Below are positions 1 through 64,000 of a stretch of DNA of 64,000 nucleotides, piece after piece. The notes below the pieces were generated by a model. It ran no database searches. It worked only from the letters and a program-made list of their open reading frames with translations, and was not told the DNA's origin. Both the position numbers and the translations under genes were made by a program. The stretch is from sequence record NC_048046.1; one strand, given 5' to 3'. How positions within the stretch are numbered: position 1 is the first letter of the stretch; each line of letters opens with the position of its first letter.

Positions 1-163
1 ATCATCCAGGTAGATCACGATCCGATAGCTCGCCGGCGCCGGTTGGATGAAGGGCTGGCCAGCCGCGTCCCGCATTTCCCGCGCCAGAAGGGGCGGGAAA
101 CCGGTCGAGTTGAAGTCGCTCTCGAAGATGGGGCCGCCGTCGAGATACTCGGTCGACATGACC

Positions 164-586
164 TTAAGCCTCCGGCGTGGGCTCTTGTGGCAGATCGACG
201 TCGCCGATGCTGCCGTCCAGCGCCTTGTCGGCGGTGGCGAAAGCGTCTTCAACCGAGGCGCCTTCAGCGAGTTGCTTGTGGACGTTGCCGAGCGTCTGGG
301 CGACGAGGCCGACGGCGTCCTGGAGCGCTTGCGGGCGCTGGCGAATGATGGTCGAGATGGCGAGCGCCATGATGTCGACGATCGACACCGGATGCGACGT
401 GTTCGGGTAGAGTTCTTCCATCCGGGCGCCGTGAAGGCCCAGGCCGACCGTAAAGCCGCCGGTGCCGGGGATTTCGGTCAGGGTGATGACGGACTTGGCG
501 GCGTCGCCCGGCTTGTAGGAGAGCTTGGAGGCCAGCGCCTTCTCGGCGGCGCGGCGTTGAACTCGGGACTTGGAGGCGGAGGTCAT
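164..586 (-). CDS. hypothetical protein (140 aa)
   Basis: ORF in the same orientation and GC3-rich codon style as neighbours; no recognisable motif. Confidence 0.6.
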   Translation of the reverse strand: MTSASKSRVQRRAAEKALASKLSYKPGDAAKSVITLTEIPGTGGFTVGLGLHGARMEELYPNTSHPVSIVDIMALAISTIIRQRPQALQDAVGLVAQTLGNVHKQLAEGASVEDAFATADKALDGSIGDVDLPQEPTPEA

Positions 587-594
587 GAGGGTCC

Positions 595-885
595 TTAAGC
601 GGTGGTGAACTTGGCGATGCGATTGCAGGCATCGACTTCGTTGATGGGGCCGGCGTCCAGGAGTTCGTTCATGCGCTGCTCGATCGTCCCGTCGTGATCC
701 AGCGACAGGATCGCCAGCCCGTAGAGAAGAGAAAGCGAGGCCGCGCGCCGAATGTTGGGCTTGGACGGGGTGGTGGTGATGATCTGGACGTCGCCCTCGG
801 GCTCGTCGTACGCAGTCAGACTGAAACGGGCTTCAGCTTCCTCGTGGGCGGCCTGGATCACATCGAGAGCAGCGGCTTGGGACAT
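595..885 (-). CDS. hypothetical protein (96 aa)
   Basis: ORF tightly packed upstream of 164-586, downstream of a motif-bearing intergenic region. Confidence 0.6.
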   Translation of the reverse strand: MSQAAALDVIQAAHEEAEARFSLTAYDEPEGDVQIITTTPSKPNIRRAASLSLLYGLAILSLDHDGTIEQRMNELLDAGPINEVDACNRIAKFTTA

Positions 886-901
886 CGGGGAACGAACTCA
901 T

Positions 902-942
902 TGCCAGGAAAACTGACATCTTAGTAGCCAGGAATCCTGGCG
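902..942. promoter_or_regulatory. two tandem copies of the 17-bp TGYCA-N7-TGRCA palindrome
   Basis: TGCCAGGAAAACTGACA (902-918) and AGCCAGGAATCCTGGCG (926-942), intergenic. Confidence 0.6.
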
Positions 943-970
943 CCGGTCAACGTAGTTAATGCGGTGAAGC

Positions 971-1345
971 TTAATTTTCCAGGGGTGTGAATACGTCGCA
1001 GTCGACGGAGGGGGCGCGACGCCATCCACCGTAGATCGGCTTGCCCCACATCTTGGCCCAGGCGATCTCACGGCGAGTGCTGAATCCGATGTAGTGCTGG
1101 AAGGCGCTAACCTCGCTTTCGTGCAGCGTGAGTCCGTCGCCGCCGACGATCAGGATCGCGTCGCTCTCCACGATCTTCCGGAAATGGACGAGATCGAGCA
1201 TAATCTTGTCCTCCTCGGTCATGTCGTCTTCGTGGTGCCCGAAGCTGGCGACCGAGTAGACGATATGCCCGGCCTTCGAGAGGACACGGTTGGCGTGGGT
1301 GAAGGCGTCACGATACTTGGTCGAGCCGCAGAGGGTGATCTTCAT
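971..1345 (-). CDS. nucleoside 2-deoxyribosyltransferase-like protein
   Basis: KITLCGS start, KIVESDAILIV and YIGFSTRREIAWAK segments resemble the NDT/DUF4406 fold; lies next to thyX. Confidence 0.5.
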   Translation of the reverse strand: MKITLCGSTKYRDAFTHANRVLSKAGHIVYSVASFGHHEDDMTEEDKIMLDLVHFRKIVESDAILIVGGDGLTLHESEVSAFQHYIGFSTRREIAWAKMWGKPIYGGWRRAPSVDCDVFTPLEN

Positions 1346-1348
1346 GGG

Positions 1349-1555
1349 TTATTCCTTCCAGAGGCGGTCGACGAAGGCGCAAAGCGCGGTTTCGGCGCGG
1401 TCCTCGGCATCGATCAGGTCTTGAGGCTCGCACCACTGACCATCACCCGGCGGCCCGCCATTCGTCGCGTTCACGACGGTCTGGCGGTAGCGCTTCAATA
1501 GGCGGATGAAATCCGCCAGTTGAGCCGATTGGGCATCACTGGCCGTGCCCATCAC
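1349..1555 (-). CDS. hypothetical protein (68 aa)
   Basis: ORF overlapping the thyX stop, operon packing. Confidence 0.5.
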   Translation of the reverse strand: MMGTASDAQSAQLADFIRLLKRYRQTVVNATNGGPPGDGQWCEPQDLIDAEDRAETALCAFVDRLWKE

Positions 1556-2523
1556 AGTCGCTCGTTCGGGACGAACTTACGGAATTGGGCGAAGCCGCTG
1601 AAGTTGCCCTGGACGTAGTCCGGATCGCTCATCAGCAGCGGCCGAGCCTGATGTTCCAGCGGCGAAGCGTGCTTCGGATCGGCGCCGGCGAGGCGCAGAT
1701 AGAGGTTCAGGTCGGTCTCGATCTCGGGGCGGGCTCCGTCGTGCTTCGAATACGAGACACGGCAGCAGCGGGCAGTCGAGATCGCCAGGAGCAAGGCGTT
1801 GCGAGCCGAGATCGCGTGATGGCCTTCCAGACCCTTGAGGCCCATCAGATCGTAGATCACCTTCGGGACCACCTCGCCCGGTAGAGCGCGTTGGCGAGCG
1901 ATGTTGTCGGCGTCGACGACATCCTGCTGGGTGATGTAGGGCAGGTGCCATTCGCCGTGCTTGAGCACCTTCGGCGTCGCCGCCTCTCGGGCCTCCAGCA
2001 TCATCTCGGCCAGGACACGGATTTCGTCTTGAGCCTCGCCGTGGATGCGCAGGCCGTCGAAATTCGACCAATCGGTCGACGAAATCAGGACGTCGATGTA
2101 GCCGAACCACTCCAGCGGGCGATTGACCCACTGCTTGTGGATGTTCAGGCCCTCCTTAGCCGACATCTGCCCGGTGCGCTTGATGCAGTACGCGGCCATG
2201 TCGCGCCAGATCGCCTCGGCCTTGAACTGTTCGTCCGCCGACAGGTACTCGCCCGGCTGCATGCCGGCCTTGTTCTTGCGGAACTGCGGAATGAAGATGT
2301 CCGCATCACGCACGGTCAGCGAAGCGTGGGGGATGGCGCGGCTGCTGCTGGCGTTGCGCGAGAAGACGCGGTGGGTCATCACCTCACCGTGGATCGGACG
2401 CCAGTAGCGCACCTGGAGCGTATCGATGCGGGCGCCGGTGTCCTCGCTGACCGAGGCGGCGATCGACTTGACCTTGAAGAATTCGCGGATGCGTTCGTCC
2501 GGCTCGTTGGTGAAGAGGCTCAT
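1552..2523 (-). CDS. thyX: FAD-dependent thymidylate synthase
   Basis: ThyX signature variant THRVFSRNASSSR, plus HASPLEHQA and GNFSGF typical of phage ThyX. Confidence 0.9.
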   Translation of the reverse strand: MSLFTNEPDERIREFFKVKSIAASVSEDTGARIDTLQVRYWRPIHGEVMTHRVFSRNASSSRAIPHASLTVRDADIFIPQFRKNKAGMQPGEYLSADEQFKAEAIWRDMAAYCIKRTGQMSAKEGLNIHKQWVNRPLEWFGYIDVLISSTDWSNFDGLRIHGEAQDEIRVLAEMMLEAREAATPKVLKHGEWHLPYITQQDVVDADNIARQRALPGEVVPKVIYDLMGLKGLEGHHAISARNALLLAISTARCCRVSYSKHDGARPEIETDLNLYLRLAGADPKHASPLEHQARPLLMSDPDYVQGNFSGFAQFRKFVPNERL

Positions 2524-2633
2524 GCGCGGCTTTCGTACTGGTTCTGGCCGCGACGCTTTTCGCGCAGATAGGCCGAAGTGAAGGGAAGGGCGCCGCCCGA
2601 GAGCAGCACGAGGAGGATGAGGATGGTCAGCAT
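2520..2633 (-). CDS. small membrane peptide (37 aa, MLTILILLVLL...)
   Basis: ATG at 2633, hydrophobic N-terminus, ATGA overlap with thyX start. Confidence 0.5.
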   Translation of the reverse strand: MLTILILLVLLSGGALPFTSAYLREKRRGQNQYESRA

Positions 2634-2644
2634 GGCGGGTCTTT

Positions 2645-3250
2645 CTAGGCGTCGTCGGCGAAGCACGACGCGGCGAGTTCCAGGTCGCGGATGCCGCGAT
2701 CGTTGGTGATCGTCCAGTTGGCCTGAAGCTGATCGATCTCGACTTCCGACTGGTGCAGCGAGCGTTCGTCCAGCTTCAGCTTTGCGCGCTTGCGAGGGTC
2801 TTCGATGCGGATCAGCGTGCCGCCCAGGCTCGCGATCATCGCGGCCTCGTTGATGAAGCGGCAGTCCGAGCAGACGACGCCGGCCGGCGGATTGCCGTTC
2901 TCGTCGATGATGCAAATGCCGTTGTCGTCGACGCCGCGACCTTCCAGGATTTCACGCACCTTGTTGGCCCAGGCCTGGACCCAGGTCTCGTCGATGTAGG
3001 CGCGGAACATGTCGGTGCCGATCTGCTGGAGCAGCTCGCGCGGGCTCTTGTAGGGCCAGCGATCCAGCACCTTCTCCTTCAGGACAGGGTCCAGCATTTC
3101 GTCATACGTGACTCCGTAGACGGTATTGCAGACCTTGCGGAGCGGGTCGGCGAAGTTGACCTGCACGTAGCCGTGATCGCGGACTAGAGCGCGCGCAGCG
3201 GTGTCCTTGCCATGGCCACGCAGACCAGTGAAAGCGATGATCTTGCTCAT
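2645..3250 (-). CDS. deoxynucleoside monophosphate kinase
   Basis: P-loop GLRGHGKDT, FADPL, RELLQQIGT, SDCRFINE and HQSE motifs of phage dNMP kinases. Confidence 0.9.
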   Translation of the reverse strand: MSKIIAFTGLRGHGKDTAARALVRDHGYVQVNFADPLRKVCNTVYGVTYDEMLDPVLKEKVLDRWPYKSPRELLQQIGTDMFRAYIDETWVQAWANKVREILEGRGVDDNGICIIDENGNPPAGVVCSDCRFINEAAMIASLGGTLIRIEDPRKRAKLKLDERSLHQSEVEIDQLQANWTITNDRGIRDLELAASCFADDA

Positions 3251-3259
3251 GGTGTTTCC

Positions 3260-4585
3260 TCAGACCAGGACGGTGATGGTCTCGGCCGCGCGGGTCAGAC
3301 CGGTGTAGAGATGCTTGTCAGCGTCATCGCGGAAGACGCTGGACTCGTCGATCAGCACGACATCGTCGAACTGCGAACCCTGGACGTTGTGGACGGTGAG
3401 TGCCCAGGCATAGTCCAGGTGGATCAGCTTCTGCTTGGCCTTGTAGGCAGAGCGCGAGTCGGCCGAGAACCCGTTCTTACGGGCCGAGTAGTGCTCCTCG
3501 AACAGGCCTTGGAAGACGGCCTTGTCGATGTAGCGGGCGCCGTCTTCGTCCTCGAACGACATCGTCGTGGAGACCTTGCCGGGCTCCAGATGGACTTGTT
3601 CGGTCAAGCAGGTGCCGAGCGTGCCGTTCACCAGCGAAGGGTGCTCCTTGCTGTTCTTGCGGACGATCAGCGGTTCGCCGGCGGTCGGGCCGGGCGGCAG
3701 GCCTTCGCGGTACATCCGCGTGATGCGGAAGCGGGTGCGGTTCGTACCCACCAGAATTTGCGGACCGTCAGTACCGGCCGCGATCGCCGGCTCGGGATCA
3801 TAGTCCTCGCGGTTCATGACGCGCGCGCAGACCTTACCTTCGCCGTTGACGTGCTCACCCTTCGGCAAGTCCTTACCCTGGCGCGCCAGCGTGGCGAGAC
3901 GGATGATCGGGTTGTCGGCGGCTTGGCGGTGGATTTCGGTCAGGAAGAAGTCGGGATCACCCGCCGTCAGTCCTGGCTTATCGCCGACGGGCGGAAGCTG
4001 GCCGGGATCGCCCATCGCGAGGATCGGCACGCCGAACGACATCAGGTCTTTTGCCATGTCGAAGCCGACCATCGACGCCTCGTCGACGACGATGCACTGC
4101 ATGTCCTTGATCGGGCTGTCGATGTTCAACTGGAAATTGATCTTGTCCTCGTTGTAGAGGTTGTCCAGATCGCGCTCCAGCGAGCGGATTTCCGTAGTCA
4201 GCTTATCGATGTCGTGCGCCGAGCCTTCGCCCGTTTCGATCATCTTCTGGCGCTTGACCTGACGTTCGTAGAGTTCGGATTCCAGTTGGCTTACCGGCGC
4301 GGGCTTCGCGCGATAGATCGCCGAGTGGATGGTGGTGGCGTGCGGGTTGCCGTATTGCTGGGCAGCCAGCTTCTTGCGCATGATCTTCGCGGCCTTGCCG
4401 GTCGGGGCGCAGAAGGCGACGGAGTTGGGCTCGAAGCCCAGGTCCGTGAGAATGTGCGGCAGGATGGTCGACTTACCCGTACCGGCGAACCCACCGATGT
4501 AGGTCAGCGCCTCTGGATAGGCGCCCTTCAGGCGTGCGACCACAGTGCGAACCGCGTCGCCCTGGTGTTCAGTGAGCGTCGTCAT
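3260..4585 (-). CDS. RecD/Dda-like SF1B DNA helicase
   Basis: GFAGTGKST, APTGKAA, VVDEASMV, GDPGQLPPV, LTEIHRQ, YTGLTRA. Confidence 0.92.
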   Translation of the reverse strand: MTTLTEHQGDAVRTVVARLKGAYPEALTYIGGFAGTGKSTILPHILTDLGFEPNSVAFCAPTGKAAKIMRKKLAAQQYGNPHATTIHSAIYRAKPAPVSQLESELYERQVKRQKMIETGEGSAHDIDKLTTEIRSLERDLDNLYNEDKINFQLNIDSPIKDMQCIVVDEASMVGFDMAKDLMSFGVPILAMGDPGQLPPVGDKPGLTAGDPDFFLTEIHRQAADNPIIRLATLARQGKDLPKGEHVNGEGKVCARVMNREDYDPEPAIAAGTDGPQILVGTNRTRFRITRMYREGLPPGPTAGEPLIVRKNSKEHPSLVNGTLGTCLTEQVHLEPGKVSTTMSFEDEDGARYIDKAVFQGLFEEHYSARKNGFSADSRSAYKAKQKLIHLDYAWALTVHNVQGSQFDDVVLIDESSVFRDDADKHLYTGLTRAAETITVLV

Positions 4586-4614
4586 CGGGTATCGGGGGAT
4601 AAGAGTTGAAGATG

Positions 4615-4638
4615 CCCCGCCGACCGAAGTCGGCGGGG
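4615..4638 (-). terminator. GC-rich hairpin with cUUCGg loop downstream of the SSB-like gene
   Basis: CCCCGCCGAC-CGAA-GTCGGCGGGG perfect 10-bp stem; weak U-tract. Confidence 0.55.
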
Positions 4639-4654
4639 TTCGCTTCAGAGCCGC

Positions 4655-5665
4655 TTAGAAGCGGCGACCACGCGGCTCGCCACCGGCAGCGGGAGCCGGA
4701 GCACGGGCGGGAGCAGCCGCCGGAGCCGGACGCGGGGCCGGAGCACGAGCCGCCGGGGCAGGGGCCGGACGGGCAGCGGGAGCAGCCGCCGGAGCGGGAC
4801 GCGAAGCCGGGGCACGGGCCGGAGCGGCGGCCGGGGCTTCACGACGACCACCACGCGGAGCCGGCGCCGGAGCGGGCTCGGGTTCCGGAGCGGCTTCTTC
4901 GACGTACTGGTCGTCGGCGCCCTGGTCGTCAGCGTACTGCTGGTCGTCCGCGTAGCCGGCGTCGCCCGGTTCGGCGTAGTCATCAGCGCCGGCGTCGCCC
5001 TGGTCGTAGTCTTCCGGAGCGCCTTCGGCCATGGCCTGGAGTTCCGATTCCGGCAGCCAGCCCAGAATCTTGAAGGACGGAGCGTACTTCTTGATCTTGC
5101 GGCCGTAGGGCTTGCCGTCGTCGTCGCGTTCCTGGGTCTCGAACGAGGTCGAGCCGAACTCGATCACGGGCAGGGCGCCGGGGTTGTTGCGGAAGTTGCG
5201 GCCGAAGTCCTTCAGGAACGCTTCGAGGGCGTTCATCTTGGACTTGTTGTTCGCCTGGAACAGCAGGTTCAGGAACTCGCCTTCGATCGTCTTGAACTCG
5301 ATCGTCTTCTGCTCGACCCAGCCCTCGCCCTTGCGGTACGGACCGTGGTCGGTCAGGGCGTGCTTCGGCGGAGGCGTACCTTCCTCCAGCGACAGCATGA
5401 TCTCTTCCTTGGGCTTGCCGTCGATCCAGCAAATCCAGCCGCGCTTCAGGCTGCGCGGGTTGACGGCGGCCTGGGTGCCGACGTCCAGCGGGATGTCTTC
5501 GGCACCGTAGCTGTAGTGGCCGTCGTTGCCGTTGAACTTCAGGAAGTTCACGCCATCGCTACCACCACGGTAGCCTTCGGCTTCAGCCGCCAGAGCGGCG
5601 TAGTAGTCATCCGCCGACAGCGCGACGGCGGTGTTGTTGTTGCGCAGAGCGACTTGGTTGGTCAT
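4655..5665 (-). CDS. putative single-stranded DNA-binding/recombination protein with acidic and Ala/Pro-rich tail
   Basis: position between exonuclease and helicase; FLKFNG..YSYG N-terminal core followed by a low-complexity tail. Confidence 0.5.
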   Translation of the reverse strand: MTNQVALRNNNTAVALSADDYYAALAAEAEGYRGGSDGVNFLKFNGNDGHYSYGAEDIPLDVGTQAAVNPRSLKRGWICWIDGKPKEEIMLSLEEGTPPPKHALTDHGPYRKGEGWVEQKTIEFKTIEGEFLNLLFQANNKSKMNALEAFLKDFGRNFRNNPGALPVIEFGSTSFETQERDDDGKPYGRKIKKYAPSFKILGWLPESELQAMAEGAPEDYDQGDAGADDYAEPGDAGYADDQQYADDQGADDQYVEEAAPEPEPAPAPAPRGGRREAPAAAPARAPASRPAPAAAPAARPAPAPAARAPAPRPAPAAAPARAPAPAAGGEPRGRRF

Positions 5666-5796
5666 CTGGTTTTCTACTTCTAAGTCTTTTCTGGTGGGAT
5701 GCTGCCCGGTCGGGATGACCGGGCAGTTCTAGGACCTTCGTCTAAGTCCGAATCTAGGTGCTGTTACTGGTTCTGTTTCTAGTTCTAGTGTAGCCG

Positions 5797-6894
5797 TTAC
5801 TCTTCGTCGGCGTTACGAGGCCCCTTTTCGGAGATGGACAGACGGCTGTGTCCTTCGCCGACCTTCGTGAAGTCTTCGACAGGGATGCCTGCTGCGCGCA
5901 TCGCTTCCACGTCATAGGTCTTGCGACCCTTCACCCAGGAGATCGAGACCTTGGCGACGTCGGGTACCTCGACACGCCGAACCCCAACGTCGCTGAACCA
6001 TTGCTTAAGCTTCTCTGAAGCCAGCTTGTGTTCAGCTTCCGCAGCCTTCTTCGCAGCGGACGCCGCCCGCTCATCGCGAATCAGGCCCTCGGCCTCTTCC
6101 ATCAGCGCGAGCGAAGTGTTCTTCGCGTTCGCTTCGCCCTCCGTGGGGGTCGCGCGGCCGTTGGCCTTCGCGCACTCGTTGGTGAAGGGGCAGTAATCGC
6201 AGCCCCCGTCGACCTTGCCCTCGGAGAAGATTTCGCTGACGTTCTTGATCTCGTAGACCGAGCGAGCGCGCGCCTTGGCGGCCTCGTAGGTCTTCTGGTC
6301 GAACGGGACGACGAAGATTTCGATATCGTCGAAGAAGCTGGCATCGACGTAGACGATCACAGCGTAGTTCGGGCGATACTCCGTCGTCTCACGGGTGATA
6401 CCCATTTGAACGATCGTTTGACCCCGGTGAATCGCCTTCTCCTCCTTCAAGTTCACGCGCGGGTCGATGGACTTGATTTCGAAGTTGAAGCAGGCGGTAC
6501 CGCCCAGGGACGGGATGCCGTAGAGTTCCAGGGCGTCGTCGTCGGCGTCGACCACCAGACCGTCGGGCGTTGCCGTCAGGGGAGCGTCCGGCGCCTTGAG
6601 CGTCTTTTGGTCCTGGCCGCCCCAGATCAGGCGGGCATCGTTGTAGTAGGTCTCCAGGAACCACTTGATCGCGGGCTCGGCGAAGTGACCTTCGATCAGG
6701 TCGCCGCGTTGCAGGGCGCCCCACGACTCCTTATAGTCAGGGTTCTTGGGGTAGTTGTTCTTCGAGAACCACACCTTACGGAGGCAGCCGAAGGCTTCCG
6801 AGGCGCCGACCGTCTTGGAACGGTCGTGAGCCCAGACCTTCTGGTGGCTCTTCACGTAGGTGTCGTAGCCCTCGAAAAAGTCGATAGCGGCCAT
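5797..6894 (-). CDS. Cas4-like PD-(D/E)XK exonuclease
   Basis: GASEAFGCLRKVW, ATPDG, FEIKS, Q-x3-Q and C-terminal CDYCPFTNEC cluster. Confidence 0.8.
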   Translation of the reverse strand: MAAIDFFEGYDTYVKSHQKVWAHDRSKTVGASEAFGCLRKVWFSKNNYPKNPDYKESWGALQRGDLIEGHFAEPAIKWFLETYYNDARLIWGGQDQKTLKAPDAPLTATPDGLVVDADDDALELYGIPSLGGTACFNFEIKSIDPRVNLKEEKAIHRGQTIVQMGITRETTEYRPNYAVIVYVDASFFDDIEIFVVPFDQKTYEAAKARARSVYEIKNVSEIFSEGKVDGGCDYCPFTNECAKANGRATPTEGEANAKNTSLALMEEAEGLIRDERAASAAKKAAEAEHKLASEKLKQWFSDVGVRRVEVPDVAKVSISWVKGRKTYDVEAMRAAGIPVEDFTKVGEGHSRLSISEKGPRNADEE

Positions 6895-6906
6895 GAAAGG
6901 TGACTC

Positions 6907-7002
6907 CTAGGCGGGACGGAGATCGTCGTCGTCGTGGTCGAACAGCGACGCGAAGATGAGGAAGGCGAGCAGGAGCCCGGCGATCTGGAGACCCCAGGTC
7001 AT
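6907..7002 (-). CDS. small membrane peptide (31 aa, MTWGLQIAGLLLAFLIF...)
   Basis: ATGA overlap with the upstream gene stop; hydrophobic. Confidence 0.45.
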   Translation of the reverse strand: MTWGLQIAGLLLAFLIFASLFDHDDDDLRPA

Positions 7003-7610
7003 TCGGGTGCCGGCGCGGAGGCCGCCTGCTGCTTGAGGTCGAACAGGTGGAAGAAGAGGTCGCGGCAGTCGATCACGTCGCCGATAGCTTGGTGGGCGTC
7101 GGTCGGTTCACGGCCGAGCAGATGCGGAATCGCCTCTTCCAGCTTAGGCCACGCGAATTCACCGCCACGCTTCCACTTGCTCGGGAACTTGCAGACCGGC
7201 GTCGCCGCCAGCATGGTGCAGAAGGTCTTCTTCTCGGCGAAGACGTTCAGGACCGGGTTGCCAGAGATCAGGCGTGCCGCGTTGTTGATGACGTTGATGT
7301 CGAACTCGATGTTGTGCGCGACGATCAGATCGGAGCCGATGAGCATGTCGCAGAAGATGTCCAGGGCCGGGTCTTCGAAGACGCCGAACTTCTGAGACAT
7401 CTCGGTGGACGTGCCGTGGACCTTCACCGAGGCCTCCGGAATCTCCTCCTTGCGGTAGACGATCAGGTTGATGCTCTGGAGGACGCGGCGGGTTGCCGGG
7501 TCCACTTGCATCGCCGCGAGTTGGACGATGCGCGGCTGACCTTCGTGGCCGCAAGGCAGGTTCTTGTCCCAGAGGCCGGTGGTTTCGGTATCGAAGAAGA
7601 GGATCGCCAT
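6999..7610 (-). CDS. DnaQ-like DEDDh 3'-5' exonuclease
   Basis: FFDTETTG, VAHNIEFD, WPKLEEA, HQAIGDV. Confidence 0.9.
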   Translation of the reverse strand: MAILFFDTETTGLWDKNLPCGHEGQPRIVQLAAMQVDPATRRVLQSINLIVYRKEEIPEASVKVHGTSTEMSQKFGVFEDPALDIFCDMLIGSDLIVAHNIEFDINVINNAARLISGNPVLNVFAEKKTFCTMLAATPVCKFPSKWKRGGEFAWPKLEEAIPHLLGREPTDAHQAIGDVIDCRDLFFHLFDLKQQAASAPAPE

Positions 7611-7613
7611 GAC

Positions 7614-8045
7614 CTAGATGCCCCGCTTCGGAGGATCGGTGAGGTTCATGCGGTCACGCAGGTAGGCGACGGCCGAAAGGTCGGCCACGTCGATCTGGAT
7701 GTTCGAGGTGACGCCGACGACCGGCTCTTCCGCATCCTTGGCTTCCGCGCGGAACGGCGCGAGCGCGTAGGCGAAGACTTCCGCCCAGGCACGAACCGTG
7801 GCGTAGATCGCGTAGTCGATCAGGATCGCGAGGCCGTAGAAGATCAGCCAAAAGAGGCCGAGAACGATGGCGCTCTTGCGCAGGAAGGCGACCGTGTCGG
7901 TGCTGAACCAGTGCAGCCAAACGTGACTGCCATGGGCGCCAAAGTAGGCCAAAATGACGACGATCGTGGTGATCGTCAGCATGTTGGCGTACCCGTCAGC
8001 CTCGCGCTTGAGGCTCGTGATGAAGGGGGTCGGGTCGGGGGTCAT
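7614..8045 (-). CDS. hypothetical membrane protein (143 aa)
   Basis: two hydrophobic segments; own promoter at about 8068-8106. Confidence 0.6.
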   Translation of the reverse strand: MTPDPTPFITSLKREADGYANMLTITTIVVILAYFGAHGSHVWLHWFSTDTVAFLRKSAIVLGLFWLIFYGLAILIDYAIYATVRAWAEVFAYALAPFRAEAKDAEEPVVGVTSNIQIDVADLSAVAYLRDRMNLTDPPKRGI

Positions 8046-8067
8046 GTCGTTCTCGGAGGAGGCCCTT

Positions 8068-8106
8068 GTTAACCATACTGGCGCCGGGGTGTCAATAATC
8101 CTGGCC
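8068..8106 (-). promoter_or_regulatory. sigma70-like promoter with CtrA half-site and 17-bp palindrome
   Basis: GTTAACCAT at 8068-8076; TGTCAATAATCCTGGCC at 8090-8106 contains a minus-strand TTGACA. Confidence 0.6.
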
Positions 8107-8122
8107 GCGAAATGTGACTCGT

Positions 8123-10486
8123 TTAGTGCGTATCAGCCCACCGCATGCCGAACTTCACGTCGACGTCGACAGGGCAGCGGAAACCGAACTGCATGCCGGC
8201 GTCGTACGCGGCCTGCTTGATGTTGCGCTCGCAGATTTCCATGATCTCCGGATCATCGCGGACGGCGACCTGGAGTTCGTCGTGAATCCACGCCAGGATG
8301 GCGAAGTGGCCGTCCCAGCCGTGGATCAAGCCATCTTCCACGCAGTAGTCGTAGAAGTTGACGCACCACTGCTTCGCGATCGTAGCGCCGGCGCCTTGCA
8401 GCAGCGTGTTGAGCGCGGCGTGCTGGGCTCGGACGAACAGCTTGCGGCCGTCGAGGGCATCCAGCATGCCAGACTTGGCCTCGCGCTGGATGTTCTTGAC
8501 GACTTGCCCCAGAGCGGGAATGCGCGTCATCAGGCGGCGGCGCATTTCGGCCCCGACGCGCTTGGCTTCCTGTGGCTTCATCGCCAGCGCCGGGTCGATG
8601 ACGGTGCCCAGCTTGAAGTCCTGAGCGCCGTAGATCAGGGCGTAGATGAAGGTCTTGGCGGTGTCACGGCTCTGGAGTTCCAGAGCGGCCGTGTGCAGGT
8701 CGTGGGGGTCGGAGTCTACGACCAGCTTGGCGTAGACGCCGTTGTCGAACTCCGCCATGAAGTGGCCGAGCGCGCGCAGTTCGATGCCCTTCTGGTCAGC
8801 ACCCATGAGCTTCCAGCCCTCGGGCACGTAGAACAGATTACGGCAATCGAAGCCATGGTCGCCGATGCGACCCTTCAACATCTGCTTCTTGGTCTCGACC
8901 TTGCCCTCGGCGTCCAGCACGTATTCGCCGTGCTCGTCGCGCTTGGGCTTACCGAACAACTGCTTGCCATCCGGGCCGCAAAGCGGCGTCAGGTTCTCGT
9001 CGAAATACTCCTCGCCGTTCTCATCGACGCGCGTGATGCCGTAGATGATCTTGCCCATGCGGAAGCGGACTTCGACGTTGGCTTCCACCCACTGCGCCAG
9101 CTTCTTGAAGACGACGCGCGGGACCTGGGCGATGTTCGGATCGCTATGCGATGCGCGATTCGTGACTGTACCGCCCACGTTGAAACGCGGATGGATGCAG
9201 CCGTCGTTACGCTCCATCGCCTTGCCGATCCAGCCGTTCTTGCCGTCGACAAGCTGTCCGAGGCGCTTGTTGAGATAGAAGAGTTCGGCCAGTTCGTCGC
9301 AGATCGAGATGGTGTGGGCGAGGTCGCGCAGGACTTCGTCGTTAACGGCGGGGCGGCCGGTCTCGGTGAAGTCCTGCGGCTCCCACAGGTAGTTGAACTT
9401 CAGGCGGTCGATGATCTGTTCGCGGCTGCCGGGGTTGAAGGTGGTCAGTTCCACGGGGCAGTACGGACAGCCCTCGGTGCGGTCGCCGCCCTTGGACCAG
9501 TCCTTGAACTTGATCGACTTCTTCGGAACCGTGATGTCGGCCCAGGCTTCGCGCGAGTTGTCCTCGCCGTATTCGGTCTGCGGACGATAGGCGACCTTGG
9601 CCTTCAGGGGCTTTCCGTCGTCGCCGAGCACAGGCTGTCCGGCATCGTTCAAGACCGGCGTCGTGTATTCCTTGCCGATGACCTTCCGCTTGGACGGAAT
9701 CCACCACTGGCCGAAGTGCTCTACGGCCTTGGCCTCCTTGACCTCGACTTCGGCGCGCAGTTCGGCTTCCAGGACGCGGGCGGCGTCGATGTCGAACGGG
9801 AAGCCGTTGTCGGTGACCTCGGCCATCAGCGCGTGAATGCGATGCTCCAGCGTGATCGCATCGTCCGAGTGCCGGCGCGGGTTGGCGACCATCAGGTGCC
9901 AGAGGGCCTCGTTGACGTTCAAGTCCTGAACGCAGTAGTCCTCCATCTCCTGGTTCCATTCGGACCAAACGAGACGGGTGACTTCGTCCTTGGCGAGGCC
10001 AGGGAACTTGGCCTTGATCTCCTCGGCCTTCGCCTTGGAGTAGTCGCCCTTATGAAGGCCCAGGCGCTGACCCCAGGCTTCCAGGCCGTGACGCCCGATC
10101 TGCCCGCCATCCAGTTCGCCGCGCTTCCAGCGGCGGAAGTCGCGCTCCTTCTCGTCGGCGAAGAACACACGGCTCAGCACCATCGTGTCGCGGATCAGAG
10201 CATTGACCTGGAACTCCGGATAGAAGAGTTCCAGCGCCGGGATATCGAACTCGACGATGTTGTGACCGACGAGCACCTCGGCCTCGTTCAGCATCTGGAT
10301 GCCGCGCGGGATGGTGTTCGTGCGCTTGTTCTGGCGGAAGACGTAGGTCTGGCGCGTGTCCAGGTCGCGGATCGCGAGGATATGGACACGCGACTTCACG
10401 GGGTCGTCGCGGTTGGCGCGCAGGTAGTCGAGGAGGCCGGTCGTCTCGATATCAAAGAGGAACCGGCGGCCGGCTGGGATGAACAT
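8123..10486 (-). CDS. polA: family A (T7-like) DNA polymerase with 3'-5' exonuclease
   Basis: FDIETTG exo I, GHNIVEFD exo II, motif A DQKGIELR, motif B KTFIYALIYG, motif C IHDELQ. Confidence 0.95.
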   Translation of the reverse strand: MFIPAGRRFLFDIETTGLLDYLRANRDDPVKSRVHILAIRDLDTRQTYVFRQNKRTNTIPRGIQMLNEAEVLVGHNIVEFDIPALELFYPEFQVNALIRDTMVLSRVFFADEKERDFRRWKRGELDGGQIGRHGLEAWGQRLGLHKGDYSKAKAEEIKAKFPGLAKDEVTRLVWSEWNQEMEDYCVQDLNVNEALWHLMVANPRRHSDDAITLEHRIHALMAEVTDNGFPFDIDAARVLEAELRAEVEVKEAKAVEHFGQWWIPSKRKVIGKEYTTPVLNDAGQPVLGDDGKPLKAKVAYRPQTEYGEDNSREAWADITVPKKSIKFKDWSKGGDRTEGCPYCPVELTTFNPGSREQIIDRLKFNYLWEPQDFTETGRPAVNDEVLRDLAHTISICDELAELFYLNKRLGQLVDGKNGWIGKAMERNDGCIHPRFNVGGTVTNRASHSDPNIAQVPRVVFKKLAQWVEANVEVRFRMGKIIYGITRVDENGEEYFDENLTPLCGPDGKQLFGKPKRDEHGEYVLDAEGKVETKKQMLKGRIGDHGFDCRNLFYVPEGWKLMGADQKGIELRALGHFMAEFDNGVYAKLVVDSDPHDLHTAALELQSRDTAKTFIYALIYGAQDFKLGTVIDPALAMKPQEAKRVGAEMRRRLMTRIPALGQVVKNIQREAKSGMLDALDGRKLFVRAQHAALNTLLQGAGATIAKQWCVNFYDYCVEDGLIHGWDGHFAILAWIHDELQVAVRDDPEIMEICERNIKQAAYDAGMQFGFRCPVDVDVKFGMRWADTH

Positions 10487-11526
10487 TAGGCGCGAGCCTC
10501 ATGAAGGGCGCGGGCCACGCGTTCGCCGATGAAGCGCACGACGGGGACCGCCAGCGAATTGCCGATGGCGAAGAGACGTTGATCGCGGGTGGCACCGGGA
10601 ATGTCGGTGTAGCCGGGCGGCATGCCCATCAGCACCTCGCACTCCTCGGGCGAGATCACGCGGATGTCGTAGCGATCGGCGCCGCGATCCTTGGCGAGGA
10701 CGTAGGCCTTCGACGATCCGCCGCCGGTGGTGCGCAGGCAGTTCGACAGGGTGTCGCCCTGTTCAGCCTGTTCACCTTGGAAGCCCTTGATCAGTCGGCC
10801 ACGGAAGGCGATACGATAGGCCGGGGCTTCAGCCCCTCCATCAGTTCCGGGGACAGATTCCGTCCAGCGCTCTTCGCGTTCGCCAGCAGCTTCGCCTTCC
10901 GATCGTTGCTCAAATAGGATGTCTCGGGGATCGATTCCGCCACGAGGGCACGCTGCAACGTAGAGGCGCGGGCGAGATTGGGCGCAACCGAAGTGTTGAG
11001 CGTCCAGGAGTCGCCATGCAATGGACCGCTTCGGCCCAAGCACGTAACCAGCGTTCGACCACCGAGACCCTGGCGGTCCTGGCGGGACGAGGGCGTCACC
11101 AAATTCTCCGCAGAGTTGAGCGAGGAATTGTCCGAAGGCGTTTTTGTCATCAGTGAGGAGGCCCTTGACGTTCTCGAAGATAAAGACCGGCGGGTCGATC
11201 TCATCGACGATACGCAGGCCGGCGAGGGTGAGGATGCCGCGCGAGCCGTCCAGGCCCTTCTTCTTGCCCGCTTCACTGAAGTCTTGGCAAGGGAAGGAAG
11301 CCCACAGCGCGTCAATCAGGCCACGATAGGGATAGCCGTCGATTTGCAGGATATCGCCCAGGTTCGGGACCGTGGGGTGACGCACCTTGAGGAAGCGCGA
11401 GGGGAACGCGGCGTTGTCGGCGACGAAGCGCGGTTCGTCCTCGAACCCGAGGCCCTTGAAGGCCAGGGAGGGGACTTCCACGCCCGAGCAGAGCGTACCG
11501 AGAGTGAGGAGAGGGAAGGTGGTCAT
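10486..11526 (-). CDS. DNA cytosine-5 methyltransferase
   Basis: FPCQDFS (motif IV), FENV (VI), QSRPRLY (VIII), GNSLAVPV (X). Confidence 0.9.
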   Translation of the reverse strand: MTTFPLLTLGTLCSGVEVPSLAFKGLGFEDEPRFVADNAAFPSRFLKVRHPTVPNLGDILQIDGYPYRGLIDALWASFPCQDFSEAGKKKGLDGSRGILTLAGLRIVDEIDPPVFIFENVKGLLTDDKNAFGQFLAQLCGEFGDALVPPGPPGSRWSNAGYVLGPKRSIAWRLLDAQHFGCAQSRPRLYVAACPRGGIDPRDILFEQRSEGEAAGEREERWTESVPGTDGGAEAPAYRIAFRGRLIKGFQGEQAEQGDTLSNCLRTTGGGSSKAYVLAKDRGADRYDIRVISPEECEVLMGMPPGYTDIPGATRDQRLFAIGNSLAVPVVRFIGERVARALHEARA

Positions 11527-11536
11527 CGGGGCCGGT

Positions 11537-11565
11537 ATGGTTAACGGGTGCCAGGATTCCTGTCA
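11537..11565 (-). promoter_or_regulatory. promoter with CtrA half-site and 17-bp palindrome
   Basis: ATGGTTAAC 11537-11545; TGCCAGGATTCCTGTCA 11549-11565; upstream of the MTase-polA operon. Confidence 0.6.
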
Positions 11566-11585
11566 AGTCGGTGACAGGCAGACCG

Positions 11586-12356
11586 TCACTGAATCTTGCC
11601 GGGCCAAACCTTGTCCGCGTAGTGCAGCAGCTTCTCGACGAACGATTGCTTGGCCGATCCGGAGACGAAGAAGGTCAGCCCCGTCGGCCAGCCGGAAGGC
11701 AGGCCCAGAAACTGGAGCGGCGCGTCCATCATCGTGAAGTGGTGGGCGACGAAGGGCGCGACCTCGTTCCACGCCAGAGCGTAGGTGTGCTCGCCGAACC
11801 GACGATGGTTGTTTTCGTCGTAGAAGCCCAGGCCCAGGCGAATCTTGTTCAGGTCCGCATCGAACGCCATCCAGACGAACCGGCCGTCGTTCAGGTTCGC
11901 GTCCTCTACTTCCCAATCCAGAGGATGAGGGAAGACCGCGAGCTTGACGTTGCGGAGCGCGGCGGCGAACTTCTTGCGGAAGCCCTCCTGGTCCAGGCGC
12001 GCAGCGTCCTGGGCGACGAGGTACTGGCCCACGTACAGCGGGATGTACTGATGCGTCAGCAACTGCTCGTGGAAGTTGACGTCCATGGTCGATGAGAACG
12101 GATGGATGCGCGGGCGCTTCTCATCCACCAGTTCGAAGCCGCCTCCGTTTTCGAGCCACTCGGCGAGCGGCTCAATATGGAACTCGTGGACGTTAGGTCC
12201 GGCGATGTGGGCGCGCTGGAGGCCGGTCTTCGTCTCGTTCCCAAAGCCAATCTGGATGTGATTGGCCTCAGTGAAGTGGAGCGCGTAGATGAAGGAGGTG
12301 GAGACGCGCGCCGATTGGATCAGCACGCGCTCGTAACCGTCGAGGGTATCGCTCAC
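11586..12356 (-). CDS. hypothetical protein (about 256 aa, GTG start at 12356)
   Basis: GTGA overlap with upstream stop; the longer track ORF start lies inside the upstream gene. Confidence 0.65.
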   Translation of the reverse strand: MSDTLDGYERVLIQSARVSTSFIYALHFTEANHIQIGFGNETKTGLQRAHIAGPNVHEFHIEPLAEWLENGGGFELVDEKRPRIHPFSSTMDVNFHEQLLTHQYIPLYVGQYLVAQDAARLDQEGFRKKFAAALRNVKLAVFPHPLDWEVEDANLNDGRFVWMAFDADLNKIRLGLGFYDENNHRRFGEHTYALAWNEVAPFVAHHFTMMDAPLQFLGLPSGWPTGLTFFVSGSAKQSFVEKLLHYADKVWPGKIQ

Positions 12357-14140
12357 AGGCGCCACTTTCCGTTGTTCATGGTGATGATGGCGCGCTTCCC
12401 GTTCGCGTAGGTCACAATGTGACTCTGCGACCAGGACGACAGGCCCTTGTTGTAGCCCATGTCCAGGTTGGAAGACGTGCCGGCGGTGTAGATGCCGTCG
12501 CGGATTTCGCAGGAGTGCGTATGCCCCGTCGACGCCTTCGGCCCCATCTTGGTGAAGGCATGCGGAGAACCGCGAGCCCCGTTGGCGCCGAGGTGACCGT
12601 GCATGCCCTTCTCGATGCCTAGGACCATGAAGCTCTCGTCCTCGCGGAGGAACTTCACGCCGGCGCACTTGTACTCGTCGAATTGCTGCGTCAGCACGTG
12701 CTCGAAGATCGAGAAGTTCGGCTGCTTAGTGCGGATTGCGCGATAGGACGCTAGCGAGCACTCCAGGTAAAACTCGGCGTTGAGCGGGTCCGACTTGAAA
12801 TCGGCGTCCTTCAGCCAGCGCTTCAGCGCGAGATCGTGGTTCGACTCGACGATGACCGTCTCGCAGAAATCACGCTTCGTGGAGTCGATAAAGTAGGCGA
12901 CCTCACGCATCTCGCTTTCGACCGAGTCCACGCCGGCGACGAACAGCGCGTACATGTGGTGAGGGTCGCGAATGTTGTGGTGATTCCGCGATTGGAAGTC
13001 GGCCACGTCGTGGAAGAACTGGTACTTGGGGCGCAGCACGTCGATCAACGGCGTGTCCGTCAAACGTGACTCTCGGAGATCAAGCCAAACGCGCGTACCG
13101 TTGGCGCCCTTCTGCTTCGTAGGCTCGATGCCAAAGCAGGCCGACGAGACAACCGGATCGATCTGGGCCACGTGCAGGTCGCCCCAATTGATCGCTTCGA
13201 TGCGATGATCGTGGGTGACCTCGGCGACGTTCTTGAACTGGAGGTAGTCGTCCGGGAACGACATGCGTTCGCCATCTTCCCAGAAACGATCCTTGGCAGA
13301 CTGCTTCTCGTCAAGACGCGCGAAATACTCGTCCTCCGTCAGCGGTACCTTGGTCATCTCGACGCGGGTGTCCAGGTCGTAGAAAGACCCGTCGGTTTCG
13401 CCGAGTAGGTGACGGCAGAAGAACGTACCGTCGGCTGCGATCTCGACCAGCACCGCGCCCAGGGCGTGGTGAAACGAGGCTTCGATGCCGGCGCGCATGG
13501 GGATGTAGTTGGGCTTGGTGATCGCGCCCGTCGTCATGATGATCTTGGCCGGCGAGTGCTTCATCGTCGGGATCGAGCGCAGTTGCACCTTGGCGTGTGG
13601 GATGATGCCCCAGCGGTGGCGCGTGTAGGTCTCGAAGCCAGTCAGCGGCGTCTTCGCGGTGGGGCGCGTGTTCATTTCGCCGCAGAAGTCGATGCCGTCG
13701 CCGAGGCGAATGCGCTCTTGAACGCGGTACTGGTTGATCCAGGGGTGCCAGTACGGCACCTTCTTGGGATCGGTGTTGCCGAACAGCTTCTTGCTGTAGG
13801 TGAAGCCGGCGACGATCAGTTCGCACGGGCCTAGCGCCAGAAGGCTGTCACGATAGGCCTCCAGGGCGGCAAGGAACTCGTAATGGAGTTCGGTGCTCTC
13901 CTGCGCCGACGTCAGGATGAACCGAGCGACCGGAGCCTTAATCGAACGCACCGTGGTCGACGGCGCCGGGCGATGGGAGAAGCCGCCCTCGGCCGCCTTG
14001 GCGAGGCGGAGTTGAAGGGTGGAGCGAGGCACGCCATACTTGCGAGAGAAGGCGCGTTGCCCGCCGATCTTGTTGACCAGTTCGGCCAGCTTGTCGGGGG
14101 TGACCGAATCGAGGTCGAAGGTCGGGGACTTAGCCGGCAT
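12353..14140 (-). CDS. HTH plus calcineurin-like metallophosphoesterase-domain protein
   Basis: N-terminal RAFSRKYGVPRSTL HTH; WGDLH, HDVADF, ESNHD, HGH, GHTHS metal-binding motifs. Confidence 0.7.
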   Translation of the reverse strand: MPAKSPTFDLDSVTPDKLAELVNKIGGQRAFSRKYGVPRSTLQLRLAKAAEGGFSHRPAPSTTVRSIKAPVARFILTSAQESTELHYEFLAALEAYRDSLLALGPCELIVAGFTYSKKLFGNTDPKKVPYWHPWINQYRVQERIRLGDGIDFCGEMNTRPTAKTPLTGFETYTRHRWGIIPHAKVQLRSIPTMKHSPAKIIMTTGAITKPNYIPMRAGIEASFHHALGAVLVEIAADGTFFCRHLLGETDGSFYDLDTRVEMTKVPLTEDEYFARLDEKQSAKDRFWEDGERMSFPDDYLQFKNVAEVTHDHRIEAINWGDLHVAQIDPVVSSACFGIEPTKQKGANGTRVWLDLRESRLTDTPLIDVLRPKYQFFHDVADFQSRNHHNIRDPHHMYALFVAGVDSVESEMREVAYFIDSTKRDFCETVIVESNHDLALKRWLKDADFKSDPLNAEFYLECSLASYRAIRTKQPNFSIFEHVLTQQFDEYKCAGVKFLREDESFMVLGIEKGMHGHLGANGARGSPHAFTKMGPKASTGHTHSCEIRDGIYTAGTSSNLDMGYNKGLSSWSQSHIVTYANGKRAIITMNNGKWRL

Positions 14141-14885
14141 AGAACATCTCAGCCTTGGCGTGGGGGAGCGTCACGGCCTTCTGCCAGTCCCACACGTAGA
14201 ACGCGTAGGAGAAGCGAGGGCTCGCGGACTTTTCGCCTTCCTTCTTCTCGACCCAGACCGGGCGGAAGCGCAGGGTAATCTTGGCGGCGAAGGCGGGGTG
14301 GTCGATCAGATCAGCGCGTCCCTTGGCGGCGTCCCACTCGTGGCGCATCAGGAAGGCGACGTAGCCGTGCTGCGCTTCCATCAGTTCGAGGGCCTTGCGG
14401 ACCGCGCGATCGGTGTCCTTGCCGTAGGGCGGGTTGGAGATGATGCAGTCGGGCGTGAAGCCCAGCATCTCGGTGATCTCCGAGAACGGGCGCGGGCGGA
14501 CTGGTGTGGGCTCGGAGCCCAACCAGACGCCGTCGTCGCCGGTGTTCTTGTCGATCAGGCGCTCCCAGGCGGCCAGGGCGCTGTCAAACGCCTCGCCGTC
14601 CGGGTAGATGCTGAAGAAATCGACCAGACCGTTCGCGTCGAACCCGTCGTAAGCGAAGATGTCGGTGGCGCCGGCGGCGCGGCAGAAGTTCTTGATGATG
14701 TTGTAGATGGCTCCGTTACCTGCGAACGGCTCCCAGAATTGCATCGCCTCCAGATCATCCTCCACGACCGAGACGAATGCGTTCGTCGCTCGGGCGGGGG
14801 TCGGGTAGAAATCAAGAGCCGCACGCTCGTAGTTCGTGCCGCCCAGCATGGAAGGGTCCTTACGACCCGTGTCGGTGATAGCCAT
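14130..14885 (-). CDS. DNA N6-adenine/N4-cytosine methyltransferase
   Basis: DFYPTP, WEPFAGNG (motif I) and SNPPY (motif IV); start placed at 14885 because 14933 lies within the promoter. Confidence 0.75.
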   Translation of the reverse strand: MAITDTGRKDPSMLGGTNYERAALDFYPTPARATNAFVSVVEDDLEAMQFWEPFAGNGAIYNIIKNFCRAAGATDIFAYDGFDANGLVDFFSIYPDGEAFDSALAAWERLIDKNTGDDGVWLGSEPTPVRPRPFSEITEMLGFTPDCIISNPPYGKDTDRAVRKALELMEAQHGYVAFLMRHEWDAAKGRADLIDHPAFAAKITLRFRPVWVEKKEGEKSASPRFSYAFYVWDWQKAVTLPHAKAEMFYAG

Positions 14886-14900
14886 GCCGGGATAACTGGC

Positions 14901-14975
14901 ATGGTTAACCGAAAGCGTCAAGAATCCTGGCATTTCTCTCCAGGCTTGACCGTTAAGGCCCTTATGGATAAGGAA
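14901..14975. promoter_or_regulatory. divergent promoter region between the replication module and the ncRNA island
   Basis: ATGGTTAAC 14901-14909, palindrome CGTCAAGAATCCTGGCA 14916-14932 (minus TTGACG), plus-strand TTGACC at 14946. Confidence 0.55.
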
Positions 14976-15170
14976 TAATCAACCGAGGCGGGTCCACCAC
15001 ACCAACCGCGTGCCTCACGCTCTGCGCGCGAATTGACCGTAACTCGAAATCGCCGGCGCCTCAGGTGGAGGAGGTCAAGGCAATGGGCGAAGGACGGGCG
15101 CGGCGAGCGTATAATCGAGGCCGGCTAAAGCTCCTGGGAGTGTAGGTGTCCTGCCACCGTTCCCACGATG

Positions 15171-15249
15171 CACGGGATCGACAGGTCCGTGTGACGCGAA
15201 CGCCGGCCGAGAACAGACGACAAGGCGTGACGCCCGGAGAGAGTGCCGG
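15171..15249 (+). ncRNA. repeated structured RNA module, copy 1
   Basis: CACGG/CCGTG helix, TGACGCGAACGCCGGCCGA, GGCGTGACG, CCGG-AGAGAGTG-CCGG hairpin. Confidence 0.7.
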
Positions 15250-15374
15250 ACTTCTTGACACGACGACCTAGATCGGAGACACCTTGGGTCGACTAGGGGA
15301 CCTGGGGTGGTGCGAATTGGCTTCCACCTACAGTCATCTGGCAGCCTTTGGGACCCCAGGCTGTCGGGCTCAAC

Positions 15375-15473
15375 GGTGATGAGATGCCAACGGCTGGCTG
15401 GAATGCCGAATTCACCTGACGCGAACGCCGGCCGAGACGATACGACCAGGGCGTGACGGGGGCCAGAGGCCTC
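15375..15473 (+). ncRNA. repeated structured RNA module, copy 2
   Basis: GGTGA/TCACC helix, same 19-nt core at 15417, GGGGCC-AGA-GGCCTC hairpin. Confidence 0.7.
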
Positions 15474-15642
15474 GATCCTTTACTTGACCGGTGCCAAGAG
15501 TTCTGGCATCCAGACTGTGATTTCTCAGGGGCCTCGGTTTCTGAGGGACCTAATCAGGCGATCGTGACCGTCTCAATGGTGCTGTCCAGCGAGAAGATCG
15601 TGAGCCCGCGTATGAGATGTCATTTACGCGCGGGACACCCAT

Positions 15643-15728
15643 GGTGGTAGGGAGCCGCTGAGTGGCCCACCTGACGCGAACGCCGGCCGAAAAGTACGAT
15701 CAGGCGTGACGATGGGGAGAGAACCCAT
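15643..15728 (+). ncRNA. repeated structured RNA module, copy 3
   Basis: GGTGG/CCACC helix, core at 15672, ATGGG-GAGAGAA-CCCAT hairpin. Confidence 0.7.
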
Positions 15729-15770
15729 TCAACTTCCGCAGGCGGTCGAGGCCGTCGATTAGGAATTCAA

Positions 15771-16364
15771 ATGCCTACTACCATCGAAACGGACAACGTC
15801 CGTCGCGTGGACTACACCGTTCGCGCCCACATCACCTACTCCGTCCATGAACATGTCAGCCACGGGTCTTCCGGCTCGGAGCGTGAAATCGTACGCAGTG
15901 TGCCTCTGGGCGAGGCGCGCAGCATGGCGGAAATGCACGCAAAGGCGTCGACCGGACAGGTTAAGTTGCGTACGGTCGATGTCCAGGAGGACTACTATGG
16001 GGCGGACAGCCTGCCTTTGGGGCTCCAGCATGTGTTTCGGGAACTGCTTGAGCATCCCAACGGTACGAAGTGGGTGCTCTCGCGAGTAAATCCCCACACT
16101 GGACCGATGCTACGCATTCAACGTTACACGCCTCAGGAAATCCCTCTGACGCCGGCGCGTAATCCTTGGGATGAACTCACGGTCGCCCAAATGCGTCAGA
16201 CGCTCGTCGCCCTTCGTGCGCTGCCGTGGGAGGCTGCGAAGGCTCTGCGCCTTCAAGCCTATCAGGATCGCGACGTTCATTTTATCGAAGTGCTCAACCG
16301 CGCTGAGGTCGCCATGGACGTTATCGACCCGGCGCAGGTCAACGAATTGCGCCTGACGGACTAG
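15771..16364 (+). CDS. hypothetical protein (197 aa) embedded in the ncRNA island
   Basis: AGGA RBS at 15761, ATG, clean stop; the only CDS inside the RNA island. Confidence 0.75.
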   Translation: MPTTIETDNVRRVDYTVRAHITYSVHEHVSHGSSGSEREIVRSVPLGEARSMAEMHAKASTGQVKLRTVDVQEDYYGADSLPLGLQHVFRELLEHPNGTKWVLSRVNPHTGPMLRIQRYTPQEIPLTPARNPWDELTVAQMRQTLVALRALPWEAAKALRLQAYQDRDVHFIEVLNRAEVAMDVIDPAQVNELRLTD

Positions 16365-16511
16365 TTTCTTGACAAGAGGCGGTGCTGCGCATATCCAGAT
16401 CGGAGATGTCGCAGCACCGCTGCCGGCGACGTCCAGGGTGCTGTCCCTGGAATAACCGATCGGCTTGGAAGACAACTCCTTGGGGTAAGGACTGCTGAAC
16501 CCCTGACGGCT

Positions 16512-16595
16512 GACAGGCTCCGGGAGTCAATGTCCTGTCTGACGCGAACGCCGGCCGAGATTAGGCGACGAGGCGTGACGGGGGCCAGAGGCCCT
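16512..16595 (+). ncRNA. repeated structured RNA module, copy 4
   Basis: GACAGG/CCTGTC helix, core at 16540, GGGGCC-AGA-GGCCCT hairpin; ends 6 nt before the tRNA. Confidence 0.7.
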
Positions 16596-16601
16596 ACACC
16601 T

Positions 16602-16686
16602 GCTACGGTGGACTGAATGGTAAGGCGCGGGACTGCAAATCCTGTCGGCGAAAGCCTCGTGGGTTCGATTCCCACCCGTAGCTCCA
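16602..16686 (+). tRNA. tRNA with GCA (Cys) anticodon and long variable arm
   Basis: acceptor GCTACGG/CCGTAGC, U73, encoded CCA, anticodon loop CTGCAAA, V-arm GGC-GAAA-GCC, T-arm GTGGG-TTCGATT-CCCAC. Confidence 0.88.
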
Positions 16687-16715
16687 AAATTCCTGACATT
16701 TTTATGCCAGCCTGC

Positions 16716-16744
16716 TTGACAACTGAAAAGTCGTCCGGTACACA
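16716..16744 (+). promoter_or_regulatory. sigma70-like promoter of the tmRNA
   Basis: TTGACA-17 nt-TACACA; the -35 is the right half of the palindrome TGCCAGCCTGCTTGACA (16705-16721). Confidence 0.65.
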
Positions 16745-16750
16745 CTCCTC

Positions 16751-17175
16751 ATCGTCGTAATTCGGATGACGTGATTGGTGTCAAGACGCGGGTGCGATTC
16801 CCGCCGGCTCCACCAAAACCCCACCGGCCGACGCTTCGGCGTCACGACCTGCCCCAGCGACAGGTCGGTATCTGAACGGTACGGTGGGGTTCTGATGGGG
16901 CCGATCAGTTTCGATTGGCATTGAGAGTGAAGGACGCGACGTAGGGTGATCTCCTAGCCAAGGCTTCGGCTGAGGTAATTGGGTCAAACGCTGACAAATG
17001 TCAACGACAACGACGCTCCCGTGATGGAGCAACGTCTGGCGGCCTAAGGGCCTCCAGCGGCGCCCGGTGGGGGCGTGGCAACAGAACCCCACCACCCTGC
17101 TTCCGCAGCCGGAGGCGTTGGTACAGGGCGTTTCTGTCGGCAACCGTTTCGCCGCCTTTACGTCTCCGGCTACGA
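16751..17175 (+). ncRNA. ssrA: circularly permuted two-piece tmRNA (ends approximate)
   Basis: acceptor piece ending GCGGGTGCGATTCCCGCCGGCTCCACCA (16815) precedes the coding piece starting GGGGCCG (16897) with G3.U70; tag frame 17000-17047 VNDNDAPVMEQRLAA*. Confidence 0.9.
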
Positions 17176-17186
17176 AAACAGGTTTG

Positions 17187-17264
17187 GGGAGTAGTCCTCC
17201 GAGGGATCGGAGAATAACGCTCTCCGGGGAGGCGCCTGGGACCATCCAGCCCAGACCGTCTCCC
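17187..17264 (+). ncRNA. candidate multibranched structured RNA
   Basis: GGGAG/CTCCC closing stem, CCTCC/GGAGG, CGGAGA/TCTCCG and CTGGG/CCCAG helices. Confidence 0.45.
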
Positions 17265-17273
17265 GAATTTTAT

Positions 17274-17336
17274 GCCGGGGATAGGGTGGTCGCTCGCCCT
17301 AAACAGTTCGGGTAAGCTCCGGCTGCCCCGGCTCCA
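17274..17336 (+). ncRNA. 63-nt tRNA-like mini RNA
   Basis: 7-bp GCCGGGG/CCCCGGC stem plus T plus CCA; only two internal hairpins, no TTCRA loop. Confidence 0.5.
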
Positions 17337-17343
17337 AGTTTGA

Positions 17344-17420
17344 TGCGGGGTGGAGCAGTCCGGTAGCTCGTTTGGCTCATAACCAAAAGGTCGAGGGTTC
17401 AAATCCCTCCCCCGCATCCA
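17344..17420 (+). tRNA. tRNA-Met (CAT), initiator-like body
   Basis: TGCGGGG/CCCCGCA acceptor, GGAGCAGTCCGGTAGCTC D-arm, loop CTCATAA, GAGGG-TTCAAAT-CCCTC, CCA. Confidence 0.92.
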
Positions 17421-17544
17421 CAAGCTGAAGCTCCGATGGCGGCCCTAGGCCGCAGCTTTACCCGGTCCCACGTCGGACAAGGCCGGGGTCTAGGTGGTGA
17501 GATATGATCGACGCCGGCGGAGCGCCAAGCCACCTTCCGCCACC

Positions 17545-17580
17545 AACGCCGTGTGCGTGACAAGCCTGGAGAGAACGGGC
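17545..17580 (+). ncRNA. repeated RNA module, short copy 5
   Basis: AACGC-CGTGT-GCGTGAC-AA-GCCTG-GAGAGAA-CGGGC. Confidence 0.55.
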
Positions 17581-17610
17581 ACTCCAATCCGGGGTATGAG
17601 GCCGGATGTA

Positions 17611-17656
17611 GCGAACGCCAGCGAGATCGGCGTGACTGGTGGGGGAGAGGACCCAC
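17611..17656 (+). ncRNA. repeated RNA module, copy 6
   Basis: GCGAACGCC-AGCGAGATC-GGCGTGAC-TG-GTGGG-GGAGAGGA-CCCAC. Confidence 0.6.
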
Positions 17657-17739
17657 GCTGATTTTGCTGAACGCACGCTACGGCGTGCGTTTTGCTAATT
17701 CAGCTTCGTCGTGGGGGGTTCGACTCCCCAAGTTCGCGC

Positions 17740-17813
17740 CTCCTAGGGCGTTAGGGCTGCGAGGGACAGCGGCGGATAAACGGGAGTTGCCGGTTCGAGT
17801 CCGGCCTGGGAGG
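17740..17813 (+). ncRNA. tRNA-like element with canonical acceptor and T arms but a non-canonical middle
   Basis: CTCCTAG/CTGGGAG stem, GCCGG-TTCGAGT-CCGGC T-arm; no U33 anticodon loop, no CCA. Confidence 0.5.
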
Positions 17814-17868
17814 GCACTAGGAACCCTGCTGGTGGAGGTAATTGGAGAACCTCGTCCGACCTATTTTT

Positions 17869-17955
17869 GGTGTGGTGGCTCGACAGGTAAGGCGCCGGCC
17901 TCATAAGCCGGAGGGCGAAAGTCCTATGTAGGTTCAAATCCTACCCACACCTCCA
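17869..17955 (+). tRNA. tRNA with CAT anticodon and long variable arm
   Basis: GGTGTGG/CCACACC, U73, CCA; CCGGC-CTCATAA-GCCGG; V-arm AGGGC-GAAA-GTCCT; GTAGG-TTCAAAT-CCTAC. Confidence 0.88.
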
Positions 17956-17978
17956 ACTATGCGACGCCCCAGCGTCCG

Positions 17979-18145
17979 GACGACTCCCTGGTCGGTAACC
18001 ACTCCGCCACAGGGACTCCCAGCCGGGGATAGCATGCCGAGGACGGAAGGCGCATGCCGTGACTGCCGGGAGAGTACGGTATCGAGTGAAAGCCGTGAGG
18101 CAGACCCTAGTTGCTCGACGGGGGTCGTGAGGTGGAAGCCCTCAC
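17979..18145 (+). ncRNA. candidate structured RNA containing module copy 7 (18043-18081)
   Basis: 9-bp long-range helix ACGACTCCC/GGGGGTCGT; ACGG...CCGTGAC-TGCCG-GGAGAGTA-CGGTA; GCC-GTGA-GGC; GTGAGG-TGGAAGC-CCTCAC. Confidence 0.55.
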
Positions 18146-18153
18146 ACCTTCCC

Positions 18154-18402
18154 TTAATTGAACAAAAGCTGCTTGCTGTCGGCACGGAATGCGACGCCGA
18201 GTTCGATCAGGATGCGCTTGATCGTGGCGTAGAAGTTCAGCACAGCACGGTGATCCGAGATCGAACCACCCGTTACCAATGTGCGGGTCTTCCCGGCATG
18301 CTGGACGCGAATCTTGCAGTGCTTGTTGCGCTCGACCTCGAACTCCACGTCGTGGTGCTTGAGGATGCGTTTCGCCATCTCTACGGTGTCGCGGCCAGCC
18401 AT
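18154..18402 (-). CDS. HicA-like small protein (82 aa)
   Basis: helix-three strands-helix pattern with RNKHCKIR, size typical of HicA/dsRBD-fold proteins; no HicB nearby. Confidence 0.45.
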   Translation of the reverse strand: MAGRDTVEMAKRILKHHDVEFEVERNKHCKIRVQHAGKTRTLVTGGSISDHRAVLNFYATIKRILIELGVAFRADSKQLLFN

Positions 18403-18403
18403 G

Positions 18404-20341
18404 TCAGGCTCCCATTGCTTGGTTGATATTGTCTTCCTTTTCCTTCGCTGCCTGTGCGATTCGCGCATCAAGCGAACCGTTGGCGACGAGGAAGTAGGAC
18501 ATGATCTTTTCGGCCGTCTGCCCGATGCGGCAGGCGCGGTCTTCGCACTGCTCGATCATGCTCGGGACCCAATCGCCTTCAGCGAAGGCGACGTCGGCCG
18601 CTCGCGTCAGCGTGAAGCCCACGCCGGCGGCGGCGATGTTTCCGATGAAGAGCCGGCAGGATTCGTCGGTCTGGAACCGATCGACCTGGGCCTGCCGCTT
18701 GTGCATGGGCGTGCCACCCCAGATGACCGCCGGGCACCAATTATCCATCCGCTCGGCGATCGCCTTGACGACGTCGGAGTGATAGGCGAACAGCAGTAGC
18801 TTCTCGCCGCCTTCCAGGAAGTCGGAGACCCAGGGCGTGACACAGGAGAGCTTGGCGATTCCGAGTTCGCGCCGCACGGCCGCCATCTCCTCGAACAGGA
18901 TCGAGACCGCCGGCGGCTCCAGGCCGGCGACGGCAGCGGCGTAGTCGAGGTCCAGGGTGCGCCAGTTAGGGTGGTCTGGGTCCATGTCGGCCGAGAAGCC
19001 GATGCGGGCCGCGTTGTCGATGATCTGGGCGCCGTGGACGATTTCGTCGATGACCTCGCCCTGGCCGAGATGGACCTTCTCATAGAGCTTCAGCATCTGC
19101 GCCAGTTCGTCCTCACGGGCGACTAGGGCGCGGATTTCCGGACTGTCCATCGGCACGACGACGCGGCGCTTAGGCGGTAGTTCAGGTAGCACCTCGCGCT
19201 TCAGACGTCGGACCATGAAGCTGCTGCGCATCTTCTCGCCGAGTTCGACGAGGTTGGTCGCGCCATTAGTCACGAGCGCGCCGTTCTTGCCTCGCATCGG
19301 ATCGTGGTAGGCGCCGCAGTATTTGTAGACGTAGTCGAGGTACTTGGTGCCCAGGCCGTTCGGGTCGAAGGCCTTGACGATCGGCCACAACTCCACAGGC
19401 CGAGACATCATCGGCGTACCGGATAGGAACACACGGCGATTGGCGTCGATCGCCGTATGCCAGACCGACTCCGTCGACAGGCCCTTTGCGGCCCGCTCCT
19501 TCTTCTGCTGCTTAGTGTAGGTCTTCTGACCTCCGAGCACGAACAAGGTTCGGCCGCTCTGATCAGTCTTCAGCGCGTGGCATTCGTCGCAGACGACATA
19601 GTCCCAGGTCCGACTCTTGATCTGGTTGGTGAAACGGTCCAGGATGTCGTAGTTGATGATGACGATGTCGGTATTAGGCCAATAGTCCTTCTGAACCTCA
19701 GCGACTCGATACTTTGGCTTACCCTGAACCTCGACCTTTTTGAACTTAGGCTGACCAGCCTTGGGGCCGGACTTGTAGACGCCGTCTTCGACCTTTTCGT
19801 AAGCTTTTGTGAAGCCGTCCTGAACGCGCTCCACGCGCGATGCCTCGGCGATCCCGAACGTCAGGTTCGGGACCATCCACTTGTCGATCTCACGCTTCCA
19901 GTTGACCTTCAGCGATGCCGGCACGATGAAGATCGCCGAGTTGATCGACGTGTCGGCGTTGAGTACGCCGATCGCCTGGATCGTCTTGCCAAGGCCCGGC
20001 TGATCCGCGATCAGCGTGTCCTTCCGCATCAGCGCGTACTCGATGCCGGCGCGCTGATAGGGGAGGTATTCGAGCCCAGGAGGCGACGGCGGAACGTAGT
20101 CCGTCGTCGCCTTCCACGACATCTCTTCGCTGATCTTGGCGACTTCGAGTGTGTGCTGGACGTGATCTAGTGCTCGCTCGCGCCAGTAGACGCCAGTGAC
20201 CTTTTTAGCGATGTCCAGGCGGTCGGTAACCCAGGCGCGACGAAGCTTCGAGAACGTGAAGCCCGCCTCCTTCCAGAGGTGGCGTTCCTCGTACGTCCCC
20301 ATCCCGTAAAAGAGGTTGTCGCGGAAGTCGATATGGGCCAT
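18404..20341 (-). CDS. SNF2-family helicase
   Basis: DQPGLGKT, VPASL, VCDECH, SGTP, AAGVGFTLT, QCEDRACRIGQ. Confidence 0.93.
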   Translation of the reverse strand: MAHIDFRDNLFYGMGTYEERHLWKEAGFTFSKLRRAWVTDRLDIAKKVTGVYWRERALDHVQHTLEVAKISEEMSWKATTDYVPPSPPGLEYLPYQRAGIEYALMRKDTLIADQPGLGKTIQAIGVLNADTSINSAIFIVPASLKVNWKREIDKWMVPNLTFGIAEASRVERVQDGFTKAYEKVEDGVYKSGPKAGQPKFKKVEVQGKPKYRVAEVQKDYWPNTDIVIINYDILDRFTNQIKSRTWDYVVCDECHALKTDQSGRTLFVLGGQKTYTKQQKKERAAKGLSTESVWHTAIDANRRVFLSGTPMMSRPVELWPIVKAFDPNGLGTKYLDYVYKYCGAYHDPMRGKNGALVTNGATNLVELGEKMRSSFMVRRLKREVLPELPPKRRVVVPMDSPEIRALVAREDELAQMLKLYEKVHLGQGEVIDEIVHGAQIIDNAARIGFSADMDPDHPNWRTLDLDYAAAVAGLEPPAVSILFEEMAAVRRELGIAKLSCVTPWVSDFLEGGEKLLLFAYHSDVVKAIAERMDNWCPAVIWGGTPMHKRQAQVDRFQTDESCRLFIGNIAAAGVGFTLTRAADVAFAEGDWVPSMIEQCEDRACRIGQTAEKIMSYFLVANGSLDARIAQAAKEKEDNINQAMGA

Positions 20342-20344
20342 GCG

Positions 20345-20737
20345 CTAGGCTTGGACCTTCGTACGGTTCTTCTCGCGAATGAGGTCGATCTTCTCCTCGG
20401 CACGAGCCAACTCGTCCAGGCCCAGCGTGAGCCCGTCATAGCCGTAAGCCTCGGCCGCCAGGAGAGTAGCGTTCAGGACGCCGGCGATCTCCTGGTACGG
20501 ACGACCCTTCGGCCGCCCGTACGTGTGGTCGAGTTGCTCCAGCGCCTTGTCGCGAGGAATGCCGGCGGCCTGGGCAAGCTCGATCGCCTCCTCCAGGACG
20601 CGGATGGCGCGGTCCTTGCGACTGAGCAGGGTCTGGCGGCCCAGACAACGCTCCAGCCAGTGGGCCAAGTTCACCTGAAGGCGCGCCTTCACCTCGTTGC
20701 CCAGGTCTTCGCCCGAGCGCTCAACATAGTCGAACAC
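20345..20737 (-). CDS. MazG-like all-alpha NTP pyrophosphohydrolase-family protein
   Basis: RVLEEAIELAQ and QEIAGV pattern; paralog of 52328-52732. Confidence 0.45.
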   Translation of the reverse strand: MFDYVERSGEDLGNEVKARLQVNLAHWLERCLGRQTLLSRKDRAIRVLEEAIELAQAAGIPRDKALEQLDHTYGRPKGRPYQEIAGVLNATLLAAEAYGYDGLTLGLDELARAEEKIDLIREKNRTKVQA

Positions 20738-20749
20738 GAAACGTGACTC

Positions 20750-21958
20750 CTACTGGAACTCGGTGCCGCCCTTGCGGGTCAGGTACGCTTCAGAAACGTG
20801 CTTCAGGATCGGGCGCAGGCGCTTTCCCGAGTCGAGCGTACGCTTGCGCTGATCGCCGGCGGCCGTGACCACCACACCTTCGCGGACGTTCGGGCCATGC
20901 TCTTGATCCATCTTGCGGCCGAGCGTAGTCGTGCCCGACGCCAGCTTGTCGATCACGGTGCGATCGAACGGCCCCTTGTAGAGGACTGGCACGCGGTCGA
21001 CGCCCAGGATGGTGAAGAAGGTTTCCTTGTCGGCGTCGTCCAGATAGACCGTACCGAGGTTATCGGTGATCGCGACGTCGAATGCAGCGAACGCCTTGGT
21101 CGTGAGGCCGTAGTGCAGGTCTTGTACGCCGGCGCCGTAGACCTCGCCCAGCAGGTGGACACGGCAGCCGGGGAACCGGGCCTGGGCCACGGCCTGGAGC
21201 TTGTCGGCCAGGGGCGCGAGGGCCTTGACGTACAGAGTCTTCTCCAGGTTCTTCTCGACGTTGATAAACGTCAGGCCGTCGGCGCCCATACCCTTCGTCG
21301 AGATCGCGACGCGGCCGTCACCGAACAATTCGGGATCGGGCGCGGCGTCATCAACGTGGCTGATGCGAGCCAGAGTACCGTGCAGCTTCTCGGTGACGAC
21401 GACTTCTTCGCCGTCCTCGAACAGGTCCGGGAACGCCTTGATGTTCTCGATGTCGTAGTCCAGACGTGACTCGAAGACGCCCTTCATCAGGCCGTCCATG
21501 CTGGTCGGCACTTCTGGGATGTACTTGGTGATGCCGAAGAACGACGCGACGTCTTCGTACAGCGCGACCTTCTTACGGCCGGCGGGGTAGACGCCTTGAG
21601 CGGCGTCCCCGTAGCCGATCACGGTGCGGCCGTTGACGTCACTGGTCTTCCAGACGAGGCCCTGGCTCAGCACACCACGCAGCGTGATAGCCTTAACGCG
21701 ATTGCCGCGCGTGCCCGCCAGGATGCCGACACCCTTGTCCGCGTTCCAGTAGCCGCGCTCCTGGAGATGCTGGTCCGGAACGACCGCGCCCTCGGGCACA
21801 TAGATGACGCTCTCGCCCTTGGCGTAGCGGTGGGAGCCGTCGGGGTTCTTGTTGGCGATCGCCTCGTAGCCACGAATACGCAGGATCGACAGGCGGTCGG
21901 CATTGGGGTGGTCGTAGACGTCGTCGACCAGCAGGATCGGGACTTCAAAAGTGCTCAT
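20750..21958 (-). CDS. RNA ligase (DRB0094/Rnl2-like) with N-terminal OB domain
   Basis: HPNADRL OB-fold start, TEKLHGT adenylation motif, GEVYG, FDV, REGVVV. Confidence 0.88.
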   Translation of the reverse strand: MSTFEVPILLVDDVYDHPNADRLSILRIRGYEAIANKNPDGSHRYAKGESVIYVPEGAVVPDQHLQERGYWNADKGVGILAGTRGNRVKAITLRGVLSQGLVWKTSDVNGRTVIGYGDAAQGVYPAGRKKVALYEDVASFFGITKYIPEVPTSMDGLMKGVFESRLDYDIENIKAFPDLFEDGEEVVVTEKLHGTLARISHVDDAAPDPELFGDGRVAISTKGMGADGLTFINVEKNLEKTLYVKALAPLADKLQAVAQARFPGCRVHLLGEVYGAGVQDLHYGLTTKAFAAFDVAITDNLGTVYLDDADKETFFTILGVDRVPVLYKGPFDRTVIDKLASGTTTLGRKMDQEHGPNVREGVVVTAAGDQRKRTLDSGKRLRPILKHVSEAYLTRKGGTEFQ

Positions 21959-21987
21959 AGGGTCCTCGGGGTTTTCCCGTGGACCCT

Positions 21988-22023
21988 ATGGTTAACGGCT
22001 AGGCTGTGTCAAGAATTCTGGCG
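21988..22023 (-). promoter_or_regulatory. promoter with CtrA half-site and 17-bp palindrome
   Basis: ATGGTTAAC 21988-21996; TGTCAAGAATTCTGGCG 22007-22023. Confidence 0.6.
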
Positions 22024-22031
22024 CCTCGACG

Positions 22032-22244
22032 TCAGTAGGGCTGGCGCTTCAGCGCCTGAGCGTCGTCCCAGAAGAGGTAGGTGATCAGGACGATCAGCGC
22101 GGGGACGATCCACCAACCCAGCAGGTTGGCGAGTGCGGCCACCAGAGCCCACGACAGAAAGCCGGCAATCACGCCACCGAAGCGGCTCCAGTTGAGCCGC
22201 ACTTCGCCGGCGACTTGAGACATCGAACGCATCGTTTCCTCCAT
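22032..22244 (-). CDS. small membrane protein (70 aa)
   Basis: two hydrophobic helices, coupled to the upstream stop. Confidence 0.55.
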   Translation of the reverse strand: MEETMRSMSQVAGEVRLNWSRFGGVIAGFLSWALVAALANLLGWWIVPALIVLITYLFWDDAQALKRQPY

Positions 22245-22705
22245 TATTGTTCTTCCTTCCGCAACGCCGTACGCAGGGCCGTGAGCCGGCGGCAGAACTC
22301 CGCCTGGGTCAGGACCGTGTCGCGTGGGTCGCGCTTACCGATAGAATGCGTTAGCACCGCATCGCCGGTGGCGAGCAGGGCCTTGCGGAAGCCCTCGTTG
22401 GTGGCCAGCGCCATATAGGCGCGATCCAGTAGGGCTTGATACTCGGGGCCGTGGCGATCGTACTCGACACCATTCCACCACAACTTTTGAGCGCGCTGCC
22501 AGTGCTTGGAGCGGCCGGCGCCGCGCTTCTTCGCCACGAGGCCGACGTTCTTGACGACCTCGCGCTGCATGTGGACCTTGTCGAACTTGAACGCCTGAAG
22601 CAGGCCTTCCATCGACGCGACCTGGAGGCCGTCGAACCAGAAGGGGTGCGGAGCGAAGTTCGAAAGCGCGGATGACGGGTAGCCGCGACCGGAGCCGATA
22701 TCCAT
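22244..22705 (-). CDS. NADAR-family protein (T4 gp30.3-like)
   Basis: YPSSALSNFAPHPF, SMEGLLQAFK, LWWNG, LTHSIG, TVLTQAEF closely follow the gp30.3/NADAR pattern. Confidence 0.82.
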   Translation of the reverse strand: MDIGSGRGYPSSALSNFAPHPFWFDGLQVASMEGLLQAFKFDKVHMQREVVKNVGLVAKKRGAGRSKHWQRAQKLWWNGVEYDRHGPEYQALLDRAYMALATNEGFRKALLATGDAVLTHSIGKRDPRDTVLTQAEFCRRLTALRTALRKEEQ

Positions 22706-23280
22706 TAGTTACCGATCAACGTCTTGCGCACTTCCAGGTGAACCTGTCGGCACATTTCCATATGACTGTGCGAAGGGAATTGCACCGCCGTAGCGTTCGA
22801 CCACGTCACCTTGTTTCCGTCGAGAGTACGGATCAGGTACTGGTTCCCCGTACAGCCCGGCGGACCTCCGTACTGGTCATAACGCTCGCGTAGCCCCCAG
22901 GGCTCTACTGCCAGAAGCTGCCCAACACCGGCCAGATATCGATCGCCAAATATGGCATCAGTGAACAAGACCATAGAGCCTATCTGGTACTGGTCCCTGA
23001 ACATACGCTTTACTTGCCACCAGTTGCCCCAGCGATCGTAGTCCTGATCCAGCGATTCCGCGTAGAGCGCATAGCCTAACGCATGGAGATACCGCGCCTT
23101 CTCCGCCAGCGGCATGCGAGCCAAAGCCTGATCTGAGCGATCCAGTTTCAGAGTATGCACGGCGTCAGCGGCGAACGAGGTAGGCTTCATACCTACCTTT
23201 TTCAGCAGCATCTCCAGGTCCCGGATCGTCTTGACCCAATAGGCGGGTTTGCCTAGGGGTTTCAGCGTCTCTTCAGTCAT
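22705..23280 (-). CDS. hypothetical protein (191 aa), atypically AT-rich codons
   Basis: ORF coupled at both ends; many A/T third positions. Confidence 0.6.
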   Translation of the reverse strand: MTEETLKPLGKPAYWVKTIRDLEMLLKKVGMKPTSFAADAVHTLKLDRSDQALARMPLAEKARYLHALGYALYAESLDQDYDRWGNWWQVKRMFRDQYQIGSMVLFTDAIFGDRYLAGVGQLLAVEPWGLRERYDQYGGPPGCTGNQYLIRTLDGNKVTWSNATAVQFPSHSHMEMCRQVHLEVRKTLIGN

Positions 23281-23546
23281 CGAGTGATTTCCACCGCCGG
23301 CGGGCGCGGGAACGCACGCAGCATGTCGTAGAGTACCGTGGGATGGTAGAGTAGGTAGATGAGGCTGAAGATGCTCGCGATGCAGATCGCGTAAGCGACC
23401 CGCGTCGCCACGGCATCCGAGCCCGTATTGCCGCCAAAGGCCTTCCCCAGCAAAGACATGATGACGCTCGCCACGAACGAGAAGAACGCCAGGATACTGA
23501 GGACGACAAACACGGCGCCGTTCAGATTTGCAGCCCAGAACGGCAT
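23277..23546 (-). CDS. membrane protein (89 aa)
   Basis: two transmembrane-like segments, overlapping stop/start. Confidence 0.55.
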   Translation of the reverse strand: MPFWAANLNGAVFVVLSILAFFSFVASVIMSLLGKAFGGNTGSDAVATRVAYAICIASIFSLIYLLYHPTVLYDMLRAFPRPPAVEITR

Positions 23547-23887
23547 CAGAAGTCGAGCCCCAGGTCTTTACGCTGCTCAGGCGTCAGCGCCGCCATAGCC
23601 GCGCTCTTGGCTTCGGCTTTTTGCCGCCCACGCTGCGCGATCAGATCGATGTTAAGGTCCGAAGCCGGGAAGCCCTTCTCGGCGCCGTCGGCCAATAGGT
23701 AATACCGGCCGTCGACCTTGATCGCGTAGCGTTCGCGCACAGTCCCCATCCCGCCGAAGTAGCCCTTGCCGGTCGCGGCATGGTCAGCCTCGCCCGAGGA
23801 GGCGAAGTAGCCAACCACACCGCCGACGGCGCCCCGGTCATCGACGGTGGTGTAGGTGACGTACAGTCGGACGATCTTCCAATCCAT
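23546..23887 (-). CDS. hypothetical protein (113 aa)
   Basis: operon-coupled ORF. Confidence 0.6.
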   Translation of the reverse strand: MDWKIVRLYVTYTTVDDRGAVGGVVGYFASSGEADHAATGKGYFGGMGTVRERYAIKVDGRYYLLADGAEKGFPASDLNIDLIAQRGRQKAEAKSAAMAALTPEQRKDLGLDF

Positions 23888-24744
23888 CAGCCGACCCCCA
23901 GCGCGTCGAGCAGCAGTTGATTGGCCTCGCGCATGAAGGCCTCGTTCGGAGGCAGCCTGTCGAAGCCCTTATCCTTGACCCAGCCGATCGAAGATTCGAT
24001 GTAGCTGTCCAGCGCCGGGATACGCGTGCCGTGACCGACTTCGCCCATCGTCGCCTTACGGGTCAAGAGCTTCGCGACCTCGTCGCGGGCGATGTTGGGG
24101 ATGATGTCGTGCGACAGTAGCTGCGGCAGGGTCATCGGCGGAACTTCGCCGTAGCGTTGAATCCAGGTGATCGCGCAGGCGCCCCGGATGGCGTAGAGGT
24201 ACTTCTTCAGATTGACGGTGGTGTAGCCCTTGATGGCGACGCCATCGCGCTCAGCCTGGGCGACTACCTCGGCCGACGGACGGTTGCTGATCTCGCCTTG
24301 ATAGCATTGGCGCGTCAGTCCGAAGTAGTGACGGGCGCTGGCCTCGGGGCTGGAGTTGCGCTTGATCAGGTCGCGCAGCTTGTATGGCAGCGGACCGTGT
24401 TCACGGTAGATCAGCGGGCTGGAGAGCCACTCGGCAACCGTGGCATTGCCCTTGACGAGCAGGTCCAGGGCCTTGCGCAGGTCCCAGCCGTTCAGGTCCC
24501 AGACGCCTTCTATCGGGCGCTCGATCACGTCGCGGGGCGTCGACAGGCCCAGGTAGTGAGAGAGCGGGCGGACATAGAAGAAGCGAACGTCGTTGTCGCT
24601 GTCCGGCGACGGGAAGCCCCAGGCTCGCGAGCCGCTCTCCACCGCGAACACGATGGTGACGTTGTCTTCGGCCTCGACGCGGCCCAGGCGGTTGTTGGCC
24701 TCGCCGTAGACATCCAGCGGCAGAGTGGGGGCGGTGAACGACAT
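23887..24744 (-). CDS. DNA pol beta-superfamily nucleotidyltransferase (YcgL/RlaP family)
   Basis: AVESGSRAWGFPSPDSDNDVRF, GWDLRKAL, EWLSSPLIY, KKYLY. Confidence 0.88.
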   Translation of the reverse strand: MSFTAPTLPLDVYGEANNRLGRVEAEDNVTIVFAVESGSRAWGFPSPDSDNDVRFFYVRPLSHYLGLSTPRDVIERPIEGVWDLNGWDLRKALDLLVKGNATVAEWLSSPLIYREHGPLPYKLRDLIKRNSSPEASARHYFGLTRQCYQGEISNRPSAEVVAQAERDGVAIKGYTTVNLKKYLYAIRGACAITWIQRYGEVPPMTLPQLLSHDIIPNIARDEVAKLLTRKATMGEVGHGTRIPALDSYIESSIGWVKDKGFDRLPPNEAFMREANQLLLDALGVG

Positions 24745-24825
24745 AGGGCTCCTCTCGTCAATCTGGACGGCAGTTACCCGCAGTCCCTGCCGGCTGTCAA
24801 CTCTCGTTGTCTAGGCTCTGCGGCA

Positions 24826-25071
24826 TTATGGAGCGGCATCCGCCGGAAAGTTCCGACCCTCGGGCCAGACCGCAGGCACAGCGACCGGCGTTAGGTCGTA
24901 TTCGCGTAGGATCGCTCCGGCGGCCTGGAGTGCGAGGCTCTTGTCGTCGGCAGACGCGCGTTCCCAGCGCTTCTGGCGCAGTTCGTCCAGGGTCCAATTC
25001 GTCCCAGGCGGCAGCGGCAAATAAGGGCCGAGCACCGCTCGCGCCACCTTCATCTTCAGGTCTTCGTTCAC
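24826..25071 (-). CDS. hypothetical protein (about 81 aa, GTG start)
   Basis: GTGA overlap with the upstream stop. Confidence 0.5.
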   Translation of the reverse strand: MNEDLKMKVARAVLGPYLPLPPGTNWTLDELRQKRWERASADDKSLALQAAGAILREYDLTPVAVPAVWPEGRNFPADAAP

Positions 25072-25445
25072 TTGCGGCGCTTCTTCGTCTTGACCGGTGC
25101 CTGAGTGACCGTTTTGTTCGTGAACGTCTGCTTGACGCATGGCTCACCGTTCTCGTCAGGTAGGACGATTATGAACTTGGTGTAGGTGCTGTGCTGGCCC
25201 GTCTTGAAGTCCTCGGCTTCCCGCATCGTCATCGACGGCATCGGCTGACCTTTGACGAGGTAACCGTCCAGGGCGCCGGGAGGGCGATCCCAAGACATCG
25301 GGATACCTTCCAGATAAGGACCCGTCGCCAGCGCCTTCAGCTTACCCGCGATTTCGTGAATCTTAGGGCTGTCGGGCGAGATCAGGTAGGCGTGCTGGAC
25401 CGTCTCCTCGACGATCATGAGGACGCTGCCGTTGGGGTAGCTCAT
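25068..25445 (-). CDS. hypothetical protein (125 aa)
   Basis: ATGA overlap at 25442-25445. Confidence 0.6.
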   Translation of the reverse strand: MSYPNGSVLMIVEETVQHAYLISPDSPKIHEIAGKLKALATGPYLEGIPMSWDRPPGALDGYLVKGQPMPSMTMREAEDFKTGQHSTYTKFIIVLPDENGEPCVKQTFTNKTVTQAPVKTKKRRK

Positions 25446-26083
25446 GCTGCCTTCTTCTCCGCGTGCTTGTCCCACAGGCTGCCGTGGTATCGGATATTCG
25501 ACTCGTAGTGGAACACCATGCGACGAGCATCCTTGGCTGCCTTACGCCCGCGCACGGTATCCTTCTGTCGCTCAGCCTCGGCGGTGTACTGCGCGATCTT
25601 GGCTTCATCGTAGGCGCGCTCTGCCGCCTTCTGCCCACGGGTGACCGCCCGGAATTTCTGGTAAAACCAGACCGCGCCTGGGCCGTCATCGTACATCCAA
25701 CTCGGGGCTCCGAAGATGTTGATGAACAGAGGCGCCTTCTCGTTCTTCCGTAGGATCACGCGTCCCCAGCCGCTGGGCGCGGTATGGGGGAAAGTATCCT
25801 TCTTGGGATCGAAATACTCGACCTCCCAGGTGTGGTTGTCGTCCAGCACGTTGATCTCGCGCTCGGGCCGGAACGGATGCCACAACTCGCGCACTAGCCG
25901 ATAGACCGTCTGGGCCGGGTCCTCGCCCGGCACCAGATCATGCGTCGTGATGCCGTAATGATGGTCGCACTCGATCCCGAGCACTTCGGCCGCGTCCTCA
26001 GGTCCCAGGCCTCCGGCCGAGATCGGAATGCTGTAGGCGAGGTAGTCGACGCCGAAGCGCAGCGGGATATAAGAGTGCGCCAT
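25442..26083 (-). CDS. hypothetical protein (213 aa)
   Basis: ORF with AGGAG RBS, coding-like composition. Confidence 0.65.
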   Translation of the reverse strand: MAHSYIPLRFGVDYLAYSIPISAGGLGPEDAAEVLGIECDHHYGITTHDLVPGEDPAQTVYRLVRELWHPFRPEREINVLDDNHTWEVEYFDPKKDTFPHTAPSGWGRVILRKNEKAPLFINIFGAPSWMYDDGPGAVWFYQKFRAVTRGQKAAERAYDEAKIAQYTAEAERQKDTVRGRKAAKDARRMVFHYESNIRYHGSLWDKHAEKKAA

Positions 26084-26092
26084 CGCAATCTC

Positions 26093-26797
26093 CTACAGCG
26101 TGCGAGACGGCAGGACGCGGCCAGGGCCACCCGGAGGACGACGATAGGTCGGAGGCTCAGCCGGCGCAGGCGTGGCTGTCGTCACCGTGGCCGGCGCAGC
26201 AGCAGCCTGCGGAATGATCTTCAGCGCCTTCGGCTTCGGCGCCATCAGGCTCTTGAACCACGCCAGGAAGCCGGCGTACCAGGGCGTGTACAGGCGCAGG
26301 CGGCCATGCGGGAAGCGCGAGGCTCCGGGCAGTTCGCCGAAGAAGTTGCCGCGCGAACCTCGCTTAGGCTGGATCGCGAAGTAGACGCAGCCGTTAGCGA
26401 ACGTCCACTTTTCGACAGCGATGCCACGATAGCCCGACACATGGTCATAGACGTAGTCGCCGATATTGATCGTGACGGTGTCGTCTTCCTCCGGCAGCTT
26501 GTCGGAGTAGCCGACGCCGATCTGCTCCAGCAGGTGATAGTCGATGAAGTGGGCGTCCATCACCTTCTCGGCGTCGCCCTTGGCGGGACGCGGCTGGATG
26601 GCGTACTGGATGTTGCCGCTCATGAATTCGAGGCGCGCCGACGCGAAGCCCTTGAGCGCCGACATCGGATCGCGGATTTCGATCCCCAGCCGGGTCTTCT
26701 CCGTGACCGGGATGGGAGTGAACACCGGCTTCGCGGTGGTCTTGCGCTTCGCCGTCGAGCGGCGGGGCGTCGGCTTCTTCAACACGATATCGGTCAT
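26093..26797 (-). CDS. hypothetical protein with two tandem related beta-rich domains
   Basis: LGIEIRDPMSALKG...YAIQP and IGDYVYDHVSGYRG...FAIQP repeats. Confidence 0.65.
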   Translation of the reverse strand: MTDIVLKKPTPRRSTAKRKTTAKPVFTPIPVTEKTRLGIEIRDPMSALKGFASARLEFMSGNIQYAIQPRPAKGDAEKVMDAHFIDYHLLEQIGVGYSDKLPEEDDTVTINIGDYVYDHVSGYRGIAVEKWTFANGCVYFAIQPKRGSRGNFFGELPGASRFPHGRLRLYTPWYAGFLAWFKSLMAPKPKALKIIPQAAAAPATVTTATPAPAEPPTYRRPPGGPGRVLPSRTL

Positions 26798-27213
26798 TGC
26801 TTCGGTTCCTTGTCGAACATGTCCGCCGTCCGGAGGAGCGCGGAAATCTTGTCCTGGAGGTAGTTCCAGGTCTCGGGCGATCGGGTGCGCAGTTCGGCGC
26901 GTTCAGTGCCGAGGCCGGCGGCCGGGATGATGACGATGCCGCCCTGCTTCACCTTATCGAACAGGGGCTTCATGTCCTGGTCGATGATGCGGTTCTGCGC
27001 GTCGACGGCCGCCGGGTCGTTCGCGAAGAACGCATCCTCGGACATCGACGGAAGGTACTTGGTGGCGACGCCGATCCCGTTGGGCTCGTTCCGCATCTCG
27101 GCCGCTTGTCCGCCGTCACCATGGCGAGCCACGTTGTCGCCAAAGACGTACAGGACGTCCGCGTTGCGCCGTAGATCGCGTCGAACGATGTGATGCTGGA
27201 ACAGAACCGGCAT
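26794..27213 (-). CDS. macrodomain-like protein (FGDN...GGQA family)
   Basis: LYVFGDN, GDGGQAAEMR, NGIGVATK, IPAAGLGT. Confidence 0.5.
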   Translation of the reverse strand: MPVLFQHHIVRRDLRRNADVLYVFGDNVARHGDGGQAAEMRNEPNGIGVATKYLPSMSEDAFFANDPAAVDAQNRIIDQDMKPLFDKVKQGGIVIIPAAGLGTERAELRTRSPETWNYLQDKISALLRTADMFDKEPKQ

Positions 27214-28514
27214 TACTTGTCCTCGTCGGCCTTGGCGTTGAAGTGGGTGTGATAGGCGTCGCGGAGCGCACGGTCATAGGCCGTCACGAAAGGATGCTCC
27301 GGCCCACCTTCACCTTCGCCGGCCGTACGCTCGCAGTAGTTCACGAGGCTGTCGCGTTGCGTGTCTTCCGAGGTGTCAGTGTTGTCGTAGTCGGGGTAGT
27401 CGGCCTTGGCCCGGCTGATCCCGGTTTCCTTACCGACCGCGATCGCGCGCTCCAGCGTCCAGACGATGCTGTTGTAGCCCTCGCGGTAGCCGTCCTCGTA
27501 TCCTTCCTGGTACCACTCGCGTTCGTGCAGTTCGATCGCGTCTTCCGGGAACTTGAAGTCGTTCTGCCAGTCCGCGTCGTAGCCCAGGTTGGCATCCTTG
27601 GCGCCGTCGGTCTTGCCGTCCTCCAGGCCACGGGCGCCCCACCATTCGGAATCGTGGGTTTCGCGTTCTTCGGCCAGAGCCTCTTCGACACGATCGACGA
27701 TCTCGTCAGCAGGCTCCGCGACCGGACGATACCGATTGTCGACGATGTCCTTGAAGTGGTTCTTGGCGTCCTCTTCCGGAATCTCGCCGGCAACGAAGAG
27801 TTCGCAGCAGCGCAGCTTCTGGTCGTCGTGATCTGCCGGGATCGCAGTGACGTGCTCAGGATCAACGCGGATGATGAGCACGCGACCGCGCTGAGGGTAC
27901 CAGAACTTCAGGTACTCGAACGAACAGACATGCAGTCCGCGCGAACAGGTCTTGTGACGGTTCGGATCGCAGTCCTCGCGCCGCATGTTTGGCGACGTGC
28001 CCGGCAGGTACTGAACCTTGCCGTGCTCGCCCGAGTTGTACGACCAGTATTCGTCGTCGACCTTCTTGAAGCCGTAGAGGTAACCGTCCTCATCGAGCGG
28101 CAGGTTCCCCTTCTCCATGAAACGGTAGAGGTCTTCGGCGACCGACGGGTCGGGGTTGCGCGACAGACGTTCGATGAAGTTGGCGAGCGACACGAAGCTC
28201 ATGCCCTGCTCGATCAGCTTGCTGATACGCCCGGTGAGGCCGTAGTCGATCAGCTTGCCGTCCAGGCGTAGACGATCGGTCTCATCGACCGTGACGCGTC
28301 CGTGGCTGAGCTTGGCGACCCATTGGACTGCATCGGCGATTTCGCTGATCGCCTCGATGTCGTGGACCGGAGCGCGCAGCAGTTCCTCCAACTGCCGGCC
28401 ACGTTCGGACGAGAGCAGGAAAGACCGCCAGCGCTGGTTCACCAGCACGCCCACGCGGGCGTTGGGTCGGCCTCGGCCGCTGATCATGTAGGGCAGCTTG
28501 TCGGTCATGGTCAT
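27213..28514 (-). CDS. rIIB: rIIB-like protein
   Basis: LYRFMEKGNLPLDEDG, GFKKV, CDPNRHKTCSRGLHVC; directly downstream of rIIA. Confidence 0.88.
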   Translation of the reverse strand: MTMTDKLPYMISGRGRPNARVGVLVNQRWRSFLLSSERGRQLEELLRAPVHDIEAISEIADAVQWVAKLSHGRVTVDETDRLRLDGKLIDYGLTGRISKLIEQGMSFVSLANFIERLSRNPDPSVAEDLYRFMEKGNLPLDEDGYLYGFKKVDDEYWSYNSGEHGKVQYLPGTSPNMRREDCDPNRHKTCSRGLHVCSFEYLKFWYPQRGRVLIIRVDPEHVTAIPADHDDQKLRCCELFVAGEIPEEDAKNHFKDIVDNRYRPVAEPADEIVDRVEEALAEERETHDSEWWGARGLEDGKTDGAKDANLGYDADWQNDFKFPEDAIELHEREWYQEGYEDGYREGYNSIVWTLERAIAVGKETGISRAKADYPDYDNTDTSEDTQRDSLVNYCERTAGEGEGGPEHPFVTAYDRALRDAYHTHFNAKADEDK

Positions 28515-30679
28515 TAGGCCTTGGACTTGGACTTGGGCGGGAAGACATTCTGGAGGTGGATCAGCAGGCCGACGTACTTGTGCGCCTGAGCCGGATCGTC
28601 CTTGCAGTAGTGGAGATTGGAGATTACGCCCGATGCCGGGTTGGAATGGAAATCCCAATCGGAAATGATGGCGAGCGCCTTCTTCAGGGAGGCGGCAGCC
28701 TTCGGGCAGTCAGGGGTGACGACGCGATCGTTATTGTCGACCACCAGGGCGTCCAGCACCTTCTTCTCGTCATCCTTGATCGCCGAAAGATCGATGCCGA
28801 GGTAGCCCTTGGCGTATTTGGCGATCTTGGAGTAGACGCCCGTGCCCTTTTCGAGGCGCGCGTAATCCTCCGGCACGAGAAGCTGGAGGAACTTCACGTA
28901 CGCTTTCGCGGTGCTGGACTGGAAGATTTCGTGGGTATGGTACCAGAGGTCGAAGCCGCTACCCCGTTCCTTCAGGATCAGGTCGACGGCATCGCGTAGA
29001 TGCGGGACGCTGTTGTCGTCCATCTGATGCTGAGCTTGCGGCGCCGCGATGTAGAGGGCGTCGATACCGAACGATTTCGCGAGCTTGAACAACGGCCCCG
29101 CTTGCCGGCGATGCTGTGCGCTGCTGATCCAGGCGTACTTGCCTTCGTCCGCCTTGATCTCGAAGACCGGCTTCTGCTCGCCGGCCGCCTTGGCGAAGGC
29201 AAGTCCACGGATGGGCGGCTTGGACTTGTCCGCGACGGGAGACACGCGACGCGGCATCGCATCACGCAGTTCATCAAAAGTGACAAACTGCCAGCGATCG
29301 CCGAAGCAGGCCGCCCAGAACTCCGCGCTCTCCACGAAATTCATGATCAGCGTGACGGTGGTAAGCGAATTGCGATCCATGAACGAACGTACGAACCGAG
29401 CGATTCGACGCTGTTCGCTGAAAGACAGGCTCGACGATTTCGGATCGCGCGAGGCATCCAAGAAGGCCGACCCATTGTCGAGGATCAGGTACTTTTCAGC
29501 CTGTCGACCATTGGGACCGGATTCCAGATTGAAGGATTGGGGGACGGTGAAATCCCAGCGGCCGTCCTTCTGTCGGAAGCAGTCGACGAAATAGCGGTCG
29601 CCGGTCGCGGACATCACCGTCGACTTCATGCCCGTGATGGGATGCTCGTAGTTGCCGGTCACGAACGACGGCGTCAACTCCTTGGCCTTCGCAAAGAACT
29701 TCGTGACCGACTTGATGTCCTTGATGGCCTCCCAGACAGCCGTCGCCACCTCTTCACGAAGGCGTTCGATGCGGTTGTTGAGGTAGCCAACGACTTCCTC
29801 GCTGTACTCGATCGATTCGCGCGAGGGCGTGACCTTCACGGTGCCGATCGGACAGTCGATAATGAAGCGGCTCTTGGAGTCGTATCTCACCGTCGGCAGC
29901 GTGATCTTGTCGCGGGCGATCGGGTAGATCACGCACCCCTGCCGAGCGTACCACCCCGGCACCAGGGCGCATTCGTCCACGACGAACCAGTCGTCGCCGG
30001 CGTACTTAGGCTTCGGATTCTCACCGAGCTTGACGTTGGTCTCGAAGGCGCCGTTGTGGGCCAGCGCCACTTCGCGGATCGCCTTTTCGAAGGCATCGAA
30101 GTCGCGCGCCTCGACGGCGAAAGAGACACGAACACCGCGCGGTTCGTCGCACGCCTCTTCGCTCATGAGATAGAGCGTGGGGATGTCGTCTTCCGCCAGA
30201 CCATACCCGTAATGGCGGACGGTCTCACCGTCGTAGCAGGAGATCGTGTACTGATCGGTGTAGGCATAAGGCGCCTGGGCACCGTGCCCCCACATGCCGA
30301 CCTCGTCGTTCGACTTGTCCTTGTCGGATTCGCCCAGGACGATGTAGACCTCCTCCATGACTTGGTCGGTCATGCCGACGCCATAGTCACGAACGGCGAA
30401 CTCCGGTTGGAGCGCGGTCGGCGCCTGAACGTAGAAGGGCTTGGTGTTACCGGCGCGCAGGTGAGAGTCCCAGGCGTTCGAGGCGAGTTCGCGGACCGGC
30501 GCCTCGATCTTCTTCGAGTATTGCGCGTCGATGTGCATCTTGAAGGTCTTCGCCGACAATTTGATCGACGATTTGCGGGCCTTCATGATGCCGTGCGCTT
30601 GGAAGTCGTTCGGCTGGGTCTCGATGAGCATGGGCGGTTCGAACTCGAAGGGCTGGGTCTGATAGTTGCCGACTGGCAT
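28514..30679 (-). CDS. rIIA: rIIA-like protein with GHKL/HSP90-like ATPase domain
   Basis: YSKKIEAPVRELASNAWDSH, VRDYGVGM, SDKDKSNDEVG; paired with rIIB. Confidence 0.88.
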   Translation of the reverse strand: MPVGNYQTQPFEFEPPMLIETQPNDFQAHGIMKARKSSIKLSAKTFKMHIDAQYSKKIEAPVRELASNAWDSHLRAGNTKPFYVQAPTALQPEFAVRDYGVGMTDQVMEEVYIVLGESDKDKSNDEVGMWGHGAQAPYAYTDQYTISCYDGETVRHYGYGLAEDDIPTLYLMSEEACDEPRGVRVSFAVEARDFDAFEKAIREVALAHNGAFETNVKLGENPKPKYAGDDWFVVDECALVPGWYARQGCVIYPIARDKITLPTVRYDSKSRFIIDCPIGTVKVTPSRESIEYSEEVVGYLNNRIERLREEVATAVWEAIKDIKSVTKFFAKAKELTPSFVTGNYEHPITGMKSTVMSATGDRYFVDCFRQKDGRWDFTVPQSFNLESGPNGRQAEKYLILDNGSAFLDASRDPKSSSLSFSEQRRIARFVRSFMDRNSLTTVTLIMNFVESAEFWAACFGDRWQFVTFDELRDAMPRRVSPVADKSKPPIRGLAFAKAAGEQKPVFEIKADEGKYAWISSAQHRRQAGPLFKLAKSFGIDALYIAAPQAQHQMDDNSVPHLRDAVDLILKERGSGFDLWYHTHEIFQSSTAKAYVKFLQLLVPEDYARLEKGTGVYSKIAKYAKGYLGIDLSAIKDDEKKVLDALVVDNNDRVVTPDCPKAAASLKKALAIISDWDFHSNPASGVISNLHYCKDDPAQAHKYVGLLIHLQNVFPPKSKSKA

Positions 30680-30722
30680 ACGCCCCGCTCTGGCGGCTTG
30701 TCAACTCACGCCGTCATCACGC

Positions 30723-30770
30723 TGCCGGCTTTCTTGACGCTGACCCCATTCGATGTCAGGATTCCTGGCA
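30723..30770. promoter_or_regulatory. two 17-bp palindromes in the divergent rIIA intergenic region
   Basis: TGCCGGCTTTCTTGACG 30723-30739 and TGTCAGGATTCCTGGCA 30754-30770. Confidence 0.55.
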
Positions 30771-30948
30771 TGTTGGTGATGCGCAATATCACGGATGAGG
30801 CGACGGCCACCGTGACCAGCTTCTATGGATATGAGCCGATTCCGCTGCGTGGAGTGGAAGGCTGTCCGTGTCTGGAGCCCATCCCGACGAATGAACTGAT
30901 GACCATCCACGACCGTAACAACCAAATTGTCTGGTATGCGAGGAAGAA

Positions 30949-31386
30949 TTGTCCGATCCACGGAATCCTGATCACGGACCTACCCGAATCCCCTCCTACG
31001 GACACAAGTACGGACTCCTCCACGATCGCATCGTAGGCGACAAGGACCCGGACACTACCTTCCATAGCAAGATCAGCAACCACGCCAAGACCGAGTACAT
31101 CTGTCAGGCGCTTCGGTTGGACCCCCGCGCGTTCAACCTCGATCTGCCGTTCCCGCTGGAGGACTGGAATTCGAGCAGCGACATGTCGCTGATCAACTCC
31201 GGCCTCTACTTTACCGACATGCGCCGCCAGTTTTTCGAGACGCTCGTCGCTGAACATGCCGAGCACCGCCATGGCGATGCCTGGGTGAAGCAGGGCGAAG
31301 CCGAATACTGGTGTGTCGAGTTCAATCGCACGCTTCATAAGCGTCTCAGCGGCATCGTGATTGGTGACTCTCGGGTGCTGAATTGA
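30949..31386 (+). CDS. hypothetical protein (145 aa, TTG start)
   Basis: AGGA RBS, coupled to the next ORF. Confidence 0.55.
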   Translation: MSDPRNPDHGPTRIPSYGHKYGLLHDRIVGDKDPDTTFHSKISNHAKTEYICQALRLDPRAFNLDLPFPLEDWNSSSDMSLINSGLYFTDMRRQFFETLVAEHAEHRHGDAWVKQGEAEYWCVEFNRTLHKRLSGIVIGDSRVLN

Positions 31387-31757
31387 GCAAGTCCATCCCC
31401 ATCTATGACGGCGCGATCGAAGCCAATCACGTAGGATCGTTCGTCAAGATGGGCGAGGCCTTCCAGGTGATCCGCCCCGGCTACGACGCCCAGGGTAATG
31501 CACGAGCAGCGTGGACGCAGTTCGTTCATGACGGCATCCCGGTTTTCGAGGAGAAGGTGAAGGGGCCGCTGTCGGCCGCGACGCGATCCTTCGATCGTCA
31601 GTGGGCGCAGTTCATTGGCGACGACCGTGATCTGATGCTTCGCGCGCTGGAGGCCTGCAAGAAGGAACATCGGGCAAAGTTCCGGGACGGACGCTCTGGC
31701 GTGGAGCCGGCGCCGACCGTCCATGACACTCGCACCGGCACGAGTTATGTCGCCTAG
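31383..31757 (+). CDS. hypothetical protein (124 aa)
   Basis: TTGA overlap, GC3-rich codons. Confidence 0.6.
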   Translation: MSKSIPIYDGAIEANHVGSFVKMGEAFQVIRPGYDAQGNARAAWTQFVHDGIPVFEEKVKGPLSAATRSFDRQWAQFIGDDRDLMLRALEACKKEHRAKFRDGRSGVEPAPTVHDTRTGTSYVA

Positions 31758-31862
31758 GCGACAAGTTGACGTAGAGAGTTGACAGCCGGCACAAGCTGAG
31801 CAATAACCATTCTCGTGAACCAGCAGCCGTCCCCTCCGAACCGATAGCTGCTGGACTGTAGG

Positions 31863-31894
31863 AAGCCGGGGATCATCACGATCCCCGGCTTTTT
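31863..31894 (+). terminator. intrinsic terminator
   Basis: AAGCCGGGGATC-ATCAC-GATCCCCGGCTT followed by a T-run. Confidence 0.75.
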
Positions 31895-31972
31895 AGTTTT
31901 CTGGGCATCAGGAGTTGACAGACGTGACTCCTCGGAATATGTGACTCCTCGACGATAACGAAGGAGGCCCTG

Positions 31973-32635
31973 ATGGCTCAACGTTCCACTTCTCGCAAGC
32001 GCGCCAAGGTTCTCGACCGCGCGCAGTTCGACGCCCTTCTGCCGATCGTGCGTGCGTCCAAAACGCCGCTGCGCGATGAAGTCGCTCTGCGCCTCTCGTT
32101 CAGCGCCGGGCTGCGCGCCTGCGAAATCGCCAACCTGCGCTGGTACAACAACCTGCTGGGGCCGACCGGAAAGCTGCTGGAGAACATCCACATCACCGGC
32201 GACGTCGCCAAACGCTCGATCGAGCGCGTGATCCCGATCGAGCCCGAACTGGCGAAGCTGCTGCGTCGTCTTCGTCGGCAGCGCCCGGAAGACGAATACG
32301 TCTTCTTCGCGGTCCACAACTACCAGACCCCGATGGTAAAGGACCCCAAGAACCCCAAGAAGAAGGTCATCAACCCGACCTTCACCCTGGGTAAGGTCCA
32401 GCCGACGGCGGTGATCCAGTTCTTCCGCCGCCTGTATCGTCACGCGGGCTATGTGGGCTGCTCCAGCCACAGCGGTCGGCGCACGTTCACCACGGTCAAG
32501 GCCCGTCAGGTGGGTAAGCACGGCTGCTCGATCGAGGACGTTCGTGACCTCGTGGGCCACAAGCGCCTGGACACCACGGCCTCCTATATCGAGCCGTCGG
32601 ATAACCGCCGCGCGCTGATCTCGGCGGACTGGTAA
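31973..32635 (+). CDS. tyrosine recombinase (catalytic domain only, 220 aa)
   Basis: AGLRACEI (R), SHSGRR (H-x-x-R), VGH, TTASY (Y); AAGGAGG RBS. Confidence 0.9.
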   Translation: MAQRSTSRKRAKVLDRAQFDALLPIVRASKTPLRDEVALRLSFSAGLRACEIANLRWYNNLLGPTGKLLENIHITGDVAKRSIERVIPIEPELAKLLRRLRRQRPEDEYVFFAVHNYQTPMVKDPKNPKKKVINPTFTLGKVQPTAVIQFFRRLYRHAGYVGCSSHSGRRTFTTVKARQVGKHGCSIEDVRDLVGHKRLDTTASYIEPSDNRRALISADW

Positions 32636-32749
32636 GCTACGCCGGCGTCTCTGACAGGATGCCGGTTTAAGCTGCCAGTATTCTTGACATTCACGAATGG
32701 ATGGACGAGTGTGACGCCTCGTCCATCACCCCCGTCCCAACGTCCCCGT

Positions 32750-35700
32750 ATGACCGCTTTGCAAGATTTCCTCTCGGCGCTCTTCGCCGCGTGCCCTGAG
32801 TCTCCGGTACCGCTGACGGTGGGGGAGGACGTCTATGAAGCCTATTCCGCCGATGAAATCGCCGGTGTCGTCGGCGCGGCGGAAGAGGCCGGTGAAGCCC
32901 TCTATACCGCGCCCATTACGCAGGGCCTCGTCGCCTTCCTGCCGGCGGTGACCGAGAACGTCGCCGACCCCGATGAATGGCGTGACGCCACGATCCAACC
33001 TACAGCGGTGCTGTTCCGGGACGGGATCATGCTCTCGTTGTACGCGCTGGACGCGGCGGTCGACCTGGAAGCGACTCCTGAAGTTCAGAACCTGTTCGGT
33101 TGGATGGGCAGCGACCCCTCCGACCTTATCCCTATCCCCGATGCCAACGGCTGGTCCCTGGTCCACTGCGACCCCAACGTCTACCAGACGCTGGCGACCC
33201 TCCTGGACGCCTACGCTCCCGAAACGCCGGTCGCAGGCGCTGTGGGCGCCCCGGCGGAAGGTGCTCCTTGGGACGAAGATTTCGGCACGCTGAACGACGC
33301 GCACATCCTTGCGTATTACGATCCGTCGGACGCCTATTATGCGCAAGAGATGACGATCTCGATCGGCGGCAATCGCGAATCGAAGAAGTGGGTCCCGAAG
33401 ACGATGCCGATCGCGTCGTTCGTGGAACTCCTGTCGATGCACCGCGAAGACCCCAAGAAGGACGGCTTGGCCTTCGTCCTGGCCGAGATCGTCGGTGACC
33501 AGCGTCGGAAGCAGGCCGTGAAGACCTGCTATGGCGTCGGCCTCGATATCGACGTTGGCGTCTCGGGCGCGCAGATCGACGCCGCCTTGAAGGAAATGGG
33601 CTGCCTCGCCGTCCGCTACACCACCCACAGCCACAACAAGACGTCGACGTTCCTGAACAAGGACCGCGTGACGAAGTGGGCTGCCAAGAACGGTCAAGAA
33701 GAACTCGACGAGGAGAGCATCAAGCGCTTCCTCCGTGAGGAAGAGGATTGGGTCCCGGAACTGATCGAAACGGTAGCCTACCTCGGCGATGATCACCGCC
33801 CGGAAGGCTTGATGATTCAGCTTGAGCATGATCCGATGCCCAAGCACCGCGTCGTCGTGCCGCTCGCGACCCCTTACGAGGTCGCCAAGATCGCCAAGAC
33901 CCACGAAGAGGGCATGCGCAAGTGGAACGAGATTCCCAAGGCGCTGGCCCGTGCGCTGGGCGACCTGCCGCTCGATAAGGCTGCGCTGGACCCCTCGCGT
34001 CTGTTCTACTTCCCGCGCCATGCGCCCGGCCGCGCCCACGAGACGACGATCTTCGGCGGGCCGATGCTGGATTGGGCGACCCTGGACCTGGACGGGGCTC
34101 CGAAGGATGCCTTCGAAGCAGCGCTGGAAGCTGAGATCAGCGGGTCCAACAAGAGCGGTGGTGGTTCGCGCTCTACGACCAAGGAAGGTCGCGATCTCGG
34201 CCGCTGGTCGATCAAGCGCGCCCATGGTTTCCAGATCGTCGACGTAATCCGCGACTACGATCCGGACCGCATTCGCACCAATGGTGCGAACAAGATCGAC
34301 ATCGAGTGCCCCTTCGACGATCACCACTCCAACCCCGGTGATCCCGAAGACAAGGGCTGCTTCGCCGTCAACGCCGGCGACGGCCCCTCGGGCATCTTCA
34401 CGATCAAGTGCCAGCACGACTCGTGTCATGAGCGTACGAACCTCGACTTCCTCGGCAAGATGCTGAAGGACGGGTGGTTCGAGGACAGCGTTCTGGAAAG
34501 CGACATGTACAACGCCATCCTCGACGAGGATGACAAGAACATTCCGGAGGCGGCGATCAAGATCGCGGCCCAGGACGATGCGCGCGACGAGTATCAGGTC
34601 AAGATCAGCGCCCTGTCGCCGGAGTCGAGCGAAAGCGACATCGAGGACGCTCTACGTGCCCTGATGGAGGCTGACCTTGGGCCGCTGGCGCAGCAACGCG
34701 CAGAGTCCGAGATCAAGCAGAACCTGAAGATCAACCAGTCGACCCTGACCCGCATGTTGAAGACGATGCGGCGCGTGGTCGAGCGCGATCGCAACCAGTC
34801 CGGCGACTACCGCGATCCGAAGGGCCGTCTGGTGTTCTCGTTCCAAGGCGACTTCAACTTCGACGAAGCCGTCGATATGTGCTTCAAGGCGCTCCGCAAC
34901 ACCAATACCAAGGATGCCGAGCCGACCTTCTCTTGCGTTCAGGACAAGCCGGTCCGACTCAAGCGCAACCCGAAGTCTGGCCGGATCGCCTTTGAAGAAC
35001 TGCCCAATCAGGCTATGTGGTCGGAACTGAACACGCGCCTCACCTTCGTGAAGCGCGGCGACAACGGTGACGGAGCCCGTCAGGCGGTCCCGAAGGAAGT
35101 GGCGACCCACGTCTACGAGCAGGTCTACAACGAACTGCCGCAGTCGCCGGAAGTCATCTACACGCCGCTCTACACCAACGACGGCGCCTTGGTCCTGCAT
35201 CCGGGCTACTACGCCGACCTGAACATTCTGATGGCGAACACTCGCTTCGAGATCGACGTCCCCGTCAATCCGTCGGCGGAAGACGCTCTGGCGGCCGTGG
35301 ACTTCCTCAAGAACGAACTGCTGGTCGACTTCCCGTTCCTGGACTACGACACCCAGGGCAACGAACGCCGCGAGCCCTCAGAAGCCAACGCCCTGGCGAT
35401 GCTGCTGACCCCGTTCATGCGCCGCATGATCAACGGCTGCACGCCGGTCTTCTTCGTTGCCAAGCCGACGCCGGGTACCGGCGGTACGCTGCTGGGCAAG
35501 GTGCCGATGCTCATCTTCGACGGCGCCGAAGGTGCGCCGATGGGCTATACGCAGAACGAAGAGGAAATGCGCAAGTCGCTGCTGGCCGCGATCATCGAGA
35601 CTCGCTCACACCTCTTCTTCGACGACGTGCGCGAGTTCAACAACCGCGTCCTGCTGCAATCCATCACGGCTCAAGAGATCGGCGGCCGACTGCTGGGTTC

Positions 35701-36352
35701 GACCCGCAACGTCACCCGCCCGAACACCTTCAATTGGGTGGGCACGGGCAACAACCCGCTGATCGGCTCCGAAATGGAACGCCGCATCTGCTGGATTCGT
35801 CTGAACCGCAAGACCTCCAATATCCAGGAGATCACCTACACCCACGACGACTTGCCGGGCTGGATCGCGGACAACCGCGCGAAGATCATCCGTGCGATCC
35901 TGACCATGATCCAGTATTGGATCGACATCGGCCAACCGACCTTCACCGAACGCAAGCGCGTGTCGTTCGAAGATTGGTCGCGTAAGGTGGGCGGCGTCCT
36001 TCAGGCCTGCGCCGTGGAAGGCTTCCTCGACAACCGTCGCTCGGCGGGCGCGGACATGGACGAAACGGCGATCCGCACCTTCGTCAAGGAGTGGCTGAAG
36101 AAGTTCGGCTTCGAGAAGACCGCGCCGGCGAAGCTGTTCGAGTATGCGACGTCGATGGAACTGGACATCATCGAAGGCAACAACGACGACCAGAAGAAGC
36201 AACGCTTCCCGAAGCGCCTGCACACCCTGGACGGCCGCGTCTTCTCGATCGATAGCGTCGACTACATCGTCCTCACGAACTTCGACGACGACAACAACTT
36301 GGTCTACTCGCTCACTCCGCTGGAAACGGCGCAGGAAGCCGAAGCGGCCTAA
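32750..36352 (+). CDS. large primase-helicase-like protein (about 1200 aa)
   Basis: RYTTHSH, HRVVVPL, DPSRLFYFP primase motifs; CPFDDH...CQHDSC Zn site; C-terminal P-loop-like domain PTPGTGGT, FFDDV, GTGNN. Confidence 0.75.
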   Translation: MTALQDFLSALFAACPESPVPLTVGEDVYEAYSADEIAGVVGAAEEAGEALYTAPITQGLVAFLPAVTENVADPDEWRDATIQPTAVLFRDGIMLSLYALDAAVDLEATPEVQNLFGWMGSDPSDLIPIPDANGWSLVHCDPNVYQTLATLLDAYAPETPVAGAVGAPAEGAPWDEDFGTLNDAHILAYYDPSDAYYAQEMTISIGGNRESKKWVPKTMPIASFVELLSMHREDPKKDGLAFVLAEIVGDQRRKQAVKTCYGVGLDIDVGVSGAQIDAALKEMGCLAVRYTTHSHNKTSTFLNKDRVTKWAAKNGQEELDEESIKRFLREEEDWVPELIETVAYLGDDHRPEGLMIQLEHDPMPKHRVVVPLATPYEVAKIAKTHEEGMRKWNEIPKALARALGDLPLDKAALDPSRLFYFPRHAPGRAHETTIFGGPMLDWATLDLDGAPKDAFEAALEAEISGSNKSGGGSRSTTKEGRDLGRWSIKRAHGFQIVDVIRDYDPDRIRTNGANKIDIECPFDDHHSNPGDPEDKGCFAVNAGDGPSGIFTIKCQHDSCHERTNLDFLGKMLKDGWFEDSVLESDMYNAILDEDDKNIPEAAIKIAAQDDARDEYQVKISALSPESSESDIEDALRALMEADLGPLAQQRAESEIKQNLKINQSTLTRMLKTMRRVVERDRNQSGDYRDPKGRLVFSFQGDFNFDEAVDMCFKALRNTNTKDAEPTFSCVQDKPVRLKRNPKSGRIAFEELPNQAMWSELNTRLTFVKRGDNGDGARQAVPKEVATHVYEQVYNELPQSPEVIYTPLYTNDGALVLHPGYYADLNILMANTRFEIDVPVNPSAEDALAAVDFLKNELLVDFPFLDYDTQGNERREPSEANALAMLLTPFMRRMINGCTPVFFVAKPTPGTGGTLLGKVPMLIFDGAEGAPMGYTQNEEEMRKSLLAAIIETRSHLFFDDVREFNNRVLLQSITAQEIGGRLLGSTRNVTRPNTFNWVGTGNNPLIGSEMERRICWIRLNRKTSNIQEITYTHDDLPGWIADNRAKIIRAILTMIQYWIDIGQPTFTERKRVSFEDWSRKVGGVLQACAVEGFLDNRRSAGADMDETAIRTFVKEWLKKFGFEKTAPAKLFEYATSMELDIIEGNNDDQKKQRFPKRLHTLDGRVFSIDSVDYIVLTNFDDDNNLVYSLTPLETAQEAEAA

Positions 36353-36354
36353 AG

Positions 36355-36386
36355 AAAACCCCGGTGGAGCGATCCACCGGGGTTTT
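36355..36386. terminator. bidirectional intrinsic terminator
   Basis: AAAACCCCGGTGGA-GCGA-TCCACCGGGGTTTT between convergent genes. Confidence 0.8.
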
Positions 36387-36388
36387 GC

Positions 36389-36637
36389 TTAGAGGAAGAC
36401 GATCTCGGGAGGCTTGCCGCGCCGGCGGACGATCTTGATGAGCCCCGCCTTGATCTCGGCGGCAAATTGCTCTTCCAGGGTCTTCTGCTTACCACGCCGG
36501 TGCTTCGACTGGCCCCAGGGCGTCTTGCTCTTGTCGCCACGACGCTTGGGCTCAGAGGGTTGCTCAGGGACAGGCTCGTTGTAGAGGGGCGGAAGGGTCG
36601 AGGACCCCTCCATGCCATTGTAACTCGCCATGCCCAT
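36389..36637 (-). CDS. small basic hypothetical protein (82 aa)
   Basis: coupled to the upstream stop; Lys/Arg-rich. Confidence 0.5.
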   Translation of the reverse strand: MGMASYNGMEGSSTLPPLYNEPVPEQPSEPKRRGDKSKTPWGQSKHRRGKQKTLEEQFAAEIKAGLIKIVRRRGKPPEIVFL

Positions 36638-36876
36638 CAGGGTCGACCTGCCTTGCGGTAGCGACGTTCCGATGCCCACTCGTGGTGAGCGCACGCCAGG
36701 ACGACCCACAAGCCCACGATCGCCGAGATGATCCCGATCACCCACGGAAACGCCAGCGGCGCCGCCAGGAGGATGAACGCGACCCACACGACGGGCCAGG
36801 ACCAAACGAGCGCGCCGGCGAGCTTGAACACCATGATGAACACGGCGGTAATGAAAGCAAGCATACGCATTTCCAA
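36637..36876 (-). CDS. small membrane protein (79 aa)
   Basis: hydrophobic throughout. Confidence 0.55.
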   Translation of the reverse strand: MEMRMLAFITAVFIMVFKLAGALVWSWPVVWVAFILLAAPLAFPWVIGIISAIVGLWVVLACAHHEWASERRYRKAGRP

Positions 36877-36985
36877 TTTGCCTCAAAAGGTATAGGCGCC
36901 AGGATTTACGGCGCCTCGGTATCCTGTGTCAACGCCATACCGCTAAAAGCGTTGACAGCCGACATCGTGAAGGCTACTTCCTGAA

Positions 36986-37600
36986 ATGAGTATTGCAGGA
37001 GTTTCCATGGCTTACGAGGCGGAGGATCACGAGGACGATTCTGTTGCGCAACCCTCTCGTCGCGGCGTCCCTTTGGCGGATGCGGACTTGATCGCTGCAC
37101 AGCCGGCTCGCCGTCGTCTCACCGGACCGACGCTGGCCGCTCTCGAATCCAATCGCGAATCCGTCCTGATCCGCAAGGAAGGGTCGCCCGCGATGCGCTT
37201 TTCTCTGAAGCACGCCGACGTCTATCAGGCGCTCTGGAAGCTGTGGGCCGAAAAGCGCGTCGAGGGGCTTGACGATCCTGGCGTGGCGCTGAGCGACCTG
37301 TACGCGCGCCTCGACGAGCTTGGCCACGCCTATCCTAAGACGACCGTGGCCGCCATGGTGCAAGGCTTCGTACGCAGCGGACTCGCCAGCGTCGTGAGCC
37401 AGTTCGCAGGCTTCGGAGCTACGCGTGCCCGGTACTATCCCTCGGCCGAAGGCATCCAGGCCTTCGCCCTGGCGGCTCATCTCGGCTACGGCGCCATGGT
37501 TCAGGTCGGGCGCTCGGCGTCCGCGTGGGCCAGTCGCAAGGAATCCGAACCCAGCAATCTGTTCCAACATGCCGCGCTGCTCGCGCGCGTCATGCCGTAA
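36986..37600 (+). CDS. hypothetical protein, possibly winged-helix (204 aa)
   Basis: promoter TTGACA(36952)-17-TACTTC upstream; YPKTTVAAMVQGFVRSGLA resembles a wHTH recognition helix. Confidence 0.6.
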   Translation: MSIAGVSMAYEAEDHEDDSVAQPSRRGVPLADADLIAAQPARRRLTGPTLAALESNRESVLIRKEGSPAMRFSLKHADVYQALWKLWAEKRVEGLDDPGVALSDLYARLDELGHAYPKTTVAAMVQGFVRSGLASVVSQFAGFGATRARYYPSAEGIQAFALAAHLGYGAMVQVGRSASAWASRKESEPSNLFQHAALLARVMP

Positions 37601-37617
37601 CTCGGAGAGTGCATGAA

Positions 37618-38052
37618 ATGGCAGAAAACTCGCAGGCCCAAACCAAAACCATCACAGCCCCAGGGCGAGCGCGAGAAGCGCGCGCTGGAAGTGCTGGCCA
37701 AGATGCCAGCGCCGGTAAGGAGGTTCTGACGAAGGAGAGCCTGCGCAAGATCGGTGAAGGGCTAAACGGCCGTCACTGGCAGACCGACATCGCCAGCCGC
37801 CTGGGCGATTCCAAGTCGCAGATGTCGCGGTATCTGAAGGGCGATCGCCAACTCAGCCCCCTGCTACCGCGCCACCTTCAGTTCATCCTGAACCAGCGCA
37901 TCGAAGAGATCGCTGCCCTTCTGAACACTCCAGGGATGCCCTATGCGGGCACCCAGGAGGCCCAGGAGGTGGAGGAGACCATCCGTGCGGCGCTCGGTAA
38001 GATACCGGGGTCTCGACCGCCCCGTAAGCGCGCTGGAGCGACGATCGCGTAA
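37618..38052 (+). CDS. XRE-like HTH transcription regulator (144 aa)
   Basis: WQTDIASRLGDSKSQMSRYLKG helix-turn-helix. Confidence 0.7.
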   Translation: MAENSQAQTKTITAPGRAREARAGSAGQDASAGKEVLTKESLRKIGEGLNGRHWQTDIASRLGDSKSQMSRYLKGDRQLSPLLPRHLQFILNQRIEEIAALLNTPGMPYAGTQEAQEVEETIRAALGKIPGSRPPRKRAGATIA

Positions 38053-38054
38053 CG

Positions 38055-38086
38055 AAAAAGGCCCCGGATCGCTCCGGGGCCTTTCC
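38055..38086. terminator. bidirectional intrinsic terminator
   Basis: AAAAGGCCCCGGA-TCGC-TCCGGGGCCTTT between convergent genes. Confidence 0.75.
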
Positions 38087-38105
38087 TTTAGGATGTCGAA
38101 TCGAC

Positions 38106-38567
38106 CTAGACGCCGGTGGCGATCATCTGCTTCACGTCGTTGCCGTCGATCAGTGCGCGGCCATGCTTCTCGATCAGGTGCTTCATGATCGGGCCGATAG
38201 CCTTGGGCGAGATCGTCACGTCGGCGGCCACGGCAGCTTCCTGGATCGCGCGGCGCAGGTCGTCGCCCTTGACCATCTTCGGCACGAGGCCTTGCAGCAG
38301 AGCGACCTTGGCGGTCAGATCGAGCGCGATCGCCGAATCGGCCGGCAGCGGATCGGTACCGGTTTCCGGGTCGCCAGCCAGCACCTTCTCGTAGGCCTTG
38401 ATCTCGGCGTAGATCGCCGTGAGCGCATCGTCATCCGACGGCTCACGCAGCTTCGTCTTGGCGGCCGACTGAGCGTTCGACAGCACCATTGACAGGAACG
38501 CCGCGTAGAGCCCCTTTTCCTTGCGCTGTGCGAGCGAGGCGTCTTGCAGGTTTTTCAGGGTGCCCAT
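38106..38567 (-). CDS. GatB/YqeY-domain protein
   Basis: helical pattern SDDDALTAIYAEIK...LVPKM...IGPIMKHL...GNDVKQ matches YqeY. Confidence 0.7.
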   Translation of the reverse strand: MGTLKNLQDASLAQRKEKGLYAAFLSMVLSNAQSAAKTKLREPSDDDALTAIYAEIKAYEKVLAGDPETGTDPLPADSAIALDLTAKVALLQGLVPKMVKGDDLRRAIQEAAVAADVTISPKAIGPIMKHLIEKHGRALIDGNDVKQMIATGV

Positions 38568-38578
38568 GATATCCTCTT

Positions 38579-39148
38579 CTAGGCAGCCGCCGGCAGACGC
38601 TGATAGCTCTTCCAGACGGCGAGATCGTAGTCGGACGGAGTTTGGCCGGCGGCGTCTGCCAGGGTCAGGAACTCCAATTCGAGGCGACGGTACTCACGGG
38701 CCGACCCCGGCGTGACGAGAGGCGCTTCCACGCCGTTCGCGCGCAGGTGCTTCAGCACGTGAGTGTCGATCGCCGCGAGACGCTGGTCGGGACGGCTGTG
38801 CATGAGGAACATGCGCGCCGTCTTCGGCCCGACACCGTGGATCGCCTCGAAGGCTTCCAGCGGATCGGAACGCAGGTCTAGCTTAAGGCTCTCGACAAAG
38901 CAACGGTGAAGTCGAGAATACTGGCCGAGCCGCGACGCCTGGAGACGCTCCATCAATTCACCATCGGTCCAGGATCGGGCCATGGCGTCGAAGGGGCGCT
39001 CGTAGGGCGGCAGGGACCGGATGAAGTTCTCCAGCAGCCGTGCTTGCGTCGCGGCGGTCTTACCCGCCACGACGGTGCAGAACAGCCAGAACTCTTCGAG
39101 TTCCGCGTCAGAGCGATCGAACTTGATGACGTCGGTGGGGTCGATCAC
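38579..39148 (-). CDS. HhH-GPD DNA glycosylase (Ogg-like)
   Basis: HhH IHGVGPKTARMFL followed by AAIDTHVL; GTGA overlap with the ligase stop. Confidence 0.8.
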   Translation of the reverse strand: MIDPTDVIKFDRSDAELEEFWLFCTVVAGKTAATQARLLENFIRSLPPYERPFDAMARSWTDGELMERLQASRLGQYSRLHRCFVESLKLDLRSDPLEAFEAIHGVGPKTARMFLMHSRPDQRLAAIDTHVLKHLRANGVEAPLVTPGSAREYRRLELEFLTLADAAGQTPSDYDLAVWKSYQRLPAAA

Positions 39149-40332
39149 AGGACGCGCTCTTCCCCATGCCACTTGGTGGCGACGCCCATACGAGGGACGC
39201 CGGTACCGCCCTGGGTCAGGCCGAAATACTTGATCGTGACGATCTTGTGGTCCGCATGCAGCAGATCACGCAGCCACTGATCCTTCTTGCCCTTGATGCC
39301 GGCCTCGAACTCGCGGCCGTCATCCATGACGCAAACGACCCGCTTGGCGAAGCCGGCGTAGTTGCCCTTGCCTTCTTCGATGCGCAGCACGGCGAACTCG
39401 GCGTCATCGAAGGTCTTGATCTTGATCACCGACCAGGAACGCTTGGCCTTCTCATACGGCAGGTGGAGGCGACCGATGCCGCCCTCATACCCGTCCTCGA
39501 CGGCCTGGGCGGTCAGTTCCAGCAGATGTTCTTCGCTCTCGACCTTCGTGGTCTTGACGCACTCGATCGGGTGCGCCCACAGGCCCATGTCGGCGAACGT
39601 CGTGTAGAGTTGATAGCTCCGATAGCCGAAGCCCTCGTGCTCGCCGGCGCCAGGGAAGTCGTAGATGTGGTACTGAACCTTGGAGACGACCTCGGCGATG
39701 TGCTCGTCGGTGATGCCCTTCTGCTTCTTCAGCAGAGAGCCCAGCTTCTCGAACTCGTCCTTCAGGTCATGATTGTACAGTTCGCCGTGCAGCACCGCAT
39801 CCGGGTAGCGCTCGAAGAACGGCGCCAGAGCCTGGATGATGTGCGGCGCCGTCAGGATCGGGAGGCCTTCGCGAGACTGGAGACCCTTGGCGGTCGCGAT
39901 GCAGCAGTAGCCATCCAGCTTCGGCTGGAAGTAGACGCCGGTCTCCGTCGGGCCGAGCACAGCGCCGGCCTTGGCGAGGCGCGCCGTCCACTTTTCCCAG
40001 GTCGTGTCCTTCCAGCCCTCGGCGAGCATCGGGAGGTAGTTGCGCGGCGGACCGTTGGCTTCTTCCGGCGTCTCGTAGTAGTCGCGATCGAGCGCCTTCT
40101 TGTAGAGGGCGGCGACCTCCTTGACGGCCTGCTCCTCGGGCGTGGTTTGGGCCTTACCCTTCCCCTTCGAGACGCATTCGGTCCAGGCGTTCTCGACCAG
40201 CGAGCCGCCATCGAAGCCGGCGACGACGCGATGCTTGTGGCCCTGGCGTTCCATGTACCAGACGCGCATCTTGCCGCCGGCATCCTTCTTGTAGATCGAG
40301 CGCCCGCGTTCGATCGGCAGTTCTTCAGTCAT
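39145..40332 (-). CDS. ATP-dependent DNA ligase
   Basis: QPKLDG adenylation motif, HGELY, YHIYD, YEGGI, KIK, OB-fold C-terminus. Confidence 0.9.
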   Translation of the reverse strand: MTEELPIERGRSIYKKDAGGKMRVWYMERQGHKHRVVAGFDGGSLVENAWTECVSKGKGKAQTTPEEQAVKEVAALYKKALDRDYYETPEEANGPPRNYLPMLAEGWKDTTWEKWTARLAKAGAVLGPTETGVYFQPKLDGYCCIATAKGLQSREGLPILTAPHIIQALAPFFERYPDAVLHGELYNHDLKDEFEKLGSLLKKQKGITDEHIAEVVSKVQYHIYDFPGAGEHEGFGYRSYQLYTTFADMGLWAHPIECVKTTKVESEEHLLELTAQAVEDGYEGGIGRLHLPYEKAKRSWSVIKIKTFDDAEFAVLRIEEGKGNYAGFAKRVVCVMDDGREFEAGIKGKKDQWLRDLLHADHKIVTIKYFGLTQGGTGVPRMGVATKWHGEERVL

Positions 40333-40341
40333 GTCGTTCCC

Positions 40342-40749
40342 CTACTGCGGCCACCACTTGATGGTGTATTCACCATCGGCCTCGATCTCGATGTCGCCGA
40401 CCGGCACGCCGGCCTTGTGACAGATGTCCATCATGTTGAGCGTCCCGTTCCCGCCGGGAAAACCCAGGCACTCATCCACTGCCGACTGCTCGTCGAACAT
40501 GCGCTGGTTGCGATTGAACGGAGCCTTTTCGCGGTACCCGTCAAGGTCACCCCGGATAGGGACGCGGCGCTCGCGATGCCCACGGAAAACGGCCCACTGC
40601 CCGGCCCACTGATCGGTGTAAACCGCGTCGCCATGGACGATGGTGATCGGCTTGACCCAATCCTTGGAACGTTCATCAAGGATGCGCCACACGCGACCCT
40701 TGGTCAGGTTCCGGCCGACACGTCCGCCGGCGACGATAACGACCGTCAT
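40342..40749 (-). CDS. SLOG/YspA-like (DUF2493) protein
   Basis: VIVAGGR, IVHGDA, RNQRM, FPGGNGTLNM. Confidence 0.75.
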   Translation of the reverse strand: MTVVIVAGGRVGRNLTKGRVWRILDERSKDWVKPITIVHGDAVYTDQWAGQWAVFRGHRERRVPIRGDLDGYREKAPFNRNQRMFDEQSAVDECLGFPGGNGTLNMMDICHKAGVPVGDIEIEADGEYTIKWWPQ

Positions 40750-41264
40750 AGACCGCCTACCCCGTAGAAGTTGTGATCGTCGATGAACTCGTTGGAGACT
40801 ACACGGTCCGGGTACACCCCGCCGCCATAGGTGCGCATGCGCGCCGTCGAGAAGCGCTGATGCTCCCGCTCAGCCAGGGCCTTACCCTCCAGCATCGCCT
40901 CACCGAGTTGAGCCAGAGTCGAGCCATTATCGGATTCGCGTTGCAACACCTTCTGAAGCTCTGCCAGCCGGTCAGGCAGGTTGGAACCCTTGGCGTCCAG
41001 CCACTCTTTGATTCGAGCGGCGGGCAACGTGTAGACCTCACCTTCGAAGGCCCAGGCCTCATCACGCTCATCCCACGTCCAATCGACATCGTTGACGGCC
41101 GCGAGGACACCCATCGGGTCGTAGGTGTTGTCGCCGCTGCGCAGGACACCTACGCCGCCCAGGTAGGCTCCGCTAGTGAGAGCGCCGGCCCACATGACCC
41201 AGGCGCTGTCACACGGCTTGATCAAGTTGTAGAGCGAGGACAGTTCGGTAGTGAAGGTCGACAT
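40746..41264 (-). CDS. hypothetical protein (172 aa)
   Basis: start at ATG 41264 coupled to the upstream stop. Confidence 0.6.
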   Translation of the reverse strand: MSTFTTELSSLYNLIKPCDSAWVMWAGALTSGAYLGGVGVLRSGDNTYDPMGVLAAVNDVDWTWDERDEAWAFEGEVYTLPAARIKEWLDAKGSNLPDRLAELQKVLQRESDNGSTLAQLGEAMLEGKALAEREHQRFSTARMRTYGGGVYPDRVVSNEFIDDHNFYGVGGL

Positions 41265-41989
41265 CAGAAAGGCTTCCGAGGGAATTGAACTCGTGTTTGG
41301 TCGCGGGACGCCATGTCCGCCCACGCCGCCATATCCTTGTAAGTCTTGAACCGAATATGGAATTCGTAGCTGCTATGCGGTGCCGGCCACCTATATGGGT
41401 CCGCCAGCAGTCTCGCCTCGAACTCAACTCCGCGCAATGAGAAGGTCAGGATAACATTAGGTCCGTGTTGGACCGCTTCTCGGGCACGATAGAGAAGCTC
41501 GCCGTTCTCATAGTCCTTGATGGCCTGGACCTTAGCATAGGATACAGTCTCGCAGCGCGGGCCGAAAATCCAATGGGCGGCAAGGTCTGCATCACGGAAA
41601 TGAGGTAGAATGACCTCGCCCGCACCGTAGTGGGGAGTGCTTCGCATCGCCTCCATGAAGGCTTGCACGAAGTTGTAGTCACCCTGACCGCCGCGATAGG
41701 AGGCGGTATCCGTGAGCATCCGATCTAGTTCTTTCTTGATGTCTATCATCTGGGTAATCGACTGATCCATGACAGCGGGATCGATATACTGAAACTTGAA
41801 GCCTGCAACCGAGTCATACGATGTTTTGCGGTCGATACGCGATTTGGCCTGATAGGCGGATGCCACCGACCAGACTGGAGGTAGAATGTAGGCTGGCTGA
41901 GGTGTGTCGAGATTCTTGATCACGCCGATCTGGTTGAGCCCCTTCTTCAAGAATGGCACCAAAGCAGCCGCGAGTGCTGAGGACGCCAT
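41264..41989 (-). CDS. hypothetical protein (241 aa), AT-richer codons
   Basis: TAATG coupling at 41989. Confidence 0.6.
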   Translation of the reverse strand: MASSALAAALVPFLKKGLNQIGVIKNLDTPQPAYILPPVWSVASAYQAKSRIDRKTSYDSVAGFKFQYIDPAVMDQSITQMIDIKKELDRMLTDTASYRGGQGDYNFVQAFMEAMRSTPHYGAGEVILPHFRDADLAAHWIFGPRCETVSYAKVQAIKDYENGELLYRAREAVQHGPNVILTFSLRGVEFEARLLADPYRWPAPHSSYEFHIRFKTYKDMAAWADMASRDQTRVQFPRKPF

Positions 41990-42513
41990 TACGCCTCCGG
42001 GCGCCAGACGAACGGTTTGGTGTCGCGAGGGATGCGATGAAGACCGCGCGCCAGGGGATGCTTGGGATAGCCGTCCTTGGTGACGCCGAAGCACATCACG
42101 TCCAGGCCAGTACGCTCGATCATCTCGGCGACTTGCTCGGCGCGTCCCAAGTAATCCCCGTTAGCACCCCAGGCCGCGACCACCATACCGCCGTACTCCG
42201 AGATGGAGTCGAACAGTTCATTCAAGGTGCGGTCGTTATCGGGGCCGACGGGATCGGCGGCCTGCTTGAGCACCTTCGGGTGCGGCGAGCGGAAGGCGAA
42301 AAGGTTCACGACGCGGATCGCGCCAAAGCCGTTACGGCGGGCGAAGTCGATGCACGCGAGGATCGTGGGATCATCCTTCTCGTGGTCAGCGGTGCTCGGA
42401 TTGAGCATCACCCAGACCATCTCCGGGAGGCTATGATCCCAGCCTCGCACCAGATCGTAGCGGAAGGTCCCACACAGGGACAGCGTAGCGGAGGTGTATC
42501 GGGGCGCCGTCAT
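41989..42513 (-). CDS. DUF1643-family protein
   Basis: RYDLVRGW, VMLNPSTAD, DDPTI, VNLFAFRS, AAWG, PKHPL. Confidence 0.85.
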   Translation of the reverse strand: MTAPRYTSATLSLCGTFRYDLVRGWDHSLPEMVWVMLNPSTADHEKDDPTILACIDFARRNGFGAIRVVNLFAFRSPHPKVLKQAADPVGPDNDRTLNELFDSISEYGGMVVAAWGANGDYLGRAEQVAEMIERTGLDVMCFGVTKDGYPKHPLARGLHRIPRDTKPFVWRPEA

Positions 42514-42559
42514 GACTGGCAATTAACGATGCGCCATGTCGGCTGTCAACTCTTAAAGC

Positions 42560-42745
42560 GGAGGCCGGCAGCCCTAAGCAACTGCCGGCCCCGTTCCCAG
42601 GTCTTGCACCCCTTCGCCGGTTCGTCTTTCGACCCCGGAGCGCCCCGGAGGGATGCCTGTGTCCGCCCGTTGACCTGGACGGATTTCGGTTCCTTAGGGC
42701 CATGATGAAGCCCTAGGGACTAGGAGTCCGGCGCTCCGAAACTCA
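42560..42745 (-). ncRNA. candidate structured RNA in an intergenic region
   Basis: long-range CGGAGCGCC/GGCGCTCCG helix enclosing two hairpins, GTC-GAAA-GAC, GGTGCAAGACC T-loop-like hairpin, 9-bp GGCCGGCAG/CTGCCGGCC stem. Confidence 0.5.
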
Positions 42746-42750
42746 ATCTC

Positions 42751-43086
42751 TCATGCCAAGCCGGCGAAACGCAAGACCGTCTTGAACAGTCGCGCGTGTA
42801 GCGGCTTGGTCAGCTTTTCCCCGAACTGATAGTTGCGCGTGGCTTCCCATCACTCCGGGTCGGCCGCCAGCAGGAATTCGACGTAGGTTCTAGGATCGAC
42901 CTCCCAATAAGGCCCCTCAGGCGTACGCGGCGGACGAATGTGGAAGCCTGTAGGGATGTGGATGATCAGCCCATCATCCGTCCATCCCAGCAGATCGTTC
43001 AGCACGGTGCCGCGTTTGCGTGCCTCGCCGAAATGGGTACGAATCAGCTTTCGCTGCTCCTGCACCGGCTTACTCGACCGGGCCAT
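42751..43086 (-). pseudogene. hypothetical gene interrupted by an in-frame TGA at 42850-42852 (nonsense mutation or readthrough)
   Basis: frame continues ...DPE*WEATRNYQFGEKLTKPLHARLFKTVLRFAGLA* with 25 of 32 G/C third positions. Confidence 0.55.
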
Positions 43087-43321
43087 TCATCTTCGCCTGT
43101 TGAACCAGCCGCTGGTTCGCTTCCAAGAACTTGCGCGCATCGTCGGCACCCTGCTGAAGACGCTCCTCAGAGAAGTTGGACGGATGGTCGTTGATGCCTG
43201 CCATGGTCAGGGCGTCAATGACGTCCATCGTGTCGTATTCACGGAACAGAGCACGGATCGCCGGAGGTGCGTCATCGATCCGTTCATCACTCAGCGCCGG
43301 GTTGGCGCGGCCGTCAGTCAA
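43070..43321 (-). CDS. hypothetical protein (83 aa)
   Basis: operon-packed ORF. Confidence 0.55.
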   Translation of the reverse strand: MTDGRANPALSDERIDDAPPAIRALFREYDTMDVIDALTMAGINDHPSNFSEERLQQGADDARKFLEANQRLVQQAKMNGPVE

Positions 43322-43757
43322 CGTTCAGGCCCTTTTCCTTGTCGATGCGGATGGCTTCGGCCACCGTCCCGCGCCGGTAGTTGTTCCAGTGCTGGTTGTC
43401 GACAAAGCGATTGTTCGGGCCGGTGCGCATAATGTGCAGGTTCTCGGGTATTTCCAGGCCGTGATCCCGCTGCGCCTCTTCCACCAGAGCGAAGAACTTA
43501 GCCTGCCAGTCCGGCGGCATTTCCTGAAGCGAAAGACGTGGGATCGCCAGCCAGGATGCTCGGGTCAAGCCGAAGTAGTAGTCGGCCGGGGGATCGAGCA
43601 TGATCGCGCCGTCGAAATTGTAATGCACCGGGAAGCCATGCTCGTTGACGACTGAGTGCGAGTGGCGCATCCAGTCGTTCCAGCGGTGGTCGATATAGTC
43701 CTTCGGCTTCTGGACAGTGCCGGCGTCCACGATGACGTCGTCGGGAGCGATACCCAT
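43314..43757 (-). CDS. hypothetical protein (147 aa)
   Basis: AGGAG RBS, ATG. Confidence 0.65.
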   Translation of the reverse strand: MGIAPDDVIVDAGTVQKPKDYIDHRWNDWMRHSHSVVNEHGFPVHYNFDGAIMLDPPADYYFGLTRASWLAIPRLSLQEMPPDWQAKFFALVEEAQRDHGLEIPENLHIMRTGPNNRFVDNQHWNNYRRGTVAEAIRIDKEKGLNVD

Positions 43758-43769
43758 GGTCTTCTCCTG

Positions 43770-43991
43770 TTACCAGCCCACAGCCTTACTCAATTCCGGC
43801 GACCAGCCGCCGGCCTCACGGAAACGCACCATGATGCGGTCCATGATCGCGGCCTCGCGCTCCAGAACCGCTTCGAAGGCGTGTTCATCGCGTCCCGCCG
43901 CCGACATGCCCGGAGAGGGCAAGTGGCGCGCCCACCTCGCTAGCTGGAAGTGAGAGGCGGTTTCGACGGCTTCGAGTTCGGGGTAGGTCAC
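43770..43991 (-). CDS. hypothetical protein (73 aa)
   Basis: overlapping stop/start. Confidence 0.55.
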   Translation of the reverse strand: MTYPELEAVETASHFQLARWARHLPSPGMSAAGRDEHAFEAVLEREAAIMDRIMVRFREAGGWSPELSKAVGW

Positions 43992-44173
43992 GATTTCACC
44001 GGCGTGTAGTGGTAGCTGGTGTACTGGCTGTCGCCACCCGTGGTACGGGTCAGCAGGCCGCGCTCGACCAGATCGTCCGCCTCGCCGAGGTAGTCGGCGT
44101 TGTGGTGGGAATCGATGTAGAAGGCACCCGTCAGCATCTGCTTCTGGACGATCGTCAGGTCTTCAGAGGTCAT
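43988..44173 (-). CDS. hypothetical protein (61 aa)
   Basis: ATGA overlap at 44170-44173. Confidence 0.5.
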   Translation of the reverse strand: MTSEDLTIVQKQMLTGAFYIDSHHNADYLGEADDLVERGLLTRTTGGDSQYTSYHYTPVKS

Positions 44174-44364
44174 CGCAGGAGCGCCCACAAGAGCCAGCTT
44201 AACGAGGAAACCAGCGCCGCCAGCGTCCAGATGATGAACTTGATGCCGCCTCCGAAGGCGGTAAACCAAGGGTCATCATCCAAGAACGTCAGCCACGCCG
44301 CCAGACCGACGGCGATCACGGTGATGAGCAGTGGGAAGACCCACGTCTCGATATGGATATCCAT
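44170..44364 (-). CDS. small membrane protein (64 aa)
   Basis: AGGAGG RBS, two hydrophobic helices. Confidence 0.6.
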   Translation of the reverse strand: MDIHIETWVFPLLITVIAVGLAAWLTFLDDDPWFTAFGGGIKFIIWTLAALVSSLSWLLWALLR

Positions 44365-44381
44365 GACCGCCGCCTCCTGGC

Positions 44382-44819
44382 TTAGAACGGGTCTTCGCCG
44401 GCGGCCTCGACGCGGGCGCTGACCACCTTGGCGTCTTCGATCTCCAGCACGGTGCTGTACGAGCGGCTGAGGTTGTCGCGGACGACCTGCTCGGCGCGAT
44501 CCTGGGCCTCGACCAGGGTCAGGTCATGCAGCGTGAACTGCATGCTGATCTCGCCTTCCTTGGCGGCGCCTTCGGCTTCGGTGAACGGGCGGACGTAGCT
44601 GCCGACCAGGGCGCCGCCGTCGTTGCGAGTGATGACCAGCGTGCCGCCCAGGTAGTCGGCAGTCGCCGACTTGGCCTTGGTGTCGACGGCCCAGGCCGAC
44701 TGCGAGACGTGCGGCTTCTTGCTGTCGGTGGTCACGGTCGCCTTGCCGTGGATCGGAACCGGCTTGGCGACCGGGGCGGTTTCGACGGCGACTTCGGCCG
44801 ACTTGTCATTGGTGTTCAT
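44382..44819 (-). CDS. hypothetical protein (145 aa)
   Basis: AGGA RBS, strongly GC3-biased codons. Confidence 0.65.
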   Translation of the reverse strand: MNTNDKSAEVAVETAPVAKPVPIHGKATVTTDSKKPHVSQSAWAVDTKAKSATADYLGGTLVITRNDGGALVGSYVRPFTEAEGAAKEGEISMQFTLHDLTLVEAQDRAEQVVRDNLSRSYSTVLEIEDAKVVSARVEAAGEDPF

Positions 44820-44830
44820 GGAGTCCTCGC

Positions 44831-46255
44831 TTAGAGTTGAGCCGCGACGCGTTCGCGGATTTGGTTGAGGGTGTGGGCGTTGATGACCTCGACGCCGTTG
44901 TAACGCGGTTCCAGCAGGTCGGCGATGTCCTCGGCGTCGTTGACGCGGTTTGCGGTGTGGAACTCACCTTCCTCGTCACGCAGCAGTGCGAAACGACCGC
45001 GCTTCGACTGCTTGCCGGGATCGGTGATCGGGTCCTTGTAGATGTCGACGCGCTCACCGTTGATCACCATCTCCGAGGCCTTCATCGCCCAGCGATTGGT
45101 GTCGCGGTCCAGGTCAGCCGTCATCAGCCCGCCGCCGGCGGCCGTGATGATGCTGTCGGGCGCGATGCCGAGGCTGTCGGCGATCTCGAACGGCAGCATG
45201 TGCGTGCGCTCGTTCATGCCGTCGCCTTGCAGCACCTTGGCGCCGTAGCGGATGACCTCGCGGCCCTTGCTGTTACGATCGGTGCCCAGGCCGTCAGCCA
45301 GGATTTGGATCACACGCGGCAGGACGTCTTCGAGGTCGCCGGAGTCCGGACGGGCGACGAACGAGATGCCCTTGTTGATGATCTCGTCCTGGTGGTTGTT
45401 GACGGCCTTCTTGACGAACTCGAAGATGTTCCAGGTGTCGCCGACGAGGCTCAGGATCGCGCCGGGATCGGTCGCGGCGATCGAATTGGCGATGTAGTCG
45501 TCGTCGTTGTCGCGGCCGAAAGAGCACGAGATCGAGTGCTCCGACGCCATGACCGAGAAGGCAGACATCGGATGGAAGTAGTAATAGTTGGCTTCACGGA
45601 CAGCCAGCACATTGTCCGAGCCCTGGAAGTGGAACAGATGGGCGATGCCACCGAGGATCGAGTGGTCGTCACCCATGACGCCGCGCGACGAGAAGTCGAG
45701 CAGAGCGAACGGTGACATCGGATTGTCGCTGTGCTTGATCCAGTTGGTGTTGATGCGGCCGGTCATCTCGAAGATGCGGGTGGCGATCGTGCAGGCCGTC
45801 CACAGGTCGCGCAGGATCAGCGTTTCGAGATAGCTGGTCAGCCAGGGCAGGCGCGGGTCCAGGTTCTCGATCGAGAACAGGGCGTTCTTGACTGGAACCA
45901 CGAGGCCTTCGGGAACCGCCTTGATCAGCACGGGCAGCTTGCCGCCGTACTCGTTCAGGATGATTTCCCAGCCTTCGCGGTTGAAGGGCAGGCCGTGTTC
46001 GGGGACGAACTTCGCCATCTCTTCGATGTTGTCGCGCGTGATCGGTTGGCCCAGCTTCTTGTACAGCAGGCGCTGAAGGCCGGCGAACATTACGCGTTCG
46101 TAACGCCCACCACGGCTCTCGATGTAGCTGTAAACGGTCGTGGTGCCCTTGCGATACAGGCGCCAGTGGCCGAGCTTGTAGCTGTCGGTATCGGCGATCA
46201 GGTTGTAGGCGAGCGGTGGCAGGTAGCCGGGCAGATTGTCGTGGTCGATGATCAT
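44831..46255 (-). CDS. nadV: nicotinamide phosphoribosyltransferase (NAMPT)
   Basis: TDSYKLGHW, YSYIESRGG, LDFSSRG, ASEHS, SLVGDTW, RPDSGD, LQGDG, KDPITDPGKQSKRG. Confidence 0.95.
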   Translation of the reverse strand: MIIDHDNLPGYLPPLAYNLIADTDSYKLGHWRLYRKGTTTVYSYIESRGGRYERVMFAGLQRLLYKKLGQPITRDNIEEMAKFVPEHGLPFNREGWEIILNEYGGKLPVLIKAVPEGLVVPVKNALFSIENLDPRLPWLTSYLETLILRDLWTACTIATRIFEMTGRINTNWIKHSDNPMSPFALLDFSSRGVMGDDHSILGGIAHLFHFQGSDNVLAVREANYYYFHPMSAFSVMASEHSISCSFGRDNDDDYIANSIAATDPGAILSLVGDTWNIFEFVKKAVNNHQDEIINKGISFVARPDSGDLEDVLPRVIQILADGLGTDRNSKGREVIRYGAKVLQGDGMNERTHMLPFEIADSLGIAPDSIITAAGGGLMTADLDRDTNRWAMKASEMVINGERVDIYKDPITDPGKQSKRGRFALLRDEEGEFHTANRVNDAEDIADLLEPRYNGVEVINAHTLNQIRERVAAQL

Positions 46256-46264
46256 GGGAGACCC

Positions 46265-47455
46265 CTAGAAGCTGGCGTAGTGAGTGAGCATGAAGTCGAT
46301 GATGTGGGCGTGATCCTCGAAGGTCTCCTGCGGACGGATTTCCGAGGTGGCCTTCCAGTAGGAATCCTTGGCGTCGTCCATGCCCTGGACTGGCGGGAAG
46401 CCCAGGCCGACCGGCAGGTCGAACAGGAAGGCTTCGGTGATCAGGTGGCCGCGACGCGAGCGGTTCGGATCGTCGAAGCGCTCACCACGGCCCACGAGGT
46501 AGCTGATCAGCTTGCGGATCGCAGTGATCACGAAATCGGGCATCTGCGGCTGGGGCAGGTTGTGCTGCTCCGCCTTCTTGCAGGCAGCGAGCCACGTGCG
46601 GAGGAATCCGATGTTCTCCGGCGTGATGAAGAGGCCGGTTTCCTCGATCACTTCGCGGGCAGCGCCCCAAAGCGACCTCTCGCCGGCATTGAGGAAGCCG
46701 CCCGGCAGGCCACACATCCCGGTGCCTTCCGGACCGCCGCGCTCGATCATCAGGATGTGGTCGCCGTAACGCACCACACCGTCGACGGTCTGGAACGGAC
46801 CTTCACCCCACTTCTTCTTGTAGGCGATCTCGGCCGCCAACTGCTTCATCAGGTAGGCGTAGACCGGCTTGTCGCGGAACTTGCGGAGGAAATCGACCGT
46901 GGGGCGCGGGACTTCGCGCCAATCGACCTCATCGCTCCAGGAGTCGAAGTCGACGTGGCCCGAGAAGAAGGCGCGACGAATGGCGGTTGCGTTGGTACCG
47001 CTGTCGGAAACCGGGAGATAGTCGTACGCAGGGAACCACGTCAGATACTCGCTGGTCGCGTCGCGGATGTTGCCGACCAAGGCGTAGCGCGGGCGCAGAG
47101 CGCTGGACGCCGACCGCATGACCGTCTGGACCTGTTCGATCCAAGCCTTGGTGTTGTAAGGCGTATCGTCGAGCGGGGCGATGCGGATGCGATGGGCCTC
47201 GTCCGGAAAGCGCTCGGCGATGCACTGGCGCAGGACTTCCTCACGCTCTTCGAAGGTGAAGGGGTTGCGAGTATCGCGCAACACGTTGCGCGACCCGATC
47301 ATCACCTGAACGGTCTGCGCCTTCTCCAGGCCCTTCTTGATGTTGCGCAGGTGCCCGTCCTGGACGCCCTGGAGACGGCCGATGAAACCGGCGACGTCGT
47401 ATTGCAGGTCGGTGGAGCGTGGTTGAGTGAGCATTATTCGTCCGTGATTCGACAC
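46265..47455 (-). CDS. bifunctional NMN adenylyltransferase / Nudix hydrolase (NadM-Nudix)
   Basis: FIGRLQGVQDGH, RNPFTFEER, NATAIR; Nudix box GGFLNAGERSLWGAAREVIEETG, DDA. Confidence 0.9.
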   Translation of the reverse strand: MSNHGRIMLTQPRSTDLQYDVAGFIGRLQGVQDGHLRNIKKGLEKAQTVQVMIGSRNVLRDTRNPFTFEEREEVLRQCIAERFPDEAHRIRIAPLDDTPYNTKAWIEQVQTVMRSASSALRPRYALVGNIRDATSEYLTWFPAYDYLPVSDSGTNATAIRRAFFSGHVDFDSWSDEVDWREVPRPTVDFLRKFRDKPVYAYLMKQLAAEIAYKKKWGEGPFQTVDGVVRYGDHILMIERGGPEGTGMCGLPGGFLNAGERSLWGAAREVIEETGLFITPENIGFLRTWLAACKKAEQHNLPQPQMPDFVITAIRKLISYLVGRGERFDDPNRSRRGHLITEAFLFDLPVGLGFPPVQGMDDAKDSYWKATSEIRPQETFEDHAHIIDFMLTHYASF

Positions 47456-47934
47456 TTGCGGCGAGGAGGATAGAGGAGGTAGCCATTGCGGCTGCCCGAG
47501 TAGCTGTAGCCGTCGTTCCAGTTGCGAAACCCTGCCAAGGTGATCTCGACCAGGGAACCCGTTTCCTCCTCAATCAACAGCGAGCCTTCTCGCTTAATGC
47601 GGAGCACGGTCCTCAACTCGATCGCTTCACCCAGCACGGTTCCGTGGAACAGTTGCCGGCGAGCCCAAGCGACCGCAGCGCCGAAATGGGCGAAGCGACG
47701 CGTGCGTTCATAGTCTGCGATGCGCGTAACTTCCGAGGCATCCGCGATCTTGGGGTCCAGCCACTTCAGATCGAAGACAGGGCCTAGGGCCTCAGGCTTC
47801 GATTGTGCTTTCGACTTCGCCAACGCGGCGTCCCCACTGACTAGACTGGATAACTTGGAGCGGAACCTAGAGGGCTCGGCGCCGGCTGTCAACTCTCGGT
47901 CTCGCCATTTCGACCGACATGTCAAGTTGACCAA
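47434..47934 (-). CDS. hypothetical protein (up to 166 aa; start uncertain)
   Basis: ORF; a promoter motif at 47881-47897 suggests a later start. Confidence 0.45.
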   Translation of the reverse strand: MVNLTCRSKWRDRELTAGAEPSRFRSKLSSLVSGDAALAKSKAQSKPEALGPVFDLKWLDPKIADASEVTRIADYERTRRFAHFGAAVAWARRQLFHGTVLGEAIELRTVLRIKREGSLLIEEETGSLVEITLAGFRNWNDGYSYSGSRNGYLLYPPRRKCRITDE

Positions 47935-47997
47935 ACTGGCGACCGGAGGTGGGCCGGCGGCAGCCGGTCACGAGCGCCGCCGAAGGCCAGCGAGTGA

Positions 47998-48768
47998 TCA
48001 CGCGGGATCGAAAATGCGTGCCTCGAAGTTGCTCTCGATTTTCAGCCCAGCAGACATGGCGAGATCGATGATCTCCTCGCTCATGTGACGTGGGAAGTCG
48101 CGTGAGGCCTGCTTGATTTCCGCGAGGGTCGCAGGACCCACGATCTGGCGCACCTGTCGCTCCATCCGGTCGAGATTCTCGAAGGTCTCGCAGAGGCGGA
48201 CCATAGTGCGTTCCAGGACGCGTTCGGGCGAAACCCAGGATACACCATCAGGCATCATCCGGGACGAGTTCTGCCCGCTGCGCCCATAGATGATTCGTAC
48301 GTGTCGTCGCGCCTCATTGACCTGGGCGCCGAGGTCTTCGAGCGAGTGATCCTGGGCCGAGACGAGATGCCAATCGAAGATCATGTCTTCGAGACGACAG
48401 CCAAACTGCCAGAGCATCGTCATCGAGGTCAGAAGCGACTTGACGTCGGCCTCGGAGAGGAGACAGTCCGCTTGACCGAGCACCGCTTCAGCCCGCTCGA
48501 ATGCCGCTGATGCCACCGAAAGCATCCGATTGATCGGACGCTTCATAGGGTCGAGGTCGTCCCACGCCTCGTAATTGAAAGGCTTGTTTTCTTCGGATCG
48601 CAGATAGGTGTCGAACATCTGCTTCTGCTCCCGCTTCACTGCGGCATCGACGACGCCCTTGAGCATGTCTAGGCTCCCGAAGACTGACATGGCCTGGGCC
48701 GAGATGGCGGCTGCGGTTGACATAGACCCTAAGGCAGCAGCCATCTTTGCGTTTCGGGAGACTTTCAT
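47998..48768 (-). CDS. hypothetical helical protein (256 aa)
   Basis: ATGA overlap, coding composition. Confidence 0.6.
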   Translation of the reverse strand: MKVSRNAKMAAALGSMSTAAAISAQAMSVFGSLDMLKGVVDAAVKREQKQMFDTYLRSEENKPFNYEAWDDLDPMKRPINRMLSVASAAFERAEAVLGQADCLLSEADVKSLLTSMTMLWQFGCRLEDMIFDWHLVSAQDHSLEDLGAQVNEARRHVRIIYGRSGQNSSRMMPDGVSWVSPERVLERTMVRLCETFENLDRMERQVRQIVGPATLAEIKQASRDFPRHMSEEIIDLAMSAGLKIESNFEARIFDPA

Positions 48769-49025
48769 CGCACAGCGTGGAGCGGCAGGTTGTTGCTGAG
48801 CGGCAGGAAGAAGTCGACCTTAGGGCTGGCGCCGTTCGCGATCGCCGCCTTCTCCGCATCGAAGACGGAATTCAGCGCCTCTTCGCGCGTCACGAAGACG
48901 CCTGCGACGTGGCCCTTGGCGCGGATCATCTCGGCGAGCAGTTCACGCGCCATCACCAGCTTCTGATCTTCCGTCATCCCCAACAGCGTACGGATGTGAT
49001 GATCGCGGGCCGACAACTCAGACAT
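48765..49025 (-). CDS. hypothetical protein (86 aa)
   Basis: operon-packed. Confidence 0.6.
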   Translation of the reverse strand: MSELSARDHHIRTLLGMTEDQKLVMARELLAEMIRAKGHVAGVFVTREEALNSVFDAEKAAIANGASPKVDFFLPLSNNLPLHAVR

Positions 49026-49362
49026 GGTACTCTTTATCCTTGTAGATGATCAGGGCGCTGAGCGTGCTGTAGAGGCTCAGGAACTGGTCTAGACCTTCCG
49101 TCTCGGCGACCTTACACATTCCACCGAAAAACTCGTCGGGACGACGTAGTTCGGGCCACGTCTCCCAATTGATCAGGTCACTCTCGGTGACTCGCGAGGC
49201 GTCGAGGAAAATCTGGAAGATCGGGTCGGTGAACCAGCAATACGCCACCTGATCGCCCTGCTGGATCGCCAAGATATTCCCGACTCGCATGATGCGCCCA
49301 TCCTCGCGCATCATGTTGCAGCGGTACTCCGCCTCATAGGAGGTGATCGTGAGGTGACGCAC
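49018..49362 (-). CDS. hypothetical protein (114 aa)
   Basis: operon-packed. Confidence 0.55.
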   Translation of the reverse strand: MRHLTITSYEAEYRCNMMREDGRIMRVGNILAIQQGDQVAYCWFTDPIFQIFLDASRVTESDLINWETWPELRRPDEFFGGMCKVAETEGLDQFLSLYSTLSALIIYKDKEYHV

Positions 49363-49367
49363 CCGGA

Positions 49368-49859
49368 CTAGGCCTTCTTCCAGTTCAGGAGGCGGTAGAC
49401 GCTATTACGCGTACGGATGATGCCCTTCTCGTCGGGGCCGGCGAGGATGTAGCTGGTCGTGATGATCTCGCCGCGCCGGAAGCGCCCCTTGCGGTCCTCG
49501 CTCACCAGGACGCCGCGCGCGATGTTGTACTTGTCGTACTTGAAGATCGTCGCGCGATCCAGTTCGCCATCGACTTCCAGGGTCAGGTCGATCTCGTGCC
49601 GGCCCCAGAGATCGAGCGACGTATAGATCGTCGCCTTGCGGTTCAGGTTAAGGCGTTCGATGAACGACGGCCACCAGGGCTGGAGGCTATAGATGAAATA
49701 GAGGTTGTTCACCTCCGTCTCGGTCAGCGCATCACCCGGCGTGAAGTCGACGGACACGTGGTGCCACGCGATCGAGTTGTCTTCGTCCGACAGGAAGGCA
49801 CGGAAGAGCGGCCGTTGGCGATCGAACGTGGGCTTTTCCGGGCTGGTATCGTAGGCCAT
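49368..49859 (-). CDS. hypothetical protein (163 aa)
   Basis: operon-packed. Confidence 0.6.
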   Translation of the reverse strand: MAYDTSPEKPTFDRQRPLFRAFLSDEDNSIAWHHVSVDFTPGDALTETEVNNLYFIYSLQPWWPSFIERLNLNRKATIYTSLDLWGRHEIDLTLEVDGELDRATIFKYDKYNIARGVLVSEDRKGRFRRGEIITTSYILAGPDEKGIIRTRNSVYRLLNWKKA

Positions 49860-49871
49860 TTGGGTCTCGGC

Positions 49872-50114
49872 TTAAGGCTTGGGTTTGTACTCGTCCCAGA
49901 ACTGCGAGGTGTCCATGAACAGGAATCCATGAAGCACTCGCAGCCAGTCGTGGACTTCCGACGGCGGACCACCTGGAGCGACCCCGCCATAATAGGCGCA
50001 GTAGCAAGGTCCAGGGCCTGCTCCGATGCAATCCTCACAATCGTAGGACGGCCAGCCCAGCCGATCCAACCAAATGAAGACTGCCCAGAACAGGCGCGAG
50101 CGTCGGAAGCCCAT
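49872..50114 (-). CDS. hypothetical protein with CxxC...CxC (80 aa)
   Basis: CEDC and CYC motifs. Confidence 0.5.
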   Translation of the reverse strand: MGFRRSRLFWAVFIWLDRLGWPSYDCEDCIGAGPGPCYCAYYGGVAPGGPPSEVHDWLRVLHGFLFMDTSQFWDEYKPKP

Positions 50115-50120
50115 CTGACT

Positions 50121-50543
50121 TTACTCGGGCGCGGCTTCGGTGGCCGGCGCTTCCGGAGCAGCTTCAGCCGCCGGGGCGGCGCGTCCACGCGGCGCCTTCG
50201 CAGCCGGAGTGGTTTCAGCAGCCGGCTTCACTTCTTCGACGGCGCCGGCCTGAACTTCATCAGTGACGGCAATCGCCTCGAAGGCGATTTCGAACGCATC
50301 CGGCTTCACGACCGACAGGATGGCCGGCGAGAAGGTCTCGTCCAAGACCAGCCATTCACCGGCTTCAGCGTTCTGGGTCACGCCCGACTTGGTCGGCACC
50401 AGCAGGACGCCCAGACTGTCGACGACCGGCGTCGCACCCGTCGGCGTGAAGACGCGGAAATCTTGCAGCCATTGGGGCTTCTCCGAGCCCGGCTGATACT
50501 GCCACGCCTTAACGGGCGTGGACTTGCGGCGGTAATCGGTCAT
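50121..50543 (-). CDS. hypothetical protein (140 aa)
   Basis: YRRK..VKAWQ...GEWLV pattern common in phage proteins; Ala/Pro tail. Confidence 0.65.
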   Translation of the reverse strand: MTDYRRKSTPVKAWQYQPGSEKPQWLQDFRVFTPTGATPVVDSLGVLLVPTKSGVTQNAEAGEWLVLDETFSPAILSVVKPDAFEIAFEAIAVTDEVQAGAVEEVKPAAETTPAAKAPRGRAAPAAEAAPEAPATEAAPE

Positions 50544-50569
50544 GGAAACTCCGTTGTGACCTGAGTGAA

Positions 50570-51493
50570 CTAGGACGCCAGCAGCGAAGGCGACTGGATC
50601 GTTTGGGCGAAGCGTTCGATCGCGCCGGCGAGGCGGTCACGAAGTTCCTGCGGGTCGAATCGCCGGGAGGGGCCGTGCATCTCCATTAGACGCAGGGCTC
50701 CAGTGAGAAGGCGTACACGCATCGCTGCCGAGACGTAGATGCCGACGTTGTCGTCGAAGTCGATGATCTCGTCGAGATACATTGGACCCTGCGGCGAGTT
50801 GAACTCGATGCAGGCTTCGATGTTGGCGATACGGTCGGCAACCTTGACCGGCGCGGCCTTGGGCAGGATCGCGATCTTGGCGTATTGCTGCGTGTTGCGG
50901 GCCTTGCGGTTCTGCTTGACGCCGTCGATGTACATCTCGCCGGTGACGGCCCAAACCAGGGGCTCCACTTCATCACCGTAGCGGGCGCCGACCATGATGC
51001 GTCGCGTGGACATCGGTTCGTCTTGCCAGCAGTCTTCCTCGACATCGTGCAGCCAGCCGACCACGAGATAGAGCCAGTCGGCTCCGAAGTCGCGAAGCAC
51101 CTGGACGACCTTGCCCAGGTGATAGCCGTGTCGAAGCTTGCGCTCCTCATCATACCACTGCTCACCGTGGTGCATGATGGCGAAGCGCCGCGCGTCTTCG
51201 ACGATGTGGGTGCCGTCGGTGTGGTAGGTTTCCTGCTCGCCGGTGTCCGGGTCGTTGAAGTACATCAACGGCAGGCCGCTGAGCCGGATCGGATGATGCG
51301 TCTTGCCCGAGGCGATCGAGAACCACACCTCGCCAGTGCGGGCGACCTCCGCCGCCTCCTCGGGAGTGAGCTTCCAGCACGAGATGTTCTCGATGCCATT
51401 GCCGTGGACGAAGAGGGGACGCACGTAGTCCTCGGTGCCCGGCGCCGGATTGAGCACCTTGTTCCTGCCGCAGAAGTCGATGGGGTCCGCCAT
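50570..51493 (-). CDS. RelA/SpoT-type HD hydrolase (small alarmone hydrolase-like) with an extra N-terminal domain
   Basis: ARRFAIMHHGEQ, GYHL, WLHDVEED, VKVADRIANI. Confidence 0.8.
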   Translation of the reverse strand: MADPIDFCGRNKVLNPAPGTEDYVRPLFVHGNGIENISCWKLTPEEAAEVARTGEVWFSIASGKTHHPIRLSGLPLMYFNDPDTGEQETYHTDGTHIVEDARRFAIMHHGEQWYDEERKLRHGYHLGKVVQVLRDFGADWLYLVVGWLHDVEEDCWQDEPMSTRRIMVGARYGDEVEPLVWAVTGEMYIDGVKQNRKARNTQQYAKIAILPKAAPVKVADRIANIEACIEFNSPQGPMYLDEIIDFDDNVGIYVSAAMRVRLLTGALRLMEMHGPSRRFDPQELRDRLAGAIERFAQTIQSPSLLAS

Positions 51494-52044
51494 CAGAGCG
51501 CCTTTCGCATCGCCAGCACCTCATCCAGGTGCAAGGGCGTGAAGTTGGTCTGCTCGACACAGACGTTGATGTAGCGCGGGTCCGTCTTGTTCAGCAGACG
51601 CGGCCAGCGTGGGTGGGGCACCTTCTTGGCGTGGAGATGCCCGTGGACATTCCAGCCGAAACGGTCGACTTCCGACGTGTGGATCGGCACGTGCGTCAGG
51701 GCCAGACGGTGTTCCGGCATCACTCGGATACCGTAGACCTCCTTGAAATACTCCAGGTATTCCGTGGTCTTGAAGACGTCGTGATTGCCTCGGATCAGAC
51801 GCTTGCTGCCGTTCAGACGGCCGACCAGATGGAGGTTGCGCTTCGTGATGACGATGTCGCCCAGCAGGTACGCCTTGTCCTGGGGCTTAACCAGGGCGTT
51901 CCAGCGGGAGATGATCGCTTCGTTCATCTCGTCGGCGTTCGCGAACGGCCGCAGCGGCGTGACGCCGTCGGGCATCTTGAACTCGGTGCAGGTCTTTTCG
52001 TGACCCAGGTGCAGGTCGGACAGGAACCAGATATCAGCCGGCAT
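51493..52044 (-). CDS. calcineurin-like metallophosphoesterase
   Basis: SDLHLGH, LLGD, RGNHD, THVP, HGHLH. Confidence 0.9.
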   Translation of the reverse strand: MPADIWFLSDLHLGHEKTCTEFKMPDGVTPLRPFANADEMNEAIISRWNALVKPQDKAYLLGDIVITKRNLHLVGRLNGSKRLIRGNHDVFKTTEYLEYFKEVYGIRVMPEHRLALTHVPIHTSEVDRFGWNVHGHLHAKKVPHPRWPRLLNKTDPRYINVCVEQTNFTPLHLDEVLAMRKAL

Positions 52045-52313
52045 CAGTCACCACCCCCGCCGCCATCGCAGGAGCCCGCGTCGCCACCACCCGAGCAGGA
52101 GCCGCCCGAATGACCTCCACCGCTGGACCAGCCCCCGCCGGCGTCCGCGAACAGGAAGAAGCCGCCGCTATCTCCGGCACCGCTCCCGCCCGAGCCAACA
52201 CGACGCGCACCGCGACGATCGTGCTGATCGTCAAGCGACTGGAGCTTCGAGACACCCCAGATGAGGAACACGGCGATCAGGAGAACACCGACAATGATCA
52301 AAGGCGTAGGCAT
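52044..52313 (-). CDS. membrane-anchored Gly-rich small protein
   Basis: N-terminal TM helix, GGGS/GGD-rich tail. Confidence 0.6.
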   Translation of the reverse strand: MPTPLIIVGVLLIAVFLIWGVSKLQSLDDQHDRRGARRVGSGGSGAGDSGGFFLFADAGGGWSSGGGHSGGSCSGGGDAGSCDGGGGGD

Positions 52314-52327
52314 TCGGTCTCCTTAGG

Positions 52328-52732
52328 CTAAATCAGCCCGAACTTGATCTTCGCATCGTCCTTGCGCCGGCAGGCGTCGGGATCGAGCGCTTGGATACGG
52401 TTGAGGGTGTCGGTCAGGCAGGAGTCAACCGACAGGCCCAGGTTCTCCGCCAGGATCAGAAGGCTGATCGCCAGATCGCCCACTTCGCCCCTGGTCTCGC
52501 CAGCCTTCTTGGCTGAGACGTACGCGGCGAGCAGAACGAAGTCGGCTTCGGTCAGGCCTTGGGTCTGGCCCAACTCCATCGCTTCTTCCACGAGGCGAAG
52601 CGCCTGATAGCGGGAACCGAGGGCACGGTTCCCGTAAGTGTCGAGAGCCCACTGGTAGGCGGTCTCCTGACGCTTACGAAGCCGATCGTGAACGATCTGC
52701 GCTACACCTTCAGACATTACTTCGTCCCCCAT
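52328..52732 (-). CDS. MazG-like NTP pyrophosphohydrolase-family protein
   Basis: WALDTYG, RLVEEAMEL, GEVGDL. Confidence 0.6.
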   Translation of the reverse strand: MGDEVMSEGVAQIVHDRLRKRQETAYQWALDTYGNRALGSRYQALRLVEEAMELGQTQGLTEADFVLLAAYVSAKKAGETRGEVGDLAISLLILAENLGLSVDSCLTDTLNRIQALDPDACRRKDDAKIKFGLI

Positions 52733-52740
52733 TGCGGAGC

Positions 52741-53970
52741 CTAGCCCTTGACGCAGAGCACCTGCTTAAGGGTGGCGACGATTTCGACCATCTCTTCCTG
52801 GGCCGCCATCACGAGTTCGATCGGCTTGTAGGCCTTCGGCGTCTCGTCGATCACGCCTTCGTCCTTGCGGCACTCGACGCCCTGGGTCGCAGCGACGTGT
52901 TCGTCCAGCGAGACGAGCTTCTTGGCGGCCGAACGCGACATGACCCGGCCGGCGCCGTGGCTGCACGAGCAGAAGGCGTCAGCGTGGCCCTTGCCGCGCA
53001 CGATGAAGGACTTGGCGCCCATCGATCCAGGGATGATGCCGAGTTCGTCCTTTTGCGCCGACACCGCGCCCTTGCGGGTCACGAAGATGTCCTCGCCGAA
53101 GTGGCGCTCCTTGTTGACGTAGTTGTGGTGACAGTTCACCGCTTCCTTGTCGGTCTTGAACGCCGGCACGAACTCGCGGAGAGCCTTGAGCACGCGGATC
53201 ATCATCATGTCGCGGTTCAGGCGCGCGAAGTCTTGCGCCCAGCCCACGGCTTCGATGTAGTCGTCGAAGTCCTGCTCACCTACTTCGAGCCAAGCGAGGT
53301 TCTCGTCCTGCGGACGCACGTGGCGCTTCGCCAGGGCGTTCTTCGCCTTCTCGATGAAGTAGTTGCCGATCACGTTGCCGACGCCGCGCGAACCCGAGTG
53401 CAGCATCACCCACACGTTCGGGTCAGTCGTGCCCTGGTCGGTCTGGATGCAGACTTCGATGAAGTGGTTGCCGCCGCCCAGCGACCCAAGTTGGGTCACG
53501 TTGTTCGAGTTCTCCAGGATCGGATGCTTGTCGCACAGCTTCTTGAAGCGCGCTTCCAGGCCCGAATCGATCCAGGCACGCATGATCGAGTTCGGGATGC
53601 CGTGGCGCCCCGGCTCCTGCCACGAGCCCTTCGCGCCCGGCCCGCCGTGCGGGACCGCTCGCTCGATCGCCGAGCGCATAGCCGACAAGTTGTCGGGCAG
53701 TTGCGATGCGGTCAGCGTAGTGCGAACGGCCATCATGCCGCAGCCGATGTCGACACCGACAGCGTACGGGATCACCGCGTCCTTGGTCGGGATCACCGAA
53801 CCAACGGCCGCGCCATAGCCAGCGTGTACGTCCGGCATGACCGCGACGTGCTTGAACACGAACGGCAGCCCAGCGACGTTGTGGGCCTGATCTTCGGCGC
53901 CTCGCTCGAAAGGCACGCCGTCAACCCAAGCCTTGATTTGTCCGCCGTAGCGGCCGTCGATTTCGAGCAC
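52741..53970 (-). CDS. rtcB: RtcB RNA ligase
   Basis: MPDVHAGYG, GVDIGCG, LGGGNHF, HSGSRG, CHHNY, HGAGR, DETPKAYK. Confidence 0.96.
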   Translation of the reverse strand: MLEIDGRYGGQIKAWVDGVPFERGAEDQAHNVAGLPFVFKHVAVMPDVHAGYGAAVGSVIPTKDAVIPYAVGVDIGCGMMAVRTTLTASQLPDNLSAMRSAIERAVPHGGPGAKGSWQEPGRHGIPNSIMRAWIDSGLEARFKKLCDKHPILENSNNVTQLGSLGGGNHFIEVCIQTDQGTTDPNVWVMLHSGSRGVGNVIGNYFIEKAKNALAKRHVRPQDENLAWLEVGEQDFDDYIEAVGWAQDFARLNRDMMMIRVLKALREFVPAFKTDKEAVNCHHNYVNKERHFGEDIFVTRKGAVSAQKDELGIIPGSMGAKSFIVRGKGHADAFCSCSHGAGRVMSRSAAKKLVSLDEHVAATQGVECRKDEGVIDETPKAYKPIELVMAAQEEMVEIVATLKQVLCVKG

Positions 53971-53982
53971 CGTTCTCTCCTA

Positions 53983-54009
53983 TGCCAGTCAGGCTGGCAC
54001 TTCAACCAT
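53983..54009 (-). promoter_or_regulatory. 17-bp palindrome plus a degenerate CtrA half-site upstream of rtcB
   Basis: TGCCAGTCAGGCTGGCA 53983-53999 followed by TCAACCAT. Confidence 0.45.
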
Positions 54010-54226
54010 GTCCGGGCTCATCCGTCAACACTTGGCCGTCATTGGACAGCAGTTTGCGGATGGCCTCCGCCTGGAACTGCGCGTTCCGTTCCTCGGTCGG
54101 ATTGACACCCACAATATGCTCCAGGAACTCGGCGCTGTCGTCGAGCATCGCGCGAAGTGTGGCGATCCGCTTGGTCAGCCGCTCTTCGACGGTCATAGCT
54201 CCTGGGAAGGCTTGGACGTTCGACAT
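54002..54226 (-). CDS. hypothetical protein (74 aa)
   Basis: start just after the upstream stop. Confidence 0.5.
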   Translation of the reverse strand: MSNVQAFPGAMTVEERLTKRIATLRAMLDDSAEFLEHIVGVNPTEERNAQFQAEAIRKLLSNDGQVLTDEPGHG

Positions 54227-54228
54227 AA

Positions 54229-55290
54229 TCAGGCCTTGGACATCGCAAGCAGCCACTGCGGGATTGTGACGTTCAGGCGATCATTGACCGCCGCCGCCTG
54301 CGTGGTGATCGTGTTCGCCAAGTCACGCGCCGACTGCATGATCATCATGATCGTTTGTTGCCCCTGGACGAGGCTTCCGAGTCGCTGGCCCGCGATGATC
54401 TGCTGGTTCGGGACCGTTAGGGCGGTGGTCGCCACTTCCAGTACCAGGGTATCCAGGCGCAGCGTCTCCAGACGCGGCTGCATGTCCTCAATCTGGCGAT
54501 TGACCTCGGCATCCAGCTTCTGGAGGATATCGCGAGCCTGCTCCAGGCGCACACGGTAGAACTCGGGCTTCGAGCGGGCGAAACGATCAAGGAACGACGG
54601 CGGTCGCGAATAGGAGTGCTCACACTCCTGCGCCCATTGCACGGCGTTGGCGGTCGACAGCTTCGAGGTATGATCCTTGTGGCGCTGCGCCTGATCGGTC
54701 AGCGCGCGCATTTCCTTCTCGCCCCACGTGATCCATTCGGAGGGCGATTGCTTCAGGAACATCTCCAGGCGTCCACGAAAACGCGGATCATTCGCCAGCC
54801 CAGAATCCTTTGCGACGGCGGCGTCCATCATGGCAGGTGCGCGAGGATCGCCGCCGATCACCTTATTGCTTGGGCCTTCAGGGCGACGCGGGGCACCGCC
54901 TCCTCCAGCAGCCGAAACGTGCTGTGGCGAACGCATCGTCAAGGGCTTCGGGCCAGTAGACGCGACAGGCTCTCCAGCAACTCCTGGCGTACCGTTACCG
55001 GTGCTGGGGACTAGACGTTCGATAATTCGATTGACGTGGCCGATAGCCTCAGCGGGCCGCGAGGCTGGAAGGCTCAGGGCGCGCGGTTGCGTCGCCGCTT
55101 CTGGGCGCGAGGTCGTCTTGGGCGGCGTGGCAGGAAGGTTGCCGAAGTTCAGGGCCTTCGGGATCGCATCCTTTTCCATCGGCATCGTACGCGCTCGCTG
55201 TAGCTTGGAAAGGTCCAGCGGACGGGGTTCATCCCCGTCCGCCGGCTTGGCCGGGAACACGAGCGGCTTAGGCTCGTAGTCCCCCGCCAT
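54229..55290 (-). CDS. Pro-rich N-terminus plus coiled-coil protein, possibly a divergent TelA-associated protein
   Basis: last gene of the Ter cluster; helical C-terminal half with FLDRFARSK. Confidence 0.55.
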   Translation of the reverse strand: MAGDYEPKPLVFPAKPADGDEPRPLDLSKLQRARTMPMEKDAIPKALNFGNLPATPPKTTSRPEAATQPRALSLPASRPAEAIGHVNRIIERLVPSTGNGTPGVAGEPVASTGPKPLTMRSPQHVSAAGGGGAPRRPEGPSNKVIGGDPRAPAMMDAAVAKDSGLANDPRFRGRLEMFLKQSPSEWITWGEKEMRALTDQAQRHKDHTSKLSTANAVQWAQECEHSYSRPPSFLDRFARSKPEFYRVRLEQARDILQKLDAEVNRQIEDMQPRLETLRLDTLVLEVATTALTVPNQQIIAGQRLGSLVQGQQTIMMIMQSARDLANTITTQAAAVNDRLNVTIPQWLLAMSKA

Positions 55291-55989
55291 TTACGAGACG
55301 GTGGTGCCGGCCGGGGCCAGCAGCTTCACGAAGTCCGCGAGCGAGGCGGCGGCGGGAACGCCCAGCGCCTTGAAGCGGAAGTCGCCGTCCTTCTTGTAGA
55401 ACGTGCCGAACTGGAGCGCGGTGGCGCCGCCGGCGTCTTCTTCCAGGTCGTAGTTGGCGATCGCCAGGGCCTTCAGATCGGCGTCCGACAGGATGACACC
55501 GTTCTTGGTGCCATCATCTTCGACGGCCTTGACGTTCCAGCCACGCCCTTCAGCGGCTTCCAGGGCAGCGGCGTCGTAGACGCGGACGTAGGCGTTGCGG
55601 ACCAGACCGAAGTTCTGGTTGCGGGCAGCAGCTTCGTGGATCGTCACCGCGATGATGATCTCGTCGACCGTCGGGTTCAGGTTGCCGGTCTCGATCAGGA
55701 TGCGCTCGTCATCACCTTCGCCGTCGCCGGTCAGGTTGTCGCCGCCGTGATGGATAGCGCCATCGGCCGAGTGGTGGTTGCCGTAGAACACGAAGCTCGA
55801 CGAGGCCGGCGAGATCAGCTTGGGATCGCCGCTGGCGTCCTTCGCGCACGGGAAGGCCGAGGCGTCCAGGTCCGGCGGGTTCTGCGGATTCGGGTTCCAG
55901 CCCAGGCCGATCACGAAGCGGCCGACGCCGGGCGCAGTCTTGGTCAGGTTCACGTTCGAACCCTTGGACAGATTGATGGTGTCGCTCAC
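55291..55989 (-). CDS. terD: TerD-family stress protein
   Basis: NLSKG, GLGW, DLDASA, VFYGN, HGGDNLTGDGEGDDE, VTIHEA, NFG. Confidence 0.9.
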   Translation of the reverse strand: MSDTINLSKGSNVNLTKTAPGVGRFVIGLGWNPNPQNPPDLDASAFPCAKDASGDPKLISPASSSFVFYGNHHSADGAIHHGGDNLTGDGEGDDERILIETGNLNPTVDEIIIAVTIHEAAARNQNFGLVRNAYVRVYDAAALEAAEGRGWNVKAVEDDGTKNGVILSDADLKALAIANYDLEEDAGGATALQFGTFYKKDGDFRFKALGVPAAASLADFVKLLAPAGTTVS

Positions 55990-56065
55990 GACATCCTCTC
56001 CTTTTCGTCAGATAGGGGCGAAGGTAGACCCGACGGCGCTCGCCCTTTCGCCGTCAGGTGTTGGG

Positions 56066-57097
56066 TTACTCGCCCGCGACTGCCTGCTTCAGGGCGGCGC
56101 GGTTGGCGAGCAGCGAGGTGATGAAGGCAGCGCCGATCAGACCGGCGCCGGCCAGACCCTTGACGATCTCGGGCAGTTCGTAAACCGGACCGATCAGCAT
56201 CATGCCAGCGAGCGCCAAGATAGCCCAGAACGCGCCCATTTCCAGATGCGGGAACTCGGTCAGCGTGCCACGATCGACCGCGAGCAGCGTCAGTTCCCGG
56301 ACCGCCAAGGCGCCGACGCCCAGGCCGACCATGATCCAGACGATGTTGTTCGTCAGGGCGAAGGCGCCGATGACACCGTCGAACGAGAAGCTGGCGTCCA
56401 GCACTTCCAGGTAGATGAAGCCGCCGATGCCGGCCCGGATGACCTTGTCGCCACCGCCGCCGGCGATGGTGCCGAGGGTCTTGGTGATAGAGAAGAGCAC
56501 GATACCGATCAGGCCGGCGGTCAGGTAGCCGTAGCGCAGCGTTTCCGGCACGAACGGGGTGATCAGCAGCAGAGCGATGACTGCGATCACGGCTTCAGCC
56601 ATGGTCATGAGGCCGAGCTTGTTGAACACGGCTTCGATCGGGCCGAGCCAGTGGCTTTCCTTCTCCTGGTTCAGGAAGAATTCCAGGCCGACCAGCAGCA
56701 GGAAAGTCCCGCCGAACGCCGCGACGATGTGATGCACGCCTTCGAGCGTGTGGCCGTAGCGGTTGGGGTCTTGGAAGGCCATCTCCAGCACGGCCGCCGG
56801 CGACATGTGCGCCGCGAACGCCACGATCAGGATCGGGAAGATGAAGCGCATGCCGAAGACAGCGATGATGATGCCGACGCCCAGGAAGAGCTTCTTCCAC
56901 TTCTCGTCCCAATTTTGAAGGACGTGGGCGTTGACGACGGCGTTGTCGAACGACAGCGAGATTTCCAGGATAGCCAGGAAGCCGACCGTGTAGGCCAGCG
57001 TCAGGCCGCCCGCGAAGCCGGCAACGCCGACGGCGAGAACGAAGGCGATCAGCGGGATCGCGAAGTAGCTCCAGATGGAGCGTTGCTTGATGGGCAC
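56066..57097 (-). CDS. TerC-like DUF475 integral membrane protein
   Basis: LEISLSFDNAVVNA, GMRFIFP, YLEVLDASFSFDGVIGAFA, HLEMGAFWAI. Confidence 0.9.
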   Translation of the reverse strand: MPIKQRSIWSYFAIPLIAFVLAVGVAGFAGGLTLAYTVGFLAILEISLSFDNAVVNAHVLQNWDEKWKKLFLGVGIIIAVFGMRFIFPILIVAFAAHMSPAAVLEMAFQDPNRYGHTLEGVHHIVAAFGGTFLLLVGLEFFLNQEKESHWLGPIEAVFNKLGLMTMAEAVIAVIALLLITPFVPETLRYGYLTAGLIGIVLFSITKTLGTIAGGGGDKVIRAGIGGFIYLEVLDASFSFDGVIGAFALTNNIVWIMVGLGVGALAVRELTLLAVDRGTLTEFPHLEMGAFWAILALAGMMLIGPVYELPEIVKGLAGAGLIGAAFITSLLANRAALKQAVAGE

Positions 57098-57127
57098 GAA
57101 GATGAACTCCTATGCTTGAGGGATGGG

Positions 57128-57150
57128 TGGGCGTCGGCTCGTCCGACGCC
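57128..57150 (-). terminator. hairpin between the vWA and DUF475 genes
   Basis: GGGCGTCGG-CTCGT-CCGACGCCC; no U-tract. Confidence 0.4.
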
Positions 57151-57158
57151 CAGCGGGA

Positions 57159-57863
57159 TCAGGCGGCGCCGTGCTTCTTGAGGAAGGCCAGGAACTCTTC
57201 CGTGGCGAGCGCATCGTACATCTGCTCGTCGGTCATCTCGATCGAGCGCATGTGGATGAAGCCGCAGTTGTCGTAGTCGTCGGCCAGCTTCTTCAGACCC
57301 TGGAAGGTCGCGCCGGTGCCGATGCCGATCAGGTGGAAGTAGACGGGCTTACCCGTCTTCTCGGCCTCGCCCAGCAGCTTGCCGGTCTCGTTCACGTCAC
57401 GATCGCTGGTGTCGCCGTCCGTGAAGAACAGCACCAGGGCGGGGTCCTTGGCCGAGGTGGCAGCCTTGGAGAAGATGTTGGCGAACGCGCCGGCCTTCGG
57501 GAAGAGCTTGGCGAGGTTCGCGGCCACGGTCGGGGCATATTGGGTGCCGCCGCCGACGAGACGCCGGACGTGGTTGCTGATGTAGGTGCCGAAATCCGAG
57601 GCGGTGGCGCCCGGCAGTTCATGCGGACGTTCGTCGAACGCGACCACTTCGATCTCGCCGTTGTCGTCGAAGGTGAGCGCGTAGCCGATCAGGCGCTTGA
57701 ACACTTCTTCAACGACGCCGCGCGAATAGAGGCTGTTCATCGAGCCGGAGATGTCGAGGTCCGCGAGGACGCGCATCGTGGGCAGCTTGGTGAGGCCCTT
57801 CTTGGCGAGCGAGATGGTAACCTTCTCGGCCTTTTCTTTGGCCAGATTGATAACGTCGGACAT
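57159..57863 (-). CDS. vWA-domain protein (Ter-associated type)
   Basis: MIDAS DISGSM, GGTQY, FFTDG; TerF-like N-terminus INLAK. Confidence 0.88.
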   Translation of the reverse strand: MSDVINLAKEKAEKVTISLAKKGLTKLPTMRVLADLDISGSMNSLYSRGVVEEVFKRLIGYALTFDDNGEIEVVAFDERPHELPGATASDFGTYISNHVRRLVGGGTQYAPTVAANLAKLFPKAGAFANIFSKAATSAKDPALVLFFTDGDTSDRDVNETGKLLGEAEKTGKPVYFHLIGIGTGATFQGLKKLADDYDNCGFIHMRSIEMTDEQMYDALATEEFLAFLKKHGAA

Positions 57864-57899
57864 GGGTTCTCCCCTTGGAATGTTGATGTGAGGGTACGC

Positions 57900-58988
57900 T
57901 TACGCGGTCGCCGCCAGCTTGGCCGCGAGATCGCGGCTCATCTGTTCGACCAGAGGACGCTGCGTGGTGACGCGAGTGACCATGTCCTCTTGAATCTTCT
58001 TGGAGGCGTCCAGGGTGCGGAACAGTTCGTCGCGAACGATCTGAAGCGTCTGGATGTCGACCGAACCGCGCGCCATCTGCTCGCGGATCAGGACGGTGCC
58101 CGAGCCGAGTTGCTTGGCGTTCGCCTGGATGATCGCGTTGTTAAAGTCCTTGACCTTCTTCGCGAACTCGGCGGTCTGGACCTGTTCCATGTTGATGATG
58201 TACTTCGCGAAGGCCATCTGGAGTTGCGGCAGAGTGGTCTCGCGGACCTCGCCCAGCGTCATCACGAGCATGGCGCCATTCTGCTTGGCCGTGTCTAGTT
58301 CGACGGCCGACATCTCGCCCAGCAGCAGACCGTCACGCAGATCGCCGACGCGCTTCTTGGCGTAGGCGATCGTCGTCGTCCAGGCATTCAGGCGTTGGGC
58401 CGCCAGGGCGTCGCCGTCCGGCACGGACGGCATGTTGGCTTCCATCCAGGCGATACGACGTTCGCCCTCGGCGATCTTGGCCTTCGTGGCTTCGTAGCGC
58501 TGATTGTTCTCGACCGACAGCGCGTCGATATCCTTCTGGCGCTGCGTCATACGCACCGCGTGTTTGTCGACATCGGCGGCCAGGGTATTGACCTGCTTGT
58601 CGACCGAGGAGAAGTGGGATTCGAGTTGACGCTTCGAGCGCTTCAGGAACCCGAAGATGCCGCCCTTGAACTTTCCGGGGTCGTACTGTTGGGCGCCGAT
58701 CACCAGGGCGTTCAGGGATTTACCCATTTCGCCCAGGTCGTTGGCGAGCATCGACTGGTTGATCTTCGAGACGATGGTGGTCTGAGCCATGGCTTCGGTA
58801 CGTCCGAAATCCATGACGCTGGTCATGTCGAAGGCTTGTTCGGGAGCCAGCGACGGCGTCAGCGCGGGCGCGCCGTAGTTGGCCCCCATCGCCATCGGTT
58901 GGACCTGCGGCGCGGCCGGGGCCGGGGAGATGGGGGCGGTCGGCGTCGCGACCGGCTTGCCCAGGTTGAGACCACGCGGTTCGGTCAT
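57900..58988 (-). CDS. toxic anion resistance protein (TelA/KlaA family)
   Basis: long coiled coil, GGIFGFLKRSK, N..LV......TTLP. Confidence 0.8.
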   Translation of the reverse strand: MTEPRGLNLGKPVATPTAPISPAPAAPQVQPMAMGANYGAPALTPSLAPEQAFDMTSVMDFGRTEAMAQTTIVSKINQSMLANDLGEMGKSLNALVIGAQQYDPGKFKGGIFGFLKRSKRQLESHFSSVDKQVNTLAADVDKHAVRMTQRQKDIDALSVENNQRYEATKAKIAEGERRIAWMEANMPSVPDGDALAAQRLNAWTTTIAYAKKRVGDLRDGLLLGEMSAVELDTAKQNGAMLVMTLGEVRETTLPQLQMAFAKYIINMEQVQTAEFAKKVKDFNNAIIQANAKQLGSGTVLIREQMARGSVDIQTLQIVRDELFRTLDASKKIQEDMVTRVTTQRPLVEQMSRDLAAKLAATA

Positions 58989-59000
58989 CGAAGAGGCTCC

Positions 59001-59282
59001 TTAAGCCTTGGGAAGGTGGGTGGTGACGATGCGCGCCGACGATTCGGCGGCAGCGGCGAACTGCGACAGAGCTTGACGCAGTTCCTTTGGGTAGACGTCG
59101 AGTTGCCCCAGGTCGGAGGCTTCCTGCGTCAGGCCGGCGAGACGGCGCAGCAGACTGTCGACTTCAGCATAGGCTTCGGCCTTGATGCTGGCCTGACGCT
59201 CGCGCAGGTTTTGGGCGGGCGACTTGTAGGTTTCGGCGGGGGTCAGGGCGGGTGCAGCGCTCAATGGGGTCTCCTGTGTCAA
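59001..59282 (-). CDS. hypothetical protein (93 aa)
   Basis: first gene after the promoter motif at 59316-59325. Confidence 0.6.
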   Translation of the reverse strand: MTQETPLSAAPALTPAETYKSPAQNLRERQASIKAEAYAEVDSLLRRLAGLTQEASDLGQLDVYPKELRQALSQFAAAAESSARIVTTHLPKA

Positions 59283-59318
59283 TCGTCTCGGCGGTCTTAG
59301 AGGGTGTTTTGCTGTCTG

Positions 59319-59840
59319 TCAACTCTCGGCTTCAAGACTGCGTCCGACCCAAATGCGAGCGCTCTCGTCGTAGAACAAATTCTCGATCAACACCTTCGCT
59401 CGCATGCGCTTGAGGGACACAAGTACGCCGGTCAAGGAGTTCATCATCGCCTGCCCCGAAAACACCGCGCGCGGTTGACCGAGCAGATGGGAGATGAAAC
59501 CCATCTGCCCGTCGATGAGCGCTGGTTCGCCGAAACGAGGGGAGAGACCGGTGATCGGTAGGGGCGCCTTATCAACCTGGGCGACCGATTGGATCACCTT
59601 CTGGGGCCAATAGACCCAGACGCGTGACTTGGGCTTCCAGGTCATGCGCTTGAAATCGAGCGTGATCTTGGTGTGGCCGTTCTTGTCCTTAGGTACCAGA
59701 ACGGTAACTCGACCGCCCAGGTAATGCTGAACCGTGCCGTTGACGTTCTCGTCCAAGAAGAGTGCCGCCTGGACCTTGTCACCGCGCCGAGGTAGGCGCA
59801 GCGGATGGGCATCACGCCCTGAAGCTTCTACTGCATTCAT
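59319..59840 (-). CDS. hypothetical protein (173 aa)
   Basis: ATG start, coding-like. Confidence 0.55.
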   Translation of the reverse strand: MNAVEASGRDAHPLRLPRRGDKVQAALFLDENVNGTVQHYLGGRVTVLVPKDKNGHTKITLDFKRMTWKPKSRVWVYWPQKVIQSVAQVDKAPLPITGLSPRFGEPALIDGQMGFISHLLGQPRAVFSGQAMMNSLTGVLVSLKRMRAKVLIENLFYDESARIWVGRSLEAES

Positions 59841-60010
59841 GTGGGGACAGGCCGCCTCCGAACGGCACTGGAAGGCGGCAAATTGCCGGTCTTATTGACA
59901 AGGCCACAGCCCTGATGCCAGCGCAAGCGGAATCCTCTATGCGTCAAGAGTTGACAAACGACAGCTTCACCGGCTAGGTGCAGGCTTCAGCAATGGTGCC
60001 AGGAGACTCG

Positions 60011-60124
60011 ATGTTCCCGCCCGAATTCCTTGATCGACCCTGGACGTTTCAGCGCTTCGTGATCATCCTCGGAGGCGGCATCGGCGGTCTTATCGCGGCA
60101 CTCTATGTTCATGGCATCCTCTGA
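60011..60124 (+). CDS. small membrane peptide (37 aa, MFPPEFLDRPW...)
   Basis: AGGAG RBS at 60001, one TM helix. Confidence 0.55.
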   Translation: MFPPEFLDRPWTFQRFVIILGGGIGGLIAALYVHGIL

Positions 60125-60296
60125 TCTGACACCCGAGGAGCGACGACTTGCCGCAGCCATCGACGCGATGGAGAAGCGACGCGCTCTCGCTAGAACCGAA
60201 GGTGACATCGTCACCGACGCCGAGATTACGAACTGGTTTCGAGAGCACGCGGCGGTGATCCGTCCGCTGCGCGACAAGCTGGAAGGTGATTGGTGA
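60105..60296 (+). CDS. hypothetical protein (about 63 aa)
   Basis: overlaps the previous stop; coding-like. Confidence 0.5.
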   Translation: MFMASSDLTPEERRLAAAIDAMEKRRALARTEGDIVTDAEITNWFREHAAVIRPLRDKLEGDW

Positions 60297-60363
60297 AAAA
60301 GGCGCTTGACGCCTACTGAGTGTTTCTTTACAAACCACTCCGACGACAACGCCAGGAGGCACC

Positions 60364-61395
60364 ATGAAACCGACCGACTTCCCTCTGATCAGCGCTGCCC
60401 TCACGCCGCGTCGGGCCGCTCAGTTCGATGCCGCGCTGGCGAACGTCAAGGCGTTCACCGAAGAAGGCGTTCTGATCAAGGCCGAGTGGAACGAGATCAA
60501 GGACACCTTCAGCCGAGCGATCGACGAGACCTGGGACGCCTTCAAGAAGGCGGAATACTACCCGCGCGCCCGCGAAGGTGAGAACCCGGCAGTCGGTAAA
60601 CTCTATTGGGGGCTCCTGAGCCCGTACCCCCACGTGCTGGCCAGCTACCTGAAGAAGGTCCAGGCCGCCAAGGATATCGAGCCGGCGGTCCTGCGTGACT
60701 TCCCGATCGCCTTCTTCACCGAGGCCCTGCCGCTGAACGACATGCTGGTCGCGCTGAAGCCGCTGATCGGCAAGCGTGCGCCGAAGAAGACCAAGGTCCA
60801 GATCGAGCGTGAAGGTAAGGAGCGGACCTGTCAGGTCTGCGCACGTGGCATCCTGGCCGAGAACGGCCGAATCGCCCACCACGGCTTCACCCGTCCCGGT
60901 ATGGGCTATCAGTCGCCTTCGTGCTCCGGCGCCCTGCACGTCCCTTTCGAGATCAGCCGCGACGCCCTGGGTGCCGACATCAAGGGCCTGGAGGCTTATC
61001 GCGCCCGACGTCAGGCCTATCGCGCCGAGGTCGAGGCCGAGACCGTCAGCCTGCCCGTCAAGTATCAGGTCTCCGAGCAGGACCCGCGCCGCGCTCAGGG
61101 CTTCAAGAAGCTCATGGACAAGGTGATCCACGTCACCCGTGACGATTTCGACGCCCAGAAGCTCACGACGCCCGAGGCGTTCGCCGGCAAGTACAATCCC
61201 CTTCCGAAGGGAAAGTACGTGGGCTACACCGCCCTATCCTTCGATGGCCTCAAGTCCCAAATCCTGAGCACGGTCGACAGCGAGATCGACCTGATCACCA
61301 GCACGATCATCCGGCAACAAGCGCGCTACGACGGCTGGAAGCAATCGCTCGTGTTCGTCGATGGCGCCTACCAACCTTTCATCGGGGAGAACTAA
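60364..61395 (+). CDS. hypothetical protein with putative Zn-binding motif (343 aa)
   Basis: AGGAGG RBS; TCQVC...HHG...C. Confidence 0.75.
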   Translation: MKPTDFPLISAALTPRRAAQFDAALANVKAFTEEGVLIKAEWNEIKDTFSRAIDETWDAFKKAEYYPRAREGENPAVGKLYWGLLSPYPHVLASYLKKVQAAKDIEPAVLRDFPIAFFTEALPLNDMLVALKPLIGKRAPKKTKVQIEREGKERTCQVCARGILAENGRIAHHGFTRPGMGYQSPSCSGALHVPFEISRDALGADIKGLEAYRARRQAYRAEVEAETVSLPVKYQVSEQDPRRAQGFKKLMDKVIHVTRDDFDAQKLTTPEAFAGKYNPLPKGKYVGYTALSFDGLKSQILSTVDSEIDLITSTIIRQQARYDGWKQSLVFVDGAYQPFIGEN

Positions 61396-61398
61396 GAC

Positions 61399-61647
61399 AT
61401 GATGCAACGCGCCCGCTTCCTCTGTCCTCTCGGCGGTCAGCCGCTGATCGTTCTGTTCAACGAACGTAAGTCGAAATTCTCGATCGAGCCGGCAGCCCAC
61501 CAAAACTGGAACAGTATGTCTACGTTCTGGCATCATCGCCTCGGTGAATACTGGCAGAACTACGCCAAGTTCTCGCTGGACAACGTCCGCGAACTGCTCA
61601 CCCTGAACGGCGTCGACGGCGCCAGCCTGGATTTCGAAGGCGTCTGA
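61399..61647 (+). CDS. hypothetical protein (82 aa)
   Basis: GGAG RBS. Confidence 0.6.
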   Translation: MMQRARFLCPLGGQPLIVLFNERKSKFSIEPAAHQNWNSMSTFWHHRLGEYWQNYAKFSLDNVRELLTLNGVDGASLDFEGV

Positions 61648-62051
61648 TGACGTTCGTCAGCGACATCCAACCTCTGTGCCGCTACTGCGGCTGCGGCATA
61701 GGCAAGCATACGACGACGGTCTATTTCGACTCGACCAACGGTCGACTGAATTCGGGTTGGTTCTCTTACCGCCCCGAGAAGCCCACGTCGAAGGCCGAAG
61801 CGCAGGCGTTGCTGAACCAGCAGATCGTCTCGGTGCGCTGGGCCAAGAAATCCGCCTTCCAGCACGGCGATGATGAGGCCGGCGAACGCCTACATATCGA
61901 TCAGGCCACCGTCTGGGATGGCGTATCGTTTCGCGACGAATTCTTCTGCAAGGATGAGCACGCCAAGCTGTTCGGCTACGCAGCGGCACGGGGTGGACAA
62001 GTCATGCGGGAATACAAGGACGCGATCGCGCGTCGTGGGTCCAAGAGTTGA
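61647..62051 (+). CDS. hypothetical protein with CxxC (134 aa)
   Basis: TGATG coupling; CRYC and FCKDEH. Confidence 0.6.
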   Translation: MTFVSDIQPLCRYCGCGIGKHTTTVYFDSTNGRLNSGWFSYRPEKPTSKAEAQALLNQQIVSVRWAKKSAFQHGDDEAGERLHIDQATVWDGVSFRDEFFCKDEHAKLFGYAAARGGQVMREYKDAIARRGSKS

Positions 62052-62106
62052 CAGACGACTCTCACTCGCCTATCAGGCTAACTCTATAATAGAAGGAACC
62101 CATCCT

Positions 62107-62709
62107 GTGACCGCTCCGGTTACCTACATACCCAACTTCGCGCCGCCCTCGTTCAGGCACACGCTGTTCACGCGTCTGCGTGACGAACTGGCTTGGCAGC
62201 GTCGGGTGATGCGTAATGTGCGCATCGTGGATGGGCAGGAGCAGGTTACGGAACAGCCGGTCCCGCGCGCTGAATACTGGACCAACACCTTCGATCGCCC
62301 GTACACCTATGGTCGTGGCGCCGGTATCCGCACGTACGCTCCGCAGCCCGACCACGAGATCATCGACGTGCTGCGCAGCCTGATCAAGGTCATCCACGGA
62401 CCTTATCTGGAAGGCTGCTTCTTGAACATGTACGAGAACGGGCGCGACGCCCTGGGCTGGCACGCTGACGACGATCCCGGCATTGACCACTCCAAGCCGA
62501 TCGCCGTGATCACGCTCGGGGAGGGCAGGGAACTGCGTTACAAAGCGCAAGAGCCCGGCTCGCATCCGGTCAGCGTGTTCCTGGAGTCCGGCTCCCTGCT
62601 GCTGATGCACGCAGGTATGCAGCAGACCCATTACCACATGATCCCGGCAGTCAAGGACTACGAGATCGACGCCCGCATCTCTCTAACCTATAGGGGACTC
62701 ATCCAATGA
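62107..62709 (+). CDS. AlkB-family 2OG-Fe(II) dioxygenase
   Basis: NMYENGRDALGWHADD (HxD), HM, RISLTYR; GTG start after AAGGA. Confidence 0.9.
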   Translation: MTAPVTYIPNFAPPSFRHTLFTRLRDELAWQRRVMRNVRIVDGQEQVTEQPVPRAEYWTNTFDRPYTYGRGAGIRTYAPQPDHEIIDVLRSLIKVIHGPYLEGCFLNMYENGRDALGWHADDDPGIDHSKPIAVITLGEGRELRYKAQEPGSHPVSVFLESGSLLLMHAGMQQTHYHMIPAVKDYEIDARISLTYRGLIQ

Positions 62710-62828
62710 CCGAGCCGCAAGTCATCGAGCACAAGCACACCGTGAAGCTGGAAATCAGCTTCGATCTCTTCGGGATGTTTTCCAGCCTCGTCGGCATCGG
62801 CGTCATCTGCTGGCTGTTCCTGAAGTAG
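62706..62828 (+). CDS. small membrane peptide (40 aa)
   Basis: ATGA overlap, C-terminal hydrophobic helix. Confidence 0.5.
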   Translation: MTEPQVIEHKHTVKLEISFDLFGMFSSLVGIGVICWLFLK

Positions 62829-62829
62829 G

Positions 62830-63063
62830 ATGCCGGCCGACCGGTACGTGGTGGTCCATGCTCTCGAAGGGGAAGACGAGCAAGTCGTCCCCTTCGAGCG
62901 CAAAGGCCTAGCCTTCGCTTATGCCAAGCGGAAGCTGAAGCTCATCGACACGATGGATCGCTGCGTCGCGGTCCAGTTTCAGGTGGAAGGAGGCGCAGGC
63001 TGGGTTGCGCTCGACACCTGGAAGTTCTTCCACAATGGAGAGATCGACCACATCGCCCACTAA
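62830..63063 (+). CDS. hypothetical protein (77 aa)
   Basis: packed ORF. Confidence 0.55.
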   Translation: MPADRYVVVHALEGEDEQVVPFERKGLAFAYAKRKLKLIDTMDRCVAVQFQVEGGAGWVALDTWKFFHNGEIDHIAH

Positions 63064-63077
63064 CTAAAGGAGACCCC

Positions 63078-63560
63078 ATGAAACTCGCCATACTGATCGC
63101 CGCCGCTGCCCTGTTCTACACTCCGGCCTTGGCTCAATGCCCGGTCGGCGCGAACTGCATGGGTGATCCTCAAGCCTGGAACAAGATGTTCGGCAACACG
63201 CCGGCGCAGCGTGCCGAGCAGTCCAGCGCACGCCGCGCGGCCGAATCGGTAATCCAGGATCGGCAGACCCAAGCCAATGCTGATCTGCTGGGCGACATGG
63301 GGCAGGTAGAGCGCTACCGCCTGACCTACTCGGTCGAGGATACCCTGACCAGACTCAGCGGCGCTCCTGCCACCGTGCTGCGCGCCACCGTCCTGGCGCG
63401 GGGCGGTGGATACCTCTTCTGCGGCTCGGCGCTGTACGGTCAGCGGGACAGCGGCATCTTCGTGCTGGACACCCGACCCGGAGGGATCGCCACGCTACAC
63501 GCCTCCGAAAGCGTGTTCGCGGATGCCGGCTGCGGTGTTCCTGCGACGATCTTGCGATAG
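63078..63560 (+). CDS. exported hypothetical protein (160 aa)
   Basis: AAGGAG RBS; signal peptide MKLAILIAAAALFYTPALA. Confidence 0.7.
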   Translation: MKLAILIAAAALFYTPALAQCPVGANCMGDPQAWNKMFGNTPAQRAEQSSARRAAESVIQDRQTQANADLLGDMGQVERYRLTYSVEDTLTRLSGAPATVLRATVLARGGGYLFCGSALYGQRDSGIFVLDTRPGGIATLHASESVFADAGCGVPATILR

Positions 63561-63621
63561 GCCGTTGACAGGGTTCTAGAGTTTCTTTACATCGTCACCT
63601 GACGATCAGAGGAGACTAGAC

Positions 63622-64000
63622 ATGTTCGCCGAAGCCATGACCGACGACAGCTACCTTGCCGCCCTGGAAGCCGACGCGCAAGACCAGGACGCGCGCGTTG
63701 ATGAAGCCGATTGGGCCGCCGGCCTGATCGAAGACGTCGATCGTGAGGATTGGGTCTGGAAGAACCCGCGCATCGGCGAACGTCTCGATCTCGATAGCGG
63801 CCGACAAGTCTACACCATCCTGTGCGATGACGGCCAGGAGGAAGAGATCAAGGCCCTTATCCTGAAGCTCAACAAGAAGCTGAAGAAGTGGGACCAGACG
63901 ATCAACATCCTCGCGGAGGATGAGGTCATCAAGGAACACTGGCTTCGCGGCCATCACGTGGGCGCCGAGGTCACGGACGCCGAGCGCTCTTCTGACCAGA
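63622..64000 (+). CDS. acidic hypothetical protein, truncated by the window end
   Basis: AGGAG RBS, ATG 63622, open to the end. Confidence 0.65.
   Translation, partial: MFAEAMTDDSYLAALEADAQDQDARVDEADWAAGLIEDVDREDWVWKNPRIGERLDLDSGRQVYTILCDDGQEEEIKALILKLNKKLKKWDQTINILAEDEVIKEHWLRGHHVGAEVTDAERSSDQ

Follow-up and report, generated by a model that had tools for sequence, protein, structure and literature searches.

Putative tandem small-RNA genes with a common 3′ module in the tRNA island of Caulobacter phage CcrPW

The genome of Caulobacter phage CcrPW contains an array that our comparisons support as a series of tandem phage small-RNA genes of ~185–215 nt each, in which unit-specific 5′ bodies are followed by one common 3′ module. 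Our preferred explanation, to which we give about an even chance of being right (roughly 0.5), is that the units belong to a small-RNA family whose members have their own promoters, individual bodies and a constant 3′ boundary module, and that the gene for a 197-aa protein within the array does not encode the factor that acts on the module.

Layout of the array

In the window (the whole 64,000-nt stretch of CcrPW DNA that we analysed), four copies of the module lie at the 3′ ends of the four units listed below. Their core, TGACGCGAACGCCGGCCGA, starts at 15192, 15417, 15672 and 16540; these are the only matches in the 308-kb genome, four compared with 0.14 expected. Successive modules are 225, 255 and 868 nt apart, and the bodies between them are unique. 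The features are as follows (bit scores refer to our search model, R1).

15033–15252, + strand: unit 1, with TTGACC at 15033–15038, a variable body and the 3′ module at 15177–15252 (69.9 bits)
15255–15478, + strand: unit 2, with TTGACA at 15255–15260, a variable body and the 3′ module at 15402–15478 (77.2 bits)
15484–15731, + strand: unit 3, with a candidate extended −10-type promoter, TTGACC-N14-TGG-CATCCA, at 15484–15512, a body and the module at 15657–15731 (69 bits)
15741–15770, + strand: 5′ UTR of the 197-aa open reading frame (ORF), with a hairpin (GGCGGU-CGAG-GCCGUC) at 15741–15756 and the Shine–Dalgarno sequence AGGA at 15761–15764
15771–16364, + strand: gene for the 197-aa protein, the only annotated coding sequence in the island
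16369–16600, + strand: unit 4, with TTGACA-N17-TATCCA, a body and the 3′ module at 16525–16600 (84.6 bits)
16602–16686, + strand: tRNA-Cys (GCA), 85 nt, with a long variable arm
17546–17580, + strand: partial module recognized from sequence, ACGCC...GCGUGAC and a hairpin with a GAGAGAA loop
17592–17659, + strand: divergent fifth copy of the module with a short loop (26.1 bits, E = 3 × 10−5; inverted repeat I2)
18047–18082, + strand: partial module, likewise from sequence, GGCGCAUGCC-GUGAC and a hairpin with a GGAGAGUA loop

Unit 1 is 94% identical to unit 1 of phage CcrColossus. The unit 4 type is kept in CcrPW, L010, phiCbK, Magneto, Rogue, BL10 and BL57, and the 5′ CGCAGCACCG of its body (16410–16419) is conserved and pairs with a conserved GGACUGC downstream. 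The partial module at 17546–17580 resembles weak R1 matches that follow tRNA-fMet in phiCbK, Magneto and BL10. At its gathering threshold, Rfam 15 identifies only tRNAs and tmRNA in the window and offers no family for the units; with E values up to 10, the units match Ms_IGR-8 best, at 18.5 bits compared with a gathering score of 44.

The module as a structured RNA and where it occurs

The module comprises a 5-bp helix, P1 (ACGCC/GGCGU), a crossing helix of 2–3 bp, P2, which pairs G-C of GCGAA with G-C of GGCC, and a closing hairpin with a (C)AGAG loop. Compensatory changes are found in all three helices. Overall, 89.3% of the cells are paired, compared with 74.0% in shuffles (0 of 500 reach the observed value) and 34–44% in slid registers; 10 of the 12 module pairs have changed on both sides, and G-U pairs occur. 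P1 is paired in 99.4% of cells, with four of its five pairs changed on both sides. The two inner pairs of P2 are always paired, with five pair types that include GC, AU, GU and UG variants, although R1 does not contain this helix. In the sequence comparison the two helices interleave and each covaries, as in an H-type pseudoknot; P1 and P2 may form such a pseudoknot or may alternate as the two states of a switch. The conserved pseudoknotted core is ~45 nt long, and its loop nucleotides are near-invariant. Because of the compensatory base changes, we conclude that the module works as RNA, read from the + strand. The reading offered in an earlier note on this DNA, made from the sequence alone, of a paralogous family of RNAs with variable 5′ bodies and a constant 3′ handle is supported.

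The unit-specific helices that the earlier note named are present, but the richness in helices that it described does not exceed chance by energy, since the bodies fold no better than dinucleotide shuffles (z from −1.19 to +0.90). In phiCbK the 5′ flank can pair over 7 bp with the variable loop L3, a feature that is not general (permutation P = 0.44). The L3 loop of Domovoi and Marchewka resembles that of the guanidine-III riboswitch; Rfam ykkC-III gave no match, and this likeness was dropped.

Searches of 13 related phage loci with R1 recover the module at each of them, in every case next to tRNA-Cys and the tmRNA. At each Dolichocephalovirinae locus examined it falls within the tRNA/tmRNA island, it is present in all 36 other isolate phage records that match the CcrPW stretch, and every copy is oriented as the RNA genes are. 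When 185,579 bacterial species genomes were scanned for the pattern, 11 matches came up, which look like chance because the flanking features and the hairpin are missing. The 12 matches in a metagenome scan comprise a single clear relative, three (L039, L047 and L045) that by eye seem related and eight that look like chance.

Several known systems resemble the array in part. Like the GOLLD and ROOL RNAs and the species 1 and 2 RNAs of phage T4, the units are phage non-coding RNAs of unknown function within a tRNA gene cluster, and the corresponding island of phiCbK contains GOLLD; however, the units have no sequence or structure similarity to GOLLD or ROOL and none that is known to the T4 RNAs, and the CcrPW family has a modular build in which a constant module is joined to variable bodies. 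Species 1 and 2 of T4 are stable non-tRNA RNAs of the phage tRNA cluster. The ToxI-like RNAs of type III toxin–antitoxin systems also form pseudoknot repeats in direct orientation with an attached protein gene. Such repeats are contiguous, 36–45 nt long and cut by the toxin, whereas the CcrPW modules are 225–868 nt apart with unique bodies between them, the 197-aa ORF has no ToxN-like or PADLOC match and most module arrays have no adjacent protein gene; the contiguous repeats beside a ToxN/AbiE-type endoribonuclease gene that define a type III array are not found here. Trans-acting small RNAs and guide RNAs share the variable 5′ and constant 3′ parts, but the array has neither a terminator with an Hfq-type U-tail nor a gene of the cas or Argonaute type, and some units probably serve as tRNA or mRNA leaders.

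Promoter-like elements and unit boundaries

A TTGAC(C/A) hexamer precedes each of the four modules, starting at 15033, 15255, 15484 and 16369 and lying 159, 162, 188 and 171 nt from the module, exactly where the earlier note had placed it. Given a background in the CcrPW genome of ~1.03 TTGAC per kb per strand, a TTGAC 146–203 nt upstream of every one of the four modules would arise by chance with a probability of ~1 × 10−5. The same spacing is found in 20 of 29 module instances of other phages, and these candidate elements at a conserved distance argue for the individually promoted units that had been proposed. Extended −10 elements of the form TGG-CATNNN recur across phages, and a 'TGG CAT...' context is seen in units of L010 and L059. 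The −10 elements of units 1 and 2 are poor, and unit 1 may in fact start from another TTGACC, at 14946. A scan of the array for E. coli-type promoters gave no matches, and its −10 elements are non-canonical.

None of the RNA-seq runs searched for CcrPW contains this phage. Transcription was seen in a Karma-like relative, in which an RNA-seq contig starts at L012:2287, the start predicted by TTGACT-N17-TAGACA, in assembler contigs that carry neither strand nor defined ends. In three of the four runs, word depth over the module-bearing stretch of this phage is two to four times that over neighbouring genes. Its module sits inside a continuous contig of ~620 nt that runs to a terminator 150 nt further on, and for this reason a long precursor may exist.

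After the module hairpin comes the next −35 hexamer, which starts between 4 nt before and 10 nt past the model end (at least eight cases, among them unit 2, whose hexamer begins a few nucleotides past the model end of the unit 1 module), or the start of a tRNA within 0–12 nt (at least four cases), or a Shine–Dalgarno sequence and ATG (CcrPW unit 3, L010:1333, L010:1773, L058 and L059). Unit 4 is separated from tRNA-Cys by 1 nt, a gap into which a separate promoter would not fit, and the tRNA is presumably co-transcribed with the unit. Because the U-tract is usually missing, the module hairpin is not a classical terminator: an intrinsic terminator scan found none at modules 1–4, the only copy with a U-rich tail is at 17639–17656, and the scan places an intrinsic terminator at 17657–17704, directly after the divergent fifth module.

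From its position and conservation, our best guess for the module is a recognition or processing element that serves as an end mark for the units. Under this explanation each unit would start at its own σ70-type promoter with a TTGAC −35 element and would consist of a unit-specific body of ~125–150 nt and a constant 3′ module of ~75 nt; the module would mark the 3′ boundary, to be followed at once by the next promoter, a tRNA or a ribosome-binding site. The near-invariant core could be the recognition site for a factor common to all phiCbK-like phages or their hosts, for which a protein, a ribonuclease or RNA polymerase are candidates, and this factor would define or protect each RNA end, such that discrete, stable products arise from tightly packed RNA genes. 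The 197-aa gene, behind module 3, would be read from the unit 3 transcript.

The embedded protein gene and competing explanations

The 197-aa ORF has no match in Pfam, PHROG, PADLOC or the PDB, which agrees with the earlier observation that the sole coding sequence of the island has no recognized domain. A profile of the four relatives that form its family likewise found nothing in Pfam or the PDB, an ESM Atlas search returned no usable match and an AlphaFold2 model predicted without an alignment had a pLDDT of 41.6, too low to be of use. A conserved H-x-T/S-Y motif was considered as a sign of a 2H phosphoesterase, and this reading was dropped, as the second H-x-T/S motif is missing. The GC content at the three codon positions is 0.69, 0.41 and 0.69, with third-position values of 0.78–0.84 in neighbouring genes. 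The protein has three relatives among 1.8 billion representatives, and its family occurs in 1 of 50,697 deposited phage genomes. Two of the three relatives are at the equivalent position in Colossus-like contigs, where a module ends ~40 nt before the gene; the third, P0004, comes from a contig of an unrelated phage and has no module closer than 6 kb. Identity to the two positional orthologues is 54% and 35%, compared with 83–98% and 68–83% for the neighbouring proteins.

In all three Colossus-like genomes that have the gene, it starts 39–43 nt after a module, and this constant placement makes a cis relation likely, with the module in the leader of the mRNA. The 5′ UTR hairpin and AGGA are kept in contig L059 although the proteins are only ~35% identical. 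The candidate promoter of unit 3 is the sole promoter-like site before the ORF, and unit 3 probably doubles as its leader. CcrColossus has kept three modules and has neither the 197-aa gene nor unit 4; the end points of this deletion are inside the module core, and the loss occurred by recombination between two copies of the module.

The earlier note had singled out the 197-aa protein as the natural candidate for a partner of the units, which it likened to guide or decoy RNAs loaded on one protein; on this view the protein would bind the constant handle and carry the variable RNAs. The position of the gene inside the array, at its fixed distance from a module with a conserved 5′ UTR hairpin, is what such a partnership would offer, but we consider it very unlikely. 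The module is widespread, whereas none of the 36 other isolate phage records that match the stretch encodes a relative of the protein, and gene and module are distributed largely independently, an outcome that the earlier note itself had listed as a refutation: CcrColossus has modules without the gene, and P0004 has no module nearby. The protein has no detectable RNA-binding domain. The idea of guide RNAs finds no support within the phage genome, to which complementarity of the bodies does not exceed that of shuffled controls (best match 15 nt, 30.2 bits; shuffles 26–34 bits). The reading of body plus handle is therefore supported and that of an embedded partner is not; the 197-aa gene is a fast-evolving accessory passenger that is unlikely to be the protein partner of the module.

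A different protein, the phage Ro60, could be the partner, with the units as additional Y-RNA-like ligands and the module as the Ro60-binding site. CcrPW encodes Ro60 (genome positions 114590–115999), 69% identical to the Kikimora protein, and in four phages of Brevundimonas (Kikimora, Gurke, Domovoi and Marchewka) module units follow directly downstream of the Ro60 gene on the same strand. Bacterial Y RNAs have a GNCGAAN0-1G motif near the 5′ end (PMC4201824), which the GCGAACG of the module resembles (GGCGAACG in Gurke), and GGCGUGAC of the module resembles GGCGUAGAC of the YrlA-like RNAs in these phages. Jumbo phages that encode Ro60 mostly have three or four strong copies (Gurke and Kikimora have one), and phages that lack it have one. 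The units share with YrlA/YrlB and their partner Ro60 (Rsr) small size, structure, tandem arrangement and location in phage RNA islands, and they carry a conserved CGAA-containing motif; they adjoin the Ro60 gene in some relatives, and the CcrPW genome itself carries YrlA-like RNAs. We nevertheless think this unlikely. The module occurs in phiCbK, Magneto, BL57, Rogue, BL10 and Bajun, in which tblastn finds no Ro60 gene, and a TROVE profile search of the five of these other than BL10 found none. Rfam YrlA (RF02553) has no match at 14800–18200 with E up to 10, the weak YrlA matches, below the gathering score, are only upstream of Ro60, and R1 has no match in the Ro60/Y-RNA locus. The 5′ and 3′ ends of the units form no terminal stem; in the MFE folds of units 1–4 and the consensus of seven unit 4 orthologues, the 5′ end pairs internally (GCAG..CC with GG..CUGC). 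There is no tRNA-like domain, and GCGAACG, invariant across modules other than for the Gurke variant, is in the 3′ part. The layout of Y RNA genes, within ~4 kb of Ro60, on its strand and co-occurring with it, is found in the four Brevundimonas phages and not in CcrPW, where Ro60 is 24 kb from the array on the opposite strand.

The module could instead act in cis on an RNA polymerase or ribosome that passes through it, as a put-like antiterminator, an attenuator or a ligand-sensing pseudoknot that controls the downstream tRNA-Cys, ORF or next unit. It lies at a fixed distance of ~160 nt from promoters, some genes directly downstream lack a separate promoter, P1 and P2 could represent two alternating states, and a compact pseudoknot with near-invariant loop nucleotides is typical of aptamers and polymerase-binding RNAs. 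This is an unlikely account, however, as what lies downstream varies in kind and is in some cases a new promoter that needs no read-through, most copies are not followed by a terminator and no Rfam riboswitch or antiterminator family matches. It is also unlikely that the module is a self-cleaving ribozyme, or a site for a dedicated ribonuclease, at which a long precursor is divided into unit RNAs, tRNA and mRNA. The conserved core at every unit junction, the RNA-seq contig that continues across units in a relative and the direct abutment of modules on tRNA 5′ ends would suit cleavage, but Rfam shows no similarity to a known ribozyme class and RNase P makes the tRNA 5′ end anyway; because each unit has a promoter-like element, cutting of a precursor is also less necessary. 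We regard as extremely unlikely that the repeat acts as DNA, that is, as a protein-binding or recombination site. Recombination between copies in the CcrColossus deletion and the frequent abutment of copies on promoters would be expected of such a site, yet the compensatory changes and G-U pairs in three helices fit one transcribed strand, and the copies keep the orientation of RNA genes. A bolder proposal, which we hold to be rather unlikely, is that the module belongs to a new class of autonomous RNA device, a self-cleaving ribozyme or a polymerase-modifying, put-like antiterminator, with which phiCbK-like phages would express and cut a packed RNA array without dedicated proteins, while recombination between copies would move bodies and small accessory genes in and out.

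The tRNA islands of phages are coming to be regarded as tool kits against host defences that target RNA, and most of the non-tRNA RNAs in them are unannotated. The small-RNA family described here is backed by covariation and places one near-invariant pseudoknot handle on differing bodies in phages of Caulobacter and Brevundimonas; its module region is transcribed in a Karma-like relative. The module could serve as an Rfam-type seed for annotating phiCbK-like phages, and the analysis flags a fast-evolving accessory protein within the array. With Caulobacter as a model host and CcrColossus as a natural deletion of one unit and the ORF, the system is tractable and could be used to find what recognizes the handle and whether the handle controls RNA processing, stability or read-through.

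The RNA island of CcrPW

The genome of Caulobacter phage CcrPW (308,141 bp; Dolichocephalovirinae, genus Colossusvirus) contains a 3.2-kb RNA island with a single annotated protein gene, and the stretch that carries the tandem units is its left part. The window covers genome positions 124001–188000. The protein gene, an open reading frame (ORF) of 197 amino acids at 15771–16364, was confirmed as the only coding sequence of the island, as the earlier note had stated.

Features of the island and its flanks (window positions; tRNA and tmRNA genes from ARAGORN and Rfam)
ends 14933, leftward: DNA methyltransferase gene, left flank
15033–15252, 15255–15478 and 15484–15731, +: units 1–3
16369–16600, +: unit 4
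16602–16686, +: tRNA-Cys (GCA), 85 nt
16712–17138, +: permuted alpha-proteobacterial tmRNA
17344–17420, +: tRNA-fMet
17869–17955, +: second tRNA-Met (CAU), 87 nt
from 18154, leftward: small genes and helicase, right flank

The two-piece tmRNA is missing from the CcrPW RefSeq feature table; its tag is VNDNDAPVMEQRLAA, and a TTGACA promoter of its own lies at 16716. The tRNA-Cys and the second tRNA-Met have long variable arms, unusual for these anticodons, and are 71% alike over 48 nt. Three genes from the island is an Rnl-type ATP-dependent RNA ligase (PF09414 and PHA02142 OB domain; 20750–21958, − strand); the order helicase, small gene, ligase is also kept in the Colossus-like contigs L058 and L059. 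GOLLD RNA was not found at threshold in the CcrPW window. In phiCbK, a GOLLD RNA (RF02032; L007:3570–4056, − strand; 165 bits, gathering score 150) with an embedded tRNA-Gly lies between tRNA-Cys and tmRNA, and Bajun has a weaker match (L029:4712–5130, − strand; 104 bits). The GOLLD place has a word depth of 10^4–10^5 in RNA-seq contigs from a Karma-like phage, compared with 3 × 10^2–10^3 around it.

A structured module and its units

The core of the module, TGACGCGAACGCCGGCCGA, occurs four times on the + strand (15192, 15417, 15672 and 16540; 0.14 expected), with no further copies elsewhere in the CcrPW genome. TTGAC hexamers start 159, 162, 188 and 171 nt 5′ of these cores (15033, 15255, 15484 and 16369). 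With roughly one TTGAC per kb on each strand of the genome, the chance of finding it in that distance window for all four cores is about 10^−5; the upstream hexamers reported in the earlier note stand. The same note described the intervening bodies as full of unit-specific helices; the helices that it named are present, but the four bodies fold no better than dinucleotide shuffles (z from −1.19 to +0.90), so that the description does not go beyond chance.

A covariance model of the module (R1), built from 12 copies, matches in every related phage locus examined. No Rfam family matches the units, and we found no description of the module in the literature searched. The 11 matches to the module pattern among 185,579 bacterial species genomes lack the flanking features and are probably due to chance.

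Module copies matched by R1
CcrPW: 4 strong, 1 weak (17592–17659)
CcrColossus: 3 strong, 1 weak
phiCbK, Magneto, BL57, Rogue, BL10: 1 strong each, plus weaker copies
Bajun: 1 strong, 1 weaker
Gurke: 1 strong, 2 weaker
Kikimora: 1 strong, 1 weaker
Domovoi: 3 strong, 1 weaker
Marchewka: 3 strong, 1 weaker
IMG/VR contig L010: 7
Colossus-like contig L058: 4 strong, plus weaker copies
Colossus-like contig L059: 2 strong, 1 weak partial

The module consensus reads cUGAnGcGAACGCCGgCcgAgA-nnnn-cgAc-nA-GGCGUGACg; 3′ of it comes a hairpin whose loop is (C)AGAG. Base pairs were counted on 33 distinct module sequences. Helix P1 (ACGCC/GGCGU) is 99.4% paired, with changes on both sides in four of its five pairs in some copy, and the hairpin varies among GC, CG, AU, UA and GU. 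A third helix, left out of R1, pairs the G-C of ‘GCGAA’ with the G-C of ‘GGCC’, and its two inner pairs form in every sequence (CG 25, GC 4, AU 1, GU 1, UG 1). Overall, 89.3% of cells are paired, compared with 74.0% after shuffling (0 of 500 shuffles reach 89.3%) and 34–44% after the partners are shifted by one, two or three columns. Because the third helix interleaves with P1, the module is predicted to form either an H-type pseudoknot or two helices that alternate. The G-U pairs are consistent with the + strand. A fourth pairing, of the 5′ flank with the variable loop, is striking in phiCbK and is not general (P = 0.44). A weak Rfam match to rsmX at 17582–17693 (27 bits, E = 0.023), over the divergent module and the terminator that follows, was taken as chance; hairpin loops within it carry GGAG/GAGG-like sequences.

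Across phages, TTGAC lies 146–203 nt 5′ of the module in 20 of 29 instances, most commonly at 152–162 nt. Several of these hexamers are followed by a 17-nt spacer ending in TGG and then by CATCCA, CATATC, CATCAA or CATACG, a predicted extended −10-type promoter; CcrPW units 1 and 2 have weaker −10 elements. What lies 3′ of the hairpin takes one of four forms: the next −35 hexamer, starting from 4 nt before to 10 nt after the end of the model; the start of a tRNA within 0–12 nt (CcrPW unit 4, CcrColossus unit 3, L010 and L058); a Shine–Dalgarno sequence and ATG (CcrPW unit 3, L058, L059 and two small ORFs of L010); or, in phiCbK-type phages, about 150 nt of further RNA up to a bidirectional terminator. 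Module copies 1–4 lack a U-tract after the hairpin, so the module marks the end of a unit and is not a classical terminator. Of the four units, unit 4 is conserved most widely: its body, in which a conserved 5′ CGCAGCAC(C/U)G base-pairs with a GGACUGC that is likewise conserved, is found again in phiCbK, Magneto, Rogue, BL10, BL57 and L010. Units 1–3 are additional paralogs, found in the jumbo members of the subfamily.

Small genes seem to lodge repeatedly behind modules: in L010, the Shine–Dalgarno sequence and ATG of two small ORFs (L010:1402–1593 and L010:1765–2127), neither with a Pfam match, lie within about 15 nt after two of the modules. The stop codon of the first overlaps the TTGACC of the next unit.

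The 197-aa protein and Ro60 as candidate partners

The 197-aa ORF has coding-type GC by codon position (0.69/0.41/0.69), with GC3 below the 0.78–0.84 of its neighbours. Its product has no match in Pfam, PHROG, PADLOC or PDB, and the AlphaFold model from the single sequence is poor (pLDDT 41.6). Among 50,697 phage genomes (word-indexed search, tblastn) only the gene itself was recovered; an exhaustive HMMER search found three relatives. Two of them, P0002 and P0003, occupy the same place in Colossus-like contigs, where their genes start 39–43 nt 3′ of a module, ahead of tRNA-Cys within the RNA island. The third, P0004 (32% identical), is encoded among tail-type genes of a phage contig that is unrelated and carries neither module nor tRNA within 6 kb of the gene. 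The earlier note saw the 197-aa protein as the natural candidate for the partner of the RNAs and proposed comparing the distributions of the two. Many phages have the module and lack the protein, and a member of the protein family is also encoded away from any module; on that comparison the partner hypothesis fails. The constant position of the gene behind a module suggests that unit-3 RNA serves as the leader of its mRNA; a hairpin in the 5′ untranslated region (GGCGGU-CGAG-GCCGUC) and AGGA are kept between CcrPW and L059.

In the HMMER search P0002 and P0003 are 55% and 37% identical to the CcrPW protein; in a comparison with the flanking proteins, which are 83–98% and 68–83% identical, the values for these positional orthologs are 54% and 35%, and the middle third of the gene is not alignable at the DNA level. 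The gene is thus a fast-evolving accessory one. All four family members share an invariant R-x-H-x-x-Y-x-V-H (residues 18–26), near the N terminus of the common core, and a helical region at the C terminus that is conserved and closes with D-V-x-D-P; we could match neither block to a known motif. The stretch missing from CcrColossus, CcrPW 15712–16580, amounts to one module-to-module repeat unit with the ORF and the body of unit 4, and its junction falls within the core of a module. Given that the unit-4 body is widely conserved elsewhere, we read this state as a deletion by recombination between modules. L059:5418–5470 is a truncated module with only the loop and 3′ strand of P1 (CGGCCGAGAACCGACGAUCAGGCAUGACGG), directly 3′ of a TTGACG that itself precedes another TTGACA, and looks like a remnant of recombination within the array.

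Ro60 as the partner, with the unit RNAs as additional Y-RNA-like ligands, is a minority possibility for the expanded paralogs. Brevundimonas phages have a Ro60 gene (TROVE and vWA) directly upstream of module units, and motifs like CGAA and GGCGU(A)GAC in the module are reminiscent of Y RNAs. Against Ro60 as the general partner, the gene is missing by tblastn in six module-bearing phages, five of which were also negative in a TROVE profile search; the units have neither a terminal stem nor a YrlA match, and R1 matches nothing in the Ro60 locus. The Ro60 orthologs of CcrPW and CcrColossus are encoded 24 kb away, with weak YrlA-like matches upstream of them. Comparison of the loci shows that the module is distributed independently of both Ro60 and the 197-aa ORF. 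The CcrPW Ro60 gene (gp440, TROVE and vWA; genome 114590–115999) and the several weak YrlA-like matches upstream on its strand are outside the window, within genome 114590–117400 (L034 and L035). Ro60 of Brevundimonas phage Kikimora is preceded by four YrlA-like units (L028:1450–2110), which have long terminal stems and carry a (G)UGGCG(U/C)AG motif; one is annotated as tRNA-Ser.

Transcription and possible roles of the module

CcrPW was not found in public RNA runs; a Karma-like phage is present in four RNA-seq runs. There, a separate contig spans L012:2287/2351/2382 to 2899–2909, with a word depth of 972–1388 compared with 304–528 for upstream genes. Its leftmost start (2287) is the start predicted from a TTGACT-N17-TAGACA promoter, and its end coincides with a terminator hairpin. 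The module-bearing region is thus transcribed in this phage, in contigs that show neither strand nor transcript ends; a read-through precursor spanning the units is possible.

Covariation and comparative analysis show a conserved RNA structure at the 3′ boundary of promoter-preceded units. Its near-invariant core may be recognized by a factor that these phages or their hosts share, and recognition would define or protect the unit ends. The same anatomy would fit an element acting in cis on read-through or attenuation, or a site of processing by self-cleavage or by a nuclease. The closest known systems are Y RNAs, ToxI-type pseudoknot repeats, GOLLD/ROOL RNAs and the stable non-tRNA RNAs of phage tRNA clusters. 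As the units lack defining features of Y RNAs and of the ToxI family, we file them as a new structured RNA family among the phage-encoded structured small RNAs.

Follow-up and report, generated by a model that had tools for sequence, protein, structure and literature searches.

Theta ribozymes are minimal HDV-like ribozymes that adjoin phage tRNA genes and also occur away from tRNAs; their nested double pseudoknot comprises P1, P1.1, P2 and P3, catalysis relies on a C, and the cut falls at the first nucleotide of the ribozyme; most reports come from gut phages of Bacteroidota and Bacillota (PMC10879173). The RNA module described here resembles them in being a small pseudoknotted phage RNA, often flush with tRNA genes and sometimes located elsewhere, and both suggest a role in the handling of tRNA trailers. 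However, the module has no supported P1- or P2-type helices and matches no HDV-family model, it also lies upstream of tRNAs, and the hosts of its phages are Proteobacteria and Cyanobacteria. The pistol ribozyme is of similar size (~50 nt), has a 5' hairpin whose loop forms a pseudoknot (5-6 bp) with the strand directly before a 3' hairpin, and, like the module, is common in phage-like DNA. Pistol requires P2 enclosing the pseudoknot strand, P3 and G-U cleavage site, whereas the module lacks pairing between its linker and 3' flank, differs in its conserved nucleotides, and has a conserved P3 loop, which pistol does not. The hammerhead is defined by the core CUGANGA ... GAAA, three helices meeting at one junction and an NUH cleavage site.

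Other phage RNAs act on transcription. The put RNA of HK022, located just downstream of PL/PR (putL/putR), is a folded phage RNA that needs no dedicated protein, a property that the module would share if it acts in cis as we propose, and the copy in phage mEp390 lies downstream of the repressor gene, a location like that of put or nut. Nevertheless, put consists of two long stem-loops (~70 nt) in a V-shaped arrangement with a triplex. The boxB hairpin of lambda nut is comparable to the 3' hairpin of the module, with a 5-bp stem, a purine-rich, G-A-rich loop and a location early in operons, but it has a GNRA-like pentaloop, is partnered with boxA and needs the N protein, whereas the hairpin of the module comes together with a pseudoknot and a GAC junction and is also found between tRNAs. 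Promoter-early stem-loops (PeSLs), known from T4-type phages, have the form of a simple terminator-like hairpin, and their conservation is restricted to a single phage group. Like the module, they recur as stem-loops in plastic regions, have sigma-70-type promoters after them and bound gene cassettes; the module differs in being pseudoknotted, in its conserved loop and in spanning unrelated phage families. Finally, the RsmX/CsrB sponges carry several GGA-loop hairpins per noncoding region, as the module does in part, but have no counterpart of its pseudoknot.

Seven copies of an RNA module in Caulobacter phage CcrPW

The window is a stretch of 64,000 nucleotides from the genome of Caulobacter phage CcrPW. 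Each repeat within it is a strand-specific RNA module of ~45-60 nt that is common to many tailed phages. From 5' to 3', a short variable stem of 2-7 bp (S1) carries GAACGCC(G) as its loop, from which ACGCC pairs with GGCGU further downstream (S2) to form an H-type pseudoknot; and GAC-(A) is followed by a hairpin of 4-7 bp with a GAGAGA loop (P3), for which AGA or GAGAG are the variants in CcrPW. An earlier note on this DNA had described seven repeats, comprising four near-identical cores and three shorter variants. The cores share an exact 19-mer, TGACGCGAACGCCGGCCGA, starting at 15192, 15417, 15672 and 16540 on the plus strand, where shuffles predict 0.14 occurrences and four were attained in 0 of 100 shuffles. 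Similarly, the pattern GAACGCC-N6-30-GGCGTGAC has five matches against 0.01 expected. A covariance model trained on copies of unrelated phages (R1) was run over the 64-kb window with filters off and retrieved exactly the seven sites, all on the plus strand, with the next-best match at E 0.85, indicating that the repeats are real.

The R1 scores are split (36-44.5 versus 14.9-16 bits), and we therefore regard five copies as solid and the other two as degenerate forms with hairpins only (Table 1). Among the shorter variants, the one at 17611 is thus strong (40.6 bits), whereas those at 17545 and 18043 are only weak (E 0.08 and 0.046). All five strong copies contain S1, S2, GAC-(A) and P3 with an AGAG-type loop, although S1 is limited to 2 bp (GC/GC) in each. 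Copies B and D retain S2-like pairing, GAC and P3, and lack S1; the ACGG/CCGT pairing previously pointed out in the seventh copy (D) is present. Orthologues of copy B in phiCbK, Karma, BL10, Rogue and BL57 are full modules (R1 37-42 bits) that begin 4-6 nt past the CCA end of tRNA-fMet.

Table 1. Module copies and neighbouring features in the window (positions are those of the window; "with" joins paired strands)
Feature	Extent	Model match	Strand	S1	S2 or S2-like helix	GAC	P3	Basis and remarks
Copy A1	15196..15249	15195-15252	+	15196-15197 with 15206-15207 (2 bp only); loop GAACGCCG 15198-15205	ACGCC 15200-15204 with GGCGU 15224-15228	15229-15231	CCGG 15234-15237 with CCGG 15246-15249; loop AGAGAGUG	R1 39.5 bits; exact 19-mer
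Copy A2	15421..15473	15420-15477	+	15421-15422 with 15431-15432	15425-15429 with 15450-15454	15455-15457	GGGGCC 15459-15464 with GGCCUC 15468-15473; one G.U pair; loop AGA	R1 36.0 bits; exact 19-mer
Copy A3	15676..15729	15675-15730	+	15676-15677 with 15686-15687	15680-15684 with 15703-15707	15708-15710	GAUGGG 15711-15716 with CCCAUU 15724-15729; loop GAGAGAA	R1 44.5 bits; exact 19-mer
ORF gp415	15771..16364		+					197 aa; within segment between copies A3 and A4
Copy A4	16544..16595	16543-16599	+	16544-16545 with 16554-16555	16548-16552 with 16572-16576	16577-16579	GGGGCC 16581-16586 with GGCCCU 16590-16595; loop AGA	R1 41.9 bits; exact 19-mer
tRNA-Cys	16602..16686		+					ARAGORN, Rfam
Permuted (two-piece) tmRNA gene	16712..17138		+					Rfam tmRNA_permuted 90.4 bits, alpha_tmRNA 66.8 bits; ARAGORN tag peptide
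Initiator-type tRNA-Met (tRNA-fMet)	17344..17420		+					ARAGORN, Rfam
Copy B (degenerate)	17546..17580	17541-17583	+	does not fit inside hairpin	ACGC 17546-17549 with GCGU 17555-17558	17559-17561	GCCUG 17564-17568 with CGGGC 17576-17580; loop GAGAGAA	R1 14.9 bits, E 0.08 (weak)
Hairpin 5' of copy C	17586-17604		+					UCCGG-GGUAUGAGG-CCGGA; sequence
Copy C	17611..17656	17610-17656	+	GC 17611-17612 with GC 17621-17622	17615-17619 with 17629-17633	17634-17636	GUGGG 17639-17643 with CCCAC 17652-17656; loop GGAGAGGA	R1 40.6 bits
Terminator-like hairpin	17671..17693		+					ACGCACGC-UACG-GCGUGCGU then UUU; sequence; downstream of copy C
Elongator tRNA-Met	17869..17955		+					ARAGORN, Rfam; copy D 88 nt downstream
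Copy D (degenerate)	18043..18081	18043-18083	+		ACGG 18043-18046 with CCGU 18057-18060 (compensatory S2 variant)	18061-18063	UGCCG 18064-18068 with CGGUA 18077-18081; one G.U pair; loop GGAGAGUA	R1 16 bits, E 0.046 (weak)

In CcrPW the module is confined to the tRNA-Cys/tmRNA/tRNA-fMet/tRNA-Met island, with no further copy in 188 kb of the genome. The hairpin of copy A4 ends (16595) 6 nt ahead of the start of tRNA-Cys (16602), as had been noted, and copies B and C lie downstream of tRNA-fMet and within its unit. The terminator-like hairpin beyond copy C, which is not among the sites listed by the consensus scan, is likely the end of the tmRNA/tRNA-fMet/B/C transcription unit. Judging from strand, promoter-like boxes and neighbouring RNA genes, the island is probably transcribed.

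Fold and covariation

In order to assess the fold, we used a main alignment of 95 distinct copies from IMG/VR. P3 is paired in 92% of cases, with compensatory changes at all five of its pairs, and S2 in 99.8%, with the compensatory forms ACGUC/GACGU (three sequences) and AAAGCC/GGCUU (one). S1 is paired in 78.5%, with 30-34 double changes per pair; it was left out of the search model, and the alignment is therefore not fitted to it. Partner columns that were slid out of register pair at only 25-47%, the observed covariation was matched in 0 of 500 shuffles, and in an independent test of S1 the mean stem was 2.64, compared with 1.46 +/- 0.12 when partners were swapped among sequences. An alignment restricted to Dolichocephalovirinae gave the same result, with S1 present as GGC/GCC, AGC/GCU, GGA/UCC, GGU/GCC, CCC/GGG and CCU/AGG, and S2 also as AAGCC/GGCUU and ACGUC/GACGU. 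The near-invariance of GAACGCC, GGCGUGAC and AGAG in the large alignment is partly a product of the search pattern by which the copies were collected. The P3 loop with the pair that closes it shows the strongest conservation within the module, also where S2 differs (CS01, Medea1, Pokken, mEp390), whereas the spacing between ACGCC and GGCGT ranges from 9 to >40 nt. A CUGA stretch is conserved in Dolichocephalovirinae only. The strand is fixed by G.U pairs, which in the 3' hairpins are readable on the plus strand alone, and by the location of all copies on the strand of the tRNAs.

These data bear out the earlier proposal of a selected RNA fold rather than a plain DNA repeat, as well as its 3' hairpins with differing stems and AGAG-containing loops. 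The layout that it put forward (5' helix, core, central helix, GAC, 3' hairpin) is incomplete, the pseudoknot having been overlooked: GAACGCC(G) is a loop closed by the covarying S1, and the "central helix" is therefore the second stem of a pseudoknot. A further helix 5' of the core can be found in each copy, but it is the weakest element and only weakly above chance; in this GC-rich DNA a stem of at least 5 bp within 60 nt is found at 26% of random anchors, and an ensemble test gave P ~0.003 with copies that are partly orthologous. The sequence upstream of the module shows no conservation beyond Dolichocephalovirinae. Complementarity tests supported no helix joining the module to its flanks, indicating that it is self-contained.

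Distribution and placement among phages

Copies are also present in many unrelated tailed phages. Assignment to a tRNA/tmRNA island is correct for the CcrPW copies, but the module is not particular to the island and belongs to a widespread phage family. It is found across Dolichocephalovirinae and in phages of Cronobacter, Pseudomonas, Stenotrophomonas, Rhodobacter and Planktothrix, and IMG/VR contigs that carry it number at least 87. Virulent, jumbo and N4-like phages are among its carriers. Many genomes have a single copy, and tandem arrays consist of three copies in Brevundimonas phages and 2-4 per 200 nt in many IMG/VR contigs.

The module usually occupies a short spacer, where it precedes a tRNA by 3-12 nt, follows one by 2-6 nt, or directly precedes an operon, in many cases the terminase operon. 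Where a tRNA follows, it starts 3-12 nt beyond P3 (10 cases); where a tRNA precedes, its end is 4-6 nt from GAACGCC in six of seven junctions and 21 nt in the seventh, and the shorter gap places the start of S1 ~1-3 nt past the tRNA end. In 35% of cases a module cluster starts no more than 40 nt from the stop codon of an ORF on its strand, compared with 11% for random positions, start codons concentrate 10-30 nt 3' of P3, and flanking genes are co-oriented in 79% (upstream) and 66% (downstream). Terminase or head genes lie 0.5-2.6 kb downstream in 9 of the 19 loci examined (terminase/late block in seven, head genes in two). In Cronobacter phage CS01 the module is ~20 nt past a TTGACT-N17-TAAGCT box and before a terminator; in mEp390 it is ~120 nt ahead of a terminator hairpin and may be preceded by a promoter. 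A TTGAC box is often directly 3' of P3 in Dolichocephalovirinae; over 115 copies, spacing to promoter-like or terminator-like sites showed no consistency. A gene for an Ro60/Rsr-type RNA-binding protein (Rsr) lies just upstream of the array in four Brevundimonas phages, and in those four only among all loci examined, and no protein was found to be common to all these loci.

Comparison with known RNA families

The module matches no catalogued RNA family, in agreement with the earlier failure to place it. Rfam 15 returned nothing at E<=10 on any copy (14900-18300 and 15150-15760 searched), nor on the module in seven IMG/VR loci, and a consensus-like copy submitted as a 101-nt query likewise gave no match. 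The hammerhead echo that had been proposed did not hold: there is no model match at E<=10, GAC replaces GAA, the core is two nucleotides too long, C occupies the A14 position, and a hammerhead junction is impossible because three closed hairpins follow one another. For pistol, P2 is unsupported, with complementarity of linker and 3' flank at control level (3.46 versus 3.57 +/- 0.09, z = -1.2; 3.64 versus 3.61 in another test) and no Rfam match. For HDV-like and theta ribozymes, P1 and P2 are unsupported (upstream-linker pairing z = 1.5; upstream-3' flank pairing z = -0.5), and there is no Rfam HDV-type match. HK022 put differs in architecture, and the HK022 genome has no module match, its best R1 match being 15 bits (E 0.17) within IS903 and regex matches being none. 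An RsmX/CsrB sponge model, with a gathering score of 56, reached 27.2 bits at a single place (17582-17693), which reflects the GGA loops of copy C; the class A copies with AGA loops have no GGA.

Possible function

From placement alone, we tentatively propose that the module is a cis-acting element that defines or processes RNA ends, possibly by self-cleavage, a reading to which we give somewhat less than an even chance. The module would be co-transcribed on the plus strand with the tRNA-Cys, tmRNA and tRNA-Met genes and would probably act in cis on its own transcript; because it lies flush against neighbouring RNA units, it may mark the site of precursor cleavage or the point at which degradation halts. 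It could cleave itself, which would make it a possible new class of small ribozyme, or a conserved host ribonuclease could act on the fixed structure that it provides. Copies A1-A4 would then be 3' parts of small RNA units, probably separately promoted, and copies B-D would serve as trailers in the units of tRNA-fMet and tRNA-Met. Against end-processing, tRNA maturation in general does not require the module (the other 25 tRNAs of CcrPW carry none, and an IMG/VR array of >30 tRNAs carries one), and copies A1-A3 adjoin no tRNA.

Placement before co-directional gene blocks, including the terminase/late block, is also what would be anticipated if the folded nascent module bound elongating RNA polymerase and curbed pausing or termination in the manner of HK022 put, allowing untranslated islands and downstream operons to be read through. 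Rho-dependent termination is to be expected in long untranslated tRNA/tmRNA units, hosts as distant as Proteobacteria and Cyanobacteria suggest a universally conserved partner, and the promoter-module-terminator order in CS01, and possibly mEp390, where the copy lies between repressor gene and terminator hairpin, fits an element directed at RNA polymerase. We nevertheless consider this unlikely, given that the module is unrelated to put, that spacing to promoter-like and terminator-like sites is inconsistent, and that a persistent antiterminator needs neither multiple copies per unit, nor copies at 3' ends (C, D) or between two tRNAs. Tandem arrays of 2-4 copies, like the seven copies of CcrPW, suit at least as well as end-processing a decoy that titrates a host RNA-binding or RNA-cutting defence or toxin protein, or binds a phage protein, through the GAGAGA loop and GAC junction. 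The conservation of the P3 loop and closing pair even with differing S2, the weak rsmX-like score and the Rsr gene beside four arrays are in keeping with such a sponge. We think it distinctly unlikely, however, since no protein is common to all loci and the Rsr gene is restricted to four phages, many genomes are single-copy, CsrA is to our knowledge absent from Caulobacter and cyanobacteria, and the tight, oriented placement at tRNA and gene starts would be left unexplained.

Unlike these proposals, a site recognised in DNA (a promoter or UP element, operator, packaging or recombination site, or hairpin recognised as single-stranded DNA) is very unlikely: three covarying helices including a pseudoknot, the variable ACGCC-GGCGT distance, G.U pairs on one strand only and an orientation that tracks neighbouring genes are not as expected for duplex DNA. 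This is despite the TTGAC box often right after P3, the similarity of GTGACA to a -35 hexamer, the frequent location upstream of terminase genes, a region that also holds pac/cos sites, and an indel between CcrPW and CcrColossus with module cores at both edges. Membership in the known self-cleaving families (hammerhead, pistol, HDV-like/theta) is already refuted and retains next to no probability. Although CUGAnGnGA ... GAC loosely resembles CUGANGA ... GAAA, the pseudoknot between a hairpin loop and the strand immediately preceding a hairpin is reminiscent of pistol, and tRNA-adjacent placement recalls theta, no Rfam ribozyme model matches even with 100-nt queries, the pistol P2 and HDV-like P1 and P2 helices are unsupported, and the CUGA stretch is limited to one phage subfamily.

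The indel is an 868-bp segment that contains gp415, for which a family search was without match; it extends from the core of copy A3 to that of copy A4, is missing from CcrColossus, and fits the cassette pattern of the PeSL type.

Seven copies of one RNA fold in the CcrPW island

The region matches Caulobacter phage CcrPW (NC_048046.1) at 100% identity. This jumbo siphophage of 308 kb belongs to the Dolichocephalovirinae, and window position 1 lies at about position 124,001 of its record. The earlier note described a structured RNA module repeated at least seven times on the plus strand of the tRNA/tmRNA island, with four near-identical cores. The 19-mer TGACGCGAACGCCGGCCGA does occur four times, at 15192, 15417, 15672 and 16540, against 0.14 expected from shuffles, and GAACGCC-N6-30-GGCGTGAC has five occurrences where 0.01 would be expected. 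A covariance model of the module (R1), built on 70 copies mostly from unrelated metagenomic phages and run with filters off, matches just the seven described sites in the 64 kb, all of them on the plus strand, with the next match at E 0.85. Five copies score 36-44.5 bits and two score 15-16 bits (E 0.05-0.08). A scan of record positions 1-124,500 added no copy despite 25 more tRNA genes there, and the copies are therefore limited to the island over the 188 kb examined.

Features of the non-coding island of CcrPW (window coordinates)
Feature	Position	Strand	Remarks
Non-coding island	15171-18081		between leftward DNA methyltransferase/A1-like and leftward helicase/RNA-ligase blocks
Module copy A1	15196-15249	+	class A
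Module copy A2	15421-15473	+	class A
Module copy A3	15676-15729	+	class A
Module copy A4	16544-16595	+	class A
Module copy B	17546-17580	+	degenerate
Module copy C	17611-17656	+	
Module copy D	18043-18081	+	degenerate
TTGACA/TTGACC boxes	15253, 15484, 16369, 16717		17-nt spacers; found by eye
ATGAGAT/ATGAGGC motifs	15379, 15612, 17596		in hairpin loops upstream of A2, A3 and C
ORF gp415	15771-16364		197 aa
Region of the segment missing from CcrColossus	15730-16543		868-bp difference
tRNA-Cys	16602-16686	+	
Permuted two-piece tmRNA gene	16712-17138	+	alphaproteobacterial type; tag peptide VNDNDAPVMEQRLAA
Initiator-type tRNA-Met	17344-17420	+	
Terminator-like hairpin	17671-17693		
T-arm-like hairpin GGTTCGACTCC	17717-17727		
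T-arm-like hairpin GGTTCGAGTCC	17792-17802		
Elongator tRNA-Met	17869-17955	+	

A covarying pseudoknot followed by a hairpin

Thermodynamic folding of single copies is uninformative in sequence of 60-70% GC (z-scores of -1.0 to +0.9), and for this reason the fold was derived by comparison. IMG/VR copies were gathered by the exact pattern GAACGCC...GGCGTGAC...AGAG, so that the invariance of these letters is partly built into the alignment, whereas the covariation of the helices S1 and P3 is not. P3, the hairpin that follows GUGAC, shows compensatory changes in all five of its pairs among 95 distinct copies; at one position G-C, C-G, U-A, A-U and G.U all occur. It is 92% paired, compared with 25-47% when the partners are slid, and none of 500 shuffles matches the observed covariation. 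The helix S2 (ACGCC/GGCGU) is nearly invariant in sequence, and where it changes, both sides change together: ACGUC/GACGU is found in three IMG/VR copies and in CcrBL10, further two-sided variants are AAAGCC/GGCUU and AAGCC/GGCUU, and CACC/GGUG is common. The ACGC/GCGT to ACGG/CCGT compensatory variant reported for the last copy (D) is likewise present.

S1 is formed by the 3-5 nt directly 5' of GAACGCC, which are complementary to the nucleotides directly 3' of GAACGCC(G), as in AUC/GAU, GUC/GAC, CCG/CGG, CAU/AUG, GGU/ACC, AGG/CCU, CGA/UCG and GGG/CCC. Because S1 is absent from the model, the alignment was made without fitting to it. Its pairing nonetheless reaches 78.5%, each of its three pairs shows 30-34 double changes, and its mean stem score of 2.64 falls to 1.46 +/- 0.12 once upstream segments are combined with downstream segments from other sequences. 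Within the Dolichocephalovirinae S1 reads GGC/GCC, AGC/GCU, GGA/UCC, GGU/GCC, CCC/GGG or CCU/AGG, and in the CcrPW copies it has shrunk to GC/GC. With S1 closing GAACGCC(G) and the ACGCC of this loop pairing downstream, the predicted architecture is a classical H-type pseudoknot in which GAACGCC(G) is the hairpin loop. The pseudoknot has GA as loop 1, mostly G as loop 2 and, as loop 3, a linker that varies from 6 to more than 40 nt; 3' of it come GAC-(A), P3 and a tail poor in G.

The covarying helices of the comparative alignment bear out the view that selection acts on an RNA fold, although the fold first proposed needed correction to the S1/S2 pseudoknot plus P3. Its helix just 5' of the core is present in the copies, but 26% of random anchors also have a stem this long (ensemble P of about 0.003). 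Some Dolichocephalovirinae copies show, by eye, a helix inside the S2 loop (GCC/GGC, CUGA/UCAG, UCCUA/UGGGA), which is not general and is superseded by S1, and a K-turn or tandem G.A reading of the GA...GA around S2 was dropped because the GA is loop 1 of the pseudoknot. No extra long-range helix was found between upstream sequence and linker, upstream sequence and 3' flank, or linker and 3' flank, and upstream of the module there is no conservation outside the Dolichocephalovirinae. The copies that similarity searches detected in named phages retain UGAC-A-P3 (GAGAGA or GAAAGA) and vary upstream, which suggests that the true family is probably broader than sampled.

The module occurs in very different phages

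The repeats had been described from one island, but their scope is far wider. By blastn the module is present in 38 Dolichocephalovirinae records; the three-part pattern occurs in at least 120 IMG/VR contigs, and of 100 IMG/VR loci searched with R1, 87 contain the module at E<=0.01, for a total of 100 copies. Copies are also confirmed in the named phages Planktothrix phage Pag-Yong1 (two tandem copies, 52 and 32 bits), Cronobacter phage CS01 (27 bits), Rhodobacter phage RcCWillis (25.5 bits), the N4-like Stenotrophomonas phage Pokken (24.7 bits), Pseudomonas phage Medea1 (23.6 bits) and coliphage mEp390 (22.8 bits). The mEp390 region is rare in E. coli (7 of 5426 genomes) and carries no annotation there. 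Jumbo siphophages, T1-like, N4-like and temperate phages and cyanophages carry the module, always in gaps between RNA or protein genes. Matches of the strict pattern GCGAACGCCGGC...GGCGTGAC in bacterial genomes are mostly chance occurrences in GC-rich bacteria, the hairpin being found in 2 of the 120 matches listed.

Placement outside known families had been proposed, and Rfam 15 gives no match on any copy at E<=10, 100-nt queries included. Literature searches by keyword and sequence string found no description of the motif, and in the phiCbK genome paper Rfam gave tRNAs only (PMC3556154). In phiCbK (L127 3587-4159) and Karma (L002 2578-3159), opposite-strand "hypothetical protein" genes lie over a class A module and its upstream RNA; these ORFs, set in non-coding DNA rich in GC, may be spurious.

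Placement relative to RNA and protein genes

Where a tRNA lies downstream of the module, it starts 3-12 nt past P3 (10 cases). Where one lies upstream, its 3' end (CCA or discriminator) is 4-6 nt from GAACGCC in 6 of 7 junctions and 21 nt in the seventh, and with the shorter gap S1 starts approximately 1-3 nt past the tRNA end. A full copy is placed in this way after tRNA-fMet in phiCbK, Karma, BL10, Rogue and BL57, and the CcrPW counterpart (B) is decayed. The main tRNA clusters of CcrPW lack the module, and a single copy accompanies more than 30 tRNAs in one IMG/VR array; therefore, the module is not a per-tRNA device.

Elsewhere the module occupies short spacers in co-directional gene arrays, and the flanking genes are mostly co-oriented with it. 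Some 35% of module clusters have a stop codon no more than 40 nt upstream of their start, compared with 11% at random, and start codons concentrate 10-30 nt past P3, sometimes at 7-9 nt without a Shine-Dalgarno sequence. TerS, TerL or portal genes lie 0.5-2.6 kb downstream in seven loci and head genes downstream in two more; DNA methyltransferase or primase/helicase genes are downstream in six loci, and in temperate phages the module is near a repressor or integrase gene. Tandem arrays of 2-4 copies are frequent. The module keeps no constant distance to sigma-70-like promoters or to intrinsic terminators.

In Brevundimonas jumbo phages (Marchewka, L125 2083-3468; also L131, L124 and L130) a gene for a Ro60/Rsr-type protein (TROVE + vWA) lies directly upstream of the module array, so Y-RNA-like genes might be nearby. 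As a general explanation the Rsr/Y-RNA link was rejected, Rsr being found, among the loci examined, only in four Brevundimonas phages. Outside the window, CcrPW gp440, an "RNA-binding protein" (record 114590-115999), adjoins 1.2 kb of non-coding DNA without a module. In Medea1 (L360 2790-2850), a tRNA 3'-half-like sequence (T-arm, acceptor end, CCA) about 270 nt downstream of the module, past a terminator, could be an attP core.

What the module may do

Any explanation has to account for a compact, self-contained fold with a nearly fixed loop and junction, a strand and orientation that follow the neighbouring genes, flush placement at the starts and ends of RNA units, frequent tandem copies and very different phages; no partner gene is common to the module loci examined. 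Our preferred reading, held tentatively, is a cis-acting element that defines or processes RNA ends, with about equal weight given to self-cleavage and to presentation to a host RNase, and end-protection counted as a variant. Against it, many tRNAs have no module, copies A1-A3 are far from any tRNA, and some copies stand directly behind a promoter. A more specific and doubtful proposal sees in the module a small self-cleaving ribozyme of a new class or, instead, a new RNA that modifies RNA polymerase independently of protein. It would serve tailed phages of Proteobacteria and Cyanobacteria in cutting or insulating the tRNAs, tmRNA, small RNAs and packaging-operon start that are units of polycistronic transcripts.

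A put-like modifier of RNA polymerase is unlikely. In one or two phages the module has a position similar to that of put and nut boxB, but its structure differs from theirs. We consider a protein decoy distinctly unlikely and a site acting at the DNA level, set beside helices that covary, very improbable. Membership of a known ribozyme class is barely credible, as the module fails every membership test run against known systems: theta ribozymes have a similar context, but the module lacks their HDV fold, and pistol has a similar pseudoknot topology, but its P2 helix and core are missing. Any remaining probability goes to something not considered. Rejected candidates were a CsrA sponge (score sub-threshold), a SAM/SAH riboswitch, with which the string GGCGUGAC is in common by chance only, and the HK022 put RNA, which bears no relation to the module. 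Phage PeSLs bound cassettes, and in bounding cassettes the module is alike. With no described relative found, we file the module as a new RNA class.

To our knowledge, few structured RNA classes are common to very different phage groups, and the majority of the known ones have proved to be ribozymes, riboswitches or guides. Here a compact module (~45-60 nt), with a well-supported pseudoknot and a near-invariant loop, is found across very different phages. If it cuts or shields RNA, it would explain how tRNA and tmRNA precursors and operon transcripts are shaped without dedicated enzymes, and would add a new RNA of tool size; were RNA polymerase or a host protein its target, it would be a new take-over device. 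Both possibilities can be tested directly in the laboratory with Caulobacter and phiCbK, and the model is available to annotators for a feature that now goes without annotation or lies under doubtful ORFs.

Organization of the island

This island, with its set of RNA genes, recurs throughout the Dolichocephalovirinae phages of Caulobacter and Brevundimonas. The permuted tmRNA is not annotated in the CcrPW RefSeq record and is annotated in Brevundimonas phage Bajun. A promoter scan of the island with the E. coli-type consensus found none. The repeated TTGACA/TTGACC boxes are likely phage promoters of the Caulobacter sigma-73 type; the hexamers 17 nt past them are of type xAxxCA (GACACC, CATCCA, TATCCA, TACACA), and several related phages have such a box directly 3' of the module hairpin. 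The boxes suggest that the island consists of three or four short units, each a promoter, a variable RNA of 100-140 nt and a module, the last reading into tRNA-Cys. The tmRNA, tRNA-fMet, B and C would form a separate unit ending at the terminator-like hairpin.

In CcrColossus, which lacks gp415, the third copy combines the 5' half of CcrPW A3 with the 3' half of A4. The module cores of A3 and A4 thus bound the 868-bp difference, and this points to recombination between copies as what reshaped the locus. The gp415 ORF, inside this segment, has no Pfam or PHROG match. The two T-arm-like hairpins lie between the terminator-like hairpin and tRNA-Met (17700-17868); in phiCbK (L127 6400-6500) a T-arm-like piece stands ahead of a D-arm-like one, and the two could represent a tRNA-like RNA that is permuted or fragmentary. 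Enrichment of the ATGAGAT/ATGAGGC motifs in the island is weak. Ahead of copy C, a hairpin CCGG-GGUAUGAGG-CCGG is kept across the Dolichocephalovirinae.

Follow-up and report, generated by a model that had tools for sequence, protein, structure and literature searches.

Two tRNA genes of Caulobacter phage CcrPW (NC_048046.1), one with the anticodon GCA and one with CAU, are real and conserved, and both have the long variable arm of class II tRNAs. We consider it probable that they are functional phage tRNAs with normal decoding; the attached amino acid and the expression and use of the genes are the parts that we infer. The extra arm would be a structural add-on and would not switch the identity of the tRNA. 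Hairpins of 3–4 bp that are closed by a tetraloop and sit in the variable region are a widespread habit of phage tRNAs, and the arms described here are one case of it. The window that we analyzed is a stretch of 64,000 nt of the CcrPW genome, and the features of its tRNA island are collected in Table 1.

Table 1. Features of the tRNA island in the CcrPW window.
Feature	Position	Strand	Remarks
20-nt repeat TGACGCGAACGCCGGCCGAG, fourth copy	16540..16559	+	43 nt upstream of tRNA-Cys
Class II tRNA-Cys	16602..16686	+	anticodon GCA, 85 nt, U73 at 16683, CCA encoded
Variable region of tRNA-Cys	16646..16658	+	13 nt; hairpin GGC-GAAA-GCC at 16647-16656
Permuted (two-piece type) tmRNA, between the tRNAs	16712..17138	+	Rfam tmRNA_permuted 90.4 bits, alpha_tmRNA 66.8 bits
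Initiator-like class I tRNA(CAU)	17344..17420	+	77 nt, U1:A72, U73; ARAGORN and Rfam (68.3 bits)
Class II tRNA(CAU)	17869..17955	+	87 nt, U73 at 17952, CCA encoded; likeliest an elongator tRNA-Met
Variable region of tRNA(CAU)	17912..17927	+	16 nt; hairpin (A)GGGC-GAAA-GUCC(U) at 17912-17925

Fold, conservation and distribution of the tRNA genes

ARAGORN called both class II genes on the plus strand, and the Rfam tRNA model (RF00005, gathering score 29) matched the tRNA-Cys with 48.2 bits (E=3e-7) and the tRNA(CAU) with 54.7 bits (E=5e-9). Both cloverleaves have an acceptor stem of 7 bp, a T stem of 5 bp and a D stem of 3 bp, the anticodon stem is 5–6 bp according to ARAGORN, and in both genes U73 is followed by the encoded CCA. 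The minimum free energy structure from RNAfold is the same five-arm fold for each tRNA. When we compared the variable regions with their own shuffles, the folding z-score was -4.1 for tRNA-Cys and -5.1 for tRNA(CAU). The arms are short, with 3–4 bp followed by 2–3 unpaired bases, whereas the tRNA-Ser type has 5–7 bp followed by one. A preliminary description of this DNA had reported an 85-nt tRNA(GCA) and an 87-nt tRNA(CAU) with GAAA-capped variable arms, a 7/5 arrangement of acceptor and T stems and U73, and this anatomy is borne out by ARAGORN, Rfam, RNAfold and the orthologues.

Both tRNAs are kept in six other phages, namely CcrColossus, phiCbK and CcrRogue, and the Brevundimonas phages Marchewka, Kikimora and Bajun. 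Across the orthologues every stem is preserved by double (compensatory) changes, including the extra arm. The hairpin of tRNA-Cys is kept in the relatives while its loop varies (GAAA, GAGA, GCGA or GGAA), and U73 is present in all seven of the seven tRNA-Cys orthologues. The class II tRNA(CAU) of Kikimora has C73 instead of U73. In record MH588545 the class II tRNA-Cys is annotated as tRNA-Cys.

We also looked at the surroundings of the genes. The tag peptide that ARAGORN gives for the tmRNA is VNDNDAPVMEQRLAA. The repeat TGACGCGAACGCCGGCCGAG occurs in four copies against a chance expectation of 0.08, and from its position it is a possible promoter element. A scan for sigma-70 promoters and terminators at 15000-18500 gave nothing above chance, and Rfam with permissive E-values found no additional credible RNA family at 14900-18400. 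There was no mini-ORF rich in Cys, Met or Ile upstream of the tRNAs in the three plus-strand frames of 14950-16601, 17139-17343 and 17421-17868, a result that is compatible with decoding of either AUG or AUA. A pyrimidine at position 73 is common to the whole island, including the initiator-like tRNA. The nearest relatives of the initiator-like tRNA are alphaproteobacterial initiator tRNAs, which themselves have A73.

The CcrPW genome has 29 tRNAs, all 29 of them with an encoded CCA, and the set fits the abundant codons of the phage. A non-standard arm is found in five of the 29, with additional class II tRNAs for Trp (CCA), Lys (CUU) and Asn (GUU) lying outside the window. The arms of the CcrPW tRNA-Leu genes are likewise capped by GAAA. 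CcrPW itself was not found in public sequencing runs, where the best matches were DNA of relatives or metagenomes, and the metagenome matches covered only the conserved initiator-like tRNA. A soil RNA library gave one contig of 199 nt over 17444-17642, for which DNA carry-over is possible.

Textbooks and reviews limit bacterial long variable arms to the tRNAs for Leu, Ser, Tyr and Sec. The preliminary description started from this premise, and it held in the samples of 41–401 alphaproteobacterial genomes that stand in for the host tRNA set: a real class II tRNA-Cys was absent from all 401 genomes, and all 90 matches to CAU tRNAs, which came from 41 genomes, lacked a long variable region. The viral contigs of IMG/VR contained class II tRNAs for Cys (at least 51 distinct ones) and with the anticodon CAU (about 87), and class II forms make up around one tenth of viral tRNA-Cys. 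Besides Cys and Met, such arms are found in phage tRNAs for Asn, Lys, Trp, Ile, Thr and other amino acids. The 7/5 class II forms are common in the tRNA clusters of phages, among them the model phages phiCbK and phiKZ. The preliminary description had named many described Cys or Met tRNAs with the same arm and with normal charging as the finding that would count against it. The first part was found, as many phage Cys and CAU tRNAs do have the arm; described normal charging was not. In the literature that we covered, with the supplement of Mukai et al. falling outside it, there was no description of 7/5 class II phage tRNAs for Cys, Met, Lys or Asn.

Identity and predicted charging of the two tRNAs

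On sequence grounds, the D arm, the anticodon arm and U73 of the GCA tRNA are those of an ordinary bacterial tRNA-Cys, to which an inserted hairpin has been added. The signature GGTWAGGCGNGGGAYTGCAAATC, which spans the D arm and the anticodon arm, had 75 matches in bacterial genomes, and all 75 were class I tRNA-Cys with U73. The similarity of the phage Cys family to bacterial tRNA-Cys was 35.7, and to other isotypes it was at most 21. The phage tRNA shares with the canonical class I bacterial tRNA-Cys the GCA anticodon, U73, the 7/5 branch, the anticodon arm and a D stem of 3 bp that carries the loop GGTAAGGC. It differs in that its D loop is longer by one base, its D stem contains a mismatch (A11/G24) and its variable region has 13 nt with a GAAA hairpin, where the bacterial form has 3–8 nt. 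The likely course of events is that a stable short hairpin was inserted into the variable loop of a standard bacterial-type tRNA-Cys. The D loop and the arm with its GAAA cap had led us to suspect an origin from tRNA-Leu, which we rejected because ordinary bacterial tRNA-Cys have identical D and anticodon arms.

The major determinants for CysRS are U73 and the GCA anticodon (PMC9976931). Both are retained, so the host CysRS should charge the GCA tRNA with cysteine. The tRNA fits tRNA-Ser identity poorly, as it has C2:G71, U73 and an arm of 3 bp, and C2:G71 is a negative element for SerRS in E. coli (PMC9976931).

The discriminator bases of class II phage tRNAs track the amino acid of the anticodon and are not uniformly the A of Leu and Tyr or the G of Ser. 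In the viral contigs, class II tRNAs had U in 53 of 55 cases for Cys, G in 18 of 21 for Asn and in 6 of 6 for Asp, and A in all 12 for Ile and all nine for Val. For Thr-UGU the class II forms (10 U, 5 A) and the class I forms (30 U, 8 A) were similar. This concordance between discriminator and anticodon argues for normal charging with Cys and Met, and against recoding with Leu, Ser or Tyr.

The class II tRNA(CAU) is most likely a copy of such a Cys tRNA with a switched anticodon, judging from the resemblance between the two genes. Of the other tRNAs in the genome, the class II tRNA-Cys is the paralogue most similar to it, with a score of 28 against at most 20 for the rest, and its D arm, GGTAAGGC, is of the tRNA-Cys type. 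The motif GGT[AT]AGGC of the D arm was present in 17 of 174 Cys tRNAs, in 14 of 2201 other tRNAs and in none of 239 other CAU tRNAs. The D loop differs in the copies from the Brevundimonas phages, where it reads GGAATAGGC. The resemblance behind the switch from Cys to CAU is modest, and the body has no clear homology to host-type tRNA-Met. Ancestry from a Cys tRNA would explain both U73 and the Cys-type D arm. The preliminary description had remarked that U73 suits CysRS and is foreign to Met and Ile tRNAs, and we agree, as A73 was present in 39 of 39 alphaproteobacterial CAU tRNAs (35 directly from ARAGORN, and the remaining four, which were one-base register shifts, after we re-read them by eye).

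Of the features of an elongator tRNA-Met, the tRNA(CAU) has the CAU anticodon and lacks A73 and a host-like body. Initiator tRNAs are marked by a mismatched or weak 1:72 pair and by three G:C pairs in the stem of the anticodon arm; the tRNA(CAU) is not of this type, having G1:C72 and the anticodon stem CCGGC/GCCGG. For E. coli MetRS, charging of a tRNA-Val with the anticodon CAU is no less efficient than charging of tRNA-Met (PMC9976931). Since the identity for MetRS lies almost wholly in the CAU anticodon, the tRNA(CAU) is most likely charged with methionine and would read AUG as an elongator. Initiation would be covered by the neighboring initiator-like tRNA.

Another reading of the CAU anticodon is that the gene is a tRNA-Ile2, in which the host TilS would make lysidine at C34 and the tRNA would read the rare AUA codon. 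Many phage genes that are called tRNA-Met are actually of this kind. The anticodon loop CUCAUAA, with A37 and A38, is compatible with it, and the score to the alphaproteobacterial Ile2-like type (23.1) is not below that to the Met-like type (22.7). We nevertheless think this very unlikely. The need for such a tRNA is small, as ATA makes up 39 of approximately 72,000 codons in the phage ORFs (0.5 per 1000) while the tRNA set otherwise fits abundant codons. In addition, A73, a strong determinant for IleRS (PMC9976931), is replaced by U or C, and the acceptor stem (GGUGUGG or GGUACGG across the copies, with G4:C69 and U5:A68 in CcrPW) does not have the GGGCC-type pattern with C4:G69 and C5:G68 in our by-eye reading.

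The preliminary description had also raised the possibility of mischarged or recoding tRNAs. In this case the tRNA(CAU), or both tRNAs, would be charged by SerRS, LeuRS or TyrRS, or the tRNA(CAU) by CysRS, with Ser or Cys placed at AUG. The tRNA(CAU) does combine U73 and a Cys-like body with elements that are listed for SerRS (G1:C72, G2:C71, C11:G24, G30:C40 and an arm of 4–5 bp), and a long arm with G73 or U73 was taken as a sign of Ser identity in allo-tRNAs (Mukai et al., PMC5389517). Phage tRNA-Ser with U73 also exist, at about one fifth of those in the viral sample. U73 and the two unpaired bases 3' of the arm are features of the tRNA(CAU) that are not Ser-like. Because of the SerRS-type elements and the U73 in some phage tRNA-Ser, some serylation of the tRNA(CAU) may occur. 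As a general explanation, however, we consider recoding highly unlikely, and this part of the preliminary description is not supported, given the canonical Cys body of the GCA tRNA, the discriminators that follow the anticodon isotype and an arm geometry unlike that of Ser. LeuRS and TyrRS are excluded by U73: A73 is crucial for LeuRS (PMC9976931), tRNA-Tyr identity requires A73 together with G34 and U35, and both tRNAs have U73. CAU is sufficient for MetRS, and GCA is required by CysRS. AUG is frequent in the phage ORFs (19.9 per 1000), so recoding it would be costly, and the family has long been conserved in lytic phages with ordinary genes.

We give similarly little credence to the idea that the tRNA(CAU) is a dual-identity adaptor, with a Cys body, U73, a Met anticodon and a Ser-compatible arm, that is partially charged with Cys or Ser and inserts them at AUG. 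If this were true, it could be a phage tool for deliberate mistranslation, or a way of coping with depletion of methionine or Met-tRNA.

Why the arm is kept

Our leading guess is that the arm protects against host nucleases or toxins directed at tRNAs, and folding stability comes next. The hairpin, and perhaps the pyrimidine at position 73, might make these tRNAs poor substrates for host defense enzymes that cleave or modify tRNAs. We hold this tentatively. The preliminary description had likewise suggested nuclease-resistant replacements for host tRNAs that anticodon nucleases cleave, which may be the case. Decoding of Cys, Met, Lys, Asn and Trp would then outlast the destruction of the host tRNAs, which is compatible with normal charging. 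In our samples the class II forms are a phage trait, with the share of viral tRNA-Cys given above against none in the 401 alphaproteobacterial genomes, and the structure of the hairpin is conserved while its sequence and loop type drift. An RNA-repair cassette with an RNA ligase, RlaP and a gp30.3-like gene lies 3–7 kb downstream. Phage tRNAs are also known to counter PrrC, PARIS and retron-Eco7, with escape by sequence changes (PMC10264068, PMC11555353, PMC13056530). However, the anticodon loops CUGCAAA and CUCAUAA are identical to host-type loops, so a nuclease that reads the loop would not be evaded. The link to the repair genes is one of position only, only a minority of the CcrPW tRNAs have the arm, and we know of no nuclease that a variable arm blocks.

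It is also conceivable, and we judge it unlikely, that the hairpin is a tolerated insertion without a function of its own, or that the genes are tRNA-like decoys outside translation. Insertions in the variable region are tolerated because it faces away from the ribosome and from most synthetases. After an insertion, the pairing could be kept just to avoid a floppy loop, and GNRA hairpins, which recur independently, are the simplest stable way to achieve this. However, the arm is kept across phage genera that have only ~19% DNA identity between them (PMC3556154). Its recurrence in many unrelated phage lineages and its absence from the sampled bacteria argue for a phage-specific advantage. For decoys, which the preliminary description had listed, we found no support; the identity elements are intact, CCA is encoded and the tRNAs match the codons of the phage, all of which speaks against them.

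If charging is normal, these tRNAs prove by natural example that an extra arm is tolerated by CysRS, MetRS, AsnRS and LysRS, and such tolerance would be useful for the design of orthogonal tRNAs. What the arm protects against or enables is a testable question about the conflict between phage and host, and phiCbK or CcrPW on Caulobacter and phiKZ on Pseudomonas are tractable systems for it. For annotation, the length of a tRNA is not a safe guide to its isotype in phages.

Comparison with known tRNA systems

The phage tRNAs share the five-arm cloverleaf, the 3-bp D stem and the tetraloop-capped arm with the bacterial class II tRNAs for Leu, Ser, Tyr and Sec. Their anticodons and discriminators are those of Cys and Met, and not of Leu or Tyr (A73) or Ser (G73). 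The phage arm is short and leaves 2–3 bases unpaired at the 3' side, in contrast to bacterial tRNA-Ser.

A long arm is also known from the non-standard tRNAs that were described as allo-tRNAs, (8/4) tRNA-Ser/His and selC* tRNA-Cys (Mukai et al. 2017, PMC5389517). The allo-tRNAs resemble the phage tRNAs in having a long arm and non-Ser anticodons, and some are found in tRNA clusters of alphaproteobacterial phages; selC* tRNA-Cys shares U73 and GCA (PMC5389517). However, those tRNAs are 8/4 or 9/3 with long anticodon and D stems, whereas the phage tRNAs have a plain 7/5 branch, an anticodon stem of 5–6 bp and a D stem of 3 bp. The allo-tRNAs have a predicted Ser identity, and selC* tRNA-Cys has a dedicated CysRS (PMC5389517).

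The nematode nev-tRNAs are likewise 7/5 class II tRNAs that break the Leu/Ser/Tyr rule, with anticodons for Gly and Ile (Hamashima et al. 2012, PMC3333845). They are derivatives of tRNA-Leu, all have A73 and are charged with Leu by LeuRS (PMC3333845). The CcrPW tRNAs instead have U73 and a Cys-type body, and phage tRNAs keep a discriminator that matches the anticodon.

The tRNA-Tyr and tRNA-Lys of T5 and the anticodon-loop variants of mycobacteriophages are similar in that they, too, duplicate host isoacceptors, lie in tRNA clusters and come from genomes that have RNA-repair genes. The escape described for phage tRNAs that counter tRNA-targeting defenses works by abundance or by changes in the anticodon loop (PMC11555353, PMC10264068), whereas the loops of the CcrPW tRNAs are host-like and the difference lies in the added arm and position 73. 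The known exceptions to the arm rule, the allo-tRNAs and nev-tRNAs, signal mischarging, while the 7/5 forms of phages keep the identity marks of their anticodon.

RNA genes of the CcrPW island

A BLAST search of phage records placed the window at bases 124001-188000 of Caulobacter phage CcrPW (MH588545, 308,141 bp), a giant siphovirus of the phiCbK-like type (genus Colossusvirus). The window carries a 1.4-kb island in which ARAGORN called four RNA genes, and all four were also recovered by Rfam. The GCA tRNA (85 nt) and one of the two CAU tRNAs (87 nt) have a long variable arm (class II). In both, the acceptor stem has 7 bp, the T stem 5 bp and the D stem 3 bp, with U73 and an encoded CCA. The variable region forms a hairpin, GGC-GAAA-GCC in the GCA tRNA and (A)GGGC-GAAA-GUCC(U) in the CAU tRNA. 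The minimum free energy structure that RNAfold computed for both is this five-arm fold, and the variable regions were more stable than shuffled versions (z = -4.1 for GCA, -5.1 for CAU). Because ARAGORN, Rfam, RNAfold and the shuffles agree, we consider the preliminary description of both tRNAs (arms, 7/5 acceptor/T branch, U73 and lengths) to be exact.

Features discussed in the text (window positions unless marked; G000 C1, whole CcrPW genome; L467, L469 and L470, stretches of CcrPW, phiKZ and Ruegeria phage V10)
Feature	Position	Strand	Evidence or remark
tRNA-Cys(GCA), class II	16602-16686	+	ARAGORN; Rfam 48.2 bits (cut-off 29)
Permuted two-piece tmRNA, tag peptide VNDNDAPVMEQRLAA	16712-17138	+	ARAGORN (16723-17138); Rfam tmRNA_permuted 90.4 bits
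tRNA(CAU), initiator-like	17344-17420	+	ARAGORN; Rfam 68.3 bits (cut-off 29)
tRNA(CAU), class II	17869-17955	+	ARAGORN; Rfam 54.7 bits (cut-off 29)
20-nt repeat TGACGCGAACGCCGGCCGAG	15192-15211, 15417-15436, 15672-15691, 16540-16559	+	4 copies vs 0.08 expected
Hairpin GGGG-TTCGACT-CCCC, T-arm-like	17715-17729	+	between the two CAU tRNAs
Hairpin GCCGG-TTCGAGT-CCGGC, T-arm-like	17789-17805	+	between the two CAU tRNAs
Spacer with RNA-seq match	17444-17642		between the two CAU tRNAs
RNA ligase	20750-21958	-	PF09414, E 2e-18
T4 gp30.3-like	22244-22705	-	PF08010, E 2e-57
RlaP nucleotidyltransferase	23887-24744	-	PF10127, E 3e-66
Other U73 tRNAs (whole genome)	G000 C1: 66536-66614, 69553-69642, 76213-76288, 76489-76562		
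tRNA-Ser(CGA)	G000 C1: 70171-70259		
284-aa ORF	L467:3223-4077 (G000 C1: 111222-112076)	+	RNA polymerase alpha-CTD domain, E 8e-6
phiKZ tRNA-Asn, class II, 87 nt	L469:1500-1586 (AF399011, about 269557-269645)		GGC-GAAA-GCC arm, G73
Ruegeria phage vB_RpoS-V10 tRNA-Lys(CUU), class II	L470:2995-3082		A73

The whole genome holds 29 tRNAs, all 29 with an encoded CCA. Long arms are also found on three Leu and two Ser tRNAs and, outside the window, on Trp-CCA, Lys-CUU and Asn-GUU; the whole-genome calls included no Tyr, Thr or Phe tRNA.

We noted several other features. The CcrPW record has no annotation for the tmRNA; phiCbK and Bajun also have a tmRNA, annotated in Bajun. The phiCbK genomics paper gave a count of tRNAs only, with no further RNA genes reported, and thereby missed the tmRNA (Gill et al. 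2012, PMC3556154). The first three copies of the 20-nt repeat each stand at the head of a non-coding unit of ~200 nt and the fourth lies 43 nt upstream of tRNA-Cys; the repeat is possibly a phage promoter element. Neither T-arm-like hairpin was called as a tRNA by ARAGORN or Rfam. A 199-nt contig from a soil RNA-seq run matches the spacer with two differences, which hints that the spacer of a close relative is transcribed, DNA carry-over being another possible source of such a contig. The 284-aa ORF, with glycosyltransferase and lysozyme genes as neighbours, also has a weak, sub-threshold match to a class II (Asp/Lys/Asn) synthetase core (E 0.003).

Conservation and amino-acid identity

Orthologues of both genes are present in CcrColossus, phiCbK and CcrRogue and in the Brevundimonas phages Marchewka, Kikimora and Bajun. 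There is little DNA identity between the genera of these phages (19% for phiCbK and Colossus; Gill et al., PMC3556154). Double compensatory changes occur in every stem of both families; of the predicted pairs, they affect 13 of 24 in the Cys family and 10 of 23 in the CAU family. The extra arm is a hairpin in all orthologues while its stem sequence and loop vary (GAAA, GAGA, GCGA or GGAA for Cys; GAAA, GCAA, UUCG-like or a pentaloop for CAU), which argues that selection is on a stable hairpin rather than on its sequence. Position 73 is U in every Cys orthologue; in the CAU family it is U in six phages and C in Kikimora.

A scan for the D arm and anticodon arm of the phage GCA tRNA, with variable-loop length left free and one genome per bacterial species, gave 76 loci holding 75 GCA tRNAs, all with U73 and variable loops of 3-8 nt. 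Once the variable region was cut out and the anticodon masked, the Cys tRNAs of these phages had a mean best hit of 35.7 against bacterial tRNA-Cys and at most 21 against other isotypes. These matches and scores show the GCA tRNA to be a standard tRNA-Cys body whose variable loop has gained a hairpin, and not a tRNA-Leu, tRNA-Ser or tRNA-Tyr that was converted. The major CysRS determinants, U73 and GCA, are both kept, and C2:G71, which counteracts SerRS in E. coli, is present (PMC9976931).

For the class II CAU tRNA, best hits against alphaproteobacterial initiator, Met-like and Ile2-like tRNAs were 18-23, with no clear homology, and tRNA-Cys was slightly closer (25.9). Its nearest CcrPW paralogue is the class II tRNA-Cys (28 vs at most 20 for the rest). 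The Caulobacter-phage copies share the D-arm motif GGTAAGGC, found among ~2,400 other tRNAs in 17/174 tRNA-Cys vs 14/2201 of the rest (17-fold enrichment, p = 2.5e-12) and in none of 239 other CAU tRNAs; the D loop differs in the Brevundimonas-phage copies. From these scores and the enrichment we infer descent from a Cys tRNA gene by an anticodon switch, the similarity being modest. Such an origin would account for U73.

We consider methionine the most likely cargo because of what the synthetases require and because ATA is rare. With a CAU anticodon, tRNA-Val is charged by E. coli MetRS no less efficiently than tRNA-Met, and the anticodon by itself is thus enough for this enzyme; CysRS needs GCA, LeuRS needs A73, which is also listed for TyrRS, and position 73 and the anticodon are strong determinants for IleRS (PMC9976931). 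CcrPW ORFs use ATA at 0.5 and ATG at 19.9 per 1000 codons, and the rest of the phage tRNA set mirrors abundant codons. An Ile2 or mischarged tRNA would be a minor possibility.

The preliminary description had called U73 foreign to Met- and Ile-type tRNAs, and we found A73 in 39 of 39 alphaproteobacterial CAU tRNAs sampled (four ARAGORN register shifts allowed for). U/C73 of the phage CAU tRNAs, the initiator-like one included, is a real departure. The initiator-like tRNA is very close to alphaproteobacterial initiators, with a U1:A72 pair, U73 and an anticodon stem that holds just two G:C pairs; its relatives have C1xU72 with C73, and hosts have A73. All three tRNAs of the island thus have a pyrimidine at position 73. 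U73 is also found on Glu-UUC, Lys-CUU, one of two Ile-GAU and Gln-CUG, where the usual bacterial base is A or G, an excess of U73 in the CcrPW set.

Distribution, charging and role of the arm

We scanned IMG/VR for an anticodon loop followed by 21-31 nt and a T arm, and re-called the matches with ARAGORN. In this way at least 51 different tRNA-Cys of class II were confirmed, along with at least about 87 CAU tRNAs of the same class; many of the CAU tRNAs listed have initiator-like acceptor stems when read by eye. A scan that took no account of arm length suggests that roughly one in ten viral tRNA-Cys is class II. Model phages are among the bearers of such arms: phiKZ has a class II tRNA-Asn and Ruegeria phage V10 a class II tRNA-Lys. 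In tRNA clusters chosen regardless of arms, ~5% of non-Leu/Ser/Tyr tRNAs had long arms, some of these calls probably being ARAGORN misfolds, and the bearers were mainly Asn, Lys, Ile, Val and Met. Bacteria gave a different picture, in line with the preliminary description: in 401 alphaproteobacterial genomes, 8 pattern matches for class II tRNA-Cys yielded no tRNA (ordinary class I tRNA-Cys matched in 52 of 61 sampled genomes), and all 90 CAU matches in 41 such genomes were class I.

Mischarging or recoding, one of the possibilities raised in the preliminary description, is not supported. Class II discriminators in the viral sample track the amino acid of the anticodon: Cys U 53/55, Asn G 18/21, Asp G 6/6, Ile A 12/12, Val A 9/9 and Trp G 2/2, with Thr-UGU (U 10, A 5) divided nearly as in class I (U 30, A 8). 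In contrast, all 115 nematode nev-tRNAs have A73 (PMC3333845), as expected of a mischarged class derived from Leu/Tyr, and a Ser-type class would show G73. With 3-4 bp and then 2-3 or more unpaired bases, the extra arms are short and resemble the Tyr and Leu types, unlike Ser (5-7 bp, one unpaired base). When the arm and the anticodon loop were masked, 92 of 186 class II tRNAs had a class I tRNA of their own isotype as nearest match, vs 12 expected (Cys 36/50). Together these results argue that the arm was added to, or kept on, tRNAs still charged by their cognate synthetase.

The distribution, the conservation of hairpin structure but not sequence, and the genomic setting point to a phage-host conflict over tRNAs. 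Class II Cys and CAU tRNAs are in phages and not in the sampled bacteria, and an RNA-repair-type gene set (RNA ligase, gp30.3-like and RlaP, the last of a type belonging to RNA-repair pathways) lies 3-7 kb downstream of the island. Published phage tRNAs counter PrrC, PARIS and retron-Eco7 (PMC10264068, PMC11555353, PMC13056530). The anticodon loops of the phage tRNAs, however, are host-like. To our knowledge, no enzyme is stopped by a variable arm. That the arm protects these tRNAs from host attack is a tentative reading, less likely than not; alternatively, it may be kept for folding stability or be neutrally tolerated.

Comparison with described tRNAs

Reviews of non-canonical tRNAs or tRNA identity (including PMC9976931) are silent on class II forms in phages, and we found no description of 7/5 class II Cys or Met phage tRNAs in the literature searched. 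The two genes are members of a widespread, phage-specific and apparently undescribed variant of ordinary tRNAs, whose amino-acid identity and arm role are predictions. By hand pairing, the CcrPW tRNA-Ser(CGA) looks like an 8/4 type, which would fit the (8/4) tRNA-Ser of alphaproteobacterial phages (Mukai et al. 2017, PMC5389517). Among the tRNAs described in that study are allo-tRNAs, selC* tRNA-Cys and, from clusters of alphaproteobacterial phages, 8/4 forms of tRNA-Ser and tRNA-His; 7/5 class II tRNAs of the Cys and Met kind, such as the CcrPW pair, are absent from that description.
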